Source: an uncultured Acutalibacter sp.
GTDB lineage: Bacteria; Bacillota; Clostridia; Oscillospirales; Acutalibacteraceae
DNA: 64,000 bases
Reading direction: 5' to 3'
Assembly: GCA_964577585.1 (NCBI GenBank)
Contig: CAZNZS010000003.1
Coordinates: 677-64,676, forward strand
The translations under genes were made by a program, and so were the position numbers. The notes beneath the pieces were generated by a model. The model searched no databases. It was not told where the DNA came from and saw only the letters and a program-made list of their open reading frames with translations. The stretch's first letter is position 1; each line of letters opens with the position of its first letter. Of this stretch, positions 1-64,000 are shown piece by piece.

Positions 1-669
1 GGCATTCGGATTGACAGCGGCGACATTACCTACCTTTCCAGAAAAGCCAGGAAAATGCTGGACGACGCCGGTTTTGAAGACTGCCAGATCTGTGCCTCAA
101 ATTCTCTGGACGAATATATTATTCGCGATATGCTGGCTCAGGGAGCAAAGGTGGATTCCTTCGGCGTGGGTGAAAGAATGATTACTTCTTCTTCCGAGCC
201 CGTGTTCGGCGGAGTATATAAGCTGTCTGCAGTAGAAAAGCCGGATGGCACCGTGATCCCCAAAATAAAGATAAGTGAAAATGTCACCAAGATAACAACT
301 CCCTGTTTTAAAAATGTCTGGCGTTTGTTTGACCGTGAGACAGACAAGGCGATTGCCGACGTAATCACCATGCACGATGAAAAGATAGATGATGAAAAGC
401 CTTATGTGATTTTTGATCCTGACCACACTTGGAAACGGAAAACCGTTGAAAACTTCCACGCTGTTCCTCTGATGACACAGATCTTCAAGGGCGGCGAGTG
501 TGTTTATGTCCCGCGGGCGCTGAAGGCTATCAAGGCCTATTGCTTTTCACAGGTCGATACCCTGTGGGAAGAAGTGACACGATTTGAGAATCCCCATAAT
601 TATTATGTGGATCTCTCCCAGCGGCTCTGGGAAGAAAAGAACAGGATGCTTTCCGAAAGGGCATACTGA
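1..669 (+). CDS. pncB: Nicotinate phosphoribosyltransferase, C-terminal part (5' truncated by window)
   Basis: Frame is open from base 1 and reads GIRIDSGD...SNSLDE...VDSFGVG...GGVYKL, which are NAPRTase motifs. Confidence 0.9.
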   Translation, partial: GIRIDSGDITYLSRKARKMLDDAGFEDCQICASNSLDEYIIRDMLAQGAKVDSFGVGERMITSSSEPVFGGVYKLSAVEKPDGTVIPKIKISENVTKITTPCFKNVWRLFDRETDKAIADVITMHDEKIDDEKPYVIFDPDHTWKRKTVENFHAVPLMTQIFKGGECVYVPRALKAIKAYCFSQVDTLWEEVTRFENPHNYYVDLSQRLWEEKNRMLSERAY

Positions 670-692
670 TTCTTTAACAAAACCGGCTGCCG

Positions 693-721
693 TTGACAAA
701 AGACGAAAAGTTTCGTAAAAT
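693..721 (+). promoter_or_regulatory. sigmaA promoter of rnpB
   Basis: TTGACA-17 nt-TAAAAT just upstream of the RNase P RNA 5' end. Confidence 0.8.
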
Positions 722-726
722 GAACC

Positions 727-1086
727 TGTGTGAGCAAGCCGGACGGTTGCGGGTACACGGCGAAAGCCGGTATCTGAGGAAAGTCCGAGCTCCTCAGGGC
801 AGGAATAACGGCTAACCGCCGCCGGGGGCGACCCCAGGGAAAGTGCAACAGAGATATACCGCCGGATCTTCCGGTAAGGGTGGAAAGGCGAGGTAAGAGC
901 TCACCGGCGTGCAGGAGACTGCATGGCCCTGTAAACCCTATTCGGAGCAACACCGTGGAGGAACAAAGGCTTTGCCTTAAGCGTAGCCCTGCGCGTTCCG
1001 GGGAGGTGGCGTGAGCCTGTCGGCAACGGCAGGCCAAGATAGATGACCGTTCAAGACAGAACTCGGCTTACAGACTTGGTCACACA
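727..1086 (+). ncRNA. rnpB: RNase P RNA, bacterial class A
   Basis: Conserved segments GAGGAAAGTCC, AGTGCAACAGA, GGTAAGGGTGGAAAGG and AGAACTCGGCTTA; 5' and 3' ends are complementary (tgtgtga / tcacaca). Confidence 0.96.
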
Positions 1087-1119
1087 AAAACCGAAGCATC
1101 ATAAAGGTGCTTCGGTTTT
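1087..1119 (+). terminator. Intrinsic terminator after rnpB
   Basis: aaaaccgaagcatc-loop-ggtgcttcggtttt hairpin. Confidence 0.8.
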
Positions 1120-1218
1120 CACGCTTTTTGGGAAAATTCCGATATTTAATAGCCGGGTTTTGTGTAAAGCAAACTAAAAAGCGTAGATAAATCTGTTGCA
1201 TATTTTTAAAAAAATCTT

Positions 1219-1247
1219 TTGCAATCAATATACCGATGGAGTATAAT
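1219..1247 (+). promoter_or_regulatory. sigmaA promoter of the oxidoreductase/isomerase pair
   Basis: TTGCAA-17 nt-TATAAT. Confidence 0.7.
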
Positions 1248-1297
1248 CAAGCTGAATACAGACGCCTTTCGGCGCTGATTAAAGGAGAGGATTTGTT

Positions 1298-2353
1298 ATG
1301 AAGGTTGCAGTCATTGGCTGCGGCACTATTGCGAACGCAGCACACATTCCGTCTTACATGAATAATCCCGAAGCAGAAATCAAGTATTTCTGCGACATCA
1401 TCCCTGAAAGGGCTGAGCAGGCCGTAAAAAAGTATGGCTGCGGCACAGCTGTGGTGGACTATCACGACGTGCTGAAGGATCCTGAGATCGAGGCTGTTTC
1501 CGTGTGTACACCCAATAATGTTCACTCGCTGATTGCCATCGATGCTTTGCGTGCCGGGAAAAATGTGCTTTGTGAAAAGCCTGCCGCCAGAGTTTATTCA
1601 GAGGCTCTGGAAATGCAGAAGGCCCAGCACGAATCCGGAAAAGTGCTGAACATCGGCGTTGTAAACCGCTTTAACGATAGCGTAAACCGCATTAAGCAGT
1701 ATATTGACGAAGGCAGGCTCGGCAACATCCATCATGTTTATGTCAGCTTCCGTGCTCATCGTTCCATTCCCGGTCTCGGCGGCGCCTTTACCACAAAGGC
1801 GATTGCCGGCGGCGGCGCTCTCATAGACTGGGGCGTTCATTATCTGGATATTGTCATGTATTGCTGCGGCGATCCCAAGGTAAAAACCGTTACCGGCGAA
1901 ACCTTCTGCAAGCTTGGCAAAGACATGAAGAATTACGTTTATACCGATATGTGGGCAGGCCCGCCGAAGTATGATGGCGTTTACGATGTGGACGATTCCG
2001 TTACCGCTTTGATCCGCACCGCAGGTCCTGTCATCACTTTGAACGGCGCTTGGGCCCAGAATATCGGAGAGTCTGAGCAGTATATTGATTTTATGGGCGA
2101 TAAGGCGGGCATCCGTCTTCATTATGGCCAGGGCTTTACCTTCTATACCACCGAAAATGGTGCGCTGGTGGAATATGAGCCCAAGTTCAAGATGCGCGAT
2201 CATTTCCAAAACGAGATCGACGCGTTCATCCGCTGCATCAAGACAGGGGAGAAGCTTCCTTCTCATATCGATACCGTTATCGTCACAGCGGAAATGATGC
2301 AGGCCATTTACGATTCCGCCGATAAGCATGCGGAAGTAGCTTTGGGCAACTGA
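1298..2353 (+). CDS. Gfo/Idh/MocA family oxidoreductase
   Basis: N-terminal GCGTIA Rossmann motif, CEKP motif, GGGALIDWGVH; RBS aaaggagagg. Confidence 0.92.
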   Translation: MKVAVIGCGTIANAAHIPSYMNNPEAEIKYFCDIIPERAEQAVKKYGCGTAVVDYHDVLKDPEIEAVSVCTPNNVHSLIAIDALRAGKNVLCEKPAARVYSEALEMQKAQHESGKVLNIGVVNRFNDSVNRIKQYIDEGRLGNIHHVYVSFRAHRSIPGLGGAFTTKAIAGGGALIDWGVHYLDIVMYCCGDPKVKTVTGETFCKLGKDMKNYVYTDMWAGPPKYDGVYDVDDSVTALIRTAGPVITLNGAWAQNIGESEQYIDFMGDKAGIRLHYGQGFTFYTTENGALVEYEPKFKMRDHFQNEIDAFIRCIKTGEKLPSHIDTVIVTAEMMQAIYDSADKHAEVALGN

Positions 2354-2382
2354 TAAAACCTGTTTTGTGAAGGAGAAAAACC

Positions 2383-3225
2383 ATGTATTCATTCCCAATT
2401 GGAGTTTTGCTGGAATCATTTCGGCTGGATACCCTGAAAGCACTGGATGAAGCAGCCAAGCTCGGCCTTTCCGGTGTACAGATCCGTGTTACAGATGGGG
2501 TCCTTGCTCCGGAAAATCTAACAGCTGAGAAGCGCCGTGAGCTTTTGAAGGAAGTTAAGAGCCGTGGCCTGACCGTTTCCGCTTTGTGCGGCGATCTTGG
2601 ACATGGATTTGGTGATCCTGACAAAAATCCTGAACTTATCGAGCGCAGCAAGCGCATTGTCGATCTGGCCAAAGATCTGGAAACCGACGTTGTCACCACT
2701 CATATCGGTGTTGTACCCGGCGACAAAGCCCATCCCCGCTATGCCATTATGCAGGATGCCTGCGGTGAGCTGGCCGCTTACGCTGACAAGATGCAGGCTC
2801 ATTTCGCTATTGAGACAGGACCTGAAACGGCAGAAACGCTGAAAGGATTTTTGGATGGCCTTCATTCAAAAGGAGTGTCCGTGAACCTTGATCCGGCAAA
2901 CTTTGTCATGGTCACCGGCGACGATCCCGTGCAGGCTGTTTACACGCTGAAGGATTATATCGTCCATACACATGCCAAGGACGGGCGGCGTCTGCGCTAT
3001 GTGGATCCCGAGATCATATACGGGCTGGTGGAGGAAGAGATGCTTGGCAGTTCCTCGTTTATCGAATTGCCTCTTGGCGAAGGCGATGTGGATTTCCCCA
3101 ACTACCTGAAGGCCCTTGACGATATCGGTTTCAAGGGTTTCCTGACCATTGAACGCGAGGTGGGGGATGATCCCGGAAAAGACATTGCCGCCGCCGCTAA
3201 ATTCTTGAATGATTTGATTCACTGA
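2383..3225 (+). CDS. Sugar phosphate isomerase/epimerase (xylose isomerase-like TIM barrel)
   Basis: Metal-binding motifs AIETG, NLDPAN, HTHAKD, LTIERE. Confidence 0.88.
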   Translation: MYSFPIGVLLESFRLDTLKALDEAAKLGLSGVQIRVTDGVLAPENLTAEKRRELLKEVKSRGLTVSALCGDLGHGFGDPDKNPELIERSKRIVDLAKDLETDVVTTHIGVVPGDKAHPRYAIMQDACGELAAYADKMQAHFAIETGPETAETLKGFLDGLHSKGVSVNLDPANFVMVTGDDPVQAVYTLKDYIVHTHAKDGRRLRYVDPEIIYGLVEEEMLGSSSFIELPLGEGDVDFPNYLKALDDIGFKGFLTIEREVGDDPGKDIAAAAKFLNDLIH

Positions 3226-3240
3226 TAAGCTTTTCCCGGT

Positions 3241-3277
3241 CGGTACAGCTAACAGCTGTACCGGCTTTTCCTTTTTT
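3241..3277 (+). terminator. Intrinsic terminator
   Basis: cggtacagct-aac-agctgtaccg hairpin followed by a T-rich tail. Confidence 0.75.
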
Positions 3278-3287
3278 GCAAAAACGG

Positions 3288-3316
3288 TTGTAAAACGGGG
3301 AATACTGTGGTAGAAT
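3288..3316 (+). promoter_or_regulatory. sigmaA promoter (extended -10) of the YitT gene
   Basis: TTGTAA-17 nt-(TGG)TAGAAT. Confidence 0.6.
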
Positions 3317-3370
3317 CTGTGAGGTTTTGAGAGCAAAAAATGTAGGAACGGAAAGCCAGAGGTACCGGAA

Positions 3371-4261
3371 ATGGAAAATAATCCGCAACAGAAAAAAATC
3401 TTTTCACGCAGCGATCTTCCCACTCTGAAAACATTTGGCATTGTAAATTTGGGAGTCTTCCTTTTATCATTGGGCGTTTATTTCTTCAAGTTTCCCAATC
3501 ATTTCTCTACCGGGGGAGTCAGCGGCATTTCTATTATCCTCTCAAATGTGATCCCCTTTTTATCTCCTGCCACAATGATGTCAATGATCAATATTTTGCT
3601 TTTGATCGTCGGATTCATTTTTATTGGCAGGGGCTTCGGGGTTTTGACCGCTTACTGCAGCCTGATGTTCTCTTTTGAGACCTGGCTCTTTGAAAAGATT
3701 TATCCAATGACAGCTCCCTTTACCGATCAACCCCTTTTGGAGCTTTGCTTTGCCATTATGCTTCCCGCAGTGGGGTCTGCTCTGATGTTTAACTGTAATG
3801 CTTCCAGTGGCGGAACAGACATTATCGCCATGATCCTGAAAAAGTATACCGGGGTTGACGATATCGGAAAAGCTCTTCTTGTCAGCGACAGCTTGATTGC
3901 TCTTTCTGCTTGTTTTATTTTTGGCATAAAGACCGGGCTCTTTTCTCTGCTTGGCCTTTTTCTGAAGGCTTTTGTGGTGGATTCCGTAATTGAAAGCATC
4001 AATCTCTGTAAGTTTTTTTCCATTGTCACCTCAAAGCCCGAAGAAGTATGCGATTATGTGATCCACACTTTGAATCGAAGTGCAACAGTGATCAACGCGG
4101 AGGGCGCTTATTCTCACAAAGAGCGCAGTGTCGTCCTTACGGCGTGCAGGCGCGGAGAAGCGGTGAAGCTCCGTCAAAAGCTGAAAATGATCGATTCTCA
4201 CGCGTTTATGTTTATCACAAACACCAGTGAGATCATTGGGAAGGGTTTCAGGTCTGTTTGA
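3371..4261 (+). CDS. YitT family membrane protein
   Basis: Multiple TM segments, STGGVSGISI and ASSGGTDIIA motifs, C-terminal DUF2179-like domain ending EIIGKGF. Confidence 0.88.
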   Translation: MENNPQQKKIFSRSDLPTLKTFGIVNLGVFLLSLGVYFFKFPNHFSTGGVSGISIILSNVIPFLSPATMMSMINILLLIVGFIFIGRGFGVLTAYCSLMFSFETWLFEKIYPMTAPFTDQPLLELCFAIMLPAVGSALMFNCNASSGGTDIIAMILKKYTGVDDIGKALLVSDSLIALSACFIFGIKTGLFSLLGLFLKAFVVDSVIESINLCKFFSIVTSKPEEVCDYVIHTLNRSATVINAEGAYSHKERSVVLTACRRGEAVKLRQKLKMIDSHAFMFITNTSEIIGKGFRSV

Positions 4262-4332
4262 GGCAATGGCTTTGATTGAACCGGGAGAAAAAGGCTGTTT
4301 TTTGCCTTTTGCCTTCCGGTTTTATATTTGGT

Positions 4333-4361
4333 TTGAAAAATGAGCGATTCAGTGGTATACT
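4333..4361 (+). promoter_or_regulatory. sigmaA promoter (extended -10) of the HD-domain gene
   Basis: TTGAAA-17 nt-(TGG)TATACT. Confidence 0.65.
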
Positions 4362-4431
4362 GAGAAACAAGCTCAAACTTAGAACCATCGCTGTGCTTTT
4401 CTGTAAGACAAATGGGTAAAGGGGAATCAAT

Positions 4432-5022
4432 ATGGCGGAAAACGCTTACCTGGAGGAATTTTGCAATATATATAAGGAGCATGTCACTCGGGAAAACGGA
4501 GATAAGCTTCTTGCCTGGCTCATGACTACTGACTTTTTCACGGCTCCTGCCAGCACAAAATTTCACTGTGCCTGCGAATTTGGGCTGGTGCGTCACAGCA
4601 TCAATGTCTATAATGTGCTGCGAGAAAAGTATTTTGACGAAGGTGACAGTGAAGAATCCTTCGCTCTCTGTGGCCTTTTGCACGATATTTGCAAGGCGCA
4701 GTTTTATAAAGTGGCGACCCGGAATGTGAAAAATGATGAAACCGGTGTCTGGGAAAAGAAACCCTACTACACTGTCGAGGATATGTTCCCCTATGGCCAT
4801 GGAGAAAAATCAGTTTATCTCATTGAACGCTTTGTAAGGCTGAAGCCCGCTGAGGCAATGGCAATTCGTTGGCATATGGGCGGCTTTGACGATTCTGTAA
4901 AGGGGGGGAGCTTCGCAATAAGCTCCGCCTTTGATAAATATCCCCTGGCTGTAAAGCTGCATTTGGCAGATCTTGAGGCCACCTACCTTGTGGAACAAGG
5001 TACCTCTGAAGCCCGGCGGTGA
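4432..5022 (+). CDS. HD domain phosphohydrolase
   Basis: FFTAPAST..H..GLVRHS, LLHDICK, GHGEKS, AIRWHMG motifs. Confidence 0.85.
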   Translation: MAENAYLEEFCNIYKEHVTRENGDKLLAWLMTTDFFTAPASTKFHCACEFGLVRHSINVYNVLREKYFDEGDSEESFALCGLLHDICKAQFYKVATRNVKNDETGVWEKKPYYTVEDMFPYGHGEKSVYLIERFVRLKPAEAMAIRWHMGGFDDSVKGGSFAISSAFDKYPLAVKLHLADLEATYLVEQGTSEARR

Positions 5023-5047
5023 TATTCATTTTCAAAGAGGTAGCAAC

Positions 5048-6052
5048 ATGGATGCAATCATTACAAACGGCCTTTCAAAACGGTACGGAAATCAAACTGC
5101 ATTGTCCGGCCTGAATCTTGTGGTCCCGGAAGGAAGCGCCTTTGCCTGTGTTGGACGGGAAAAATCCGGAAAAACGACATTGATCCGTCTGCTTTCCGGC
5201 CTTTGCCGGCCAAACGCAGGAGAATGCACTGTTTTTGGCTTTTCTCCTTTCTTTGAAGCAGACAGGCTTCATGCCGTTACCGGAACCGTTACGGATATGG
5301 CACAGCTTTATGAAACCATGACTGTATCGCAGAATCTGCAATTTTTTGCAGGAATAAACGGAATAGAGGAAAATGATGCTTTGGACAGGCTTTCTTTCCT
5401 GCTTCACCGGCTGGATATCTGGGAAAGCAGAGACGAAAGGGTGAGTGAGCTGCCTACCAGTGTAGTTCGAAGAGCCTCTCTGGCCCGAGCATTGATCCAC
5501 AGTCCCAAGGTGCTTTTGATCGACGAGCCGAATGAAGGGCTGGACAGAGAAACTGCCGAAAGCATGGGAGAACTGTTTTCCCTCCTGATCTCACAGGAAG
5601 GCATGACACTTCTTTTGACTACGCAAAACACATATTATGCTCAGCGGACCTGCAGCAGCTTTGCCCTGATGAAGGATGGAGCTTTGCTTGGCAGGGGTGA
5701 TATCGAATCTTTACGAAAGAAGGCGGGCGTTCGGTATCAGGCTGTTCTGCGCTTGGGCGAAGGAGAAACGCCGCCCGATGGGTTTAGGCCCACGGAGAAC
5801 GGTGAATGGAAAAAGGCCATTGATTCCGAAGAAGATCTTTCCAGGATTATTTCCGCAGCTGTGGCTGATGGAAAAAAGCTTTATGAAGCCAAACTCGGAA
5901 AGCCCATTTTGGAAGAAATCTATTCCGCCTATCTGAGCGGCGGGATAATGAGAGGAGGCGAAGTGGATGAGCAGAACATCGAAGCGGTCGGTGAGGCAGA
6001 CGAAGACAACTCGAACGGGGAGCTGGACGGAGGAATTGTTTTCGAGGAATGA
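5048..6052 (+). CDS. ABC transporter ATP-binding protein (degenerate motifs)
   Basis: Walker A GREKSGKTT and Walker B LLIDEP; ATG at 5048 chosen after aaagaggt RBS. Confidence 0.8.
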   Translation: MDAIITNGLSKRYGNQTALSGLNLVVPEGSAFACVGREKSGKTTLIRLLSGLCRPNAGECTVFGFSPFFEADRLHAVTGTVTDMAQLYETMTVSQNLQFFAGINGIEENDALDRLSFLLHRLDIWESRDERVSELPTSVVRRASLARALIHSPKVLLIDEPNEGLDRETAESMGELFSLLISQEGMTLLLTTQNTYYAQRTCSSFALMKDGALLGRGDIESLRKKAGVRYQAVLRLGEGETPPDGFRPTENGEWKKAIDSEEDLSRIISAAVADGKKLYEAKLGKPILEEIYSAYLSGGIMRGGEVDEQNIEAVGEADEDNSNGELDGGIVFEE

Positions 6053-6053
6053 T

Positions 6054-6902
6054 ATGCAAAAAGGAAAAGCTGCCGTAAAGGAAAAGAAGCAGCTTTTCTC
6101 TTCCGCTGAATCAATTTTGGTAAAAAAGGACCTTTCTGAAATTTGGAGAAGAAATTCCATGCGGGCGCTGATGATGGCGCTTCCGCTTGTTCTGGCTGTG
6201 ATTCTGCCGATCGTATGCTTTGCTGCGATCAGTCTTTTGCCGGAGCAGACTATTTCTTCAGTCCCGCAGCTTTTGCGCACAATGGTTGGCTGGAATTCCG
6301 ATTCTTCTGGCAGCAGACCGTTTTGGGCCACAGTCTTCACATCCCTGATTTGTCCCATACTTTATTTAATGGTGCCGGTTATATGTGCCGTTGCCTCCGC
6401 TTCCTGCGCTTTTGTTGATGAAAAGGAAAAAGGGACTTTGGAGACGCTGCGATTGTCTTCCATGAGTACCAAATCCATCTTCAATGCCAAGATCACTGTT
6501 TGTGTTCTTATTTCCGCCGCCATATCCCTGATCACCTTTGTGATCTTCACGGTCACGGTATTCATTGCTGATCTGCTGGTCGGGGCACCGTTCTTCTTTA
6601 ATCTGGAATGGCTTGCTACTGTGGTCTTTTTAATGCCGGTATTGTGTTTGTTTTCCGTGGTATTTGTCAGCATCATTCTCCCGAAGGTGCACAGTACGGC
6701 GGAATCGCTGCAGACAATGGGATATCTCATTTTACCCCTCTTGCTTTTGTATTTGATCCAGTTTTCCGGTGCCTTCCGCATCACGGCGGCTTTTCTCATT
6801 TTTCTGGCCGTTCTGCTGCTTATCCTGTCTATTGTGCTGTTTAATTTTTCATCCAGAAAATTTCTGTTTGAGGATCTTTCATCTGCAAGAAGGCGTTCTT
6901 GA
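6054..6902 (+). CDS. ABC-2 type permease
   Basis: About 6 TM segments, AFVDEKEKGTLETL motif; follows the ATPase by 1 nt. Confidence 0.8.
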   Translation: MQKGKAAVKEKKQLFSSAESILVKKDLSEIWRRNSMRALMMALPLVLAVILPIVCFAAISLLPEQTISSVPQLLRTMVGWNSDSSGSRPFWATVFTSLICPILYLMVPVICAVASASCAFVDEKEKGTLETLRLSSMSTKSIFNAKITVCVLISAAISLITFVIFTVTVFIADLLVGAPFFFNLEWLATVVFLMPVLCLFSVVFVSIILPKVHSTAESLQTMGYLILPLLLLYLIQFSGAFRITAAFLIFLAVLLLILSIVLFNFSSRKFLFEDLSSARRRS

Positions 6903-6961
6903 CATCACAGAGCCGATTTGATATATTGATACCATCAATTTTTTGAAAAAAGGAGATTCAC

Positions 6962-7216
6962 ATGGAAATTCATTATAAACCAAGCGGTGTATGCTCAAAG
7001 GCGATTGATATCGTGATAAACAATGACGTGATCGAATCCGTCAAATTTACCGGCGGCTGCAGCGGAAATACGCAAGGTGTGGCAGCTTTGGCCAAGGGCA
7101 TGAAGGTACAGGAGTACATTGAACGCTGTAAGGGGATCCGCTGCGGATTCAAGAACACCTCCTGCCCGGATCAGTTGGCTCTCGCGCTGGAAGAAGCACT
7201 GACCTCCGCAAGGTAA
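6962..7216 (+). CDS. TIGR03905-like stand-alone TSCPD domain protein (4 Cys)
   Basis: GVCS..., GGCSGN, GIRCG and TSCPDQL motifs; RBS aaggag; promoter TTGACA-17-TATATT at 6899-6927. Confidence 0.85.
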   Translation: MEIHYKPSGVCSKAIDIVINNDVIESVKFTGGCSGNTQGVAALAKGMKVQEYIERCKGIRCGFKNTSCPDQLALALEEALTSAR

Positions 7217-7241
7217 AAACACAGAAATATATGAGAGCATA

Positions 7242-7282
7242 GGGAAGAGGACGCTGGCCGAAATGGCCAGCGCCCTCTTTTC
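7242..7282. terminator. Bidirectional terminator between convergent genes
   Basis: gggaagaggacgctggcc-gaaat-ggccagcgccctcttttc hairpin. Confidence 0.75.
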
Positions 7283-7296
7283 ATTAGCTTTGCCGC

Positions 7297-7437
7297 TTAG
7301 CAGCAGCCGCCGCAATTGTTTCCACAGCCGCAATCGCCGCCGTTGTTGTAGCCGCCGAAGTTACCGCAGCCACAGCAGAGAAGGATAAGGATGATGATAA
7401 TGATCCAGGAACAACCACCGTTACCACAACCACACAT
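7297..7437 (-). CDS. 46-aa Cys/Gly-rich small protein with one hydrophobic stretch (probable spore protein)
   Basis: MCGCGNGGCSWIIIIILILLCCGCGNFGGYNNGGDCGCGNNCGGCC; strong RBS aaaggagg upstream of the ATG at 7437. Confidence 0.8.
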   Translation of the reverse strand: MCGCGNGGCSWIIIIILILLCCGCGNFGGYNNGGDCGCGNNCGGCC

Positions 7438-7467
7438 GGAAGAGCGCCTCCTTTCATTTACACTCCT

Positions 7468-7493
7468 ATCATATGGGATTGCCGGGAAAGTGT
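7468..7493 (-). promoter_or_regulatory. sigmaK-type promoter of the Cys-rich microprotein
   Basis: Minus strand AC-16 nt-CATATGAT matches the B. subtilis sigmaK consensus AC-N16-CATAnnnT. Confidence 0.5.
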
Positions 7494-7577
7494 TACAGAT
7501 CATTAAAATTTTTAAAAACGTGAGAAATCACGAGAAAATAAAAGATATTTTGAGATAATAAAAGGCAAATCTTCAAG

Positions 7578-7594
7578 TTTGACCTTAATTGACC
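7578..7594 (-). promoter_or_regulatory. CtsR box (reverse orientation)
   Basis: Minus strand GGTCAAT-TAA-GGTCAAA heptad repeat. Confidence 0.75.
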
Positions 7595-7625
7595 TTGATT
7601 TTCGGTTGAAAAAGGATAAAATTAA

Positions 7626-7642
7626 AGTCAAAGAAAGTCAAA
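7626..7642 (+). promoter_or_regulatory. CtsR box
   Basis: AGTCAAA-GAA-AGTCAAA matches the RGTCAAAnAnRGTCAAA consensus, directly upstream of ctsR. Confidence 0.9.
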
Positions 7643-7658
7643 GGCAAAGAGGGAATGT

Positions 7659-8114
7659 GTGATGAGAATAAGCGACAGTGTGGCAAGTTATATTTTGCAG
7701 CTTCTGGATGAAGCTAACGGAATCGCAGAGATCCAGCGCAACGAGCTTGCAGGCACCTTGGGCTGTGTTCCAAGTCAGATCAATTATGTTTTGACTTCAC
7801 GCTTTACTCCGGAACGAGGTTATCTTGTTGAAAGCAGGCGAGGCGGCGGAGGATATATTCGAATCACTCAGATGAAGGTTACCAAAGCCGATATGATTAT
7901 GCACAGCATCAACTCTGTCGGCGCGAGCCTCGATGCGGGAACAGCCAGAGCCTTGACAGAAAATTTGCTACAGAACAATGCTCTCAGCAAAGAAGCCGCG
8001 GAGCTTATCCAGATCGCGGTTTCCGAAAAGACCTTGCTGATGGTTCCAAAAGAAATGAGGGATTTCGTTCGGGCTTCTTTGTTTAAGAATATGTTATTGG
8101 CAGCAAAAGCATAA
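7659..8114 (+). CDS. ctsR: Heat-shock repressor CtsR
   Basis: CVPSQINYVL.SRF..ERGY.VESRRGGGGYIRI motif; operon context. Confidence 0.95.
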   Translation: MMRISDSVASYILQLLDEANGIAEIQRNELAGTLGCVPSQINYVLTSRFTPERGYLVESRRGGGGYIRITQMKVTKADMIMHSINSVGASLDAGTARALTENLLQNNALSKEAAELIQIAVSEKTLLMVPKEMRDFVRASLFKNMLLAAKA

Positions 8115-8133
8115 AGTGTTAGGAGGTAATTCC

Positions 8134-8646
8134 ATGATTTGCCAGGTATGCGGAAAGAAAACGGCTACAACACATGTAAAAACGATTGTAAACGGTAAGC
8201 TGACAGAGCTTCACCTCTGTTCAGAATGTGCGAGAGAAAAGGGCTACGAAAGCTTACTGAGCGGATGGGGCTTTGATTTCGGAAGTCTTTTAAGCGGCTT
8301 GATAGGAGGTTCGGGAAGAGAAGAGGCCATTCGCTGCGAAAAATGCGGAACGAGCTTTGAGGAGATCACAAAAACAGGGAAGCTGGGATGCGCGCATTGC
8401 TATGAGGCTTTCCGCCGGCAGTTGCTTCCCATGATACAAAAGATACACGGGACCACGCGTCATAAGGGAAAAAGACCCGGCAGCTCGGCGCTTTGCATTT
8501 CTACGCCAAATCATCAGATAGTAGAGGTAAAGGGATCTCCACTGGAAGAAAAGAAAAGATTGCTGAAAAAAGCGATCGAAGCTCAGGCGTTTGAGCAGGC
8601 CGCGCTGCTGAGAGACGAGATAAAGGAGATGGAAAATCATGAATGA
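8134..8646 (+). CDS. mcsA: McsA (zinc-finger/UVR domain activator)
   Basis: Four CxxC motifs, GC..CY..F, C-terminal UVR FEQAALLRDEIK; RBS aggagg. Confidence 0.93.
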   Translation: MICQVCGKKTATTHVKTIVNGKLTELHLCSECAREKGYESLLSGWGFDFGSLLSGLIGGSGREEAIRCEKCGTSFEEITKTGKLGCAHCYEAFRRQLLPMIQKIHGTTRHKGKRPGSSALCISTPNHQIVEVKGSPLEEKKRLLKKAIEAQAFEQAALLRDEIKEMENHE

Positions 8647-9679
8647 TCAAAAGAAATGGTACGAAAAGGCCGGAAACTGCGGCGATATCGTTTGCAGCAC
8701 CAGGATCCGCCTGGCCAGAAACCTTTCCCAATTTCCTTTTCCAAACAGAGCTACCCCGGAGCAAAAGGGTGAAATAGAAAAGAAAGTGCAAATGGCTCTG
8801 CTCTCCGGAAACAGTGCGATTTCAAACGATTTTCGCTTTATCAACCTGGAAAAGCTTTCCGATGAAGAGGCCGTTTCCCTGGTCGAACGCCACATTGTAA
8901 GTCCTGCCTTTATTTCAGACAGGGGCGGAAAGGGCATCTTGATGTCCGATGACGAAAGCGTTTCTATCATGATAAACGAAGAGGACCATTTAAGGATCCA
9001 GGTCCTGCAGGAAGGCTTGTCTTTACAGGAGGCTGCTGAAAAGGCGGACCGCATAGATACGCTTCTCAGCGAAAGCCTGCAATATGCCTTTGATCCCAAG
9101 CTCGGATATTTAACGCAGTGCCCGACAAATCTTGGCACCGGAATGCGGGCTTCCATTATGCTGCATCTTCCCGCTCTGACAGAGAGCGGCACAATGGGGC
9201 GCATTTCCTCCAACCTTTCAAAGCTCGGCCTGGTCCTCAGGGGAAGCTATGGGGAGGGAAGCCAAAGCGTGGGCTCCTATTATCAGCTTTCAAACCAGAT
9301 AACGCTGGGGCTCAGCGAAAAAGAGGCGATTGACAATCTGAGCGCCATTACCACCCAATTGATAGAAGAAGAGCGAAAGATCAGGGATGATCTCAGTAAA
9401 AGCGTTGCCGTTCAGGATAAAATAAGCCGTGCGGCAGGTATGCTGAAATCCGCCAGGCTGTTGTCCTGCAGTGAATTTATGAATCTGGTCTCCTATGTCA
9501 GATTCGGTTTATCTACAGGGCTTCTTTCAGGCATAACGGAAGAAGACCTGAACGGACTTTCCACCAGGGTCCAGCCCGCCACTCTCATGGCGGCGTCCGG
9601 AAAACCCATGGATCAAAATCAGCGGGACATTCTCCGCGCTCAATTGGTGCGGCAGGTATGCTCCCAAATAAAGGAGTGA
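8639..9679 (+). CDS. mcsB: Protein arginine kinase McsB
   Basis: STRIRLARN, MINEEDHLRIQ, GYLTQCPTNLGTGMRAS motifs. Confidence 0.95.
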   Translation: MNDQKKWYEKAGNCGDIVCSTRIRLARNLSQFPFPNRATPEQKGEIEKKVQMALLSGNSAISNDFRFINLEKLSDEEAVSLVERHIVSPAFISDRGGKGILMSDDESVSIMINEEDHLRIQVLQEGLSLQEAAEKADRIDTLLSESLQYAFDPKLGYLTQCPTNLGTGMRASIMLHLPALTESGTMGRISSNLSKLGLVLRGSYGEGSQSVGSYYQLSNQITLGLSEKEAIDNLSAITTQLIEEERKIRDDLSKSVAVQDKISRAAGMLKSARLLSCSEFMNLVSYVRFGLSTGLLSGITEEDLNGLSTRVQPATLMAASGKPMDQNQRDILRAQLVRQVCSQIKE

Positions 9680-9686
9680 ACGATTT

Positions 9687-12137
9687 ATGTATCGCTTTAA
9701 TGGTTTTACAGAAAAAGCCAACAAAGCTTTAAATCTTGCGGTGACCTCTGCCCAGGAGCTTGGCAACGATTATATCGGCAGTGAGCATATCGTACTGGGT
9801 TTATTGAAGGAAGGCTCAGGCGTTGCTTATACCGTTATGTCAAAGCTTGGAGTGACGGCGGAGGCTTATGAAAATCTTATCCGGGAGCGTGTAGGTTCAG
9901 GTGCTCCCACAGTTCTTTCGCCCGATGACTTTACCCCCAGGACAAAGCAGATATTGCAGATCGCTATGATGGTGGGGGCCCGTTTGCAGAATTCCCGCAT
10001 CGGTACAGAGCATTTGCTTATCGCGGTTATGGAAGACGAGAGCTGCTATGGCATGCGGTTCTTACGGCTGCTGAATGTTGATCCCAAGCGGATTGCTTCC
10101 GAGCTTTCCGCCCTTCTTCAGCAGACAGCTTATCCGCAGGCCGGCGGCGATATGGTGCAGGATCCGAACGGGCAGCAGGGTTCAGGAAAAGCGCTTGACC
10201 AATTTGGAAGAGATCTTACTCAATTAGCGGCCCAGGGAAAGATCGATCCCGTTATCGGAAGAGAGCAGGAAATTCAGCGTGTGATCCAGATCCTTTCCCG
10301 CCGGACCAAAAACAATCCTGTGCTGATCGGTGAGCCCGGAGTGGGCAAAACTGCTGTGGCAGAAGGTCTAGCGCTGAAAATCAACGCGGGTGATGTTCCC
10401 GAGACCTTAAAAGGCAAGCGTCTGATTTCCCTTGATTTGACCGGAATGGTAGCCGGAACAAAATACCGCGGTGATTTTGAGGAAAGAATCAAATCTGCCA
10501 TTGAAGAAGTCAAGCAGGATGGAAACATCATTCTTTTTATCGATGAGCTTCACACCATTATCGGCGCCGGTTCCGCCGAGGGCTCCACAGATGCCGCCAA
10601 TATTTTGAAGCCCTCTCTGGCCCGGGGCGATTTCCAGGTGATTGGCGCAACCACTATCAACGAGTATCGCAAATATATTGAAAAGGACGCCGCCTTGGAA
10701 CGGCGCTTCCAGCCGGTCACTGTGGGAGAACCAACCGAGGAAGAGGCAATCTCCATTTTGCAGGGCCTGAAAGAACGCTATGAGGCTCATCACAAGGTCC
10801 AGATATCCGAGGAAGCTATCGAAGCCGCTGTGCGCCTTTCTTCACGGTATATTTCAGACAGATATCTGCCTGACAAAGCCATCGACCTTATTGACGAGGC
10901 GGCTTCACGCGTCCGCTTGAGAGCTTTTACGGCGCCTGATTCTCTGCAGGACATGGAAAAAGAACTGAAAGAGATAGAGAGAGAGAAGACAGCCGCTGTT
11001 AATTCTCAGGAATTTGAACGTGCCGCCGCCCTGCGCGATAAGCAAAAGGAGATCACCGAGCGCATGGAGAAGGCAAAGGATGCTTGGGCAGCAAAGAACG
11101 AGCGTGACAACAGCGCGGTCCTGCCGGAAGATATTGCGGATATCGTCTCAATGTGGACCGGTGTACCTGTTTCACAGCTTACGGAAGAAGAAAGCCAGCG
11201 CCTGCTTCATCTGGAAGACATCCTGCATAAGCGTGTTATCGGACAGGAGGAAGCTGTTTCCGCAATTTCGAAGGCTATTCGCCGCGGAAGGGTAGGCCTG
11301 AAAGACAAGAACAGGCCAATCGGCTCCTTTATCTTCCTGGGGCCTACCGGTGTTGGCAAAACAGAGCTTTCGAAAGCACTGGCAGAAGCCATGTTTGGAG
11401 ATGAAAAGGCTATAGTCCGCTTCGATATGTCCGAATATATGGAAAAGCATACCGCTTCACGGTTGGTAGGCTCACCTCCCGGATATGTCGGATACGATGA
11501 GGGCGGCCAGCTTACGGAAGCAGTGCGGAGAAAGCCCTATTCCGTTGTTCTCTTCGATGAGATCGAAAAGGCTCATCCGGATGTTTTCAATATTCTTCTC
11601 CAGATTTTGGAGGATGGGCGCGTTACCGATTCACAGGGAAAAACCGTGGATTTTAAGAACACGGTGATCATCATGACTTCCAACGTGGGTGCCAGGCTTA
11701 TTACAGAGAAGCAGAAGAGTTTGGGCTTTACAGAAAGCTCACAGACGGAAGCATCAGATTTTGAAAAGACAAAGGATCTTGTCATGAATGAGTTGAAGAG
11801 TCTTTTCAAACCGGAGTTTCTTAACCGTGTAGACGACATCATCGTCTTCCATAAGCTCACTCGTGAAAACACACATCAGATCGCAGAAAAGATGCTTTTG
11901 AGTGTGCAGAAGAAGCTCAGGGAGATGGAAATCGATATGGATTTCGGTCAGGATGTGATCGAGGCCGTTGCGGAAAAGGGATATGACCCGATTTACGGTG
12001 CAAGGCCGCTGCGCCGCGTCATCCAAAGCGATTTGGAGGATACAATTTCCGAACAAATGCTTGAAGGCAAGCTTTCTGCCGGAAAGAGTTATTCCTGCTC
12101 CTGGAAAGAAGGCAAACCGAGCTTTACGGAAAAATAA
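9687..12137 (+). CDS. clpC: ATP-dependent Clp protease ATPase subunit ClpC
   Basis: Two AAA+ modules ([16 protein letters not shown]), Clp-N repeats, UVR middle domain. Confidence 0.97.
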
Positions 12138-12148
12138 TATTCAAAATC

Positions 12149-12189
12149 AGATCCCAATACAGGTGTTAACCCTGTATTGGGATCTTTTT
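12149..12189. terminator. Terminator after clpC (convergent pair)
   Basis: agatcccaatacagg-loop-cctgtattgggatct-tttt. Confidence 0.85.
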
Positions 12190-12204
12190 CAATGACTGTG
12201 AATT

Positions 12205-13143
12205 TTATGAGGAAAATACGGTCATAACCTGCTTTTCGCTTTTGGAAGGCGAATAGAGGAATTCATCCATATGATTGCCGGAAAAGAAGTATTCCGGAAC
12301 CTGTGGCTTTTTAGTCTCCATATCAAAGGTTTCAATCACAATAAGCTTGATTTTCATGCGGGAAGGCATAATGCTTTTGATATATACGCTTGCCTGTTGT
12401 CCCGGGAAGACATTTTCCTTCAGTTCTGCCAGCCCTGCCAGATTAGGTGCTAATTCCACAAAAATGCCATAGCTTTCTATGGTTCTGATAATACCGCCGA
12501 CAGTTTCCCCGGGAGAAAATTTGGATGCGTTTTCTTCCCAGGTTCCCAAAAGCTCTTTATGTGACAGGGTGATCCTGTCCTTTTCAATATCTTTTACAAC
12601 GGCACGAATATCCATTCCCACGCTGAATCTCTCTCCGGGATGTTCTATGCGGGATACGGAAATGGCGTCGATGGGGAGAAGGGAAACCATACCACAGCCA
12701 ATATCCGCAAAAACGCCGAATGGCTCAATATGTGTTACTCTGGCGCTCAAAACATCACCGGGGACCAATGTGCTCAAAAATTCTTCCCTGCATTTCTCCT
12801 GGGCTGCCCGCCGGGAAAGCAGGGCGGTGATTTTACCTTCCTTATCGCGAAAAAAATCCTGTATTAAAAAACAAACCGGGCGATTTACCCGGGAAATGAT
12901 AGCTATGTCCCGAACGTTTCCTTCCCGTATTCCAATAGCACCCTCATCTCTGGGAATGACCCCTTTCATGAATTGAAAATCGACTATGAGATTGTGGTCA
13001 CTGTCACACATCACAGCCCGGGATTCAAGGATCCTTTCATTGTGCATGGCCTCAGAAAGAGAAGCAGGGGATTGCATTGCAGTCCTGTTTTCCAAACTGT
13101 CTATCAGATAGCCTTCCGGGAAAAATTTCATGAGATCTATCAT
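12205..13143 (-). CDS. S1 RNA-binding domain protein
   Basis: Repeated S1 motifs (ARVTHIEPFGVFADIG; GIIRTIESYGIFVELA). Confidence 0.8.
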   Translation of the reverse strand: MIDLMKFFPEGYLIDSLENRTAMQSPASLSEAMHNERILESRAVMCDSDHNLIVDFQFMKGVIPRDEGAIGIREGNVRDIAIISRVNRPVCFLIQDFFRDKEGKITALLSRRAAQEKCREEFLSTLVPGDVLSARVTHIEPFGVFADIGCGMVSLLPIDAISVSRIEHPGERFSVGMDIRAVVKDIEKDRITLSHKELLGTWEENASKFSPGETVGGIIRTIESYGIFVELAPNLAGLAELKENVFPGQQASVYIKSIMPSRMKIKLIVIETFDMETKKPQVPEYFFSGNHMDEFLYSPSKSEKQVMTVFSS

Positions 13144-13188
13144 TCCTTTCTTAGCTGGGAAACGTCCATTTTTCTTTTGCTACATGAG

Positions 13189-13217
13189 AATATATGTTGG
13201 TTCAAAAGATAAAATGA
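13189..13217 (-). promoter_or_regulatory. sigmaE-type promoter of the S1-domain gene
   Basis: Minus strand TCATTTT-14 nt-CATATATT resembles the sigmaE consensus. Confidence 0.45.
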
Positions 13218-13230
13218 CGGGAAAATCGGG

Positions 13231-13259
13231 TTGCAACTTGCGGAGATATCATGTAAAAT
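13231..13259 (+). promoter_or_regulatory. sigmaA promoter of the cyclophilin gene
   Basis: TTGCAA-17 nt-(TG)TAAAAT. Confidence 0.65.
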
Positions 13260-13293
13260 AGCTTTAAGCTTATTGATGAGAAAGGGTTTTGCT

Positions 13294-14127
13294 ATGAAGA
13301 GATTCATTTTATGCCTCTTTTCCGTTTGGATGGTCTTGTCCTTTACTGCCTGTGCATCCAAATCCACTTCTCCCGCAGCCGCTGTTTTAGGAACGGATGA
13401 GCTTATCGCACAGGATCAGTTGAAGCCTGCGGTGAGCAGAGAAAAGATAGGGTATCAGCTTGATCCTCCCGAAAAAGGAGAAGAAATTGCCGTTATCACC
13501 ATGGAATCGGGTAAGGTCTTTAAGCTGCGCTTCTTCCCAAATGAAGCGCCTAAGGCCGTCTACAACTTTAAAAAGCATGCGATCGACGGTTATTTTGACG
13601 GACTGACCTTCCACCGCATCATTGAAAACTTCATGATTCAGGGCGGCGATCCTCAGGGTGACGGCTACGGCGGGGAAAGCGTTTGGGGTGAAGCGTTTGC
13701 GGATGAATTCAATTCCAACCTTCTCAATATCACCGGCTCTGTTTCCATGGCAAATTCCGGCGCCAATACCAATGGGAGCCAGTTCTTCATCAACACGGGA
13801 TCGCCTTCTTCCGTTGATTGGGACAATTATGAGCAAGGCTTTGGAATATATCAGTCAGATCCTGAAACATTTACCGCCAATTACGGCCGATGGATCAAAA
13901 TGGATATCGTACCGGAAGAGATGAAAACACTTTATGACGAAAAGGGCGGCAATCCTCACCTTGATGGATATTATTCCACCACCGGGGAAGGCCATACCGT
14001 TTTCGCTCAGGTTTTCGAGGGACTGGATGTAGTAGAAGAGCTCTCCAAAGTTTCGGTAGACCCAAATAGCAACAAGCCACTTGAGCCCGTTATGATCAAA
14101 ACTGTTAAAATCGAAGTAAACGAATAA
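13294..14127 (+). CDS. Cyclophilin-type peptidyl-prolyl isomerase, lipoprotein
   Basis: Signal peptide with lipobox FTAC; FHRIIENFMIQGGDP, SMANSGANTNGSQFFI, HTVFAQV motifs. Confidence 0.92.
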   Translation: MKRFILCLFSVWMVLSFTACASKSTSPAAAVLGTDELIAQDQLKPAVSREKIGYQLDPPEKGEEIAVITMESGKVFKLRFFPNEAPKAVYNFKKHAIDGYFDGLTFHRIIENFMIQGGDPQGDGYGGESVWGEAFADEFNSNLLNITGSVSMANSGANTNGSQFFINTGSPSSVDWDNYEQGFGIYQSDPETFTANYGRWIKMDIVPEEMKTLYDEKGGNPHLDGYYSTTGEGHTVFAQVFEGLDVVEELSKVSVDPNSNKPLEPVMIKTVKIEVNE

Positions 14128-14133
14128 AACCGG

Positions 14134-14180
14134 AAAAAAGATATCCGGAGGCCGCAACTGCAGTCTCCGGATCATTTTTT
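14134..14180. terminator. Bidirectional terminator between the PPIase gene and rex
   Basis: atccggaggc...gtctccggat stem flanked by A and T runs. Confidence 0.7.
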
Positions 14181-14817
14181 AAGATTTATCCTGCGTTAAG
14201 AGATAACAAAGTGTCATCATACTGTCATTCATGTGTACGTTTTCCACAATGGCGTCTTTATGCTTCAACGAAATGTCATAATGCCCGAAATTCCAAAAGC
14301 AGCGTATCCCGATATCGTAAAGCTCATCCGAGATCTTTTCCACCGAATCCCTCGGAACGCAAAGAATCGCCATAGTCGGGAGGTTTTCCTTGCAAAAATC
14401 TTCAATTCCGGTGTAATCCAAAACCTGATATCCGCTTATCGTTTTTCCGATGACCTGAGGGGAATTATCAAATACGCCGACTAAGGCAAAGCCGAGATTT
14501 TCAAAGGGCATGTGACCCACGATAGCTCTGCCGAGGTTTCCGGCGCCGATCAAAACGCATTTATAGCAATGATCTAACCCCAAGATCTTTTCTATCTCTA
14601 CGCGAAGCTGGGGAATATTGTACCCATAGCCCTGTTGACCGAATCCGCCAAAGCTGTTAAAATCCTGCCGGATCTGCGAGGCCGTGAGGCCCATATCCTT
14701 CGCCAGCTCTTTAGAGGAGATCTTTGTTTTACCCTGTTTTTCCAGTTCCGATAAAAAGCGATAATACCGAGGAAGCCTTCGGATCACGGACATAGAAACG
14801 TTATCTTTTTTTTGCAT
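14179..14817 (-). CDS. rex: Redox-sensing repressor Rex
   Basis: VIRRLPRYYR, IRQDFNSFGGFGQQGYGY, GAGNLGRA motifs; start chosen at MQKKDN. Confidence 0.94.
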   Translation of the reverse strand: MQKKDNVSMSVIRRLPRYYRFLSELEKQGKTKISSKELAKDMGLTASQIRQDFNSFGGFGQQGYGYNIPQLRVEIEKILGLDHCYKCVLIGAGNLGRAIVGHMPFENLGFALVGVFDNSPQVIGKTISGYQVLDYTGIEDFCKENLPTMAILCVPRDSVEKISDELYDIGIRCFWNFGHYDISLKHKDAIVENVHMNDSMMTLCYLLTQDKS

Positions 14818-14851
14818 ACATTCTGCCTTATCCTTATTGAAATAAATTTCG

Positions 14852-16063
14852 TCAAATAAACTGCTGAAGCTTTTCGTTGACCGCAAGCAGGAAATCGCGT
14901 GTGTTTACCTTGCGGATCTCCGAAAGGGTGGACATGCTGGCTAAATCGCCAGTCATCACACCGCTTTCAATGGTGTCGATCGTGGCACGCTCCAAAAGCG
15001 AAGCGAATTCCACCAGAGCGTCGTTTCCGTCCAGCTCGCCTCTCTTGCGGAGAGCGCCGGTCCAGGCAAACAGTGTCGCGACTGAGTTTGTAGACGTTTC
15101 TTCGCCCTTCAGATGCTTATAATAGTGGCGCTGTACCGTTCCGTGAGCGGCCTCATACTCGTAGATCCCGTCCGGAGATACCAGCACCGAAGTCATCATC
15201 GCGAGACTGCCGAAGGCTGTCGCCACCATGTCGCTCATGACGTCCCCGTCATAATTCTTGCAGGCCCAGATGTATCCGCCGCGGCTGCGTATCACTCTGG
15301 CAACAGCGTCATCAATCAATGTGTAGAAATATTCAATTCCAGCTTTCTGGAATTTGTTTTCGTATTCCTTCTGATAAATCTCCGCAAAAATGTCCTTAAA
15401 CCGGTGATCGTAAGTTTTGGATATCGTATCCTTGGAAGAGAACCACAGATCTTGCTTTGTATCCAGAGCAAACTGGAAGCAGGAACGGGCAAAGCTTTTG
15501 ATGCTTTGATCCGTATTGTGCATTCCCTGAATGATTCCTGCGCTGTCGGAAAACTGATGGATCAGGCGCCTTTCTTCCGTACCATCCTCTTTTGTGATGA
15601 GAAGCTCTGCCTTCGCTCCCTGGGGAACGGAGGCTTCCGAGTTTTTATAAACGTCACCGTATGCGTGGCGGGCAATGGTGATGGGCTGTTTCCAGTTTGG
15701 AATATACGGTGTGATCCCCTTCACCAGAATAGGGGTCCTGAATACGGTTCCGTCCAAAATAGCACGGATCGTCCCATTGGGAGATTTCCACATTTCCTTG
15801 AGATCGTATTCATCCATTCTGGCTGCGTTGGGGGTGATAGTGGCACATTTCACGGCTACACCGTATTTTTTTGTTGCCATTGCGGAATCCACAGTTACCT
15901 GGTCGTTAGTCCTGTTTCGATTTTCCAGTCCCAGGTCATAATATTCCGTATTCAGTTCCACATAGGGGAGAATCAGGATATCCTTTATCATTTTCCAGAT
16001 GACTCTGGTCATCTCATCGCCGTCCATTTCAACCAGCGGTGTTTTCATCGGGATCCTTTGCAT
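14852..16063 (-). CDS. icd: NADP-dependent isocitrate dehydrogenase
   Basis: [43 protein letters not shown] motifs. Confidence 0.96.
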
Positions 16064-16086
16064 AGCCGGTCCTCCTTTTTTATGAA

Positions 16087-18021
16087 TCAGTTTGACTTTT
16101 TCTTTGTATAATTGAGCAGACCTCCGGCAAGAACCATTTCTCTTTGCCTGTCCGTAAGCTGAGCTGTAAGCTTCATCTCAATTTTCTTGGTGCTGTTGAC
16201 CATTGTTATTTCACAACCGGCCTCGAGTTCTTCCCGAAGCTTTGGGAAACAGAGCTCGTCCATTTGGTCGATCTGGTCATATTGCCGCTCATCCTGAAAT
16301 TGCAGGGGAAGAATTCCGGCGTTTGCCAGATTCGCGCAGTGTATCCGGGCATATGACTTTACAATGACTGCCTTGATCCCAAGATACAGAGGGACCAGTG
16401 CGGCATGCTCTCGGGAGGAGCCCTGTCCATAATTTTGGCCGCCGATGATCACTCCGCCGCCATGTTCCTTGCAGCGGGCCGGAAATTCTTTATCACAAAC
16501 GCCAAAGCAGAAGTTTGAAAGATAGGGAATATTGGAACGGTAGGGAAGAATCTTTGCTCCTGCCGGCATAATGTGGTCTGTGGTGATATTGTCTCCAACC
16601 TTCAGAATCGCCTTTGTCCTAATCTGATCGGGCAGCGCTTCGGAAACCGGAAAGGGTTTGATATTGGGGCCGCGCTGAATTTCCACCGTCTCCATCAGTT
16701 CTTCCGGAGCAGGCGGCAGGATCATATTGTCGTTAATGAAAAACTCTCCCGGCATGGAAATTGCTTCCCAGTCTCCCAGAGTCCTAGGATCTGTAAAAAC
16801 GCCTGTCAGAGCGGAAGCCGCAGCCGTTTCGGGGCTTACAAGATAAACCTGACCGTCAGCGGTGCCGCTGCGTCCTTCAAAATTTCTGTTAAAGGTGCGA
16901 AGGGATACTCCACCCGAGCTTGGAGCCTGACCCATACCGATGCAGGGACCGCAGGCGCACTCCAGTATGCGGGCCCCGGCAGCAATGCAGTCAGCTAAAG
17001 CGCCGTTTGACGCCAGCATATGATAGACCTGCTTTGAGCCGCATCCAATAGTCAGACTGACGTCGGGATGGATCGTCTTTCCGCGCAGAATAGAGGCTAC
17101 CCGCATCATATCAAGATAAGAGGAATTCGTACAGGAGCCGATACAGCACTGATCTATCTTCATCCCCGAAAGCTCCCTGACGGACTTTACCGCGTCAGGG
17201 CTGTGGGGGCAGGCAGCCAGCGGCTCCAGAGAAGAAAGGTCAAGGTCAATGATTTCGTCATAAACTGCATCCGCGTCCGATTTCAGCTCTACCCAGCAGT
17301 CTTCGCGGCCCTGTGCCTTTAAGAACCGGCGTGTGATCTCGTCAGAGGGGAAAATAGATGTTGTCGCGCCCAGCTCAGTTCCCATATTGGTGATGGTGGC
17401 ACGCTCTGGAACGGATAAAGTGGCGATCCCTTCGCCGCCGTATTCCATGATTTTACCCACGCCGCCTTTAACGCTCAGCTTTTGCAGCACAAAGAGGATG
17501 ACGTCTTTTGCGGAAACCCAGGGAGAAAGCTTACCGGTAAGGTTTATTTTTACCATTTTCGGCATAGTGATATGGTATTCACCGCCGCCCATAGCAACTG
17601 CCACATCGAGCCCACCGGCGCCAAAAGCCAGCATTCCAATGCCGCCGCCGGTGGGTGTATGACTGTCAGAGCCAATCAGAGTTTTGCCGGGAACGCCAAA
17701 GCGCTCCAGATGGATCTGATGGCAAATGCCGTTTCCCGGGCGTGAAAAGTAAATACCGTGCTTTTTCGCGACAGATTGAATGTATTTGTGGTCATCTGCG
17801 TTTTCAAAACCGCTCTGCAGCGTGTTGTGATCTATGTAAGCCACGCTGCGCTCAGTCTTTACGCGGGGAACGCCCATGGCTTCAAATTCCAGATATGCCA
17901 TTGTACCGGTAGCGTCCTGAGTCAGGGTTTGATCGATCCGCAAGCCCACATCTTCACCGGTGCGCATTTCACCACTGATGAGGTGATTCTTGATTATTTT
18001 TTCTGCAATAGTAAGTCCCAT
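16087..18021 (-). CDS. Aconitate hydratase
   Basis: [50 protein letters not shown] motifs. Confidence 0.94.
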
Positions 18022-18051
18022 GGTTCATTCTCCTTTACAAAACTCGATATT

Positions 18052-18990
18052 TTATAGGAAAGAAAACTGCTTTAACAAAAAGATGAATAAAAACAGGGTG
18101 AAGACAGACAGCAGCGAGCTGAAAACCACAAGCTGGCTTGCCAGCCTTTCATCGCCGCCCATTTGCTGCGCCATCGTAAAGGATGACACCGCCACAGGGG
18201 AAGCGAACAAAACCAGAAGAACGGTAAGAGACGCTCCTTGGAAGCCCAGCAAAATAGCAAGTCCCAAAAACAGGATAGGGAAGAACAGGAGTTTTACAGA
18301 AAGAGAAACACACAAAGCCTTGATACAGCTCCCCACTTCCTTAAAGCTAAAAGACGCGCCCAAAAGTACAAAAGCCAGAGGCGTTGCAATACCGGCCAGA
18401 TCGGAAACTGTGCTTTCAATGACTGGCGGGAGAGAAAAGCGAAAAACGAGGCACAAAACACCGAACAGGGAAGCAATGATCAGGGGATTGGTAATGATAC
18501 CCTTGAAGATCTTCCAGATGTTCGGCCGTTCTCCCCGAAATAGTTCCAGGGAAATTACAGCTAAAATATTGTAAAGAGGTATCACTATGGAAGTCAGCAC
18601 ACCGGCAAGGCCGGCAGCTTCTTCTCCGAAAAGCGACATACAGATTGGAATGCCGAACAGAACAAAATTTCCACGGAACATTCCCTGCAGCATTACGCCC
18701 CTTAAGGAGTTTTCCCGTTCCGTCAGGAAGGCGATACAAAGGGAAAGAAGGAACTGAAGGGCAATTCCGGCCAGAACGTAAATCGTCAGGTCATAGCGGA
18801 AGCTTTGGGACAAATCGGTGTGAATGACATTCTGAAATACCAGCAAGGGGAGAAACACACAGAATACCGCCCGGTTTGTCTGCCGCACCGCAGTTTCATT
18901 CATAATTCCGGTCAAGCGAATCACATAGCCTATTGCCATCAAAAGGAAAAGGGGGGCCACTGTGACCAACGAAATTCGTAAGCTTTCCAT
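18052..18990 (-). CDS. AEC (auxin efflux carrier-like) family transporter
   Basis: About 10 TM segments, FRGNFVLFGIP, ATPLA and ASPVAVSSF motifs; start at MESLRI. Confidence 0.85.
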   Translation of the reverse strand: MESLRISLVTVAPLFLLMAIGYVIRLTGIMNETAVRQTNRAVFCVFLPLLVFQNVIHTDLSQSFRYDLTIYVLAGIALQFLLSLCIAFLTERENSLRGVMLQGMFRGNFVLFGIPICMSLFGEEAAGLAGVLTSIVIPLYNILAVISLELFRGERPNIWKIFKGIITNPLIIASLFGVLCLVFRFSLPPVIESTVSDLAGIATPLAFVLLGASFSFKEVGSCIKALCVSLSVKLLFFPILFLGLAILLGFQGASLTVLLVLFASPVAVSSFTMAQQMGGDERLASQLVVFSSLLSVFTLFLFIFLLKQFSFL

Positions 18991-19174
18991 TTCATTCTCC
19001 CCTAGGGAAACAGTATTTGAAAAATAGTATAACACGGAATTTCTTTTAGCACAACGCTTTTCTTCTCCCATGTTTTTCTTGAAGCCTGAAGGAACAAATG
19101 GTATAATAGACAAGAATAGCAATGTCCGCCTTTTGAACTCTTTGACTTTCTGACGGAATCATTTTGTCTTTTTT

Positions 19175-19203
19175 GCATGTTTCCTCTTGATTCAGGCAGA
19201 CTA
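19175..19203 (+). promoter_or_regulatory. sigmaF/sigmaG-type forespore promoter of tepA
   Basis: GCATG-15 nt-GGCAGACTA. Confidence 0.5.
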
Positions 19204-19230
19204 TCCTTTTAGAAAAAGGAGGGTTCTGCC

Positions 19231-20004
19231 ATGAAAAAAGATTTTGAAAAGAGAACTCGCTGCACGGCTGCAGAGGGAGAGGAAGAGCAAAGAGAAGGCG
19301 ATCATCAGGAGTTTAGCTCAGATCAGCAGAAGCAAATTACGGAAAGCGGCTCTGTTACGACCAAAAATAACGGTCACACCATCCACTGCCTCACTATTAT
19401 CGGACAGATCGAAGGCCACTATATCCTTCCTTCTCAGAATAAAACCACAAAATATGAACACGTTATTCCTCAGATCGTAGCTGTAGAAGAAGATCCTCAG
19501 ATTGACGGCCTGCTGATGCTTCTCAATACCGTCGGCGGCGATGTGGAAGCCGGCCTTGCATTAGCGGAGCTGGTAGCAGGCATGAAAAAGCCCACGGTCT
19601 CCCTTGTACTGGGAGGGGGGCATTCCATCGGCGTACCGCTGGCCGTTGCCGCAAAGCGGTCTTTTATTGCCGAATCCGCTTCCATGACGATCCACCCTGT
19701 CAGGATGAACGGCCTTGTGCTTGGAATCCCTCAGACGCTGGAATATTTTCAGCGGATGCAGGACCGGATCACAAATTTTGTGACCCAGAATTCCGGAATC
19801 AGCAAGGAACGGTTCATGACGCTGGCGATGAACACACAGGAACTTGTCATGGATGTAGGAACCGTTCTCGACGGGCCGGACGCGGTGGAAGAGGGGCTGA
19901 TAGATTCTCTAGGCTCCCTGTCTGACGCCATGGATTGTCTGGAAAACATGATCGATCAGGGAAAAAAGAAAGAAAAATCATCCGCAAAGAAAAAGCGAAA
20001 TTGA
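19231..20004 (+). CDS. tepA: ClpP-like protease TepA
   Basis: [48 protein letters not shown] motifs. Confidence 0.9.
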
Positions 20005-20040
20005 AAGCGGCTTTGCCGCTACATAGACAAGGAGGCATTT

Positions 20041-20985
20041 ATGACAATTTTTGAAGCAATCATTCAAGGGATCATTCAGGGTGCTACTGAATTCCTGCCG
20101 GTTTCCAGCAGCGGACATCTGTCGATCTCACAACATATTTTCGGCATCGAACTTCCCGGTGTTTTATTCGATATCATGCTTCATTTGGGCACCCTGATCG
20201 CTGTGATCTTTGTGTACAGGAACCTGATATGGAGGCTGATCCTGGAATTTGGCTCTCTTTGCAAGGATATTTTTCAAAGAAAATTCAAGTGGAGTGAAAT
20301 GAACTCTGACAGGAGGCTGTTGATGATGCTGATCATCGGCCTTTTGCCCTTGTTCCTGCTTTTCCTGCCCATTCCGGGCCTGGATATGAAAATAAAGGAT
20401 GCCTCTGAGCTGTTTGCCTCCGACAAAGGAGTTGTGATCGAAGGCCTTTCTCTGCTTGCCACAAGCGGCCTTTTGTTTTTGGGCATCCGTGCCGACAAGC
20501 ATACGAAAGAAACGAAAACCGTAGTTGACAGGGAAGGAAACCGGGTCCCTGCCAAGGGCAGGCGAAAAATACATACCTTCGATGCCCTGGTCATAGGCTT
20601 TGCCCAATTTCTCGCGGCCGTTTTTCCCGGGCTTTCCCGTTCCGGTTCCACTTTGTCAGCCGGCCTGCTTCGCGGGATCAACCAGAAAACAGCTTTGGAT
20701 TATTCCTTTGTGCTGGGAATCCCTGCCATTGCTGCCGCCACCCTGCTGTCCTTAAAGGATATCGGCTCTGAGGGGGCGGCTATCGGCGCCGCTCCATTGA
20801 TCGCGGGCGTGCTTACTGCTGCTGTAGTCGGTTTTCTGGCCATAAAGCTCCTCAGATGGATCGTCACCACAAATAAGCTGGAAATATTTGCCTACTATAC
20901 GCTGATTGTCGGCGGCGCGATACTGATTTTAGGCATTATCGAACATATCATGGGGCAAAACATTTTTACAGGAGTCCCAATGTAA
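20041..20985 (+). CDS. uppP: Undecaprenyl-diphosphate phosphatase
   Basis: QGATEFLPVSSSGHL and PGLSRSGST motifs. Confidence 0.95.
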   Translation: MTIFEAIIQGIIQGATEFLPVSSSGHLSISQHIFGIELPGVLFDIMLHLGTLIAVIFVYRNLIWRLILEFGSLCKDIFQRKFKWSEMNSDRRLLMMLIIGLLPLFLLFLPIPGLDMKIKDASELFASDKGVVIEGLSLLATSGLLFLGIRADKHTKETKTVVDREGNRVPAKGRRKIHTFDALVIGFAQFLAAVFPGLSRSGSTLSAGLLRGINQKTALDYSFVLGIPAIAAATLLSLKDIGSEGAAIGAAPLIAGVLTAAVVGFLAIKLLRWIVTTNKLEIFAYYTLIVGGAILILGIIEHIMGQNIFTGVPM

Positions 20986-21022
20986 CGGAAAAGGATATTT
21001 TTGAAGGACGGAGTGAATTGAT

Positions 21023-23791
21023 TTGTCAGCAAAAAAAACGACTTCGTCTGCCGTAAAAAAGCAGACGAACAGCAAGGGAGCGGCTTCCGGCAGTAAAAAG
21101 GCAGCTTCCCGAAATCAGAAAAGCAGAAACGCCGCCAACCACGCAACGGCAGAGGCGATTCGTCAGCGCAACCAGATCCGGGCGGTGGTGCTGTTTGCCT
21201 GCGCTGTTTTTCTAGCCTGCCTTGTTCTGATCACAGGCGATAATCTATGGAGATGGGCCCACAACGCGATTCTGGGTATTTTCGGCTCCTGGGCGATTAT
21301 TTGGCCAATTTTACTTGCCTATGTGGCTGTCGTGACAACGATGGAACGCCCTAAGGGTTCCATCAGTGGTAAAATATGGCTCTCAGCGCTGATCATCGTC
21401 TTGTTCTGCTGCGCAGGGTATGTGTTCGGCAGCCACACTGATCAGACAGGTATGAGCTTGTGGGAGTACATAGTTTATCTTTACCGGCAGAATGCCGGAG
21501 TCGGCGGCGGTGTGATAGGCGGCATTCTTGGCCTGCCGCTTATCAAGGGCGTAGGCGAAGTGGGCGCGAGGATCATCATTGTCCTTCTGCTTTTTGTCGC
21601 CATTATGATCTTGACCGGAACGACGCTGATCGGGCTGTTCCGCACTATCAAAAAGCCTGTTGACGTAGTTTCAGAAGGCTTACAGAATGCAAAGCAGCGC
21701 AGGGAAGAGGAACGTCTTATTTTAGAGCGTGATAGAGCTGCAAGCATCGATATTCCTTTGAATGACAGTTTCCCCGAGCATCCGGTCCGTTCAGAAACTG
21801 CACAACTTTTCCCGCAGCCTGAGCCAAAAAAGAAGAAGCGTGAAAAGAACGAAAAACTGGACAAGCTCAAAGAAGTGTTTGGTCTTGATGAAGAAACGCC
21901 CACGCTTCCTGAGTATGATAAGGACACACCCGAAGAGACAGAAGCTTTGGCAAAAGCAGTGGAAGAGCTGGAGGCCGCTGCCGGCGGGCACACCGATACG
22001 ACGGAAGCTGTACAGCCCGCTGTGCAGGAAAATGCCGCTGCGGACAGGCTCGTTTCTATTGTGACGGAAGCTTCCGCTCCTGTTTCTGAGACCGTTTCCG
22101 TACCGCCGCAAAAAAAAGAAGAAGCGCCTGTAAAACCAAAGACAGAAGCCGCGATTCCGGACGAAGTAAAAGATCTGACACGGGAATTCATGGAAAAGAA
22201 GGCGGAAAACGACCGCAGGGAAGCTACGACAGAGCAGCAGGCCTTGTATCAGGCGGCGGAACAGATGAAAAGCGCCTATTGTTTCCCACCTGTCACCATG
22301 CTGGCCGCAAGTCCCCGCACCGATCCTGCCGCTGAAACAGAGGAATTGCAGACAAACGGCAAGGTCCTTGTGGACACCTTGAAAAGCTTCGGCGTGCAGA
22401 CCAAGATCCTGGATATCTGCCGGGGCCCGTCTGTGACCCGGTATGAGATCCAGCCCGCTGCCGGTGTGAAGATCAGCAAGATCACGAATCTTTCCGATGA
22501 CCTTGCCCTGAATCTGGCGGCGACCGGCGTTCGTATCGAAGCTCCCATCCCCGGAAAAGCCGCTGTCGGTATTGAAGTGCCGAATAAGACCCGCAGCACC
22601 GTTCGCATGAGAGAACTGATCGAATCCAATTCCTTCCAGACCTCCAAAGGCAAGCTGTCTGTCATTTTGGGGCGTGATATCGCAGGTCAGCCCGTGATCG
22701 CGGATCTTTCAAAGATGCCCCACCTGCTTATCGCGGGCACTACCGGTTCCGGTAAATCGGTATGCATCAACTCACTGATCATCAGTATGCTTTACAAGGC
22801 GACTCCCGATGAGGTGCGCTTTTTGATGATTGATCCCAAAGCTGTGGAACTGACAGAATATAACGGCATGCCTCATATGCTGGTTCCCGTAGTCACCGAC
22901 CCCAGAAAAGCTTCCGGTGCGCTGGGCTGGGCGGTCACTGAAATGATGAACCGGTATAAGCTGTTTGCGGACTTCAATGTGCGCAATCTCAAGGGGTATA
23001 ATTCTCTGGCGGAATCACAGAATTATCAGGACGAGAACGGGCAGCCCATGCCTCCGATGCCTCAGATCGTTATCATCATAGACGAGTTGGCTGATCTTAT
23101 GATGGCCGCTCCAAAAGAAGTTGAAGACTCGATCTGCCGCCTTGCGCAGTTGGCGAGAGCTGCCGGAATGCATCTGGTAGTCGCGACCCAGCGGCCTTCT
23201 GTAGACGTTGTCACAGGCCTTATCAAGGCGAATATTCCCAGCCGGATCGCCTTGACGGTTTCAAACGCCATCGATTCCCGCACGATCCTTGACTCCGGCG
23301 GCGCTGAAAAGCTCCTTGGCAACGGCGATATGCTGTTTTCCCCTGTAGGGGCGAATAAGCCTGTTCGTGTGCAGGGCTGTTATGTGACAGACGGAGAGAT
23401 ATCTTCCATCGTAGAATTTGTCAAGAAAACCAGAAGCATCGAATACGATGAATCGGTCATAGAGGAGATCGAGCGCAACGCTGCCGGAACGGGAGAGAAA
23501 AACGAGCCCCAGGAGGAGAGCGGAGCTTCCACAGACCCCATGATGGACGAGGCTATCAAGTGCGTTGTAGAGGCAGGACAGGCTTCCACCTCTTTGTTGC
23601 AGCGGCGTTTGCGTCTGGGCTATGCCCGGGCCGGCCGGCTGATCGATGAAATGGAGCAGCTTGGGATCGTAGGCCCTCACGAAGGCTCCAAACCCAGACA
23701 GGTATTGATGACATATCAGCAATGGGCGGAAATGAACATGCAGAAGTCTGAACCGTATCATTCAGAAGCCGGTAATAACGATGAAGAATAA
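21023..23791 (+). CDS. ftsK: DNA translocase FtsK/SpoIIIE
   Basis: N-terminal TM domain, linker, GTTGSGKS Walker [10 protein letters not shown], gamma domain ([21 protein letters not shown]). Confidence 0.96.
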
Positions 23792-24728
23792 CGGGCTCAC
23801 AAATGTGGAAAAGCTCGAACTCAGGCTTCGGCGGAAAAAGAAGCTTCAGACAATTCTTCTTTTGCTGCTGGCAATCATCGTGGTTCTTTCGGTCACCGCT
23901 CCGGGAAAAGCACTGTGGTCAAGGCTGTTTCAGATTTCCGGGTTCAGCGTAACATCAGATGCTCCGCTGAATATCCATTTTATTGACGTGGGGAAAGCAG
24001 ATGCCATTTTGATAGAATGCGAAGGTCACACGGCTTTGTTGGATGCCGGAACCTCCGCCCATGGCGATGTTGTGGTTGATTATATGGAACGAAACGGTCT
24101 CTCAGGGCTGGAATATGCCATTTCCTCCCATCCCGATGAAGACCACCTGGGCGGGATGAAGCAAGTTTTGTCGGAAGTCAGGACAAATATGTTTGTGCGT
24201 TCCCGTTGGTTTCCCGCAAGGTATGAAAACGTGGGAGATCAGCTTTTGAAAGCCTCTGTTCCGGAGCATATTACCAAACCCGGGGATCTGTTGCGCTTGG
24301 GCAGCGCGGAGTTGGAAATTCTCGGGCCTGTGAGAGAATATGAGGATACGAACAATGCCTCTCTTGTGGTCCGCCTTACTTATCGGGATTTCACCGCATT
24401 GTTCTGCGGAGATATGGAAAAGGTCGCGGAAAAGGACTTGCTCGAAGCCGGAGCCATGCTTGACGCAGATCTGCTGAAGGTCGCGCATCACGGCAGCGAG
24501 ACCTCCAGCACAAAGAAGTTCTTGAAGGCTGTTTCTCCGGAATATGCCGTCATTTCTACCGGCCCGGACAGGAATGAACTGCCCGATGAAGAAGTCCTGG
24601 TCCGTCTTGAGAAGATCTGTCCAAACGTACTGCGAACAGATACTGATGGCTGCATTGTGTTTTCTTATGACAGATCCGGAGTAAAATTCACAACAGACAT
24701 GGAAAAGCAGGGGAGGAAGGCCTCTTGA
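23781..24728 (+). CDS. ComEC/Rec2-like metallo-beta-lactamase fold protein
   Basis: [29 protein letters not shown] motifs; N-terminal TM anchor. Confidence 0.85.
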
Positions 24729-24952
24729 AAACTCTTGTTTTGGACCGTTTTGAAGGCGGCTATGCCGTTTGTGAAACCAGGGAAGGAAGCATTTTTACCC
24801 TTCTCCGCACTGAACTTCCAACAGAAGCTTCAGAAGGAAGTGTGCTTCTCCTCTTGGATGACGGGACATTCCTTCTCGATAAGGCCGAAACAGAAAGCCG
24901 CAGAAAACAGATGGCGGAAAAGCAGAAAAGTATTTTTGAAGGATCTGAATAA
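24725..24952 (+). CDS. DUF3006 family protein
   Basis: VLDRFEGGYAVCE...LP..A.EG.VL pattern; TTG start overlaps the upstream stop. Confidence 0.75.
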   Translation: MKTLVLDRFEGGYAVCETREGSIFTLLRTELPTEASEGSVLLLLDDGTFLLDKAETESRRKQMAEKQKSIFEGSE

Positions 24953-24964
24953 GCATACCAAATA

Positions 24965-25003
24965 AGCGGGCTGGAAAAGGTGCGTTTCCTTTTCCAGCCC
25001 GCT
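24965..25003. terminator. Bidirectional terminator
   Basis: 16-bp perfect stem agcgggctggaaaagg / ccttttccagcccgct. Confidence 0.85.
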
Positions 25004-25011
25004 CGTTCTAT

Positions 25012-27393
25012 TCAGCTGAGCTTTGCCGCCAACTCAGAGGCGTAGCGCACAGATGCCATAGCGTCTTTCCCGTAAAAATCGGCCCCGATAGCATCTGCAT
25101 ATTCCTGCGTAAGCACCGCGCCTCCCACCATGATTTTACAGTTTGGCTCCTCTTTGTGGAGCAACTCTACAGTTGCTTTCATATTGGTTACCGTAGTGGT
25201 CATAAGAGCGCTCAGGCCGACTAAGGCAGCGTGATTCTCCCGCACAGCCTTCAAAACAGCTTCGGGAGGCACGTCTTTTCCCAGGTCGATTACAGCGAAG
25301 CCATAGTTTTCAAGCAAGACCTTCACAATATTTTTTCCTATGTCATGCACATCTCCCAAAACGGTCGCGATAACAATTGTAAGCGCTCCGTTTTTGCCGC
25401 TGCCTCCCTTTTCCATATGCTCTCTTATTTTCCCAAAAGCAGCCTTTGCCGCATCGGCGCTCATTAAAAGCTGGGGGAGAAACAGCGTTTTCTTCTCAAA
25501 GCATTCTCCAACACGGTCAAGGGCGGGGACAATATGGCTGTTGATGATCTCCAGCCCCGGAACGCCGTCCTCGACCAATTTACCGGCAATATTTGACGCT
25601 TCCTGTTTGAGCCCTTTTTCAATTGCGTCTCCCAGAGAAAGCTTAGCTGCGTCTTCTTGAGATGGCGGAGCTGTGTTTTCCTGGCTGTAGGCGGCAATGT
25701 ACTTCATACAGTTTTTGTCCTTGGCGGAAAGCGCGCAAAAGGACCGGTAGGCCTGCATCATCTTTTCCGAATTCGGGTTCATGATTGCGGCACTCAATCC
25801 GTTTGTCAGGGCCATGAGGAAAAAAGAAGCCGTTATATTTTCTCTCTGAGGAAGGCCAAAGGAAACGTTTGACACACCCAGGGAAGTGAATACCCCCAAT
25901 TCTTCGTGTATTTTCCGCAGCGCGGCTAAGGTGACCAGCGCCGCATCCTGACCGGCGCTGATCGCCATGGTAAGCGGATCGATTATGATATCAGTTTTGG
26001 AAATTCCATAGCTTTCAGCGGCGGAAACAATGGTTTTAGCCGCTTTCAGACGCTCTTCCGCTGTTTCCGGTATTCCTTTCTCCGTGATGGTCAATCCGAT
26101 CACTACGCCGCCATATTTTTGAACCAGCGGGAAAATGGCGTCCATGGAAGATCTTTTCGCGGTAACAGAATTCACCAAGGGCTTTCCGTTATAGATTCTC
26201 ATGGCTTTTTCCATGGTTTCCGGATCTGCGGTATCGATCTGCAGAGGAAGAGGGGAAATGGCTTGAATGGCCGTAATGGCTTCACACATCAAAGAGGGTT
26301 CATCTATCTCAGGAAGGCCCACATTTACGTCCAGAATATGGGCGCCTGCGTCCTGTTGCTTTATTCCTTCAGAAAGGAGATAAGAGATATCATGCTCGCG
26401 CAGCGCTGCTTTCAGCTTGGGCTTTCCTGTAGGGTTGATCCGTTCTCCGATAACCACCGGAAAATCTCCAAAGGAAACGGCGTGGATTCCCGATGTTACA
26501 ACGGTCTTTTCCCCTTTTTGAGATTTTCTGCAGGAAAGACCGCTGCATGCTTTTACCATAGCGGAAATATGCGCGGGAGTAGTTCCGCAGCACCCGCCGA
26601 TACAGGAAGCTCCAGCGGATACGATATCGGCCATGTATTTTGAAAAGACTTCCGCGTCTACATCGTAAACGGTTCCCCCATTTTCTTCCCTTGGAAGCCC
26701 GGCATTTGGATTCACAATAATGGGAAGGGAGGTCATCGTCCTCAATTGTTCGGTAAGAGAAAGCATCTGCCGGGGACCAAGGCCGCAATTCAGGCCGATG
26801 GCGTTCACGCGGAGCCCTTCAAGGACCGCGGCCATGACCTCCAGGCTGCCGCCAGTAAGAAGGGCACCATCCATATCAAAGGTCATAGTCACAAAGACAG
26901 GAAGGGAAGAGCTTTCTTTTGCTGCCAAAGCAGCGGCTTTGGCTTCGTAAATATCGCTCATTGTTTCTATGAGGATACAATCGGCTCCTGCTTTTTCGCC
27001 GGCTGCCGCCATTTCCCGAAAGGCGGATACCGCGTCCTCAAAATCCAGATCACCCAAGGGTTTCAGCAGTTTTCCAGTGGGACCGATATCCAACGCGGTC
27101 CAGGCATCGCCGCCGGCTGCCTTTTTGGCCAGGGAAACACCTCTGGAGACCACTTCCTCCACAGAATATCCGCAGCCGGCAAGTTTGAAGCGATTGGCAC
27201 CGAAGGTATTCGATTTCAGGATGTCCGCACCGGCGTTCCTGTAGGATTTATGAATCTCAAAAACCGTATCGGAATGTGAAAAGTTCCACAGTTCAGGAAG
27301 TTCTCCCGGCATCAGACCGGCATTCTGAAGCATGGTGCCCATTGCTCCGTCAAAGAAAATCGGTTTCTTTCCTAACTTTTGAAGAAGATTCAT
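25012..27393 (-). CDS. metH: Cobalamin-dependent methionine synthase (Hcy, pterin and B12 domains)
   Basis: DGAMGTML, GLNC, GGCCGT, IGERINPTGK, DVHDIGKN motifs; no activation domain. Confidence 0.93.
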   Translation of the reverse strand: MNLLQKLGKKPIFFDGAMGTMLQNAGLMPGELPELWNFSHSDTVFEIHKSYRNAGADILKSNTFGANRFKLAGCGYSVEEVVSRGVSLAKKAAGGDAWTALDIGPTGKLLKPLGDLDFEDAVSAFREMAAAGEKAGADCILIETMSDIYEAKAAALAAKESSSLPVFVTMTFDMDGALLTGGSLEVMAAVLEGLRVNAIGLNCGLGPRQMLSLTEQLRTMTSLPIIVNPNAGLPREENGGTVYDVDAEVFSKYMADIVSAGASCIGGCCGTTPAHISAMVKACSGLSCRKSQKGEKTVVTSGIHAVSFGDFPVVIGERINPTGKPKLKAALREHDISYLLSEGIKQQDAGAHILDVNVGLPEIDEPSLMCEAITAIQAISPLPLQIDTADPETMEKAMRIYNGKPLVNSVTAKRSSMDAIFPLVQKYGGVVIGLTITEKGIPETAEERLKAAKTIVSAAESYGISKTDIIIDPLTMAISAGQDAALVTLAALRKIHEELGVFTSLGVSNVSFGLPQRENITASFFLMALTNGLSAAIMNPNSEKMMQAYRSFCALSAKDKNCMKYIAAYSQENTAPPSQEDAAKLSLGDAIEKGLKQEASNIAGKLVEDGVPGLEIINSHIVPALDRVGECFEKKTLFLPQLLMSADAAKAAFGKIREHMEKGGSGKNGALTIVIATVLGDVHDIGKNIVKVLLENYGFAVIDLGKDVPPEAVLKAVRENHAALVGLSALMTTTVTNMKATVELLHKEEPNCKIMVGGAVLTQEYADAIGADFYGKDAMASVRYASELAAKLS

Positions 27394-28028
27394 TGTTGGT
27401 CCGCCTTTCTGAAAGGACAATTTTCCATATTGCAGTCCATACATTTTCCCACATGACAAAGTGACGCGTCGGCAGAAAGACCCACAATCGCGGTAATGGA
27501 CTTAAAAGGTATCATCATGAAATTGTCATTCAAAGCAACTCCGATTTTTTTGGATATGTCTAACACAGAAAAGAAAAATTTTTGATAGTTCAAGGGAAAA
27601 TCCCCATATCCCGGGCTGAAACGCGGACGAAGATACAATCCCCGCTCAGCGGCAAGGCTTTCCAGCTCCAGCTGCAGTTTATCCGCGCATTCCTCGGTAT
27701 AGGCGGCTGCGCAGGCCTGCAGCACAGGGACCATCGCCATTTCGGTAACGGAATAACGTCTGATCAGCGTGTCTATTTCAGGCCCGAGAGTAAGTGCCAA
27801 CAGAAAAGCGCTTTTGCACCCTTTTAAATGCTGAGCCAGGTCTTTGCTTACAAGCTCACTGTTGCCGATAAAAACGCTGTTTTCCCTTACAGTAACGGAA
27901 AATTCTCTCCATACAGAACGGGGGGAAGCAGCACTGGTCACTTCTGTCTCCGCACGTTTGATCCAGCTGTCAAGCAAATTTCCTGCCGTTCCCGCTTCCA
28001 GGTACCGCAGGATCTCCTGTTTATTCAT
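27390..28028 (-). CDS. Methionine synthase activation (AdoMet-binding) domain, stand-alone
   Basis: RFSPGYGD and MIPFKSITAIVG motifs; C-terminal CxxC...C. Confidence 0.88.
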   Translation of the reverse strand: MNKQEILRYLEAGTAGNLLDSWIKRAETEVTSAASPRSVWREFSVTVRENSVFIGNSELVSKDLAQHLKGCKSAFLLALTLGPEIDTLIRRYSVTEMAMVPVLQACAAAYTEECADKLQLELESLAAERGLYLRPRFSPGYGDFPLNYQKFFFSVLDISKKIGVALNDNFMMIPFKSITAIVGLSADASLCHVGKCMDCNMENCPFRKADQQ

Positions 28029-28039
28029 GTGTTTTCCTT

Positions 28040-28900
28040 TCACCGCAAGATACAGCTGAGATTTTGAAGGATCTTCTCCGCTGTTTCAGGACGGTTCATT
28101 ACATATAAGTGAATATATTTTACTCCGTTTGCAATCAAATCGATGATCTGCTCCGTTGCGTAGGCGACTCCGGCCTGTTCCATTGCTCCCGGATCGTCAG
28201 AAAATTTATCGGCAATGGCTTTAAAACGGGGAGGAAGAGTTGTTCCGGAAAGCTCACAGCTTCTCTTGATCTGTTTGGCGTTGATCACAGGCATGATGCC
28301 GGGAATGACAGGCACCTGTATTCCGGCGGTCAACACACGGTAAAGGAAATTATAGTATACATTGTTGTCAAAGAACATTTGGGTGGTGAGAAAATCACAG
28401 CCCGCGGAAACCTTTTCCTTCAGATAGCCGATGTCCAGCTCTTTATGCTCACATTCCACATGGCCTTCGGGATAACAGGCGCCACCGATGCAATAATCAC
28501 CGTGATCACGAATATCCTTAATAAGATCTTTTGCGTAAGTATAATATCCGGAACCTGTAAAGCCTAGAGGCTTGTCACCCCGAAGTGCAAGAATATTTTC
28601 GATCCTGTTTTCCTGTATTTCGGATAACCGTTTTTCGATTTCCTCTTTGCTGCAGCCGATGCAGGTCAGATGGGCAAGAGCCGGGATCTGATATTGCTTT
28701 TGAATATGTGCGGCGATCGGAACGGTGCTTTTGGCTGTGCTTCCTCCGGCTCCGTAAGTTACGCTGATAAAATCAACTCCAAGCTCACAGATCCTGTCGG
28801 CAGCCCGAAATACGTTTTCTAGACCGCTGTCTTTTTTGGGCGGAAAGATTTCGCAGGAAAAAGTGACCTTGTTGCGGCTCAATAAATCTTTTATTTTCAT
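28040..28900 (-). CDS. metF: 5,10-methylenetetrahydrofolate reductase
   Basis: SCEIFPPK, SVTYGAGG, AHLTC, LALRGD, ACYPEGH, TQMFFDN motifs. Confidence 0.95.
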   Translation of the reverse strand: MKIKDLLSRNKVTFSCEIFPPKKDSGLENVFRAADRICELGVDFISVTYGAGGSTAKSTVPIAAHIQKQYQIPALAHLTCIGCSKEEIEKRLSEIQENRIENILALRGDKPLGFTGSGYYTYAKDLIKDIRDHGDYCIGGACYPEGHVECEHKELDIGYLKEKVSAGCDFLTTQMFFDNNVYYNFLYRVLTAGIQVPVIPGIMPVINAKQIKRSCELSGTTLPPRFKAIADKFSDDPGAMEQAGVAYATEQIIDLIANGVKYIHLYVMNRPETAEKILQNLSCILR

Positions 28901-28977
28901 AGCGGGAACCTCTTTCTTCAAGGCATCTTCTTTTTAAATATCAGTATATCACAGATCAGACCGTAAAAAAAGACAGT

Positions 28978-29006
28978 GCATAAAGTTTTCGGTAATATCA
29001 TATTTT
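28978..29006 (+). promoter_or_regulatory. sigmaE-type promoter of the amidase gene
   Basis: gcATA-16 nt-CATAtttT. Confidence 0.45.
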
Positions 29007-29036
29007 GAACGGAAGGTATAGGGGAGGAAAACGATT

Positions 29037-29750
29037 ATGAAACGGAAATTTGCTTTTTTTCTGCTGTTCTGCGCTTCTTTGATTCTTTTTGCAGTGCAGA
29101 CCATGCAGGCCTTTGGCATCGTATCATTTCACGCGGATTTTTTCGAAAAGAAGGAAACTATCGTTTTGGATGCGGGGCACGGTGGGGAAGACGGCGGCGC
29201 TTCCGGTGCCGATGGCGTTCTGGAAAAAGATATCAATCTTGCCATAGCGTTAAAACTGGAGCAATATCTGAAAAGCCGCAATTACCAGGTCATTATGATC
29301 CGAAGCGGGGACTATTCCGTGGGCGATAATTCTCTTTCCACTGTGGCGGAAAGAAAACGTTCCGATACCAAAAACCGGCTTCGCGTTGTTGAGGAAGCAG
29401 GAGAATGCGTTTTTGTCAGCATACATCAAAATCATTTTTCGGAGAGCAAATACAGCGGAGCACAAATGTTCTATTCGGGAAACAGGGAAGAAAGCGCTGT
29501 CCTTGCCGAAAGCATCCGAAAAAATGTCGTAGAGGCTCTGCAGCCTGAAAACCACCGGGAAAATAAAGAGGCAGACAGCAATATCTATCTGCTCAAGAAT
29601 TGTAAGGTTCCTGCGGTTTTAGTGGAATGCGGGTTCCTTTCCAATCCGGAAGAAGCGCGTAAACTCAATACGGAACAGTATCAGGGGGATATGGCGGCAG
29701 CAATCTATAACGGTATTACCGCATATTTCGCCGAAATAAAGAGCAAATGA
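29037..29750 (+). CDS. N-acetylmuramoyl-L-alanine amidase (Amidase_3, CwlD-like)
   Basis: LDAGHGGEDGGA, SIHQN, VECGFLSN motifs; N-terminal hydrophobic anchor. Confidence 0.88.
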   Translation: MKRKFAFFLLFCASLILFAVQTMQAFGIVSFHADFFEKKETIVLDAGHGGEDGGASGADGVLEKDINLAIALKLEQYLKSRNYQVIMIRSGDYSVGDNSLSTVAERKRSDTKNRLRVVEEAGECVFVSIHQNHFSESKYSGAQMFYSGNREESAVLAESIRKNVVEALQPENHRENKEADSNIYLLKNCKVPAVLVECGFLSNPEEARKLNTEQYQGDMAAAIYNGITAYFAEIKSK

Positions 29751-29857
29751 GGCTTTTCTTGGCACTCAGATTATGATATACTAAAAGACAAAATTGGATG
29801 ATATGTTTCAGTTAAGTCAAATGTATCGCTTCTTCAACCGCTTGGGGGAATGAAAAT

Positions 29858-31237
29858 ATGGCCGGAAAAAGCAAAGTTATTTTTCAGTGTTCGGAATGCG
29901 GGTATGAGACGCCGAAATGGACAGGAAAATGCCCTGAATGCGGAGCTTGGAACAGTATGGTCGAAGTACTGCAGGCGCCTTCCATTCAGAAAGCATCTGC
30001 TTCAAGACCCTCAGGCGTGTCGTTTTCCCATTCTGTCGGCATCAATGAAATAAGCACGGAGGATGAGCACCGGTATCACACCGGTCTTTCGGAATTGGAC
30101 CGCGTTCTCGGCGGCGGTATCGTAAAAGGATCCCTGGTACTGATCAGCGGTGATCCGGGAATAGGAAAGTCCACTATGTTGTTACAAATCTGTGAACAAC
30201 TTGGGAAGGAATTGCAAATTCTTTATGTCTCAGGAGAGGAATCTGCAAGACAGATCAAGCTTAGAGCCACCAGATTAGGCGTCCAAAACCCCAATCTGAA
30301 GGTCCTGACTGAAACAGATGTACAATATATAGCGGAAGAGATCCGAACGGAAAAGCCGGATCTTGTGATGATCGATTCCATTCAGACCATGAATCATACC
30401 GATCTGAATTCTTCTCCCGGCAGCATAACCCAGGTCAGAGAATGCACGAATCTGATGACGCGCTGCGCTAAAAGCCTTGATATTCCCATCATTATTGTCG
30501 GCCATGTCAATAAGGACGGAGCCATTGCCGGACCTAAGGTCCTGGAACACATCGTTGATGCGGTGCTGTATTTTGAAGGCGACCGACAGATGACTTATCG
30601 CATATTGCGAGCCGTCAAAAACCGATACGGCTCCACAAATGAGATTGGTGTGTTTGATATGGGGGAGAACGGTCTAAAAGAGGTCGAAAACCCTTCACAG
30701 GCAATGCTTTCAGGCCGTCCTGTGGGAGCCTCCGGCACCTGCGTAACGGCTATTATGGAGGGAAGCCGGCCTATTTTGGCCGAAGTGCAGGGGTTAGCCA
30801 CCACGTCTGGTTTCGGTACACCGAGAAGAATGTCCACGGGCTTTGATTATAACCGTATGGCGCTTATCCTGGCGGTTCTGGAAAAGAGGGCGGGCTTCTA
30901 TTTTTCCAATTTGGACGCATATATCAATGTTGTCGGTGGCCTCCGTTTGGACGAGCCATCTGCTGATCTGGCTGTTGCAATGGCGCTGATATCCAGCCTG
31001 AAGGATATCCCGATCAGAGAAGATACGGTAGTTTTCGGAGAAATTGGTCTTGCCGGGGAACTCAGAAGCATCAACAGGGTCGATCTGAGGATCTCCGAAG
31101 CTGCAAGGCTCGGTTTTTCACGCTGCGTGATACCGTACCATAACTTGAAGGGAATCAGCCGTTCGGATGGCATTGAAATCATCGGCGCACGAACGATACG
31201 GGATGCCTACGAAGCCGCAAGTTCAGGAAAGCAATGA
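29858..31237 (+). CDS. radA: DNA repair protein RadA/Sms
   Basis: C4 zinc finger, GDPGIGKST, KNRYG, Lon-like C-terminal domain. Confidence 0.96.
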   Translation: MAGKSKVIFQCSECGYETPKWTGKCPECGAWNSMVEVLQAPSIQKASASRPSGVSFSHSVGINEISTEDEHRYHTGLSELDRVLGGGIVKGSLVLISGDPGIGKSTMLLQICEQLGKELQILYVSGEESARQIKLRATRLGVQNPNLKVLTETDVQYIAEEIRTEKPDLVMIDSIQTMNHTDLNSSPGSITQVRECTNLMTRCAKSLDIPIIIVGHVNKDGAIAGPKVLEHIVDAVLYFEGDRQMTYRILRAVKNRYGSTNEIGVFDMGENGLKEVENPSQAMLSGRPVGASGTCVTAIMEGSRPILAEVQGLATTSGFGTPRRMSTGFDYNRMALILAVLEKRAGFYFSNLDAYINVVGGLRLDEPSADLAVAMALISSLKDIPIREDTVVFGEIGLAGELRSINRVDLRISEAARLGFSRCVIPYHNLKGISRSDGIEIIGARTIRDAYEAASSGKQ

Positions 31238-31357
31238 AAACAGCTTTCGTCCACGTGCGTGATTTCATCGGCAGTCAAGCAAAGCCGGCTTATTATTATG
31301 GCCGTCAGATCTCAAGCCAATATGTATACAGAGTTTCCCTGGGGAAAGAAAATGTGT

Positions 31358-31387
31358 AATTGTAGAAAATGAATATTTTCTACAATT
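31358..31387. repeat. Perfect 13-bp inverted repeat with GAAAA-N6-TTTTC core; candidate dif-like site or operator
   Basis: aattgtagaaaat-gaat-attttctacaatt, ending 42 bp before the recombinase ATG. Confidence 0.6.
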
Positions 31388-31429
31388 CAGGGAGGACAAA
31401 ACAGCAAAGAAAGGCTGGGATACAGATAT

Positions 31430-32446
31430 ATGAGCTTTTCCATCAAAGAAGACATGTCTGCCATTGTACAGCAATATGCAATGTATTTGAGAAATATCAA
31501 GGGCTTGTCCGCAAAAACTGTTGAGCAGTATTGTAAGGATCTCAGAACCTTTTTCCGCTTTATTAAAATTGATCGCGGTCTGGCGAACGCCGGTCAGTCT
31601 ATGGAAAATATTTCTGTTACAGATGTTGACCTTGAATTTCTGCGTACGATCCAAACTATGGATATTTTTGAGTTCATGAACTATGTTGCAGATGACAGAA
31701 ACAATATGAGCTCTACACGGCAGAGAAAATCTTCTTCGTTAAAATCCTTTTTCAAATATCTCAATGTCCATGAGAAGCTTTTGGACTTCGATCCGACAGA
31801 GAATCTCACTCCCCCAAAAAAGAAGAAGGCTCTTCCCCACTTTCTTTCGCTCGAACAAAGTATCGAACTTTTGAATTCAGTGGACGGCCCCAATGCGGAG
31901 CGCGACCGCTGCATTTTAACGTTGTTTTTGAATTGCGGCATGCGCCTTTCTGAGCTCGTTTCCATCAATATCACCGATGTAATACACAACAATTCTACTC
32001 TGCGCATTTTGGGAAAAGGAAATAAAGAACGTATCGTCTATTTGAATCAGGCCTGTATGAATTCCATAGAAGCATATCTTGCCGTTCGACCGAAAGACGG
32101 CGTTATTGACCGCAACGCGCTGTTTCTGAGCAACCGCATGACCAGAATCAGCTACCGGACTGTGCAGGAGCTTGTAAAACACTATCTTGCAAAGATAGGC
32201 CTGGGCGGTCCTGGATTCTCTGTTCACAAGCTCAGGCACACGGCTGCTACATTGATGTACCGATATGGAGACGTTGATATCCGCGTTCTCCAGGATATTC
32301 TGGGCCATGCCAATCTTGGTACCACGGAAATATACACACATACTTCCAGCAATCAGATGGAGGCTGCCGTCAACTCAAATCCCCTGGCAAATATCAAGGC
32401 CCGAAAAAAGCCTTCCAAAAGCTCTGATGAAAACGATGAAGAATGA
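31430..32446 (+). CDS. Tyrosine recombinase, XerC/XerS-like
   Basis: Catalytic R (GMRLSEL), K (GKGNKER), HKLRH, LGH and Y (TEIYTH); extended N-terminal domain. Confidence 0.92.
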   Translation: MSFSIKEDMSAIVQQYAMYLRNIKGLSAKTVEQYCKDLRTFFRFIKIDRGLANAGQSMENISVTDVDLEFLRTIQTMDIFEFMNYVADDRNNMSSTRQRKSSSLKSFFKYLNVHEKLLDFDPTENLTPPKKKKALPHFLSLEQSIELLNSVDGPNAERDRCILTLFLNCGMRLSELVSINITDVIHNNSTLRILGKGNKERIVYLNQACMNSIEAYLAVRPKDGVIDRNALFLSNRMTRISYRTVQELVKHYLAKIGLGGPGFSVHKLRHTAATLMYRYGDVDIRVLQDILGHANLGTTEIYTHTSSNQMEAAVNSNPLANIKARKKPSKSSDENDEE

Positions 32447-32469
32447 AGGCTGATTTTCTCCATCATAGC

Positions 32470-32505
32470 AAAAAAGCACGGTGGCCAAAGCCGCTGTGCT
32501 TTTTT
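32470..32505. terminator. Bidirectional terminator at the convergence point
   Basis: aaaaaagcacggtggc-caaa-gccgctgtgctttttt. Confidence 0.85.
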
Positions 32506-32525
32506 GTATCCGATTTTTCTGGGCT

Positions 32526-33533
32526 TTACTGATCTTCTTCCTCGGAATTTTCTTTCTTTTTTCCATTGAGCTCTGATTGCCGTACCAGTTTGCCATTGAC
32601 ATAAACGAACTTGTCTTCGTCGTCCTCTTCCGGCGGTGCAGTATCAAAAATACCGGAAAAACGCTCTTCCAGAGGATCGGAATCCTCCTCTTCTGCCCCT
32701 TCTTTTTCCATTCGATTGTTGTAGGGCTGGATCATATACCGATCAATAACGGGATAAACCGTAAAGTTTATCAGATAGCTGACAAAGGAAAAAACAATGA
32801 AAAGCAGCAATACAATAAAAATCAGCACGGTCAGCGGCATGATGGGAATTACGCCTATCACCAAGATAAGCAATCCCCCCAGGATCAATGTGATCAGCAG
32901 ATTCCTTCCAAATCCGGCCGCTACAAATATCAAAGCGTTTCTGTAACACTGGAAAAACTTCAGATCAAAGGTGATAAACATAACGGGCAAATAGTACTGT
33001 GCAAAAAGAAGGGCCACTGAAACAACAAGGCAAAGCCAGAAAGGCACATAAAGGAACGGGTTTTCAGCCGCCATGTTGTAATAGTAGATCATGGAAAAGC
33101 TCAGTATTACATAGGCAGCATAGACCAGAAGCCCATTATACAGAAAATACTTCCAGTTTCCCTTCACAGCGTCCCAGAAGTCTGACCATACAAATGCGTG
33201 CTCTTCTCTGGCGAAATTTCGGGTGATATAGGTGATCCCGGCCGCAAAGGGTGCCACCAGAACTAGCGGCAGCGGGACAGCGTATAAAGCCCAGACATCC
33301 AGGCTCAAGCCCGGAAGCTGCATTGTAAAATGGGTGGGAAAAAGATAAACAAGGAACATCAGGCACGCTGCTGCGGCAACAGGAAGAAAGAAAATTAAAT
33401 TCACCTGAATGAGCTTTGAAAATTTACGAAAATAAATTTCAAAGAAGCGGATCGGTGCCGCCTTTGGCGGCTCATCCTTGCTTACACCCGGTCCGGGCTT
33501 ATTATAATTTCCGAAAAAGTTGAAAAGACCCAA
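32526..33533 (-). CDS. DUF624/YesL family membrane protein
   Basis: N-terminal KPGPGVSKDEP, FARE.H.FVWSDFW, several TM segments, acidic tail. Confidence 0.8.
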   Translation of the reverse strand: MGLFNFFGNYNKPGPGVSKDEPPKAAPIRFFEIYFRKFSKLIQVNLIFFLPVAAAACLMFLVYLFPTHFTMQLPGLSLDVWALYAVPLPLVLVAPFAAGITYITRNFAREEHAFVWSDFWDAVKGNWKYFLYNGLLVYAAYVILSFSMIYYYNMAAENPFLYVPFWLCLVVSVALLFAQYYLPVMFITFDLKFFQCYRNALIFVAAGFGRNLLITLILGGLLILVIGVIPIMPLTVLIFIVLLLFIVFSFVSYLINFTVYPVIDRYMIQPYNNRMEKEGAEEEDSDPLEERFSGIFDTAPPEEDDEDKFVYVNGKLVRQSELNGKKKENSEEEDQ

Positions 33534-33563
33534 AGAAAAAACAACTCCATTCCCTATAATTTA

Positions 33564-34460
33564 TTATCCAAGCTTTGCCTTAGGATGGCAATCCTGGTAA
33601 ACCTGCTTTACTCGGCTGTCCAACAGCTGCACATAAACCTGTGTAGAAGAAATGTCAGCATGTCCCATCATAGACTGAATATCCTTTACCGAAGCACCGT
33701 TCTGCAGCAGATGCAGAGCGAAGGAATGCCGCAGAGTGTGCGGCGTGATTTCTTTCTGGATATTGGCTTGCTTTGCATACCTTTTCACAATCTTCCAGAA
33801 TCCCTGCCTGGTAAGCCGTCCGCCATTGAGGTTTACAAACAGCGCGCTTCCACTGTCAGGCCCGGAGATCAGATCACGCATCCGGTAAATGTAATCGGAA
33901 ACCGCTACAACGGCCGAAGGATACATCGGAATGGGACGAACACCCTTGTTTCCCCTGCAGTAAAGCACGCCGGAGCGAAGGTTTACGTCTTTGATATTTA
34001 AGTTGATAAGCTCCGAAACCCTGATTCCGGTGGCGTATAACAGCTCAAGCATCGCCTTGTCACGGCAGCCCTTTGGATCGGTGATATCAGGCTGGGCAAG
34101 AAGACGTTCAATATCTTCCCCCGAAAGAACCTGTGGAAGCTTTTTTACAGTTTTTTCCAGTTTGATATTTTTTGCGGGATTTACATCGACAAAGCCGCGA
34201 AAAATGAGAAATTTGTAAAAACACCGCACAGAAGCCAGATTTCTGGAAATCGTTGTAGGAGAACGCTTTATTTCATGGAGATAGTCAACGTACTCCTGAA
34301 TCTGTTCCTCATTCAGGTTCAAAGGCGACATATCGCGCACAGTGAGGTATTGCAGGAAATACATAATATCTCTGAGATAAGACTCTCTGGTATTGGCAGA
34401 GCTTGGCTTTTGTATCTCCAGATACTCGCCGAACATGGAATAGTAATCGTCATTTTTCAT
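33564..34460 (-). CDS. xerD: Tyrosine recombinase XerD (RipX-like)
   Basis: RDKAMLELLYATGIRVSEL, LTRQGFWKI, TPHTLRHSFA, MGHADISSTQVY motifs. Confidence 0.9.
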   Translation of the reverse strand: MKNDDYYSMFGEYLEIQKPSSANTRESYLRDIMYFLQYLTVRDMSPLNLNEEQIQEYVDYLHEIKRSPTTISRNLASVRCFYKFLIFRGFVDVNPAKNIKLEKTVKKLPQVLSGEDIERLLAQPDITDPKGCRDKAMLELLYATGIRVSELINLNIKDVNLRSGVLYCRGNKGVRPIPMYPSAVVAVSDYIYRMRDLISGPDSGSALFVNLNGGRLTRQGFWKIVKRYAKQANIQKEITPHTLRHSFALHLLQNGASVKDIQSMMGHADISSTQVYVQLLDSRVKQVYQDCHPKAKLG

Positions 34461-34479
34461 ACTCCTACCCACTTTCTGT

Positions 34480-35030
34480 TAAACCTCTCAAGCAAATCGT
34501 TCCTATGGAAAAAGTTCAGTACCCTCAAAAGCAAAATGCCTTCAGAAAGAAAGCTGCTGCAGGCAGTGTCACAAAACAGAACGTATTCTTTGCAGTAAGC
34601 AAAAAAGCCAAACTGTCCCAGATGATCCATTCTTCCCTGCCTTTACAAAAGAGCAAAAGCACGGATACCTCTGTGCTAAGCAGATATATCAAAACCGAGC
34701 TTTCAGAATCCTCTGTAGCTTTCTGATCCACAAAAAGAGAAACTGTCAGGGACCCTGTCGGCAAGACGCTGAAAACAGTATGCCGAGCAAAGATAGGATG
34801 AGAAAGATCGGCCAATTGATCAAAAAGAAAAAAACAAAGAAAAGGCTTGTCTTTACCAAAGGGAGGGTAAAAAAAGAAGGTACAAGAGACTTGTCCAGAA
34901 TACAGAGAGAAGAAGGAAAAGAAAAGTTATCATTTCGCTTGGCCCTATAAGGACAAAAGAAACGGAATTTGCAATCAATAGATATGAAAAGCTGAGGAGT
35001 AATATACCAAACAAAATCCGGCAAATGCAT
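34480..35030 (-). pseudogene. Possible decayed membrane-protein gene (spoIIM-like by position)
   Basis: Hydrophobic reading segments spread over different minus frames with stops; sits immediately upstream of xerD. Confidence 0.3.
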
Positions 35031-35468
35031 AAGTTCTAAATCTGAATGGAAACCGCTGGTTTCAAATTATTTGAAACCTTTGCTTTTTCACACAGCTTAT
35101 GCAAAAGAGAAAATAAAACAGATCTCTGAATGTGAAAAGAGCGGTTAAATTCGAAAAGAAAAACGCAACATATGCTAATTTTCAAAAAGTGAAACGGCAT
35201 ATCTTGTGATTTTTGATGCGCAAAATACTTAGATTTCATGCCGCTTTTCTCAAATTTTCAGAACATATTTTCTGGTTTCTTCAAATTTCACATTCCAAAA
35301 GCACCGTGTTAATTAACTATAATACAAACCCGGGAATTTTTCAAGAAGAAAATCGAATATTTTTTCATTATTTTTAAATTTCAAAGAAATTATGTAATTT
35401 TGATTATGTAAACCAATGTATATTCTCTACCGAATATTATGCAAACCAATCCAGATGTTGTATGTATA

Positions 35469-35500
35469 AAAATACGCACGGCGATACCATGTGTATTTTT
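35469..35500. terminator. Probable terminator downstream of the TIGR04086 gene
   Basis: aaaaatacgcacgg-cgata-ccatgtgtattttt hairpin. Confidence 0.6.
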
Positions 35501-35526
35501 GCTCAGCTGTATCGAATACGGTGTGA

Positions 35527-35907
35527 TTAAAATTTCACCTTTCCCCTTTTATTTACCCCGAGGATTCCGCCAATCGATCCGCTTATCATAATAGCGCTTG
35601 CTTTTCCAAAGCTTGCTGCTGACAGCGCTTTCTCTTGAAAAGCAAAGGAAACAACAAATATCATAACCGCAAGGGCGGTTCCTTCCAACAGGCCGAGCAA
35701 GATCCCCATTTCCCTGAGATAAAGAGCTCCACTGAGGCTTCCGAGAAAAACTGCCGCACAAGCTGTCAGTGTCATGATGATCGGAACAGCGTTTTTTGGC
35801 AGCGTTTGCATCTTTCCTAAGATCAGCGCGATCACAAGCAGTAGGATACAGCAACTGATCACTGTTACCGAAAGTCCGAACAGAAAAGCCTTTATTCTCT
35901 TTTTCAT
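35527..35907 (-). CDS. TIGR04086/YrzE-like membrane protein
   Basis: 4 TM segments, G.L.G and GSIGGILGVN C-terminal motif. Confidence 0.75.
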   Translation of the reverse strand: MKKRIKAFLFGLSVTVISCCILLLVIALILGKMQTLPKNAVPIIMTLTACAAVFLGSLSGALYLREMGILLGLLEGTALAVMIFVVSFAFQEKALSAASFGKASAIMISGSIGGILGVNKRGKVKF

Positions 35908-35910
35908 TAG

Positions 35911-35955
35911 AAAAACCTCACAGTTCAGTATGGTTCATACTATGAACTGTGAGGT
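35911..35955 (-). terminator. Terminator of the ABC exporter gene
   Basis: 13-bp perfect stem acctcacagttca / tgaactgtgaggt followed by ttttt on the minus strand. Confidence 0.8.
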
Positions 35956-35975
35956 CTGTTTATTCCGGTCAGAAT

Positions 35976-37664
35976 TCAGCTTTTTCGATCGGTTCGGTAT
36001 AACCTTGCAAAATAGCCATTCTGCTTCATCAATTCTTCGAAGGTACCCTCTTCTTCTATTCTTCCCTTCCGGAGTACCACAATCCTGTCAAATCCCACAA
36101 CTGCATCCAGCTTATGGGTGACAGCAAGCACGGTTTTTCCCCTGAGAAGGGTAAGCAGTTCATCGATCACTGCTTTTTCCGTGATGTTGTCCAGGGCTGA
36201 AGTTGCTTCATCCAAAATCGTCAATTCATTTTGTTCAAAGAAGATGCGGCTCAGCGCCAGCCTTTGTCGTTCCCCTCCGGAAAGAACTGTTCCCCTTTCC
36301 CCTACCTGCATATCAAGCCCTTGCTCAGAAGCCTTCAGAAGCGGCAAAAGCTGCATTTTTTCAAGCGCTTTATAAATCAGTTCATCTTTTGCGTCTTTTC
36401 CTGCGAGTATGTTTTCCCGCAGGCTTCCGTCAAACACATTGGAGTCCTGGGAAAGATAGCTGATTTTCCTGTATAGCTCACAGAGGCAGATTTCACGAAG
36501 CTCTTCTTCTCCCAGCCTGATATGACCCCACTTATACTTCAGAAAGCCTGCCAGCAATTTCAGCAGCGTGGATTTTCCGGAGCCGCTCTCTCCCACAAAG
36601 GCCACCTTTTCTCCGTTCCTGATGTTCAATGTCAGCCCCTCAAATATCTGATGGCTTTCATAGGAAAAGCAAAGGCCTTCCACGGAAATATCCACAGCAC
36701 AGCTTTGGATACTTTTGCCCGATAAAAGCTGCCCGTCTTCCTTTGCGTCGAGAAATTCCTTATAGCGCCGAAAAGCAGTACGGTCAAGCTTATACTGCAC
36801 ATACAGAACATTGAAAATTGCAATGGGCGTATAAGCATTGTTCAGCAAAGCAATCAAAGCTACGGCAGAACCTACGGAAATTTCTCCGGTCTTCCAGATA
36901 TAGACAAGGACAAAAATATCCAGCATTGCCACCAGAAGAGCAAACACGGTAAAGAAGGCCTCGTGGATCATTGTCATCTTAGTCTTGGAGGAAACGATCC
37001 TTTCCTTTGCCCTTGCCGCTTTGCCCAGTTCACCGGGGAACAATCCGGCCAGGCGAAAAACCGGCATCTCCATAAATCCGCGGACAAGATATCGGTTCAG
37101 CTTCTCTTCGTTTGTCAAGATCTTCTCTTTGATTTGATACAGGGATCGCAAAAGAAGGTTCGTAATGAGAAAAACGAAAACATACCCAACCAAGACTGCA
37201 TACATGATCGGAACGCTGATCCTCCAAATAAAGTAAATGCTGAAAACCATGTTGGGGATCTGTTCACGGATCAGGGAAAGCCAAAAACGAAACAGAATGT
37301 TCCTGCCGGCGTCGGCACCGTTTTCAATTCGCTGTATCATCTGTCCTGTTCCCAGCTTTTGATATTCAGAATACTCTATCCTGCTGATTTTCTGAAGCGC
37401 AAGCAGTTTGAAATTAAGATAGATCCCATGCTCCAGGCGCTTTTCCGGATAGTTTTCCAAATAATTTGCCAAGAAACCGATGATCATCAGCGCGCCGTAA
37501 AACAAAATATTGGTAAAGGTTATCGTGCGGTCAGTCAAGCCATCGACCACAGATTGAAAATAGTGAGTCTGGAAATTGGAAATAAACGCACAAAAAACAC
37601 CGAGAATCAGGTAGAATACTGCCGTCTTCCCGTTCTTAAACAGCACTTCTTTTTGATAATTCAT
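35976..37664 (-). CDS. ABC exporter, fused TMD-NBD half transporter
   Basis: GESGSGKST, LSGGERQR, ILDEATS, VTHK motifs with N-terminal TM domain; RBS aaaggag. Confidence 0.92.
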   Translation of the reverse strand: MNYQKEVLFKNGKTAVFYLILGVFCAFISNFQTHYFQSVVDGLTDRTITFTNILFYGALMIIGFLANYLENYPEKRLEHGIYLNFKLLALQKISRIEYSEYQKLGTGQMIQRIENGADAGRNILFRFWLSLIREQIPNMVFSIYFIWRISVPIMYAVLVGYVFVFLITNLLLRSLYQIKEKILTNEEKLNRYLVRGFMEMPVFRLAGLFPGELGKAARAKERIVSSKTKMTMIHEAFFTVFALLVAMLDIFVLVYIWKTGEISVGSAVALIALLNNAYTPIAIFNVLYVQYKLDRTAFRRYKEFLDAKEDGQLLSGKSIQSCAVDISVEGLCFSYESHQIFEGLTLNIRNGEKVAFVGESGSGKSTLLKLLAGFLKYKWGHIRLGEEELREICLCELYRKISYLSQDSNVFDGSLRENILAGKDAKDELIYKALEKMQLLPLLKASEQGLDMQVGERGTVLSGGERQRLALSRIFFEQNELTILDEATSALDNITEKAVIDELLTLLRGKTVLAVTHKLDAVVGFDRIVVLRKGRIEEEGTFEELMKQNGYFARLYRTDRKS

Positions 37665-37767
37665 AGCTGTACTCCTTTATTTTTGTTTTTGGGAGCAGTA
37701 CAGCTGTGGCTGAAGGCGTTAAATTGAAGAACGTATCATTTGCTCAGCACTGTCCGCCTACAGCATT

Positions 37768-37806
37768 TCACAACTGTACTGAGCAGTTAATTCGTTGTGT
37801 TCGCAA
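37768..37806 (-). CDS. Putative leader peptide MRTQRINCSVQL (TTG start)
   Basis: AAAGGAGG, 8-nt spacer, TTG; last codons overlap the 5' arm of a long leader hairpin. Confidence 0.4.
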   Translation of the reverse strand: MRTQRINCSVQL

Positions 37807-37840
37807 AAAGCGCGCCTCCTTTGTTGCAATGGATTTCATA

Positions 37841-37878
37841 AAAAACAGAGATGCCGAAAGCAAACAACTCCCGGCATC
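37841..37878 (-). terminator. Terminator after yajC
   Basis: gatgccg...cggcatc stem followed by tctgttttt on the minus strand. Confidence 0.6.
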
Positions 37879-37898
37879 CGCTATCAACTTGCGTAAAA

Positions 37899-38243
37899 TC
37901 AGGTCTGATCCTCTTCGTGAACAGTATCAACGCTTCCTATTGCCCAGCGCTTGATACGCATTTTGGACTTATCGCTGCCTGTTTCGATGATCACAGAATC
38001 CGTTTCGTCCTTTACTGCAATAATGCGTCCGCAAATTCCGCCAATGGTAGTGATCTCATCCCCTACCTGAGCATTTTTGCGCATTTCAGCCTCTTTTTTC
38101 TTCTTTTTGCTTTGGGGCCTGAAAAAAATCAGATACAGAATCAGAAAAAAGACACCGTAAACCAAAAGCATCAGGATCAAGCTTCCGGCGCTGCCGGTAG
38201 CTGCACCTGTACCTGTGGTATTTAGCGTTGCTAAATGAGTCAT
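37899..38243 (-). CDS. yajC: Preprotein translocase subunit YajC
   Basis: One TM segment, FRPQSKKKK, VGDEITTIGGICG motifs. Confidence 0.93.
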   Translation of the reverse strand: MTHLATLNTTGTGAATGSAGSLILMLLVYGVFFLILYLIFFRPQSKKKKKEAEMRKNAQVGDEITTIGGICGRIIAVKDETDSVIIETGSDKSKMRIKRWAIGSVDTVHEEDQT

Positions 38244-38327
38244 TCGTTTCCACCTCCGAGTTGATTGAATTGATTATACCAATAATCGAGGAAACATGCA
38301 AGCAAATTTCCAAATTCCAAAAAACTT

Positions 38328-39458
38328 TCAGATTCTTCTGCTCAGCGCTTCGACGTTCGCCTGATAGAATGCACCAAAGCTTCCTTCATCCAGGGCCTCC
38401 CGAATCTTGGAAAGCAGCGTGTTATAGAAATAGAGATTATGCATCACCGTCAGCCGCATTGCCAGCATTTCTCCGGCCTTGAAAAGATGGTGGAGATAGG
38501 CCCGGCTGTGATTGCGGCAAGTCGGACAGCCGCAGTTTTCATCAAGCGGCGCTTCATCCAAAGCATATTTAGCGTTAAGTAAATTACGGCATCCCTGCCA
38601 GGTAAAGGCGTGTCCGTGCCGGGCGTTCCGGCTCGGCATAACGCAGTCGAACAGATCTACGCCCCGGGAAACGCTCTCCAAAATATTGGCCGGCGTTCCC
38701 ACGCCCATCAAATACCGGATCTTATCCACGGGCATAAAAGGCTCCACAGCCTCAATGATACGGTACATTTCTTCTGTCGGCTCCCCTACCGCCAGACCCC
38801 CGATAGCATAGCCGTCCAGCTGAAGCTCCGCGATGCGCTTCATGTGCTCAATCCTTAGATCCTCATATGTGCATCCCTGGTTGATGCCAAACAGCAGCTG
38901 CTGCGGGTTCACTGTCCCCTCCTGGGCATTTAACCTTGCCATTTCTTTTTTGCAGCGCTCCAGCCATCGGGCGGTGCGCTGGCAGGACAGCCTTGCATAA
39001 TCATATTCCGCAGGGTTTTCGACGCATTCGTCAAAAGCCATAGCGATGGTGGAACCCAGATTGGATTGAATCCTCATGCTCTCTTCCGGGCCCATAAAGA
39101 TCCTGTGACCGTCGATATGAGAAGCAAAGGTAACGCCTTCTTCCGTAATGTTGCGGAGCTTTGCCAGAGAAAACACCTGAAATCCGCCGCTGTCCGTCAG
39201 CACAGGACCTTCCCAACCGGTAAATTTCCGAATGCCTCCCAGTTGTTTTACCGTTTCATCTCCCGGCCGCAAATGCAGATGATAGGTGTTGCAAAGTTGG
39301 ACCTGGCAGTCCAGTTCCTTCAGGTCTTTGGCGGAAACCGCCCCTTTGATCGCTCCCGCCGTGGCCACGTTCATAAAAGCCGGTGTCTGAACTGTTCCAT
39401 GAACAGTCTCAAATTCTCCCCGGCGGGCGGCGCCCTCTGTTTTCAACAAACGATACAT
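38328..39458 (-). CDS. tgt: tRNA-guanine transglycosylase
   Basis: TPAFMNVAT, NTYHL, LTDSGGFQVFSL, DLFDCVMP, CGCPTC motifs. Confidence 0.96.
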   Translation of the reverse strand: MYRLLKTEGAARRGEFETVHGTVQTPAFMNVATAGAIKGAVSAKDLKELDCQVQLCNTYHLHLRPGDETVKQLGGIRKFTGWEGPVLTDSGGFQVFSLAKLRNITEEGVTFASHIDGHRIFMGPEESMRIQSNLGSTIAMAFDECVENPAEYDYARLSCQRTARWLERCKKEMARLNAQEGTVNPQQLLFGINQGCTYEDLRIEHMKRIAELQLDGYAIGGLAVGEPTEEMYRIIEAVEPFMPVDKIRYLMGVGTPANILESVSRGVDLFDCVMPSRNARHGHAFTWQGCRNLLNAKYALDEAPLDENCGCPTCRNHSRAYLHHLFKAGEMLAMRLTVMHNLYFYNTLLSKIREALDEGSFGAFYQANVEALSRRI

Positions 39459-39502
39459 ATGATCCCCCTGTAAGATAAAGCCATAAAAATCTTATGCGAA
39501 GC

Positions 39503-40543
39503 TCAGTGGATGAACATAGCGTCCCCAAAACTGAAGAACCGGTAATTTTCTTTTACAGCCTCTCGATAGGCATTAAGTACGTTCTCTCTCCCCGCCAATG
39601 CGGAAACCAGCATGATCAGGGTGCTTTCCGGCAAATGAAAATTGGTAATGAGCGCGTCTATCCCTTTGAATTCATAGCCCGGATAGATAAAAATGTCCGT
39701 CCAGCCCTGGCTTTCCTTGAAACAGCCTTCCCTTTGCGCAACGGATTCAATGGTCCGGCAGCTGGTGGTGCCGACAGCGATCACCCGTTTACCCTTTGCC
39801 TTGGTATCCCGTATCAGTTCTGCGGTTTTTTTCGGCATAAAATAATGCTCTGAATGCATTTTATGGTCCGCGATCCTTTCGGCGCTTACGGGGCGAAAGG
39901 TGCCCAGGCCGACGTGAAGGGTCACAAAGCCGAGGTTCACGCCCTTTTCCTTCAGTTCATCCAGAAGCTCCGGAGTAAAGTGAAGCCCAGCGGTAGGCGC
40001 CGCAGCGGACCCGGTTTCCCGCGAGTATACCGTCTGGTATCTTTCCTTGTCCTGAAGCTTTTCCTTTATATAAGGCGGCAGAGGCATTTGCCCGATCTGG
40101 TCCAGGATCTGAAAAAACGCGCCTTCATACTGAAACCGGATCAGCCGGTTTCCGTCTTCCAGCACCTGTATCACCCGGCAGCGCAGCAGCCCTTCTCCGA
40201 AAGTGAATTCCGCGCCTTCTCTGGCCCTCTTTCCGGGCTTTGCAAGGACTTCCCAAATATCGTTCCCCTTGTTTTCCAGCAAAAGGAATTCCATATGAGC
40301 ACCCGTGTTGTCCTTGATGCCGTAAATTCTGGCGGGAAGCACTCTGGAATCGTTCAGGATCAGGCTGTCTCCCGGCTCGATAAACTTCAGGATATCCCGG
40401 AAATGATAGTGGCCTGTCTCTCCTGTCCTTTTATCCAGGGTCATCAGGCGAGAACTGTCCCGGGGCTCCACGGGCGTTTGCGCAATGAGCCTTTCGGGAA
40501 GCTCAAAGCTGAAATCACTGGTTTTTAAGATCTGCTCATTCAT
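39503..40543 (-). CDS. queA: S-adenosylmethionine:tRNA ribosyltransferase-isomerase
   Basis: [48 protein letters not shown] motifs. Confidence 0.96.
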
Positions 40544-40612
40544 GAAACGGTTTCCTTTCCAACGGCCAAGCACGAATGCGTCAAAAAAGCATAGGATAAA
40601 GTATTGAAAAAA

Positions 40613-40641
40613 TTGACAAGAAGTTCGAACTGCGGTAAAAT
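40613..40641 (+). promoter_or_regulatory. sigmaA promoter of the asd-dap operon
   Basis: TTGACA-17 nt-TAAAAT, about 150 nt upstream of asd. Confidence 0.75.
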
Positions 40642-40797
40642 AAAGCGAAACGGTGCCCCGGCGGTTTTCGCCGCAAATTTGGCGCCGGTAAACACTTTCG
40701 TGAAAATCTATTATAGGAGTTTAGGCGGCTTTTTTCAACTGTTTTTTCTGTTGCCGCCCCCTCTCCTCATGTTTGAAGGGTAAAAAGAAGGGAGATA

Positions 40798-41883
40798 ATG
40801 AGTATGAAGCAGTATCGCGTGGGAGTAGTGGGATGCACCGGCATGGTCGGTCAGCGTTTTGCCACTCTTTTGGAAAATCATCCCTGGTTTCAAGTGACGG
40901 CGCTGGCCGCCAGCTCCAATTCTGCCGGGAAAACCTATGCCGAGGCCGTAGAAGGCCGCTGGGCAATGTCTACCCCGGTTCCCGCCGGAATGGCAAAACT
41001 TCCCGTCTATGATGCGATAAAAGACATTGATAAAATCGTTTCTCTGGTCGATTTCGTGTTTTGCGCCGTAAATATGAAGTCTGAAGAGATCATGGCCATG
41101 GAAGAGGCCTATGCCAAAAAGGAATGCCCCGTGATCTCCAACAACAAGCAGCATCGTGGTGTTCCGGATGTTCCGATGATTGTTCCCGAATTGAACGCGG
41201 ATCATGCCGCGGTCATTGAGACTCAGCGCAAGCGCCTCGGCACAAAGAAAGGCTTCATTGCCGTAAAGAGCAATTGCTCGCTCCAGAGCTATGTGCCTGC
41301 GATCCATCCCTTATTGGACCTGGGCGTCACCAAGGTCCTGGCTTGCACCTATCAGGCCATTTCCGGGGCCGGAAAGATCTTTGAAACCATGCCGGAAATC
41401 ATTGACAATGTGATTCCCTATATCGGCGGCGAGGAAGAAAAATCCGAACAGGAGCCTATGAAGATCTGGGGCAAGGTGGAAAACGGCGTGATCATCAATG
41501 CGCAGAAGCCTTCCATTACTTCTCAATGTCTGCGTGTGCCCGTGTCTGACGGCCATATGGCGGCCGTGTTCTTCTCCATGGAACAGAAGGCTTCAAAAGA
41601 AGAAATCATTCACAGATGGAACACCTTCAGAGGCCCTGCCCAGGAGCTGGAGCTTCCCAGCGCTCCAAAACAGTTCCTTCACTATTTTGAGGAAGATAAC
41701 CGTCCTCAGACAAAGCTGGACAGAAATCTGGAAGGCGGCATGGCTGTTTCCATCGGTCGCCTCCGCCCCGACACACAGTACGATTATAAATTCGTCTGCC
41801 TGTCCCATAACACGCTGCGCGGCGCTGCCGGCGGCGGTGTGCTGATGGCGGAGCTGCTGTGCAAATTGGGTTATTTGGATTAA
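40798..41883 (+). CDS. asd: Aspartate-semialdehyde dehydrogenase
   Basis: GCTGMVGQRF, KSNCS, YQAISGAG, RVPVSDGH, HNTLRGAAGG motifs. Confidence 0.95.
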   Translation: MSMKQYRVGVVGCTGMVGQRFATLLENHPWFQVTALAASSNSAGKTYAEAVEGRWAMSTPVPAGMAKLPVYDAIKDIDKIVSLVDFVFCAVNMKSEEIMAMEEAYAKKECPVISNNKQHRGVPDVPMIVPELNADHAAVIETQRKRLGTKKGFIAVKSNCSLQSYVPAIHPLLDLGVTKVLACTYQAISGAGKIFETMPEIIDNVIPYIGGEEEKSEQEPMKIWGKVENGVIINAQKPSITSQCLRVPVSDGHMAAVFFSMEQKASKEEIIHRWNTFRGPAQELELPSAPKQFLHYFEEDNRPQTKLDRNLEGGMAVSIGRLRPDTQYDYKFVCLSHNTLRGAAGGGVLMAELLCKLGYLD

Positions 41884-41907
41884 ACCGTTTCAGGAGGCTT
41901 TTCATTG

Positions 41908-42798
41908 ATGAAAAACGTGCTTTTTATCGGCGCGGGTACAGCGCTGGTCACACCCTTTGATCGGGAAGGCAATATTCTTTGGGATGAGCTGGAGCGCCTT
42001 GTCGAGTTCCAGATAAACGGCGGCATTGATGCCATTATCGCCTGCGGAACTACCGGTGAGGCCGCCACGATGACGGCGGAGGAGCACCTGAAAACCATTG
42101 AATTTATCGTGGAAAAGGTTCACGGCCGTGTACCGGTGATCGCCGGTACAGGCAGCAATGATACACGTTTTTGTGTGGAATTATCTCTGGAAGCAAAAAA
42201 GGTCGGAGCTGACGGTCTCCTTCTTGTCACTCCCTATTACAATAAAACCTCACAAAAGGGGCTGGAAGAAAGCTTCGGCTTTATTGCCGACAGCGTAAAG
42301 ATGCCCTGCATCCTTTATAATGTTCCCTCCCGTACAGGATGCAATATTCAGCCTACTACCTATCAAAAGCTTTCTAAAAATCCTTATATTGTGGCGGTAA
42401 AGGAAGCAAACGGTGACACCGCCTCTGTTGCCCGCACCCTTGCGATGTGCGGAGATGATCTCGCCGTCTATTCCGGTGAGGATAACCAGACTCTTCCCAT
42501 CATGGCCCTGGGTGGAAAGGGCGTTATTTCCGTGTTTTCCAATGCCCTTCCAAAACAGATGCATGAGCTCACCTCCGCCATGCTGAACGGAGATCTGGAA
42601 ACAGCCCGCAGGCTGAACGTTGACTATATCGACTTGATGGACGGCTTCTTCATGGATGTAAACCCCATCCCCATCAAGGAAGCACTGTTCCGCATGGGTA
42701 TGATCAGCACGAACTTCTGCCGCATGCCGCTGACGACCATGACGGAAACCAATATGGAAAAAATGGACGCTCTTCTCAAAAAATACGCTTTGCTTTAA
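41908..42798 (+). CDS. dapA: 4-hydroxy-tetrahydrodipicolinate synthase
   Basis: GTTGEAAT, TPYYNK, LYNVPSRTG, AVKEA motifs. Confidence 0.96.
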   Translation: MKNVLFIGAGTALVTPFDREGNILWDELERLVEFQINGGIDAIIACGTTGEAATMTAEEHLKTIEFIVEKVHGRVPVIAGTGSNDTRFCVELSLEAKKVGADGLLLVTPYYNKTSQKGLEESFGFIADSVKMPCILYNVPSRTGCNIQPTTYQKLSKNPYIVAVKEANGDTASVARTLAMCGDDLAVYSGEDNQTLPIMALGGKGVISVFSNALPKQMHELTSAMLNGDLETARRLNVDYIDLMDGFFMDVNPIPIKEALFRMGMISTNFCRMPLTTMTETNMEKMDALLKKYALL

Positions 42799-42844
42799 TT
42801 CGGCTGGTAGCACTAGGAAGTGACAAGGAAAGGAACTTTACAGT

Positions 42845-43597
42845 ATGGTAGACGTGATATTGTGCGGATGTGCCGGAAAAATGGGTGCCGCCGTGCAGAA
42901 TGCTGTCGAAGAAAAAAGAGATTGCCGGATCGTGGCCGGAGTTGATGTCAGAAAGCCAGCAAATATTGGGTTTCCTGTATATGATACGCCCCTGGAAGTC
43001 CAGGAACACGCCAATGTAGTGATCGACTTCTCTCACCCGGACGCTCTGGCCTCCATTTTGGAATATTGCCGTCTTCATCCAGGCTGCTCCGCTGTTTTGT
43101 GTACCACAGGGTATAGCCAGGAGCAGGTGGAAACCATTTTGGAAGCGTCAAAAACCCTGCCCATTTTTTATTCTCGAAATATGTCTTTAGGTGTCAATCT
43201 GCTGATTGAATTGTCCAAAAAGGCCGCTGCCGTTTTGGGAGATTCCTTTGACATTGAGATTGTGGAAATGCACCACAATCAAAAGCTGGACGCCCCCAGC
43301 GGAACGGCGCTGATGATCGCTGATGCGGTCAACGAGGTGCGCCAAAATGAAATGAAATATGTGTATGACCGCCATTCTCAGCGAAAGAAACGAGAAAAAA
43401 GCGAGATTGGGATCCATTCTGTCCGCGGCGGTACCATTGTGGGCGAGCATCAGGTGATTTTTTCCGGCCTTCACGAAGTGCTTACTCTCTCCCATTCGGC
43501 TCAGTCAAAAGAGCTTTTTGCCACGGGAGCAGTGCAGGCTGCCGTTTTTATGAACCGCCAAAAACCCGGGATGTATGATATGTCCCATTTGATTTAA
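42845..43597 (+). CDS. dapB: 4-hydroxy-tetrahydrodipicolinate reductase
   Basis: GCAGKMG, IDFSHP, EMHHNQKLDAPSGTA, RGGTIVGEH motifs. Confidence 0.96.
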   Translation: MVDVILCGCAGKMGAAVQNAVEEKRDCRIVAGVDVRKPANIGFPVYDTPLEVQEHANVVIDFSHPDALASILEYCRLHPGCSAVLCTTGYSQEQVETILEASKTLPIFYSRNMSLGVNLLIELSKKAAAVLGDSFDIEIVEMHHNQKLDAPSGTALMIADAVNEVRQNEMKYVYDRHSQRKKREKSEIGIHSVRGGTIVGEHQVIFSGLHEVLTLSHSAQSKELFATGAVQAAVFMNRQKPGMYDMSHLI

Positions 43598-43608
43598 GGA
43601 GAGAAAAA

Positions 43609-44067
43609 ATGAGCGCTACTACTGTTATCAGCACCGTTGACAACATAACCCTTGTTACATTGCAAGGGTTTCCTGCCAATGCGGAGTCTATTGCAAAAAT
43701 TTTTGATGCTATTTCCAATTACAAGATCAATATTGACATGATCTCCATGGCCCCTACCCATGGAGCCCTTACCGGCTTGTCCTTCACCATTTCCGATAAC
43801 GATTTGATTGAGATCCTGTCCTTCATTTCAAACCTGAAAAAGGAAAGCAAGGTAAATGTGATCGTCAGCAGCGTAAACCATAAAATTTCCATTTATGACC
43901 CTGTCATGAAAAACACTCCCGGTATCGCCGCCAAGGTCTTCCATGCTATCCGGGAAACGGATGCGGATATCCGCCTGATCACCACTTCGGAAGTTGAGAT
44001 TTCCCTTCTGGTCACGGAAGCGGACTTTGATACGGTTTACCACGTGATCCAAAAGGCTATGGCCTGA
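43609..44067 (+). CDS. Stand-alone tandem ACT domain protein (aspartokinase regulatory-domain-like)
   Basis: INIDMIS, KISI...MKNTPGIAAKVF..I, IRLITTSEVEISLLV resemble the LysC C-terminus. Confidence 0.8.
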   Translation: MSATTVISTVDNITLVTLQGFPANAESIAKIFDAISNYKINIDMISMAPTHGALTGLSFTISDNDLIEILSFISNLKKESKVNVIVSSVNHKISIYDPVMKNTPGIAAKVFHAIRETDADIRLITTSEVEISLLVTEADFDTVYHVIQKAMA

Positions 44068-44092
44068 TAATTGACCGATATTTAAAAGACGG

Positions 44093-44120
44093 AACCCCCC
44101 GGCTTCTTGCCGGGGGGGTT
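44093..44120. terminator. Terminator after the dap operon
   Basis: aaccccccggc-ttctt-gccgggggggtt hairpin. Confidence 0.7.
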
Positions 44121-46731
44121 ATGCTGTCGGAAACATTCGAATCAAAACCGGCGCCAGATAGATCACAAGGATCAAAACAGAAAAGACAAAAAGGAACAGT
44201 GGCCAGGCAATTTTGTTCCACACTCTTCCCCCTTTCCCCTCTTTTCGCTTCAAAAACAGGAACAGCGCCAAAACAAGTCCAAGCCCGGATAGTGTGATCC
44301 CTGTTTTCAGCCCCGGGGGGAAATAACTGATCCCAATATGATTTTCACCTTTTTCCAAAGGAATCTCCAAAAAGCAGTTTAAAACCTTTTTGCATTCGCA
44401 GGCTTTTCCATTTACGGATATTTTGATCCCCGGGTCATATGGGATCGACAAAAATAGGCTCTCATCCTGAAATTCCGTGATTGCTTCCCCATAAATCCCG
44501 TTCTTCTCCTTATGAAGTTCCGCGCATTTCCCCAAAGCTTCCACAAAAGCTTTGCTTTTCCGCGATTTCAAACCGAAAACTCCGAAAGAACGCAACTCCA
44601 CATCCTTTTTCAGCCTTATTGTAACAATTACATCTTCCTTTTCAAAATTTCCCAGCTTCAATATGCCGTTGCAGCCTTGGCAGGGGTACTCTTTTTCGAG
44701 GATGCTGCCGTTGACAGTCACCTGGAAGGCCCCGTTTATTTTTTCCTTCAGCCGACTGCTGTTTTCGTAAAATGCGTCAAAATAGAGCGTTTCCGGATCC
44801 GAAACTTCAATTTTATAGCTTATTTCCGCATCTTCTCCCTGTACCTTCAAAAAAGTCCGTTCACCTTTCCGGCGAAGAAAAACATGCTCAAATTTCGGAG
44901 CATAAGGCAAAAACGCATCTTCCATGTCTGATATGCCGGAAGCCTGTAAAACCCGACGATACAGATCGTTTTGAAGCGCAAAACGGTTTCCCCCTCCCAC
45001 CTTTTCCGGTAGCATGCCGGTGGGCAAAATGATCCCTAAATCGCCTCCGTCGATCCTCTTCAAACGCAAATTTTTATTAAACAAATATTTGTTCGAAAGA
45101 AGAATATCAGTTAACTCTGTGCCGCAACAGCCTGAGGTCTCCATCCAGTAAGAGCTGTACCCCAGTTCCTTTATGCTGTAAAGGTAGTCTCTGTCTGTCA
45201 AAGAGGTATAGTGGTTTAATGTGCAAAAGCCCGCGGCGCCGATCAGGTTTACATCACAAAACTTGCTTTCCTGCTTTACCCTGTAAAAGCCTGAGTCGGG
45301 AATACTTCCATCCGCCCGGAGCACCGCTTTTCCGGTTCCGGGAAAATTGGTGGAGGAGCCAATGAAAACGGCGCACGCATAGCCGCCCTGTATCAGGCAA
45401 AGGGTGATGAGGACGGCGGAAAGCCGCTGCCTGCTGAGCTTCTTCTTTCTCCAAAAGAGCACTGCCAACCACAGGGCAATGCCACATCCGCTCACAACGG
45501 ACAGTAAAGCCCAAAAGCCATCCCTGTTCACCCATAAAGACCTGGTGTAGTTTGTGATCTTCTCAAACCGAAAGAGCAAAAGTCCTGCGCTCAAAATCAG
45601 CGGCAAAAGCGACGCCAGAACCACCGTGGTGGAATGCGCACGGGAAGAAGTTCTTTCGTTCCCGCTCTCCTGAAGACAATCTGCCATATACCAGAGGATC
45701 AGAAGCACCGGAATATATCCGTATCTGACAGGAAAAGCCTGATAGCTTCCTGTGTGCCACATGCGGTTGATCGGTTCTATAACCATCGGGATCAAAAACA
45801 GGCAGATCGTCCATAACAGTGCCCTTCGTTTGGCCGTTACGGAAAAAAGCGGGACAAACAGCGGGAATACCACGATGCCGGCCGTGCAGAGCAAAATCGG
45901 TAAAACAGTATAAAGATTGGTAAAAAGGCTTCCACTTGCCTGAAAAACCGAATCTCCGGTCCTTGCAGAGCGCAGGCACTCCAAAAGAGAGGGAAGCCAT
46001 ACAAACGCGGTAATTAGAAGCGAGCATACCGTACAAGATCCCAGCTTTCCGGTCGCCACTCCCCTGTCTTTCTTATCGACCAGATAGAGTAAGAAAAATA
46101 GGGAGAGGAACACAAGCGCCAGCAGAGCCATATAACTTAGATAGTAATTGACGATGATTATGAGAGACAGAGCTGCGGTAAAAAGAGCTCCACGCTTTTC
46201 GAAAAGGACCTGCAGCAGCCCCACCATCAGAATGGGAAACAGCAGTTGAACGTCAAGCCAGACGATATTTTGATAATATAGCATGCCGTATCCGCACAAG
46301 GCGTAAGAAACCGAAAAGAACAGCACAAATGGATCCTTGAGCTTTGGCGCAGACTTTTTGAAAAAATAAGCCGCCGTCAAAGCCGCAAGAGAAAGCTTCA
46401 GGAGCACCAGAACATTTACAAGCTCGTAAATATTCTCTTTGGGAATAAATGCTACCAGAAAACTAAATGGGCTGGAAAGAAAGAAAAAGAATACGCCCCA
46501 GAAATTCATGCCGCCCGCGTTCTGGAAATTCCAAAGCAGGCCGGACTTTCCTTCAAGGATATCTTTCCATTCCGCCATCAGCGGTATTACCTGTTGTTTC
46601 ATATCTCCCCAGGCCAAAGTATTTTTTCCAAAGGGGAAAAGTCCAAACGCCAGGAAAGACAGGGAAAGAACAGCAAAAGCGGTCAAAAACGATGACCAAT
46701 ATGGGAACAAAGCGCTGCATTTCTGTTTCAT
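44119..46731 (-). CDS. YfhO family membrane protein (start uncertain)
   Basis: GDMKQQ..P, GGMNFW, YLSSPFS, WLDV, INYYLSYM motifs; many TM segments. Confidence 0.85.
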   Translation of the reverse strand: MKQKCSALFPYWSSFLTAFAVLSLSFLAFGLFPFGKNTLAWGDMKQQVIPLMAEWKDILEGKSGLLWNFQNAGGMNFWGVFFFFLSSPFSFLVAFIPKENIYELVNVLVLLKLSLAALTAAYFFKKSAPKLKDPFVLFFSVSYALCGYGMLYYQNIVWLDVQLLFPILMVGLLQVLFEKRGALFTAALSLIIIVNYYLSYMALLALVFLSLFFLLYLVDKKDRGVATGKLGSCTVCSLLITAFVWLPSLLECLRSARTGDSVFQASGSLFTNLYTVLPILLCTAGIVVFPLFVPLFSVTAKRRALLWTICLFLIPMVIEPINRMWHTGSYQAFPVRYGYIPVLLILWYMADCLQESGNERTSSRAHSTTVVLASLLPLILSAGLLLFRFEKITNYTRSLWVNRDGFWALLSVVSGCGIALWLAVLFWRKKKLSRQRLSAVLITLCLIQGGYACAVFIGSSTNFPGTGKAVLRADGSIPDSGFYRVKQESKFCDVNLIGAAGFCTLNHYTSLTDRDYLYSIKELGYSSYWMETSGCCGTELTDILLSNKYLFNKNLRLKRIDGGDLGIILPTGMLPEKVGGGNRFALQNDLYRRVLQASGISDMEDAFLPYAPKFEHVFLRRKGERTFLKVQGEDAEISYKIEVSDPETLYFDAFYENSSRLKEKINGAFQVTVNGSILEKEYPCQGCNGILKLGNFEKEDVIVTIRLKKDVELRSFGVFGLKSRKSKAFVEALGKCAELHKEKNGIYGEAITEFQDESLFLSIPYDPGIKISVNGKACECKKVLNCFLEIPLEKGENHIGISYFPPGLKTGITLSGLGLVLALFLFLKRKEGKGGRVWNKIAWPLFLFVFSVLILVIYLAPVLIRMFPTA

Positions 46732-46828
46732 GAGAACAGTATTGGCAGGAAAAGCAGCGTTTAATCCAAGAGAAAAGACGTCATATCTTCCTTTGCGGAA
46801 GCTACGGCTTTGTCTGTTTCTTAAAAGC

Positions 46829-46862
46829 AAAAGACCCGCCTCCTTCCTGAAAGAGACGGGTC
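46829..46862 (-). terminator. Terminator after tyrS
   Basis: gacccgtctc...gaggcgggtc-tttt on the minus strand. Confidence 0.75.
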
Positions 46863-46868
46863 AGATCG

Positions 46869-48092
46869 TTATTTCATAACAATTTTGTGGAAGATTTTTT
46901 TGCCCTTCTTTATGACAATTTCATTTACAAAATCGTTTTTCGAAAACTCTTTTGCGGCATCCGTTATCCTTTCATCGTTTACGGAAATGCCGCCCTGCTG
47001 TACCAGCCTGCGTCCTTCGCCCTTGGACTGTATCAATCCGGTCTTCATCATTAAATCGAGCAGCCCAATCTTTCCTTCTGTCAAATCGTCCTTGGAAAGC
47101 TCCGTGGTCGGCATGTTTTCTGTACTTCTGCCCGCGCTGAATAAGGCTTTGGCGCCTTCCTGCGCCTTTCTTGCCTCTTCCTCACCGTGAACCATTTTGG
47201 TAAGCTCAAAAGCCAGGATCTCCTTTGCTTCGTTCAGCCTTTCCCCTTCCCAGTGATCCATTTCATTGATCTGTTCCAGTGGAAGGAAGGTCAGCATACG
47301 CAGGAACTTAAGCACATCGGCGTCGTACACATTGCGCCAATACTGGAAGAAATCAAAGGGAGGGGTCTTGTTCGGGTCAAGCCAAATGGCGTTTCCGGCG
47401 GTTTTCCCCATCTTTTTGCCGTCTTTGTCCGTCAGCAGTGTGATAGTCATGGCATGGGCGTCCTTCCCCAGTTTCCGGCGAATCAGCTCTGTGCCGCCCA
47501 GCATATTGGACCACTGGTCGTCTCCGCCAAACTGCATATTGCAGCCGTATGCCTGAAACAGGTGGTAAAAGTCATAGCTCTGCATAATCATATAGTTGAA
47601 TTCCAGGAAGGAAAGCCCCTTCTCCATGCGCTGCTTGTAGCATTCCGCGCGAAGCATATTGTTGACGGAGAAGCAGGCGCCGACCTCGCGGAGCAGCTCG
47701 ACGTAGTTCAGGCCCAGCAGCCAGTCGGCATTATTTACCATCAGTGCCTTGTTGTCTCCGAATTCGATAAAGCTTTCCATCTGGCGTTTGAAGCATTCGG
47801 CATTGTGGTCAATATCTTCCCGTGTCAGCATTTTGCGCATATCTGTACGTCCGGAGGGATCTCCTATCATTGTAGTTCCCCCACCGATTAGAGCAATGGG
47901 GCGATTTCCTGCCATTTGCAGACGTTTCATAAGCGTTAAAGCCATGAAATGTCCAGCGGTCAAGCTGTCGGCAGTGCAGTCAAAGCCGATATAAAAGACA
48001 GCTTTTCCCGCATTGATCATTGCTCTGATCTCTTCTTCATTGGTAACCTGGGCAATCAGCCCCCTGGCTTGCAGTTCCTCATAAATTTCCAT
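46869..48092 (-). CDS. tyrS: Tyrosine--tRNA ligase
   Basis: YIGFDCTADSLTAGH, FNYMIMQSYDF, GGDDQW, KMGKT motifs; C-terminal S4 domain. Confidence 0.96.
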   Translation of the reverse strand: MEIYEELQARGLIAQVTNEEEIRAMINAGKAVFYIGFDCTADSLTAGHFMALTLMKRLQMAGNRPIALIGGGTTMIGDPSGRTDMRKMLTREDIDHNAECFKRQMESFIEFGDNKALMVNNADWLLGLNYVELLREVGACFSVNNMLRAECYKQRMEKGLSFLEFNYMIMQSYDFYHLFQAYGCNMQFGGDDQWSNMLGGTELIRRKLGKDAHAMTITLLTDKDGKKMGKTAGNAIWLDPNKTPPFDFFQYWRNVYDADVLKFLRMLTFLPLEQINEMDHWEGERLNEAKEILAFELTKMVHGEEEARKAQEGAKALFSAGRSTENMPTTELSKDDLTEGKIGLLDLMMKTGLIQSKGEGRRLVQQGGISVNDERITDAAKEFSKNDFVNEIVIKKGKKIFHKIVMK

Positions 48093-48110
48093 ACTATTTT
48101 CCTCTCTTTC

Positions 48111-48578
48111 TCAATTTAAGTGCTTTTCAAAGAAGACAAGATCCATGCCTTCCTTGATATGATCTTCTTTTCCAGTTTGACGGTAACCCAGCTTCTCATA
48201 GAAATGTATGAGCTTCGGTTCCTGTTTGATCGTATCCAGGTTCCAACACTTTGCCTGCGGATACAGTTTTTCCGCTTCTTTAACTGCCTGCTGAGCATAC
48301 CCGTTTCCCTGATATTCCGGCAAAACCGAAATGGTAGATAAACGGTAGGTGTCGTCGGTCTGCTTGACGACCCGAAGAGCACCCACAGATAGTTCTCCTA
48401 ACCGAATTAGATAATTATCGCTGTTCTCCCAGAAAAACCGTTGAAATTTTTCCCAGCTTTCCGCTGCCGGGTTTGTATCATAATCCCGGTATCGCTCCAG
48501 AAGAGGTAAAAAAGCTTTTTTGCGCATCTCAAAAAGCTCTTTTCCGCGTTCTTCTCCCACTTTTTGCAGGGTGATCAC
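48111..48578 (-). CDS. GNAT family N-acetyltransferase
   Basis: Motif A VLPEYQGNGYA and FYEKLGY; GTG start after aggagg RBS. Confidence 0.85.
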   Translation of the reverse strand: MITLQKVGEERGKELFEMRKKAFLPLLERYRDYDTNPAAESWEKFQRFFWENSDNYLIRLGELSVGALRVVKQTDDTYRLSTISVLPEYQGNGYAQQAVKEAEKLYPQAKCWNLDTIKQEPKLIHFYEKLGYRQTGKEDHIKEGMDLVFFEKHLN

Positions 48579-48599
48579 AAAGTAATTCCTCCTTTTGCG

Positions 48600-48866
48600 G
48601 AAACAAAAAGCCCTCCGCACAAAAATGCAGAGGGCGATTCAAAACCGCGGTACCACCTCAGTTTGCCGTAATCTCACAATCACGGCCTCAACGGGCACTT
48701 CATGCCCTGACAGTGTAACGCCTGTCAATCGGCTGTCCCCTACTGTCCGTTCAGGGAAGCGGCTCAGGAGAGTAATTTCAGCAGCTGTTATGGTTCTGCT
48801 TGCACCAACCGCAGACTCTCTGTGCCATCTAAAACAGCGCTTACTTGGCTCCTTCACTGCCTGTAA
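48600..48866 (-). promoter_or_regulatory. T-box riboswitch, Tyr (UAC) specifier
   Basis: T-box AACTGAGGTGGTACCGCG (48646-48663), AGAGA/GGTG Stem I motifs, GAAAT-TAC specifier (48772-48774), terminator 48604-48635. Confidence 0.92.
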
Positions 48867-48871
48867 ATGAT

Positions 48872-48900
48872 ATTATAAGACGGGCATTTTTAAAAGTCAA
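48872..48900 (-). promoter_or_regulatory. sigmaA promoter of the T-box leader
   Basis: TTGACT-17 nt-TATAAT, overlapping the recN stop. Confidence 0.85.
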
Positions 48901-50555
48901 GCATTTTTCAGCATTTCTTCGGCCATTTGCAATTGCAGCTCGGTGATATCCTCTCCGCCGATAATTCGGGCGAGCTCACGCTTTCTGCCCTCAAGGCTTA
49001 AAGGCTCGACCTCGGTATAGGTCCTGTTCTGCTCCACTCGCTTGCTGATCCTCAGATGATGATCAGCCAAAGCGGCGATCTGTGCCAAATGTGTAATACA
49101 CAGGACCTGCCGGTTCCTTGAAACCTCTTTTAGCTTTTGGCCAACCTTATTGGCTGCTTCACCGCTGACACCTGAGTCCACTTCATCAAAAATCAAGGTA
49201 CCCACTTTGTCTTTCCCGGAAAGCACGGTCTTGATGGCAAGCATGATACGTGAAAGTTCTCCACCAGAGGCTATTTTTGATATTGGTTTTGGCGGCTCTC
49301 CCTTATTGGCGGATACAAGGAACTGCAGCTTGTCGCATCCCGAGGAATAAAGGGGAACCCTTTGTATTTCCGCAATAAACTCTACGCCGGGCATATTGAG
49401 AAAGGCAAGCTCCTGCTTTACTTTTTCGGTAAAATCAGCTGCCGCTCTTTTTCTTGTCTGGGATAACTCTTTTGCAAGCCTGATCGACTTTTCTTTCGCC
49501 TGCTCGTACTTTTCTTCAAGCTCTTTCTGCTCTTCATCCGAAAATTCGATCTCGCTGAGCTCCACTTTGGCTTTATCCAGAAATTCCAGCATCTTTTCTT
49601 CCGTATCGCCGTATTTTAAGCTCAGCCGGTGAAGCACATCCAGCCTGTCTTCAATAGCTTCCAACTGTACAGGGTCAAAATCAACGGTTATCCGCTGAAG
49701 GATCGAGTCTACATCCTCTAAAAGATATTCCGCCTCCCTCAGCTTTTGAGCGGGCTCTTCCGCATCCTGGAAAAACGCGCTTGCCTTTTCCAGCTCCGCA
49801 GATGCCTGGGAAACACCGGAAATAAGGCCATCGCTGTTTTCGTCGCCTGCCAGTAATTCCGATACCCGCTGTAGAGAGGCCGCGATCTTTTCGCTGTTTT
49901 TGAATAGATTGCGCTGCTGTGTCAGTTCTTCTCTTTCCCCAGAATGCACATTGGCCTCTTCCAATTCGTTTATCTGATAGCGAAGAAGGTCAACTCTGCG
50001 AGCTTTTTCTCCTTCGTCAATATTGAAAGATTCCAGTTTGCGCTGAAGGTTGCGTAAATCGCTGTAGCTTTTGACATATTGATCCAGCAGGGCTTCATAT
50101 CCGCCGAAGCTATCTACATAGGCAAGGTGGACTTCCGGCGACAAAAGCTCATAGCTTTCATGCTGCCCGTGTATTCCGATCAGTTTGGAACCGATCTCAC
50201 GAAGCATGGAAACAGTGGCCGGCGCACCGTTCAGCTTGCAAACGGAGCGGCCTTCCAGCCTGATGTCCCTTTGAACTAGCAAAGAATCGTCTTCCTCCAA
50301 AGGAACGGACAACTCCTTGAGGCATTCGACTGCTTCCCGATTAAGCCCGGTAAATAAGGCGGAAACCGAAGCGGATTCTGTACCGGTTCGAATAAGCTCT
50401 TTTGAAGTCCGCTCACCCAGCACTGCGTGGATCGCGTCAATGATAATGGATTTTCCGGTGCCTGTCTCGCCTGTCAATACCGTAAAACCGCTGTCAAGGT
50501 CAATGGATGCCTTTTCGATTACCGCGATATTATTGATAAAAAGCTGTGAAAGCAT
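48897..50555 (-). CDS. recN: DNA repair protein RecN
   Basis: GETGTGKS, coiled coil, SGGELSRIML, IFDEVDSGVSG, ITHLAQIA motifs. Confidence 0.96.
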   Translation of the reverse strand: MLSQLFINNIAVIEKASIDLDSGFTVLTGETGTGKSIIIDAIHAVLGERTSKELIRTGTESASVSALFTGLNREAVECLKELSVPLEEDDSLLVQRDIRLEGRSVCKLNGAPATVSMLREIGSKLIGIHGQHESYELLSPEVHLAYVDSFGGYEALLDQYVKSYSDLRNLQRKLESFNIDEGEKARRVDLLRYQINELEEANVHSGEREELTQQRNLFKNSEKIAASLQRVSELLAGDENSDGLISGVSQASAELEKASAFFQDAEEPAQKLREAEYLLEDVDSILQRITVDFDPVQLEAIEDRLDVLHRLSLKYGDTEEKMLEFLDKAKVELSEIEFSDEEQKELEEKYEQAKEKSIRLAKELSQTRKRAAADFTEKVKQELAFLNMPGVEFIAEIQRVPLYSSGCDKLQFLVSANKGEPPKPISKIASGGELSRIMLAIKTVLSGKDKVGTLIFDEVDSGVSGEAANKVGQKLKEVSRNRQVLCITHLAQIAALADHHLRISKRVEQNRTYTEVEPLSLEGRKRELARIIGGEDITELQLQMAEEMLKNA

Positions 50556-50561
50556 AGTTTT

Positions 50562-51014
50562 TCACCTGTTGCTGTATTTTCGAAGTTCTTCCTGAATTTC
50601 AAGAGCGCCGTCGTTATCTCTGCAGACCACAAAAATCGTATCTTCTCCAGCTAGTGTTCCGACAAAGCTTTGGGCATAGGCAGAATCCATCGCGGCACAC
50701 ACGGCCTGCGCCATGCCGTTCATAGTTTTTACCACAACGAGATTCTGCGCCGCTGCAATAGAAACTACCGCATCTGAAAACAGAGGAAAGAATTTGGAAG
50801 ACATATCCGTTCCGGCATCGCTTCCGGTCGAATACTTGTATTTCCCGCTGTGGGATAATGTTTTGACAAGACGCAGCTCTTTAATATCGCGTGAAACGGT
50901 AGCCTGCGTTACATCAAAGCCGCTTTCCCGCAGATGCCGAAGAAGCTCGTCCTGAGTATCGATATCATTTTCCTTGATCAATTCCAGAATTTTCGCGTGG
51001 CGTCGTGTTTTCAT
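50562..51014 (-). CDS. argR: Arginine repressor
   Basis: TQDEL, VTQATVSRDIKEL, GTLAGEDT motifs. Confidence 0.95.
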   Translation of the reverse strand: MKTRRHAKILELIKENDIDTQDELLRHLRESGFDVTQATVSRDIKELRLVKTLSHSGKYKYSTGSDAGTDMSSKFFPLFSDAVVSIAAAQNLVVVKTMNGMAQAVCAAMDSAYAQSFVGTLAGEDTIFVVCRDNDGALEIQEELRKYSNR

Positions 51015-51051
51015 TTTTGTGATCCTTTCCGGGCAGAGTCACCCTTGCAAT

Positions 51052-51888
51052 TTATCTTGTCTCTAATATTTTCTGGCTCAAAATATCGTAGAAATCTCTT
51101 CCGTCAAGACGCAGAAAGCGGGCAAACCGCCGTGCGCGGGAAAACAGAAGCTGATCTCCCGCAAGGAGAGGGATGGGCGCTTCGCCGTCTACCGTGAGGA
51201 AAAGCTGCCCGTTTTGCTCCGGAACCGTTACAAGAAGCCTGGTATCTCCTCCGAAAATCACACTGCGGCTGAATAAGGCATGAGGGCAAATCGGGGTATA
51301 TACCAGGCAGTCTATATCCGGCTGCATTACGGGGCCTCCTGCAGAAAGAGAATACGCAGTTGAGCCTGTAGGCGTAGCCACAATAAACCCGTCTGCCCTG
51401 CAAAAATAGCCTCTGTTCTCTCCCAACGCCATCTCGTAGTTCATGATGGAAGCGGAAGCTCCTTTAACTACGGCGTCATTTAAAGCTAAATACGAAGACA
51501 CTTCATTTCCGGAAACAAGCCGAACAGACAGCATCAACCTTTTTTCTTCCTGGTATTTTCCTTTGATAAGATTCGAAAGCAGGAAAATATCTTCCCGCTC
51601 CAGGCCGGCTGTAAATCCAAGATTTCCCGCGTTTATCCCAAGGATCGGCTTATCAAATTCCGCCGCGATTTTTGCGGTATGAATGATCGTTCCATCCCCG
51701 CCGACTGCGATAAAAACGTCGCAATCACCCAGAGAATCGTCAATATTTTCGCGGTAATTGCCTTCGTGATCAAAAAGATCGGTCTTCAAAACGACCTCGC
51801 AGCCTGAGCGCTTCAGCGTGTCAACTGCAGATTCTGTGCAGGCCAGCGCTTCTTTTTTTATGAGATTTGGTACTACGACAGCCTTCAT
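51052..51888 (-). CDS. nadK: NAD kinase
   Basis: GGDGT, GNLGF, LNDA, TPTGSTAYSLSAGGP motifs. Confidence 0.95.
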   Translation of the reverse strand: MKAVVVPNLIKKEALACTESAVDTLKRSGCEVVLKTDLFDHEGNYRENIDDSLGDCDVFIAVGGDGTIIHTAKIAAEFDKPILGINAGNLGFTAGLEREDIFLLSNLIKGKYQEEKRLMLSVRLVSGNEVSSYLALNDAVVKGASASIMNYEMALGENRGYFCRADGFIVATPTGSTAYSLSAGGPVMQPDIDCLVYTPICPHALFSRSVIFGGDTRLLVTVPEQNGQLFLTVDGEAPIPLLAGDQLLFSRARRFARFLRLDGRDFYDILSQKILETR

Positions 51889-51904
51889 ATTTTGTCCCTT
51901 TCTG

Positions 51905-52720
51905 TCACTGATCCAAGGCGATATGTGAGGCTTCTACGACCTCAGAAGGAGCCGGAATTCCTTCTTTCATAACAGTTTGTTCACAGTTTTGTAAATAAAT
52001 CAGGTATTCAATATTGCCTTCCGGCCCTTTTACAGGTGAAAACGTTAATCCAAGCACTGAAAATCCATTTTGAAGGGCAAAGTCACGGATTTTTTCGATC
52101 ACTTCCTTGTGCACATTCTTGTCCCGTACAACGCCTTTTTTTCCAACCTTTTCCCGACCGGCTTCAAACTGCGGCTTGATAAGGCAGACAGCTCTGCAGT
52201 TTTTGGCAAGCAGCGGACGGATCGCCGGAAGAATGATCGTCAGGGAAATGAAGGACACATCGACGGAAAAGAAAGAGATCTCTTCCGGGATCTGCTCTTT
52301 TGTAAGAAAGCGCGCGTTTGTGCGTTCCAGATTCACCACTCGGCTGTCGTTGCGAAGCTCCCAGCTGAGCTGGCCATAACCCACGTCTACAGCATAGACT
52401 TTCTTCGCGCCGTTTTGCAGCATACAGTCGGTAAAACCGCCGGTGGAAGCGCCGATGTCCATGCAGACGAGATCCTCTACGTCAACGCCGAATTTCTTGA
52501 TCGCCTTTTCAAGCTTTAATCCGCCGCGGCTCACATAAGGTAGCCCTTTCCCCCGCACTTCCAGAGTGATCTCTTCCGAAAAAGTATCTCCCGGCTTATC
52601 GGCCTTCTGATTGTCCGCATAAACGATCCCGGACATGATAAGCGCCTTTGCCTTTTCACGGCTTTCTGCCAGCCCCTTCTCCACCAGGAGAACGTCAAGT
52701 CGCTTTTTCAGAATGCTCAT
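51905..52720 (-). CDS. tlyA: TlyA family RNA methyltransferase
   Basis: S4 domain, YVSRGGLKL, DIGASTGGFT, DVSFISL, LIKPQFE motifs. Confidence 0.95.
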   Translation of the reverse strand: MSILKKRLDVLLVEKGLAESREKAKALIMSGIVYADNQKADKPGDTFSEEITLEVRGKGLPYVSRGGLKLEKAIKKFGVDVEDLVCMDIGASTGGFTDCMLQNGAKKVYAVDVGYGQLSWELRNDSRVVNLERTNARFLTKEQIPEEISFFSVDVSFISLTIILPAIRPLLAKNCRAVCLIKPQFEAGREKVGKKGVVRDKNVHKEVIEKIRDFALQNGFSVLGLTFSPVKGPEGNIEYLIYLQNCEQTVMKEGIPAPSEVVEASHIALDQ

Positions 52721-54581
52721 CTCCTTTACGCAGATATGGTTGTATGGTTTCCTTGATTCCCGGCGTGCTCAATCCCAGCTTTTCCAGAGCACGGAACATG
52801 GGCGCATGAGGAACAAAGGGATTATCGATCCCGTGAAGATGATAATTCCCGTGAAAGCCCTGCCGGTAAAGCAAAAAGGAAAAATGCTCTCCAATACCGC
52901 CGCGGGAAACGCCCTCTTCCAAAAAGAATACATGTTCACAGGAAAGAGCCGCGGAAACCGCGCCCGGATCTATCGGAATAATGCGATTGAGCTTTATCAG
53001 GCGAACCGGTATTCCATCCGCCTTCCAAGCCTCGTACGCTTCGGCGGCAAAGGAAAACAGACGGCCGTAGGTTATCAGGCAGACAGAAGCTGCTTCAGGG
53101 CCGAAAGTCATATAGGACACGACGCTGTCTTTGAACCATTCGGGCTTATAAAGCTGGCTGCCTCTGGGATAGCGGATGGCGCACAGGCCTTTTCCTTCCT
53201 GGACAAGATAGTCCAGCTGAAGCTTCATCTCTTCAAAATAAGAGGGAGAATAGACTGTGGTGTTTGGGATGGTCTGCAGATAGGCAGCATCAAAAACACC
53301 CTGGTGCGTTTTCCCGTCTTCCCCGACTATTCCCGCACGGTCGATCGCCAAAAGCAATTTGGAGCCCTGCAGGGAAACATCGTGTAAGAGCTGGTCATAG
53401 GATCGCTGCAGAAAGGTGGAATAAACCGCGAAAACCGGGACCATTCCACCGGCAGCCAAGCCGCCCGCAAACGTAACGGCGTGTTCCTCCGAGATCCCGA
53501 CATCAAAGAATCTGTCACGAAAGTGTTCCTTAAATTGAGAAAGGCCGGTGCCGTCCTGCATGGCTGCCGTAATAGCGCATATCTTCAAATTCCGTTCGGC
53601 CAATCTGCAAAGCTCATTGCCGAATACATCGGAAAAATTCTGCAAATGTTCTCCGGTGCTTCCGGTAGAAACGTCAAAGCCGGAAAGGCCATGGTACATA
53701 CACGGATCCTGCTCTGCGTACTGATACCCTTTTCCCTTATATGTCCTGACATGGAGCAAAACGGGCTTTTGAACCATTTTGGCACTCTCAAAGGTTTCCC
53801 GGAGCGCCTTTACGTTGTGACCATCGAAAGGCCCATAATACGCAAAGCCAAAATCTTCAAAAATCGTGGAATTGTAAAAAATCTTCTTGATATTTGTCTT
53901 AATGTGCCGCAGGGCGGACGCAATGGGTTTTCCAATCACGGGAAGCTTCTGTAAAGAGCTTTCCGTTCTGTTTTTAATCTTTATATATCCGGGTCTTGTA
54001 CGGATATGGGTGAGATACCGGGCAATAGAGCCCACGTTCCTGGAAATGGACATATTGTTGTCGTTGAGAATGACGATCAAATTGCGATTCAGCCTTCCCG
54101 CGTTATTCAGCCCTTCATAGGCAAGCCCTCCGGATAAGGCCCCGTCCCCTATTACCGCGACCACATAGCCATCCTTTTTCTGCCTGAAATTTGCTTCGGA
54201 AATTCCTAAAGCGGAAGAAATGGAAGTGCTGCTGTGCCCTGTGGTAAAGAGGTCATATTCGCTTTCCTTCGCGCAAGGGAAGCCGGAAAGCCCGCCTTCC
54301 TTGCGAATAGAGGAAAAACGGTCATATCTTCCGGTAAGCAGCTTGTACGGATAGCTCTGGTGTCCAACGTCCCAAACAAGAGCATCACGGGGAAAATCGA
54401 ACGCCTGAGCAAGCGCGACTGTAAGCTCCACTACCCCCAAATTTGAGGCAAGGTGCCCTCCGTTATCAGAGACCGTTTCTATAATTGTCTGGCGGATCTC
54501 TTCGCACAGCAAAGAGATCTCTCTATCGCTCATTCCCTTGATATCCTGAGGAGACTTTATCTTCTCCAAAAGCTTTCCCAT
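52695..54581 (-). CDS. dxs: 1-deoxy-D-xylulose-5-phosphate synthase
   Basis: GGHLASNLG, DVGHQ, GDGALSGG, DRAG motifs. Confidence 0.96.
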   Translation of the reverse strand: MGKLLEKIKSPQDIKGMSDREISLLCEEIRQTIIETVSDNGGHLASNLGVVELTVALAQAFDFPRDALVWDVGHQSYPYKLLTGRYDRFSSIRKEGGLSGFPCAKESEYDLFTTGHSSTSISSALGISEANFRQKKDGYVVAVIGDGALSGGLAYEGLNNAGRLNRNLIVILNDNNMSISRNVGSIARYLTHIRTRPGYIKIKNRTESSLQKLPVIGKPIASALRHIKTNIKKIFYNSTIFEDFGFAYYGPFDGHNVKALRETFESAKMVQKPVLLHVRTYKGKGYQYAEQDPCMYHGLSGFDVSTGSTGEHLQNFSDVFGNELCRLAERNLKICAITAAMQDGTGLSQFKEHFRDRFFDVGISEEHAVTFAGGLAAGGMVPVFAVYSTFLQRSYDQLLHDVSLQGSKLLLAIDRAGIVGEDGKTHQGVFDAAYLQTIPNTTVYSPSYFEEMKLQLDYLVQEGKGLCAIRYPRGSQLYKPEWFKDSVVSYMTFGPEAASVCLITYGRLFSFAAEAYEAWKADGIPVRLIKLNRIIPIDPGAVSAALSCEHVFFLEEGVSRGGIGEHFSFLLYRQGFHGNYHLHGIDNPFVPHAPMFRALEKLGLSTPGIKETIQPYLRKGDEHSEKAT

Positions 54582-54596
54582 AACACCATTCCCCTG

Positions 54597-55454
54597 TCAA
54601 GGCACCATACCGTTTTGAAGCCTGGCCGCAGTTACGGTATTTTGCATCAGCACGGCGATCGTCATAGGCCCTACGCCGCCCGGTACCGGCGTGATATAAG
54701 ACGCAATGCTTTCCACAGATCTAAACTCCACATCTCCGCAAAGCTTTCCTTCGGAATTGCGGTTCATTCCCACATCGATGACCACCGCGCCAGGCTTTAC
54801 CATATCTCCGGTGACGAATTCGGCCTTCCCGACAGCGGAGACAAGGATATCAGCCTGCTTTGTGATATCCTTCAGATTTTTCGTTTTGCTGTGACACACG
54901 GTGACCGTACCGTTATTTTGCAGCAGAAGCATTGCCATGGGCTTTCCGACGATATCGCTTCGCCCGATAACAACACAGTGCTTTCCGGCAATTTCAACAT
55001 TTACGGAACGGAGCAGCTCAATGATCCCCGCAGGGGTACAGGGCTGAAAGACCGGCTTTCCCTGCATCAGCTTTCCGACATTATAGGCGTGAAAGGCATC
55101 TACATCCTTTTGAGGATTGATCGCTTCCACCACCGTGCTCTCATCCAGACCCTCCGGCAGCGGAGACTGCACAAGGATACCGTGGATATTCTCTTTTTCA
55201 TTCAGCCGTTCTATCAGAGCAAGCAGCTCCTGCTGAGAAGTGCCCGCTGGAAGCGCATATTCTTCCGAGTATATCCCGGTGGCTTCACAGGCCCTTTTCT
55301 TGTTGTTGACGTATATTCTGGATGCCGGATCATCGCCGACAATAACTACGGCAAGGCCGGGCCGGATCCCGTGGGAACAAAGCCGCTCAACCTCTTCCGC
55401 CACTTTAGCCTTCACCGCTGCGGAAACAGCTTTTCCGTCGATCAGTACTGCCAA
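54597..55454 (-). CDS. folD: Bifunctional methylene-THF dehydrogenase/cyclohydrolase
   Basis: YVNNK, GILVQSPLP, KDVDAFH, PCTP, GRSDIVGKP, PGGVGPMT motifs; TTG start assumed. Confidence 0.95.
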   Translation of the reverse strand: MAVLIDGKAVSAAVKAKVAEEVERLCSHGIRPGLAVVIVGDDPASRIYVNNKKRACEATGIYSEEYALPAGTSQQELLALIERLNEKENIHGILVQSPLPEGLDESTVVEAINPQKDVDAFHAYNVGKLMQGKPVFQPCTPAGIIELLRSVNVEIAGKHCVVIGRSDIVGKPMAMLLLQNNGTVTVCHSKTKNLKDITKQADILVSAVGKAEFVTGDMVKPGAVVIDVGMNRNSEGKLCGDVEFRSVESIASYITPVPGGVGPMTIAVLMQNTVTAARLQNGMVP

Positions 55455-55474
55455 AAGAGGCACCCCCATTTAAA

Positions 55475-56509
55475 TCAGTTTTCCGGTTTTTCGTCAGAGC
55501 CTTCCTCCGGCTTTTCCGGAGAAGGACTTTCCAATTTGGAAGTGCTTTCCCTTTCTTCCGGAGTATCAGAAGCTTCTTCCAGATCAAGACCGATCTCCTC
55601 AGGAGAAAGATTTCCGAAAATTGTACTGAAGCCCTCATCGGCAGCGGGCTCCTGCCCGGAAAGTCCGATCCCCTCCATGACCTTTCTGCTGCCGCATCCG
55701 GTCAGGCTTGTTTTATGACGGAAGGCAAAGAGAAGGATCAGCCCAATAATAACGCAGACACCCGCTATCACCTGAGAGACCCGCAGGGAGGTATAGGGAA
55801 TGATCAGACTGTCCGTGCGCAGACCCTCGATAACGAAACGGCAGGCGCCGTACCAGACAATATACAGAAGAAAGGTCTGGCCGTCATAGCGACGAAGCTT
55901 TGTATTGAAAAAGTGAAGCAGGACAAACCCCAACAGGCAGAGCAAGGATTCATATAAGAAGCAGGGGTGAACCGGTGAACCGGATACTACAGCTTCCGTA
56001 TTGGCGCTCTGCATTCCCCAGGGCAGGTCGGTAGCTCCGCCGAAGGCTTCCTGATTGATAAAATTTCCCCAGCGTCCGATGCATTGCCCGATCAAAAAGC
56101 CGAGAGAAGCAATGTCCAATACAGCGGACACTTTGAGCTTTCTGAACTTGGCCATGATCCCGCCGAACACCATAGCGCCGATGATCCCGCCGTAAATCGC
56201 AAGACCGCCTTCGTGTATTTTTAGGATCTCCATAGGATTCTTCCAGTAAAAATCTCCCGGATAGAAAACCACATAGAACAATCTGGCGCAGACAACCGCG
56301 GCGATCAGGCCAACGATCACAGCGTCCAGAAGGCGGTTAAAATCGATATTCATCTTCTTTACGATAAAAGACGCATACAGAACTGCCAGCAAAAATCCAA
56401 GCGCTATCAAAATGGCATACCAGCGTACTTCAAAGCTTCCGACGGAAAACGCTGTGGGGTTCACTGTAAAGCTCAGACCGAGCTTTGGAAATTCAACTAC
56501 TTGTGACAT
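55475..56509 (-). CDS. lgt: Prolipoprotein diacylglyceryl transferase
   Basis: RWYA, GGLAIYGG, GRWGNFINQE, HPCFLYES motifs; acidic C-terminal extension. Confidence 0.94.
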   Translation of the reverse strand: MSQVVEFPKLGLSFTVNPTAFSVGSFEVRWYAILIALGFLLAVLYASFIVKKMNIDFNRLLDAVIVGLIAAVVCARLFYVVFYPGDFYWKNPMEILKIHEGGLAIYGGIIGAMVFGGIMAKFRKLKVSAVLDIASLGFLIGQCIGRWGNFINQEAFGGATDLPWGMQSANTEAVVSGSPVHPCFLYESLLCLLGFVLLHFFNTKLRRYDGQTFLLYIVWYGACRFVIEGLRTDSLIIPYTSLRVSQVIAGVCVIIGLILLFAFRHKTSLTGCGSRKVMEGIGLSGQEPAADEGFSTIFGNLSPEEIGLDLEEASDTPEERESTSKLESPSPEKPEEGSDEKPEN

Positions 56510-56532
56510 TCAGAAACCTTCCTTTCCATACT

Positions 56533-57822
56533 TCATTCCGCGGGAGTGATCACGGAGAGAACGCTTTGCTCCTGAGAAAACACCTTCAGCTTCTCCTCTA
56601 CCTCTTCCAATCGCAGGGAAGCCAAAGCGTCGAGATAAGTAAACACTTCCCGGTCCCTGAGAGAAAAGCTGACTAAGAAATTTGCGATGTTTGACAGGCT
56701 GTTGAAAGCGGCAACGCTTTCCCCGTAAATTGCCCGTTTGAAACGCTCAAAAACATCTTCCGGGATCCCTTTCCTTTGATACTTTTCGGCTTCTGCCTGA
56801 ATTGCTTCCGAAACAGCCTGAGGATCGTTTGATTCGCCGCTGAAGGAAACGGAAGCATAGCCTGTTCCCTCAAAGTATTCAAAGCTGAAGCTTGCTTCGT
56901 TTATCAATTCACGCTGCAACAGCTCCTGAAACAGCGGTGAAGCATCTGAAGCCATGATCTCAAGCAGCACTTCCATGGCGGCAATATCTTTTTCGGAACG
57001 TATTTTTTCCGCACTCTCCTTGTATCCGAATTGGAACAGCGGAAGGGAAACCGAAAACTTTTCTTCGATCCTGTTTTGCACAACAGAGGCCGGTTCATTT
57101 TCAAAAAAACGCTTTACACCGAATGGCTCCGATGGCTTCAATACACGGTCGCAGACCTCTGAAACGCGCCCGGCATCAAAATTTCCTACGATAGCCAAAA
57201 CCATGTTATTCAAATTATAAAAAGTGTTATAGCAACGGTACAGGTGGTCGGGCGTTATCTTTTCTATACTTTCTTTTGTTCCCGCAACATCGATGCGGAC
57301 CGGGTGGGTGTGATACATGGCCCTTAAGAAATTAAACATTACTCTCCATTGAGGGTCGTCGTCATACATCCTGATCTCCTGCCCTATGATCCCCTGTTCC
57401 TTTTCCACCGTTTCTTTTGTAAAATATGGTGAGGTAACAAAGTCGAGAAGAATCTCCATAGAATCGTATAACCTGTCGGTACAGGAAAACAGGTAGCAGG
57501 TGGACTCAAAGCCGGTAAAAGCGTTGGCGCTGGCTCCGGTTTTTGCAAACCGTGAAAAGGCGTCGCCGGTCTCGCTTTCAAAAAGCTTGTGCTCCAAAAA
57601 ATGGGCGATTCCCTCGGGAACGTTCTCGGGAGCAGCCTCATCACCACACTGAAAACAATTGTCAATAGAACCGTACCTTGTGCCGAACATGGCATAAGTG
57701 GAAACACAGTCTTCCTTTGGATACAAAAGCACGCGCAATCCGGAAGAATGCCTGCCGCTGTAGTAGAAATCACCTATTCGGGCGTTACTGATCTTCTGAA
57801 GCTTCATATCAGCCACCGTCAC
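56533..57822 (-). CDS. M16 (pitrilysin) family peptidase, YmfH-like
   Basis: GIAHFLEHKLF (HxxEH), ANAFT, KEQGII motifs. Confidence 0.92.
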   Translation of the reverse strand: MTVADMKLQKISNARIGDFYYSGRHSSGLRVLLYPKEDCVSTYAMFGTRYGSIDNCFQCGDEAAPENVPEGIAHFLEHKLFESETGDAFSRFAKTGASANAFTGFESTCYLFSCTDRLYDSMEILLDFVTSPYFTKETVEKEQGIIGQEIRMYDDDPQWRVMFNFLRAMYHTHPVRIDVAGTKESIEKITPDHLYRCYNTFYNLNNMVLAIVGNFDAGRVSEVCDRVLKPSEPFGVKRFFENEPASVVQNRIEEKFSVSLPLFQFGYKESAEKIRSEKDIAAMEVLLEIMASDASPLFQELLQRELINEASFSFEYFEGTGYASVSFSGESNDPQAVSEAIQAEAEKYQRKGIPEDVFERFKRAIYGESVAAFNSLSNIANFLVSFSLRDREVFTYLDALASLRLEEVEEKLKVFSQEQSVLSVITPAE

Positions 57823-59077
57823 GTCCTTTCAAAACATACCGCACCGCGGGAGTTACCCTGCCGGCTGCCTCCGCAACCTGTCCGGCGGTATATTCCATAA
57901 CCTTTTCAGCCGCCTGCTCCGGCGTGATATCCCGAGCTGAAAACAGATGCCCCAGATGCCACGTTTCCACTGCGCCCAGGGAATCTCCAACAGATCGAAA
58001 AGAGTTTCGCATGGCAAGCTTGGCAGACATCAGTTCCTCTTCGGAAATACCGCCGTTTTGAAGCTCAAGAAGCTGCCTGAGGATCTCTTCCTCCGCTTTT
58101 TCCAAATTGGAAGTCTCCACACCGCTTTCTACATACAAGCTGCGGGTAGTGACTGAAAAAAGCGAAGAACAGTAATAGCACAGGCCCAGCTTTTCACGGA
58201 CGTTCTGAAACAGCTTTGAATGAGGAGTTCCGCCGAACAAGGCGCTCATCAGCTGAAATAGGAGCTGTTCCTCCGGATCGGAATCCACACGGAAGCCCAG
58301 GGAAAGCTTGGATTGGGAGACAGACTGGTCTTCACTGACCGTTTGTACAGCATTCGGCGCCTGAAAAGGCAGTGGGGAAAGAAGATGCGCTTTCCCAAGA
58401 TTTGAAAAACTTTTCCGAAAGCTTTCTGCGGAAGGAGAGCAGTCGCCTAAAATGAATATCTCAAATCTGGCCGAGGATAACAGCGTTTCCCAAGCGCCGG
58501 ACAACTGTTTTCTGTCAAGAGCAGCAATGCTTTCCCGGCTGCCGTACCGGTCGATGCCCGCAGCCTGTCCGGAAAGCAGCAATTCTTCACAGCGCTGATG
58601 AGCGTAGGTGACCTTGTCATTAAATTCCGCTTCCTTCAGTTCTAAAAGCTGCCGTTTTTCCTGCAGGAAATTTTCCTCTGGAAAAAGGCCTTCTTTGTCC
58701 GTAAGGGGTGAAAACAGGGCGCTGAATAAAAGCTGAGTCAGCTCTGAAACCATGTCGTCTCCGCCATAGGCATACCGGTTGGAGATCCCGGATACGGACA
58801 CAGTGAGACACTGATAGCTTCCCATCTTCATCACCCGGGTACCGAGAGAGGCTCCGTACAGCTCGGAAAGCCTCCTGTTCAGGGCGGTAAAGTTTGGATA
58901 ATCCCGGGTAGCCCGCGTTACCAACCCCGGCAAAATACCGTAAACACTTGCGGTGGATTCTGAGAGCGGCACAAGCATGTTTACGGAAATGCGTATGGAC
59001 TTAAATCTGGACGCGGTATACATTCGCAATGTAACAGCATCGCTGATTTTTTGAACGATACAATCCTTCATGGACAA
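57809..59077 (-). CDS. M16 family non-catalytic partner, YmfF-like
   Basis: SKLFQNVREKLGLCYY motif; no HxxEH; paired with the YmfH-like gene. Confidence 0.85.
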   Translation of the reverse strand: MSMKDCIVQKISDAVTLRMYTASRFKSIRISVNMLVPLSESTASVYGILPGLVTRATRDYPNFTALNRRLSELYGASLGTRVMKMGSYQCLTVSVSGISNRYAYGGDDMVSELTQLLFSALFSPLTDKEGLFPEENFLQEKRQLLELKEAEFNDKVTYAHQRCEELLLSGQAAGIDRYGSRESIAALDRKQLSGAWETLLSSARFEIFILGDCSPSAESFRKSFSNLGKAHLLSPLPFQAPNAVQTVSEDQSVSQSKLSLGFRVDSDPEEQLLFQLMSALFGGTPHSKLFQNVREKLGLCYYCSSLFSVTTRSLYVESGVETSNLEKAEEEILRQLLELQNGGISEEELMSAKLAMRNSFRSVGDSLGAVETWHLGHLFSARDITPEQAAEKVMEYTAGQVAEAAGRVTPAVRYVLKGRDGG

Positions 59078-59188
59078 AACCTCATAAATCTGATCTGCTT
59101 TAAGCTCACATGGGCCTGTATAAATATTCGTGCGGTCCTAGTATATCACAAACCTTCCCCTTTTGAAAGGGAAATCGGAAAAATAATG

Positions 59189-59227
59189 AAAGCCGGTACG
59201 TCTCTTGTGGGAAGCGCACCGGTTTTC
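59189..59227 (-). terminator. Terminator after upp
   Basis: ccggtgcg...cgtaccgg stem followed by cttt on the minus strand. Confidence 0.55.
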
Positions 59228-59243
59228 ATACCTGCTCGATTTT

Positions 59244-59882
59244 TTAGATCGTACCAAAAATGCGGTCTCCGGCATCACCCAAGCCGGGAAGAATATATCC
59301 GTTCTCATTGAGCTTTTCATCAACTGCAGCACACCAGATGTGAACGTCCGGGTGAGCTTCCGTCAGAGTCTTCAGGCCCTCCGGAGCGGCAATGATGCAA
59401 AGGAATTTTATGCTTTTCGGATGGCTGCGCTTCACGATGGTGATGGCGTCCATGGCAGAACCGCCTGTAGCCAGCATGGGATCGAGCACGATCACATCAC
59501 GCTCTTCAATATCCTGGGGAAGCTTGTTGTAATACTCAACGGGCTTTAAGGTATCGTGATCGCGGTAAAGCCCGATGTGCCCCACCTTGGCGGAGGGAAC
59601 AAGCTGCAGCATTCCGTCTACCATACCCAACCCTGCTCTCAGGATCGGAACAAAGGCCAGCTTGCGGCCGGCAATGACCTTGGTAGTGGTTTTTTGCATG
59701 GGGGTGACCGTTTCGACCTCCATTAAAGGCAGATCTCTGGTAGCCTCATAGCACATGAGAGTGGCGATCTCCCCTACCAGCTCCCTGAAATGCTTGGTGC
59801 CGGTGTTGGCATCTCTCAAGAAAGTTAGCTTATGCTGGATCAAAGGGTGATCCATGACAAAAACATTTTTGTACTCCTGCAT
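59244..59882 (-). CDS. upp: Uracil phosphoribosyltransferase
   Basis: [33 protein letters not shown] motifs. Confidence 0.96.
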
Positions 59883-59935
59883 CTTAAATTCCTCCAATTC
59901 TTTCGCTCCGGAGATCCGGCGCGTATTTTCCTTTT

Positions 59936-60382
59936 TTACAGCAGGCCTTCTTCGATCTGCGCAATCTGATCGATCCTCCGCTGGTGCCTTCCGCCGTCAA
60001 ATTCAGTATTGAGAAAAATGTCTGTCATTTGCAGAGCGGTTTCCCGGTCCACAACCTTACCGCCCATACAGAGAATATTTGCGTTATTGTGCCTGCGGGT
60101 CATTTCGGCACAGAAAGCGTTCGTGCATACTGCCGCTCTGATACCCTTTACCTTATTGGCTGCAATGGAAATGCCGATTCCCGTGGAGCAGACCAGAACG
60201 CCGCGATCCACCTGAGACTCCGCCACCGCTCTGGCAACCTTGGCGGCAAAGATCGCATAATCGACGGATTCCGTGCCGAATGTGCCGTAATCCACGTATT
60301 CGACGCCTGCCTCCTTAAGATGGCTTCGAATGGCCTCTTTTAATTCAAAACCGCCGTGATCGCATCCAAGCGCAACCTTCAT
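59936..60382 (-). CDS. rpiB: Ribose-5-phosphate isomerase B
   Basis: [35 protein letters not shown] motifs. Confidence 0.96.
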
Positions 60383-61092
60383 ATTCCGTCATTCTCCTTT
60401 TTCTGTTTGTTTTTCAACTCCCGTTCTGCCTGAGGAAGCCTCAAATAAGACGGGACCAGTTCCTGTACGGACACCGTTTTCCCGGCTTTTGCCGCTTCTT
60501 CCGCAAGCAGCGCCACGGAAGAGGCACGCTGATATCTTATCTCCGGCGGCGCGATGCGCGCACCCCAGGAGCGGAAGGTCTCATGGCACAATGCCGCGCC
60601 GTCGCCGAACAAAATGAGTTTTTCGCCGTAAGCTTCACATTCAAGAGAAAGCTCCGATACAGCCAAGGCCCGGTCCGGCGCGATACGGCAAAGCTTCCCG
60701 CCATCCGCCCGGAACAGAGCATTGTACACCTGGCCGCACCTGGCGTCCATGACAGCGCAGATCACACAACCTTCATAATATCTGCCGGGCATGGCGATAG
60801 CCTCCAAGGTGGAGACGCCGCAGCACGGTATATCTCCCGGCATGGCAATTCCTTTGACACAAGATACTCCGATACGGACGCCCGTAAAAGAGCCGGGCCC
60901 GTTCGCAACGGCCACAACACCAAAATCGGAACATTTTTTTCCGAGAGCACGCAGCAGGCCCTCCGCCATGGGAAGCAATGTCTGACTGTGGGTTTGCCTG
61001 GTATTTACAAAGGATTCTCCCAGAAGGACACCGTCTTCCATCACCGCGGCCGAAGCAGGCGCGGCAGAGGATTCTACAGCAAAGATCAGCAA
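60379..61092 (-). CDS. tsaB: t6A biosynthesis protein TsaB
   Basis: HSQTLLPM, GPGSFTGVRIG, DARCGQVY, PSYLR motifs. Confidence 0.93.
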   Translation of the reverse strand: MLIFAVESSAAPASAAVMEDGVLLGESFVNTRQTHSQTLLPMAEGLLRALGKKCSDFGVVAVANGPGSFTGVRIGVSCVKGIAMPGDIPCCGVSTLEAIAMPGRYYEGCVICAVMDARCGQVYNALFRADGGKLCRIAPDRALAVSELSLECEAYGEKLILFGDGAALCHETFRSWGARIAPPEIRYQRASSVALLAEEAAKAGKTVSVQELVPSYLRLPQAERELKNKQKKENDGI

Positions 61093-61527
61093 TTAAAGCG
61101 CCCCTTTCCAGCCTTCTATGGTTATGATACGGTCTTCCCCCGTTTCACCGAGACAAATATCAATGCATATGGCATGATCCGGCAGCGCGGCTTCTATATT
61201 TTCGCTCCACTCAACGGCAAGAACATACTCCGTATCCAGATAATCAAAGAAGCCGGTGGAATACAAATCGTCCCATCCAGTTATACGGTACATATCAAAA
61301 TGGGCTACATGGAGCCTTCCGCTGTATTCATTGACAAGCGCGAACGTGGGGCTGAAAACAACGTCTCCCGCGCCAAGCCCGCGTACCAGCCCACGGATAA
61401 AGGCGGTTTTGCCGGCCCCCATGCCGCCGGTGAAGGCCAGAATCTCTCCCCCTATAAGCGCTTCAGCCATACGGGCGGCAAGAGCCTCCGTTTCTGCCGG
61501 TGAATGCGTGACAAACTTCTGCAGCAT
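61093..61527 (-). CDS. tsaE: t6A biosynthesis ATPase TsaE
   Basis: GGMGAGKT, SPTF, HFDMYR, VEW motifs. Confidence 0.95.
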   Translation of the reverse strand: MLQKFVTHSPAETEALAARMAEALIGGEILAFTGGMGAGKTAFIRGLVRGLGAGDVVFSPTFALVNEYSGRLHVAHFDMYRITGWDDLYSTGFFDYLDTEYVLAVEWSENIEAALPDHAICIDICLGETGEDRIITIEGWKGAL

Positions 61528-63206
61528 CAGAACAAGCCGTGAATGACGGCATTTTCGTCGACGTCTATTTTTTCGGCTGCGGGGACCCTGGGCAGTCCGG
61601 GCATTGTCATAATGTCGCCCGCGTAGGCCACCACAAAGCCGGCGCCGCTGGACAGCTTGAGATCCCGGATTGTGACCGTGAAGCCTGTGGGTCTGCCGAG
61701 AAGCGTGGGATCATCAGAAAGGGAATACTGGGTTTTCGCGATACACACCGGCAGGGAGTTGCCGCCAAGGCTCTTGATCTCCTGCAGAGATTTCAGCGCC
61801 TGCTTGGTGAAAAGCACGCTGTCCGCGCCGTAGATCTTTTTCGCGACCGCTTCTATCTTTTCTTCCACGGAAGCTTCGTCGGGATAGATCGGCGCAAACG
61901 AGGAAGAGCCCTTTTGACATTGATCGGCCACTTCACAGACGGTGCGGGCAAGCTCCATGCCGCCTTCCCCACCCTTGCCGAACACCTCGGAAAGCGCGTA
62001 GGATACACCCAGTTCCTTACAGCAGTTATCGATGACCTGAAGCTCGGCATCCGTATCCGTGCCGAAACGGTTGATAGCGACTACTACGGGCACGCCGAAT
62101 TTGTGCATGTTTTCCACATGCGCCTTCAGATTGACGATGCCCTTTTCAAGAGCTTCCACGTTTTCGGAAGAAAGCTCTGCTTTCGGAACGCCGCCGTTAT
62201 ATTTCAGGGCCCTCACCGTGGCCACCACAACGACGCAGGAAGGTGCAAGACCGGCCATACGGCACTTGATATCCATAAACTTTTCCGCGCCGAGGTCGGA
62301 GCCGAAGCCGGCTTCGGTGATACAATAATCAGCAAGCTTCAAGGCCAGACGGGTCGCTCTGACAGAGTTACAGCCATGGGCGATATTGGCAAAGGGACCG
62401 CCGTGCATGATGGCGGGCGTGCCTTCGATCGTCTGCACCAGGTTGGGATTGACCGCGTCCTTCAGCAAAGCGGCCATAGCGCCCTCAGCTTTCAGATCTC
62501 TGGCATAGACAGGCTTTCCGTCATAAGTATAGGCAACAAGGATATTTCCCAGACGCAGCTTCAGATCATCCATATCCTTTGCAAGGCACAAAATAGCCAT
62601 GACTTCGGAAGCAACAGTGATGATAAAACCGTCTTCTCGGGGGACTCCGTTGATCTTGCCGCCAAGACCGACAATGATATTGCGCAGAGCGCGGTCATTC
62701 ATATCGAGGCAGCGCTTGATCAGGATACGGCGCGGATCGATCCCAAGGGTATTACCCTGCTGCAGAAGGTTATCCAGCATGGCACAGCAAAGGTTGTTCG
62801 CGGAAGTGATGGCATGCATATCACCGGTAAAATGCAGGTTGATATCCTCCATCGGCAAAACCTGAGCATATCCTCCGCCTGCCGCGCCGCCTTTTACGCC
62901 GAAAACAGGGCCAAGAGAGGGCTCGCGCAAAGCAATGATCGCATTTTTCCCGATTTTAGCCATAGCTTCCCCTAAGCCGGCTGTGGTAGTTGTTTTTCCC
63001 TCTCCCGCCGGAGTGGGGTTGATCGCCGTTACAAGAATAAGCTTTCCGTCAGGACGGTCTTTCAGGCGGGCAAAGGCGTTTTCATTGATCTTAGCCTTGT
63101 ACCTTCCGTAATACTCCAATTCTTCTTCCTGAAGGCCCAGCCTTCCGGCAATCTCCGAAATGGGAAGGAGTTTTGTCTCCTGGGCAATTTCGATATCTGT
63201 CTTCAT
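61527..63206 (-). CDS. fhs: Formate--tetrahydrofolate ligase
   Basis: [42 protein letters not shown] motifs. Confidence 0.97.
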
Positions 63207-63253
63207 AGTTCCTCACCTTTCCGGCCCGGGTCGGCCAAAAACTTTCATTATGA

Positions 63254-63282
63254 ATTATAGGATATCTTGTTGGAATAGTAAA
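63254..63282 (-). promoter_or_regulatory. Probable sigmaA promoter of fhs
   Basis: Minus strand TTTACT-17 nt-TATAAT about 45 nt upstream of the ATG. Confidence 0.55.
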
Positions 63283-63323
63283 GAGCGGAGGCGAAAAAAC
63301 TTGCCTGCAATTTCCAAGTATGG

Positions 63324-63650
63324 TATACTATCCGCAGAGAGCAGCGGATAGTATAGAGTGAAATTTGTCCCGCCCAACTCCTCGCTTCGCTCAGACAGCG
63401 ATGGGAACATTATACCAACGCGCTTTGCGCTTGTGGTATAATAGATGCTAGATTCTAGATGCCAGACGGTGGTTGCGCCTTCGGCGCAATGAAGAAAGGG
63501 CGGAAAATGATAGTTTAGCACGCACCCCTTGCCTTTCTGTCAGTTCGTCAAGGTCTGTTAGTCACCCCTTGTAAACAAGGGGTGATGTAATGGCCGCAAT
63601 GATGCAGATACAAATTACCCGAGGGCGCTTATCGGGCGCTTCGTGAGGAT
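63324..63650. other. Hairpin-dense intergenic element (possible structured RNA or IS200-derived remnant)
   Basis: At least five stems with 6-12 bp arms plus a triple TAGAT(G/T)C heptad. Confidence 0.4.
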
Positions 63651-63656
63651 CTTACA

Positions 63657-64000
63657 ATGGTAAAACGCTTTTTCAAAAACATTTATCAATATATTCTGCG
63701 ATCCGACATGATCCTTTGGCTGCTGCTGGCTCTTATCTCCGCTTACAGCCTGGTCTTGCTGAAAAGTATTTCCCGCGCCACCGAAGCAAACTATTTCCGC
63801 ACGCAGCTGATCGCGGTAATATTGGGCGTCACGGCGGCCGTAGTCATTTCCTGGATCGACTATGCGGAGATCGTAAATTTCTGGTATCTTCTCGCGGGCT
63901 TTTCGATCTTCCTGATGATCTATACCATCATGTTTGGCGAAGAGGTCACGGGCGGGGGCGGTGTCTCCGCCAAAGCGTGGATCAATATCGGAGGACGCAC
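63657..64000 (+). CDS. FtsW/RodA/SpoVE (SEDS) family protein, 3' truncated by window
   Basis: MVKRFF...D..LW..., TQL..VILG, GAKAWI-like VSAKAWINIGG; RBS gagg. Confidence 0.85.
   Translation, partial: MVKRFFKNIYQYILRSDMILWLLLALISAYSLVLLKSISRATEANYFRTQLIAVILGVTAAVVISWIDYAEIVNFWYLLAGFSIFLMIYTIMFGEEVTGGGGVSAKAWINIGGR

Follow-up and report, generated by a model that had tools for sequence, protein, structure and literature searches.

A putative dif site and its neighbouring Xer-family recombinase gene in Acutalibacter and other Clostridia

What is the role of a perfect palindrome lying just upstream of a tyrosine recombinase gene in an uncultured Acutalibacter species, and does the encoded enzyme act on it alone? 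A sequence-only reading of the 64,000-nt stretch of DNA analysed here (the window) had proposed a single-recombinase module for the resolution of chromosome dimers, a core maintenance step, with a recombinase resembling XerS or XerH and the palindrome as either the chromosomal dif site or an autoregulatory site. The known single-recombinase systems are XerS, XerH, XerA and XerL.

The palindrome and the recombinase beside it

The putative dif site, recognised from its sequence, conservation and copy number, is a 30-bp perfect palindrome, AATTGTAGAAAATGAATATTTTCTACAATT, at positions 31358–31387. A repeat finder resolves it into 13-nt arms, 100% complementary, around a 4-nt spacer (13+4+13), and this is the same palindrome that had been described as a perfect 12+6+12 repeat. 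The 11-6-11 geometry of dif also fits: within a 28-bp core (31359–31386), a left arm, ATTGTAGAAAA (31359–31369), and a right arm, TTTTCTACAAT (31376–31386), enclose the central region TGAATA (31370–31375), in keeping with the general Xer/dif plan of two inverted arms of ~11 bp around a 6–8-bp centre, ~28 bp in all. AATTGTAGAAAATGAATATTTTCTACAATT occurs once in the window, with matches in 0 of 100 shuffles, and the site is unique across the 2.57-Mb draft genome to which the window belongs. Its arm, TTTTGTATAAT, is identical, as counted by eye, at 8 of 11 positions to the XerD arm TTATGTAAACT of Firmicutes dif (Kono 2011). A search of the same genome for classical dif gave no match to the B. subtilis or E. 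coli sites at up to 7 mismatches. An ATAA-N6-TTATGTNAA match on another contig (C5:50641) was taken as chance, since it falls inside a 465-aa ORF, on a contig where the skew is positive throughout.

The gap between the end of the palindrome and the start of the recombinase ORF is 42 bp, confirming the earlier figure. This ORF (31430–32446, + strand) encodes P0001, a 338-aa protein assigned to the Xer family of tyrosine recombinases from its ORF, domains, alignment, tree and structural model, and composed of a Phage_integrase catalytic domain and an N-terminal SAM-like domain. The full catalytic residue set previously attributed to it is present, with R172, K199, H266, R269, H293 and Y302 invariant in an alignment of 56 homologous sequences; a simple two-domain tyrosine recombinase with an R-K-H-R-H-Y set is what is generally expected of an Xer enzyme. 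The N-terminal insertion that had been pointed out is likewise real. It comprises ~20 aa (roughly residues 58–77), is conserved among orthologues, is missing from E. coli XerC and XerD and from an XerD-type paralogue in the window (P0002), and is predicted by an AlphaFold2 model (pLDDT 85) to form an ordered extra element. Towards the C-terminus P0001 reads NPLA, where XerC, XerD and P0002 have HPRA or HPKA. Close homologues of P0001 (78% identity; Acutalibacter muris and Neglectibacter timonensis) are labelled XerC by NCBI, so that P0001 could be viewed simply as a clostridial XerC.

The likeness to XerS, which had been read partly from the insertion, did not survive comparison with subfamily profiles: P0001 scores 157.8 bits against the NCBIfam XerS model (NF003462), for which the cut-off is 267, and the best-matching stretch lies in the C-terminal half of the protein (residues 155–316). 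It also falls below the cut-offs for XerC (TIGR02224; 214.7 bits, cut-off 335) and XerD (TIGR02225; 205.1 bits, cut-off 329.6), and narrowly under that for XerA (NF040815; 213.3 bits, cut-off 220), and no XerH family is among its NCBIfam matches. The suggested resemblance to XerH fares no better, as in a sequence search of the PDB this was the weakest Xer match (59 bits, against 121 for XerD, and 111 and 105 for XerA). Foldseek comparison of the P0001 model with the PDB ranked XerA best (4a8e, 5hxy; E 1e-12), then Brujita integrase, XerD, IntI and XerH, the last being 11th by fold. In a tree with few references (one XerC, and without XerS, XerH, XerL or the B. subtilis proteins CodV and RipX), the P0001 type forms a 100/100 clade with a long stem, outside a group that joins the P0002 type with the XerC and XerD of E. 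coli (91/83), and its position relative to two archaeal XerA fragments is not settled. To judge from these comparisons, the resemblance to XerS and XerH is one of layout, with the gene beside the site, and not of ancestry.

Upstream of the palindrome lies radA (29858–31237), which ends 120 bp before it, and the sole promoter candidate from a scan of the window, a weak one, is at 31268–31296. Downstream of P0001, on the opposite strand, are a DUF624 gene and a second tyrosine recombinase. The latter, P0002 (302 aa; 33564–34472, − strand), lies 1.1 kb downstream of P0001 and had been overlooked in the sequence-only reading. Profile matches and the tree identify it as XerD-type: it reaches 317.5 bits with the XerD profile, for which the cut-off is 329.6, and exceeds the cut-off of the Xer subfamily model NF001399 (301, cut-off 279), and its C-terminal HPKAKLG resembles the HPRA with which XerC and XerD end. 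At dif it could serve as a partner, but it could equally have a separate role. PF00589 has just four matches in the draft genome (183 contigs, 91% complete), and two of these are in this locus. Xer/dif systems generally have an FtsK with a gamma domain available, and the window encodes an FtsK/SpoIIIE-type translocase of 922 aa (21023–23791, + strand), with a gamma domain at ~23528–23713 (PF09397, 104 bits), which, by its presence, is a candidate activator of recombination at dif.

Conservation and position relative to the terminus

Whether the palindrome is conserved upstream of orthologues had been set as a test of its significance, and across the family this conservation holds. Of the 101 genera in the family, 87 have a P0001-type gene, in one copy and with 46–61% identity, and the same palindrome stands upstream of most of these genes, with the consensus ATTATACAAAAT-NNNN-ATTTTGTATAAT. 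A strict, symmetric, degenerate IUPAC pattern has one match in 58 of the 101 genera and two in none (2/101 for the reversed control), and its occurrence follows that of the gene, with 58/87 where the gene is present and 0/14 where it is absent (Fisher p=1.5e-6). Of the 87 genomes carrying the gene, ~77 have the site at E≤1e-4 by a covariance model built from 34 sites, and in none of the 14 genomes without the gene did the model score better than E=0.01; in ~10 recombinase-carrying genomes, some of them incomplete or with cut contigs, it found no confident site. In all 49 cases with site and P0001-type gene on one contig, the site stands on the 5' side of the gene, in 36 of them within 300 bp, and a gene immediately downstream of the site, as in the window, is the layout of XerS/difSL.

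The pattern extends beyond the family, being present in 115 of 301 genomes of the class Clostridia, in many families and nearly always as a single copy, and one copy per chromosome is also the general rule for Xer/dif. The exact consensus gave at least 120 matches in 185,579 species genomes, of which the informatively named ones are all Clostridia or Bacillota; taxa among the matches listed include Acutalibacter, Ruminococcus, Butyricicoccus, Anaeromassilibacillus, Acetivibrio and a Lachnospiraceae MAG, with others. Among the matches listed (120 named Clostridia species), a P0001-type gene is present in 51 loci, with the site upstream of it in 50, and at least 69 of the 120 species have no P0001-type match >150 bits in the 8-kb locus.

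The 66-kb contig that contains the window has positive GC skew on the left and negative skew on the right, and gene orientation turns with it, from mostly + to mostly −; skew and ORFs place the turn at 30000–35000, around the palindrome and its neighbours, and this is the pattern expected of a replication terminus. As the genome is a draft in many contigs, its own terminus is placed by this one contig together with relatives. Three closed genomes of the family were sampled coarsely over the whole genome and finely around the site. In the first (G009, 2.54 Mb), skew is positive to 1.14 Mb and then negative, with the cumulative maximum at 1,145,795 and the site at 1,130,795, 15 kb away. In G071 (2.34 Mb), which has an origin-type skew switch near 0.78 Mb, the maximum and the site coincide at 1,949,386, within one 5-kb bin, and in G095 (1.99 Mb) they coincide at 863,866, again within one 5-kb bin, with skew positive before the site and mostly negative past it. 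The site in all three thus lies at the single positive-to-negative skew switch of the genome, 0–15 kb from the maximum.

Because the gene usually abuts the site, these three genomes alone cannot show whether the terminus goes with the site or with the gene, and genomes in which they are uncoupled were examined. In G093 the skew switches at ~95–103 kb and the site is at 103.2 kb, with the xer gene at 69.5 kb and positive skew on both sides of it; in G096 the switch is at 44 kb, the site at 47.5 kb and the xer gene at 60.3 kb. In G089 the switch (83.0 kb) and the site (83.2 kb) lie together on contig C6, and the xer gene is on contig C2, where skew is predominantly negative on both sides and there is no terminus-type switch. 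In each of these genomes the switch tracks the site and not the gene, which argues strongly against reading the palindrome purely as an operator. The GC-skew check that had been called for is thus consistent throughout, from the three closed relatives and the three uncoupled genomes to the turn in the contig itself.

The reading of the palindrome as dif accordingly draws on its single copy and co-occurrence with the enzyme, its terminus position in relatives, a skew switch that follows the site, and the skew flip of its own contig; the earlier suggestion of a chromosomal dif, conserved upstream of orthologues, single-copy and at the skew terminus, is borne out. From these sequence comparisons, it is very probable that the palindrome at 31358–31387 is a chromosomal dif site at the replication terminus, that P0001 is its cognate Xer enzyme, and that the lineage of P0001 is one widespread in Clostridia and distinct from XerC, XerD, XerS and XerH.

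Several other roles for the palindrome can be envisaged. It might be a mere transcriptional operator of xer, bound by the recombinase or by another dimeric regulator, with no role in recombination, and in most genomes the site does lie in the 5' leader or at the promoter of xer. On the side opposite the G-rich flank described below, 28 of 105 loci have a sigma-70-like promoter firing into the site (2 of 105 for the control), and in G095 and G083 a near-perfect TTGAC(A/T)-17-TATAAT promoter abuts it. This role is nevertheless very unlikely: the single-copy site persists 4–33 kb from the gene or on another contig, with the skew switch then following the site; the majority of the 120 species among the matches listed (at least 69, as above) have the site with no P0001-type match in the locus; and both geometry and arm sequence are those of dif. 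Moreover, a microvirus carries a mimic of the site. This circular Microviridae genome from elk faeces (MG945286.1) contains TTTATACATAAT-GAAT-ATTTTGTATAAT in an intergenic position, with one arm perfect and one degenerate, the pattern of dif mimics in elements that exploit Xer, which supports the dif reading.

Such mimics can also be seen from the side of the element, in that the site might serve for attachment or resolution of mobile elements, or as the crossover of an invertible switch, and not in chromosomal housekeeping. In G016, two dif-like sites on a 6.3-kb contig enclose a 2.6-kb segment that contains a Rep-like ORF, in which there is an HUH motif, and a small ORF similar to tyrosine recombinases. 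We consider this role highly improbable for a site that is inherited at the terminus across the family and much of the class, and that stays constant while its flanking genes vary; as nearly all genomes have one copy, there is no partner site for inversion. A hairpin in RNA or DNA with no protein partner, such as a radA terminator or a leader structure, could in principle fold from the 13-bp stem at this distance from radA. Its probability is negligible, since the stem is AT-rich with no T-tract behind it and was not called in a terminator scan of the window, the upstream genes differ among genomes, orientation relative to the gene flips with the sequence kept, and both the terminus position and the single copy would be left unexplained.

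One recombinase or two

If the palindrome is the dif site, its two arms carry information on the number of enzymes that bind it. Among 34 distinct sites, 98.3% of arm positions are dyad-symmetric, and the arms co-vary, 6 of 12 positions having changed on both sides, which 0 of 500 shuffles equalled; examples of co-varying arms are ATTGTAG/CTACAAT, ACTTCGC/GCGAAGT and ACTAAAC/GTTTAGT. Symmetric co-variation is the prediction of a single DNA-binding specificity and therefore argues for one enzyme. The distribution of genes can be set beside this. A paralogue of the XerD (P0002) type is found in only 38 of the 101 genera; it is absent from 32 genera that have both the site and the P0001 type, and the three genera with the P0002 type and no P0001 type are all without the site. 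A census of tyrosine recombinases covered ten genomes with the site and the P0001 type and without the P0002 type. The P0001 type is the sole PF00589 match genome-wide in G048, G089 and G055 (99, 99 and 93% complete), each of which has the site, and an FtsK gamma domain was found in the single-Xer genomes G048 and G089. That the P0001 type acts alone is, on this comparative evidence, well supported at the level of the family. The single-recombinase module of the sequence-only reading therefore stands for the family, through arm symmetry, the limited spread of the XerD type and the three one-Xer genomes, but not for the present genome, in which the XerD-type paralogue 1.1 kb away makes a heteromeric complex possible.

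The principal alternative is a conventional pair, with P0001 as XerC and P0002 as XerD forming a heterotetramer on dif, FtsK activating XerD, and the single-enzyme genera arising by secondary loss. Both genes lie <3 kb from the site, the XerD-model score of P0002, its pass on NF001399 and its HPKAKLG end are all in keeping with XerD, and the NCBI name for P0001 homologues is XerC. In addition, genes of the P0002 type tend to lie near dif, being adjacent in G071, G083, G040 and G038 and beside the site itself in G090. Against this, the arms are perfectly symmetric and co-varying, pointing to one DNA-binding specificity; the site tracks the P0001 type, persisting in 32 genera without the P0002 type and being absent from the three P0002-only genomes; three genomes have the P0001 type only; and P0001 is without the HPRA tail common to XerC and XerD. 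A conventional pair thus appears unlikely. A single-enzyme reading can be taken further, to a fifth single-recombinase Xer/dif family beside XerS, XerH, XerA and XerL, spread across much of Clostridia, with a palindromic dif and with direction from the 4-bp centre and the G-rich flank; in this full form it is offered tentatively, as a possibility that invites some doubt.

Comparison with known systems shows both shared layout and clear divergence. difSL is 31 bp long and asymmetric, whereas the clostridial site is a perfect palindrome of 28–32 bp. XerS/difSL of Streptococcus and Lactococcus (Le Bourgeois 2007, PMC1914069; Nolivos 2010, PMC2965235) resembles the present system in that the gene for a single recombinase immediately follows its dif, the two forming a module at the terminus, and in having an FtsK homologue and a Firmicute host. 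P0001 is, however, not an XerS equivalog by its profile score. The core of difH is GAAAA-N6-TTTTC, which the clostridial site resembles, and the central regions differ. XerH/difH of Helicobacter and Campylobacter (Debowski 2012, PMC3325230; Bebel 2016, PMC5241119) is also alike in its single recombinase and in a gene near the site. XerH itself is distant from P0001, both in its sequence match among solved Xer structures and in its fold rank. XerA is not known to depend on FtsK. The archaeal XerA/dif system provides the best structural match of P0001 (4a8e, 5hxy), and its enzyme acts alone; it differs in its archaeal host and in being without the 20-aa N-terminal insertion, PDB alignments starting only past the insertion region.

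XerL/dif of the Legionellales (bioRxiv 10.1101/2021.09.12.459815; PMC9765430), compared here by site symmetry only, likewise has a single recombinase and uninterrupted inverted-repeat arms, of 10–12 bp. The XerL paper (10.1101/2021.09.12.459815) describes such arms as unusual even among single-recombinase systems, and that system, too, was missed by homology searches. In Legionella the distance from dif to xerL is >400 kb, whereas the clostridial site and gene usually abut, and the phyla differ. The central region of E. coli dif is TGTATA, against TGAATA in the window. XerC/XerD-dif of E. coli and B. subtilis shares with the present system the 11-6-11 geometry, terminus position, single copy and XerD-like arms (the 8/11 positions noted above), but its arms differ from each other, whereas the clostridial arms are identical; P0001 is outside the E. 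coli XerC and XerD clade and below both cut-offs, and the XerD type is dispensable in most genera. An earlier large-scale dif prediction (Kono 2011) covered very few Clostridia, with different or poor sites, some of them ~175 degrees from the skew switch. A non-exhaustive search of the literature, which included the letters of the site itself, found no description of the site or the system.

A dif for the Oscillospirales and related gut Clostridia would provide a terminus marker in draft genomes and MAGs, as well as a natural marker-excision tool ('Xer-cise') for bacteria that are hard to engineer, and it would explain the insertion places of small phages and elements that have no integrase. 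Plasmid matches to the site were weak and in unrelated taxa only, and a phage match (MT839262.1) was rejected as a phage-borne site, being a near-exact copy of the bacterial promoter-dif-xer junction of G095.

Direction and the one-sided G-rich flank

We infer a mechanism in which two P0001 protomers would bind the two identical 11–13-bp arms, and two such dif complexes on a chromosome dimer would synapse as a homotetramer. Tyr302 would cut where the 6-bp central region meets the arms, and two pairs of strand exchanges would convert the dimer to monomers. FtsK, whose gamma domain is encoded at a distance of 8 kb, is the probable factor for delivery of the complex and for its activation at the septum. 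In most cases the site is located in the leader or promoter of xer, so that its occupancy may also damp xer expression. Since the arms are symmetric, direction must come from elsewhere, and the candidates are the asymmetric centre (GAAT) and a conserved, one-sided G-rich flank. The system thereby poses the question of how a homotetramer on a fully symmetric site could obtain its direction, for which the flank is a testable candidate.

In the window this flank is TCAGGGAGG (31387–31395, + strand), identified from aligned flanks across species, which give the consensus T-N-A-GGG-(G/A)-A-G, the first two bases prolonging the palindrome. In the 119 named species among the matches listed, exact GGG[GA]AG at positions +4..+9 flanks one side only in 54 and both sides in none (chance expectation, 0.1); a looser measure places it on one side in 106 of these 119 and on the other side in 3. 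The flank is kept at 64 of 73 sites where no xer gene is nearby. The side it occupies always corresponds to the polarity of the four bases at the centre (GAAT, GCAA, CAAA and others), which are 75% purine on the flank strand and read GAAT on the + strand in the window. The flank is regarded as a real determinant of the asymmetry of the site. It is hypothesised that it limits the approach or the activation of FtsK to one side; alternatively, it could bind an accessory factor. With one side marked in this way, strands would be exchanged in a set order although the homotetramer is otherwise symmetric.

KOPS/SRS-like words were also examined for a connection of the flank with FtsK. GGGNAGGG points preferentially toward the site (54:15), and GGGGAG shows 83% polarisation. 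Similar polarisation along the replichores is seen in other purine-rich words (GAGGAG, for example, at 73%), so that no KOPS is singled out and a tie between flank and FtsK is not supported by this measure. A general role for the flank as a ribosome-binding site was rejected, as most of the 119 loci have no ORF of ≥80 aa starting at a suitable distance; in the compact modules of G071 and G095, the flank doubles as the Shine-Dalgarno sequence of xer.

The dif core and its flank

The palindromic core of dif is accompanied by a conserved G-rich flank, T-N-A-GGG-(G/A)-A-G (window positions 31387-31395). In the window and loci L111-L230, this flank is confined to a single side of the core, and the side that carries it matches the polarity of the 4 bases at the centre of dif without exception. 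The flank is also kept at sites that have no xer gene nearby.

A search of the draft genome (G000) for the classical dif core, ATAA-N6-TTATGTNAA, returned a single match, on contig C5 (50641-50659). As this lies within a 465-aa ORF, on a contig of uniformly positive skew, it was judged to be a chance match and was rejected as a classical dif.

Recombinases and DNA-maintenance genes at the terminus

A second tyrosine recombinase, of XerD type (302 aa, ending in HPKAKLG), is encoded on the minus strand at window positions 33564-34472, 1.1 kb from dif. Often located close to the terminus, this paralogue is found in only 38 of the 101 genera of the family, and its function may be something other than resolving dimers. 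The P0001-type recombinase, whose gene neighbours dif in the window, is itself doubled in one Clostridia MAG (L114), where two such genes (1633-2667 and 4654-5691) flank the single dif; this pair may have arisen by duplication, or a mobile element may have introduced one of the two genes.

The terminus of G000 also groups several DNA-maintenance genes, including radA (window 29858-31237) and, 8 kb from dif, a plus-strand FtsK/SpoIIIE homologue with a gamma domain (window 21023-23791), a grouping that is not conserved in the relatives examined, the closed genomes G009, G071 and G095.

dif-like sites in small elements and phage records

On contig C37 of the relative G016 (L297), two dif-like sites (157-184 and 2756-2786) enclose 2.6 kb. 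This segment contains a 173-aa ORF that resembles a tyrosine recombinase (455-976) and encodes, at 981-1880, a Rep-like protein of 299 aa bearing an HUH motif; a second Rep-like ORF (3004-3768) follows the bracketed segment. The arrangement suggests small rolling-circle elements located at dif. Another relative, G065, has three dif-like matches over two contigs: two lie 2.5 kb apart on C62 (L299; 321-348 and 2859-2886), and on C25 the third (L298; 4619-4646) precedes the xer gene by 7.8 kb, a pattern that could be another inserted element.

Positions 60-160 of a 'Bacteriophage sp.' scaffold (MT839262.1; L301) match the promoter-dif-xer junction of the bacterial genome G095 almost exactly, and the scaffold is probably a bacterial fragment or prophage junction filed as phage. 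A circular 5.3-kb microvirus from elk faeces (Microviridae sp., MG945286.1; L302) carries a clostridial dif copy (1178-1205) in which one arm is perfect and the other degenerate; the copy's intergenic location and degenerate arm suggest that this virus integrates through the host Xer enzyme. A further Microviridae genome gave weaker dif matches, as did three lemur 'Dulem' viruses.
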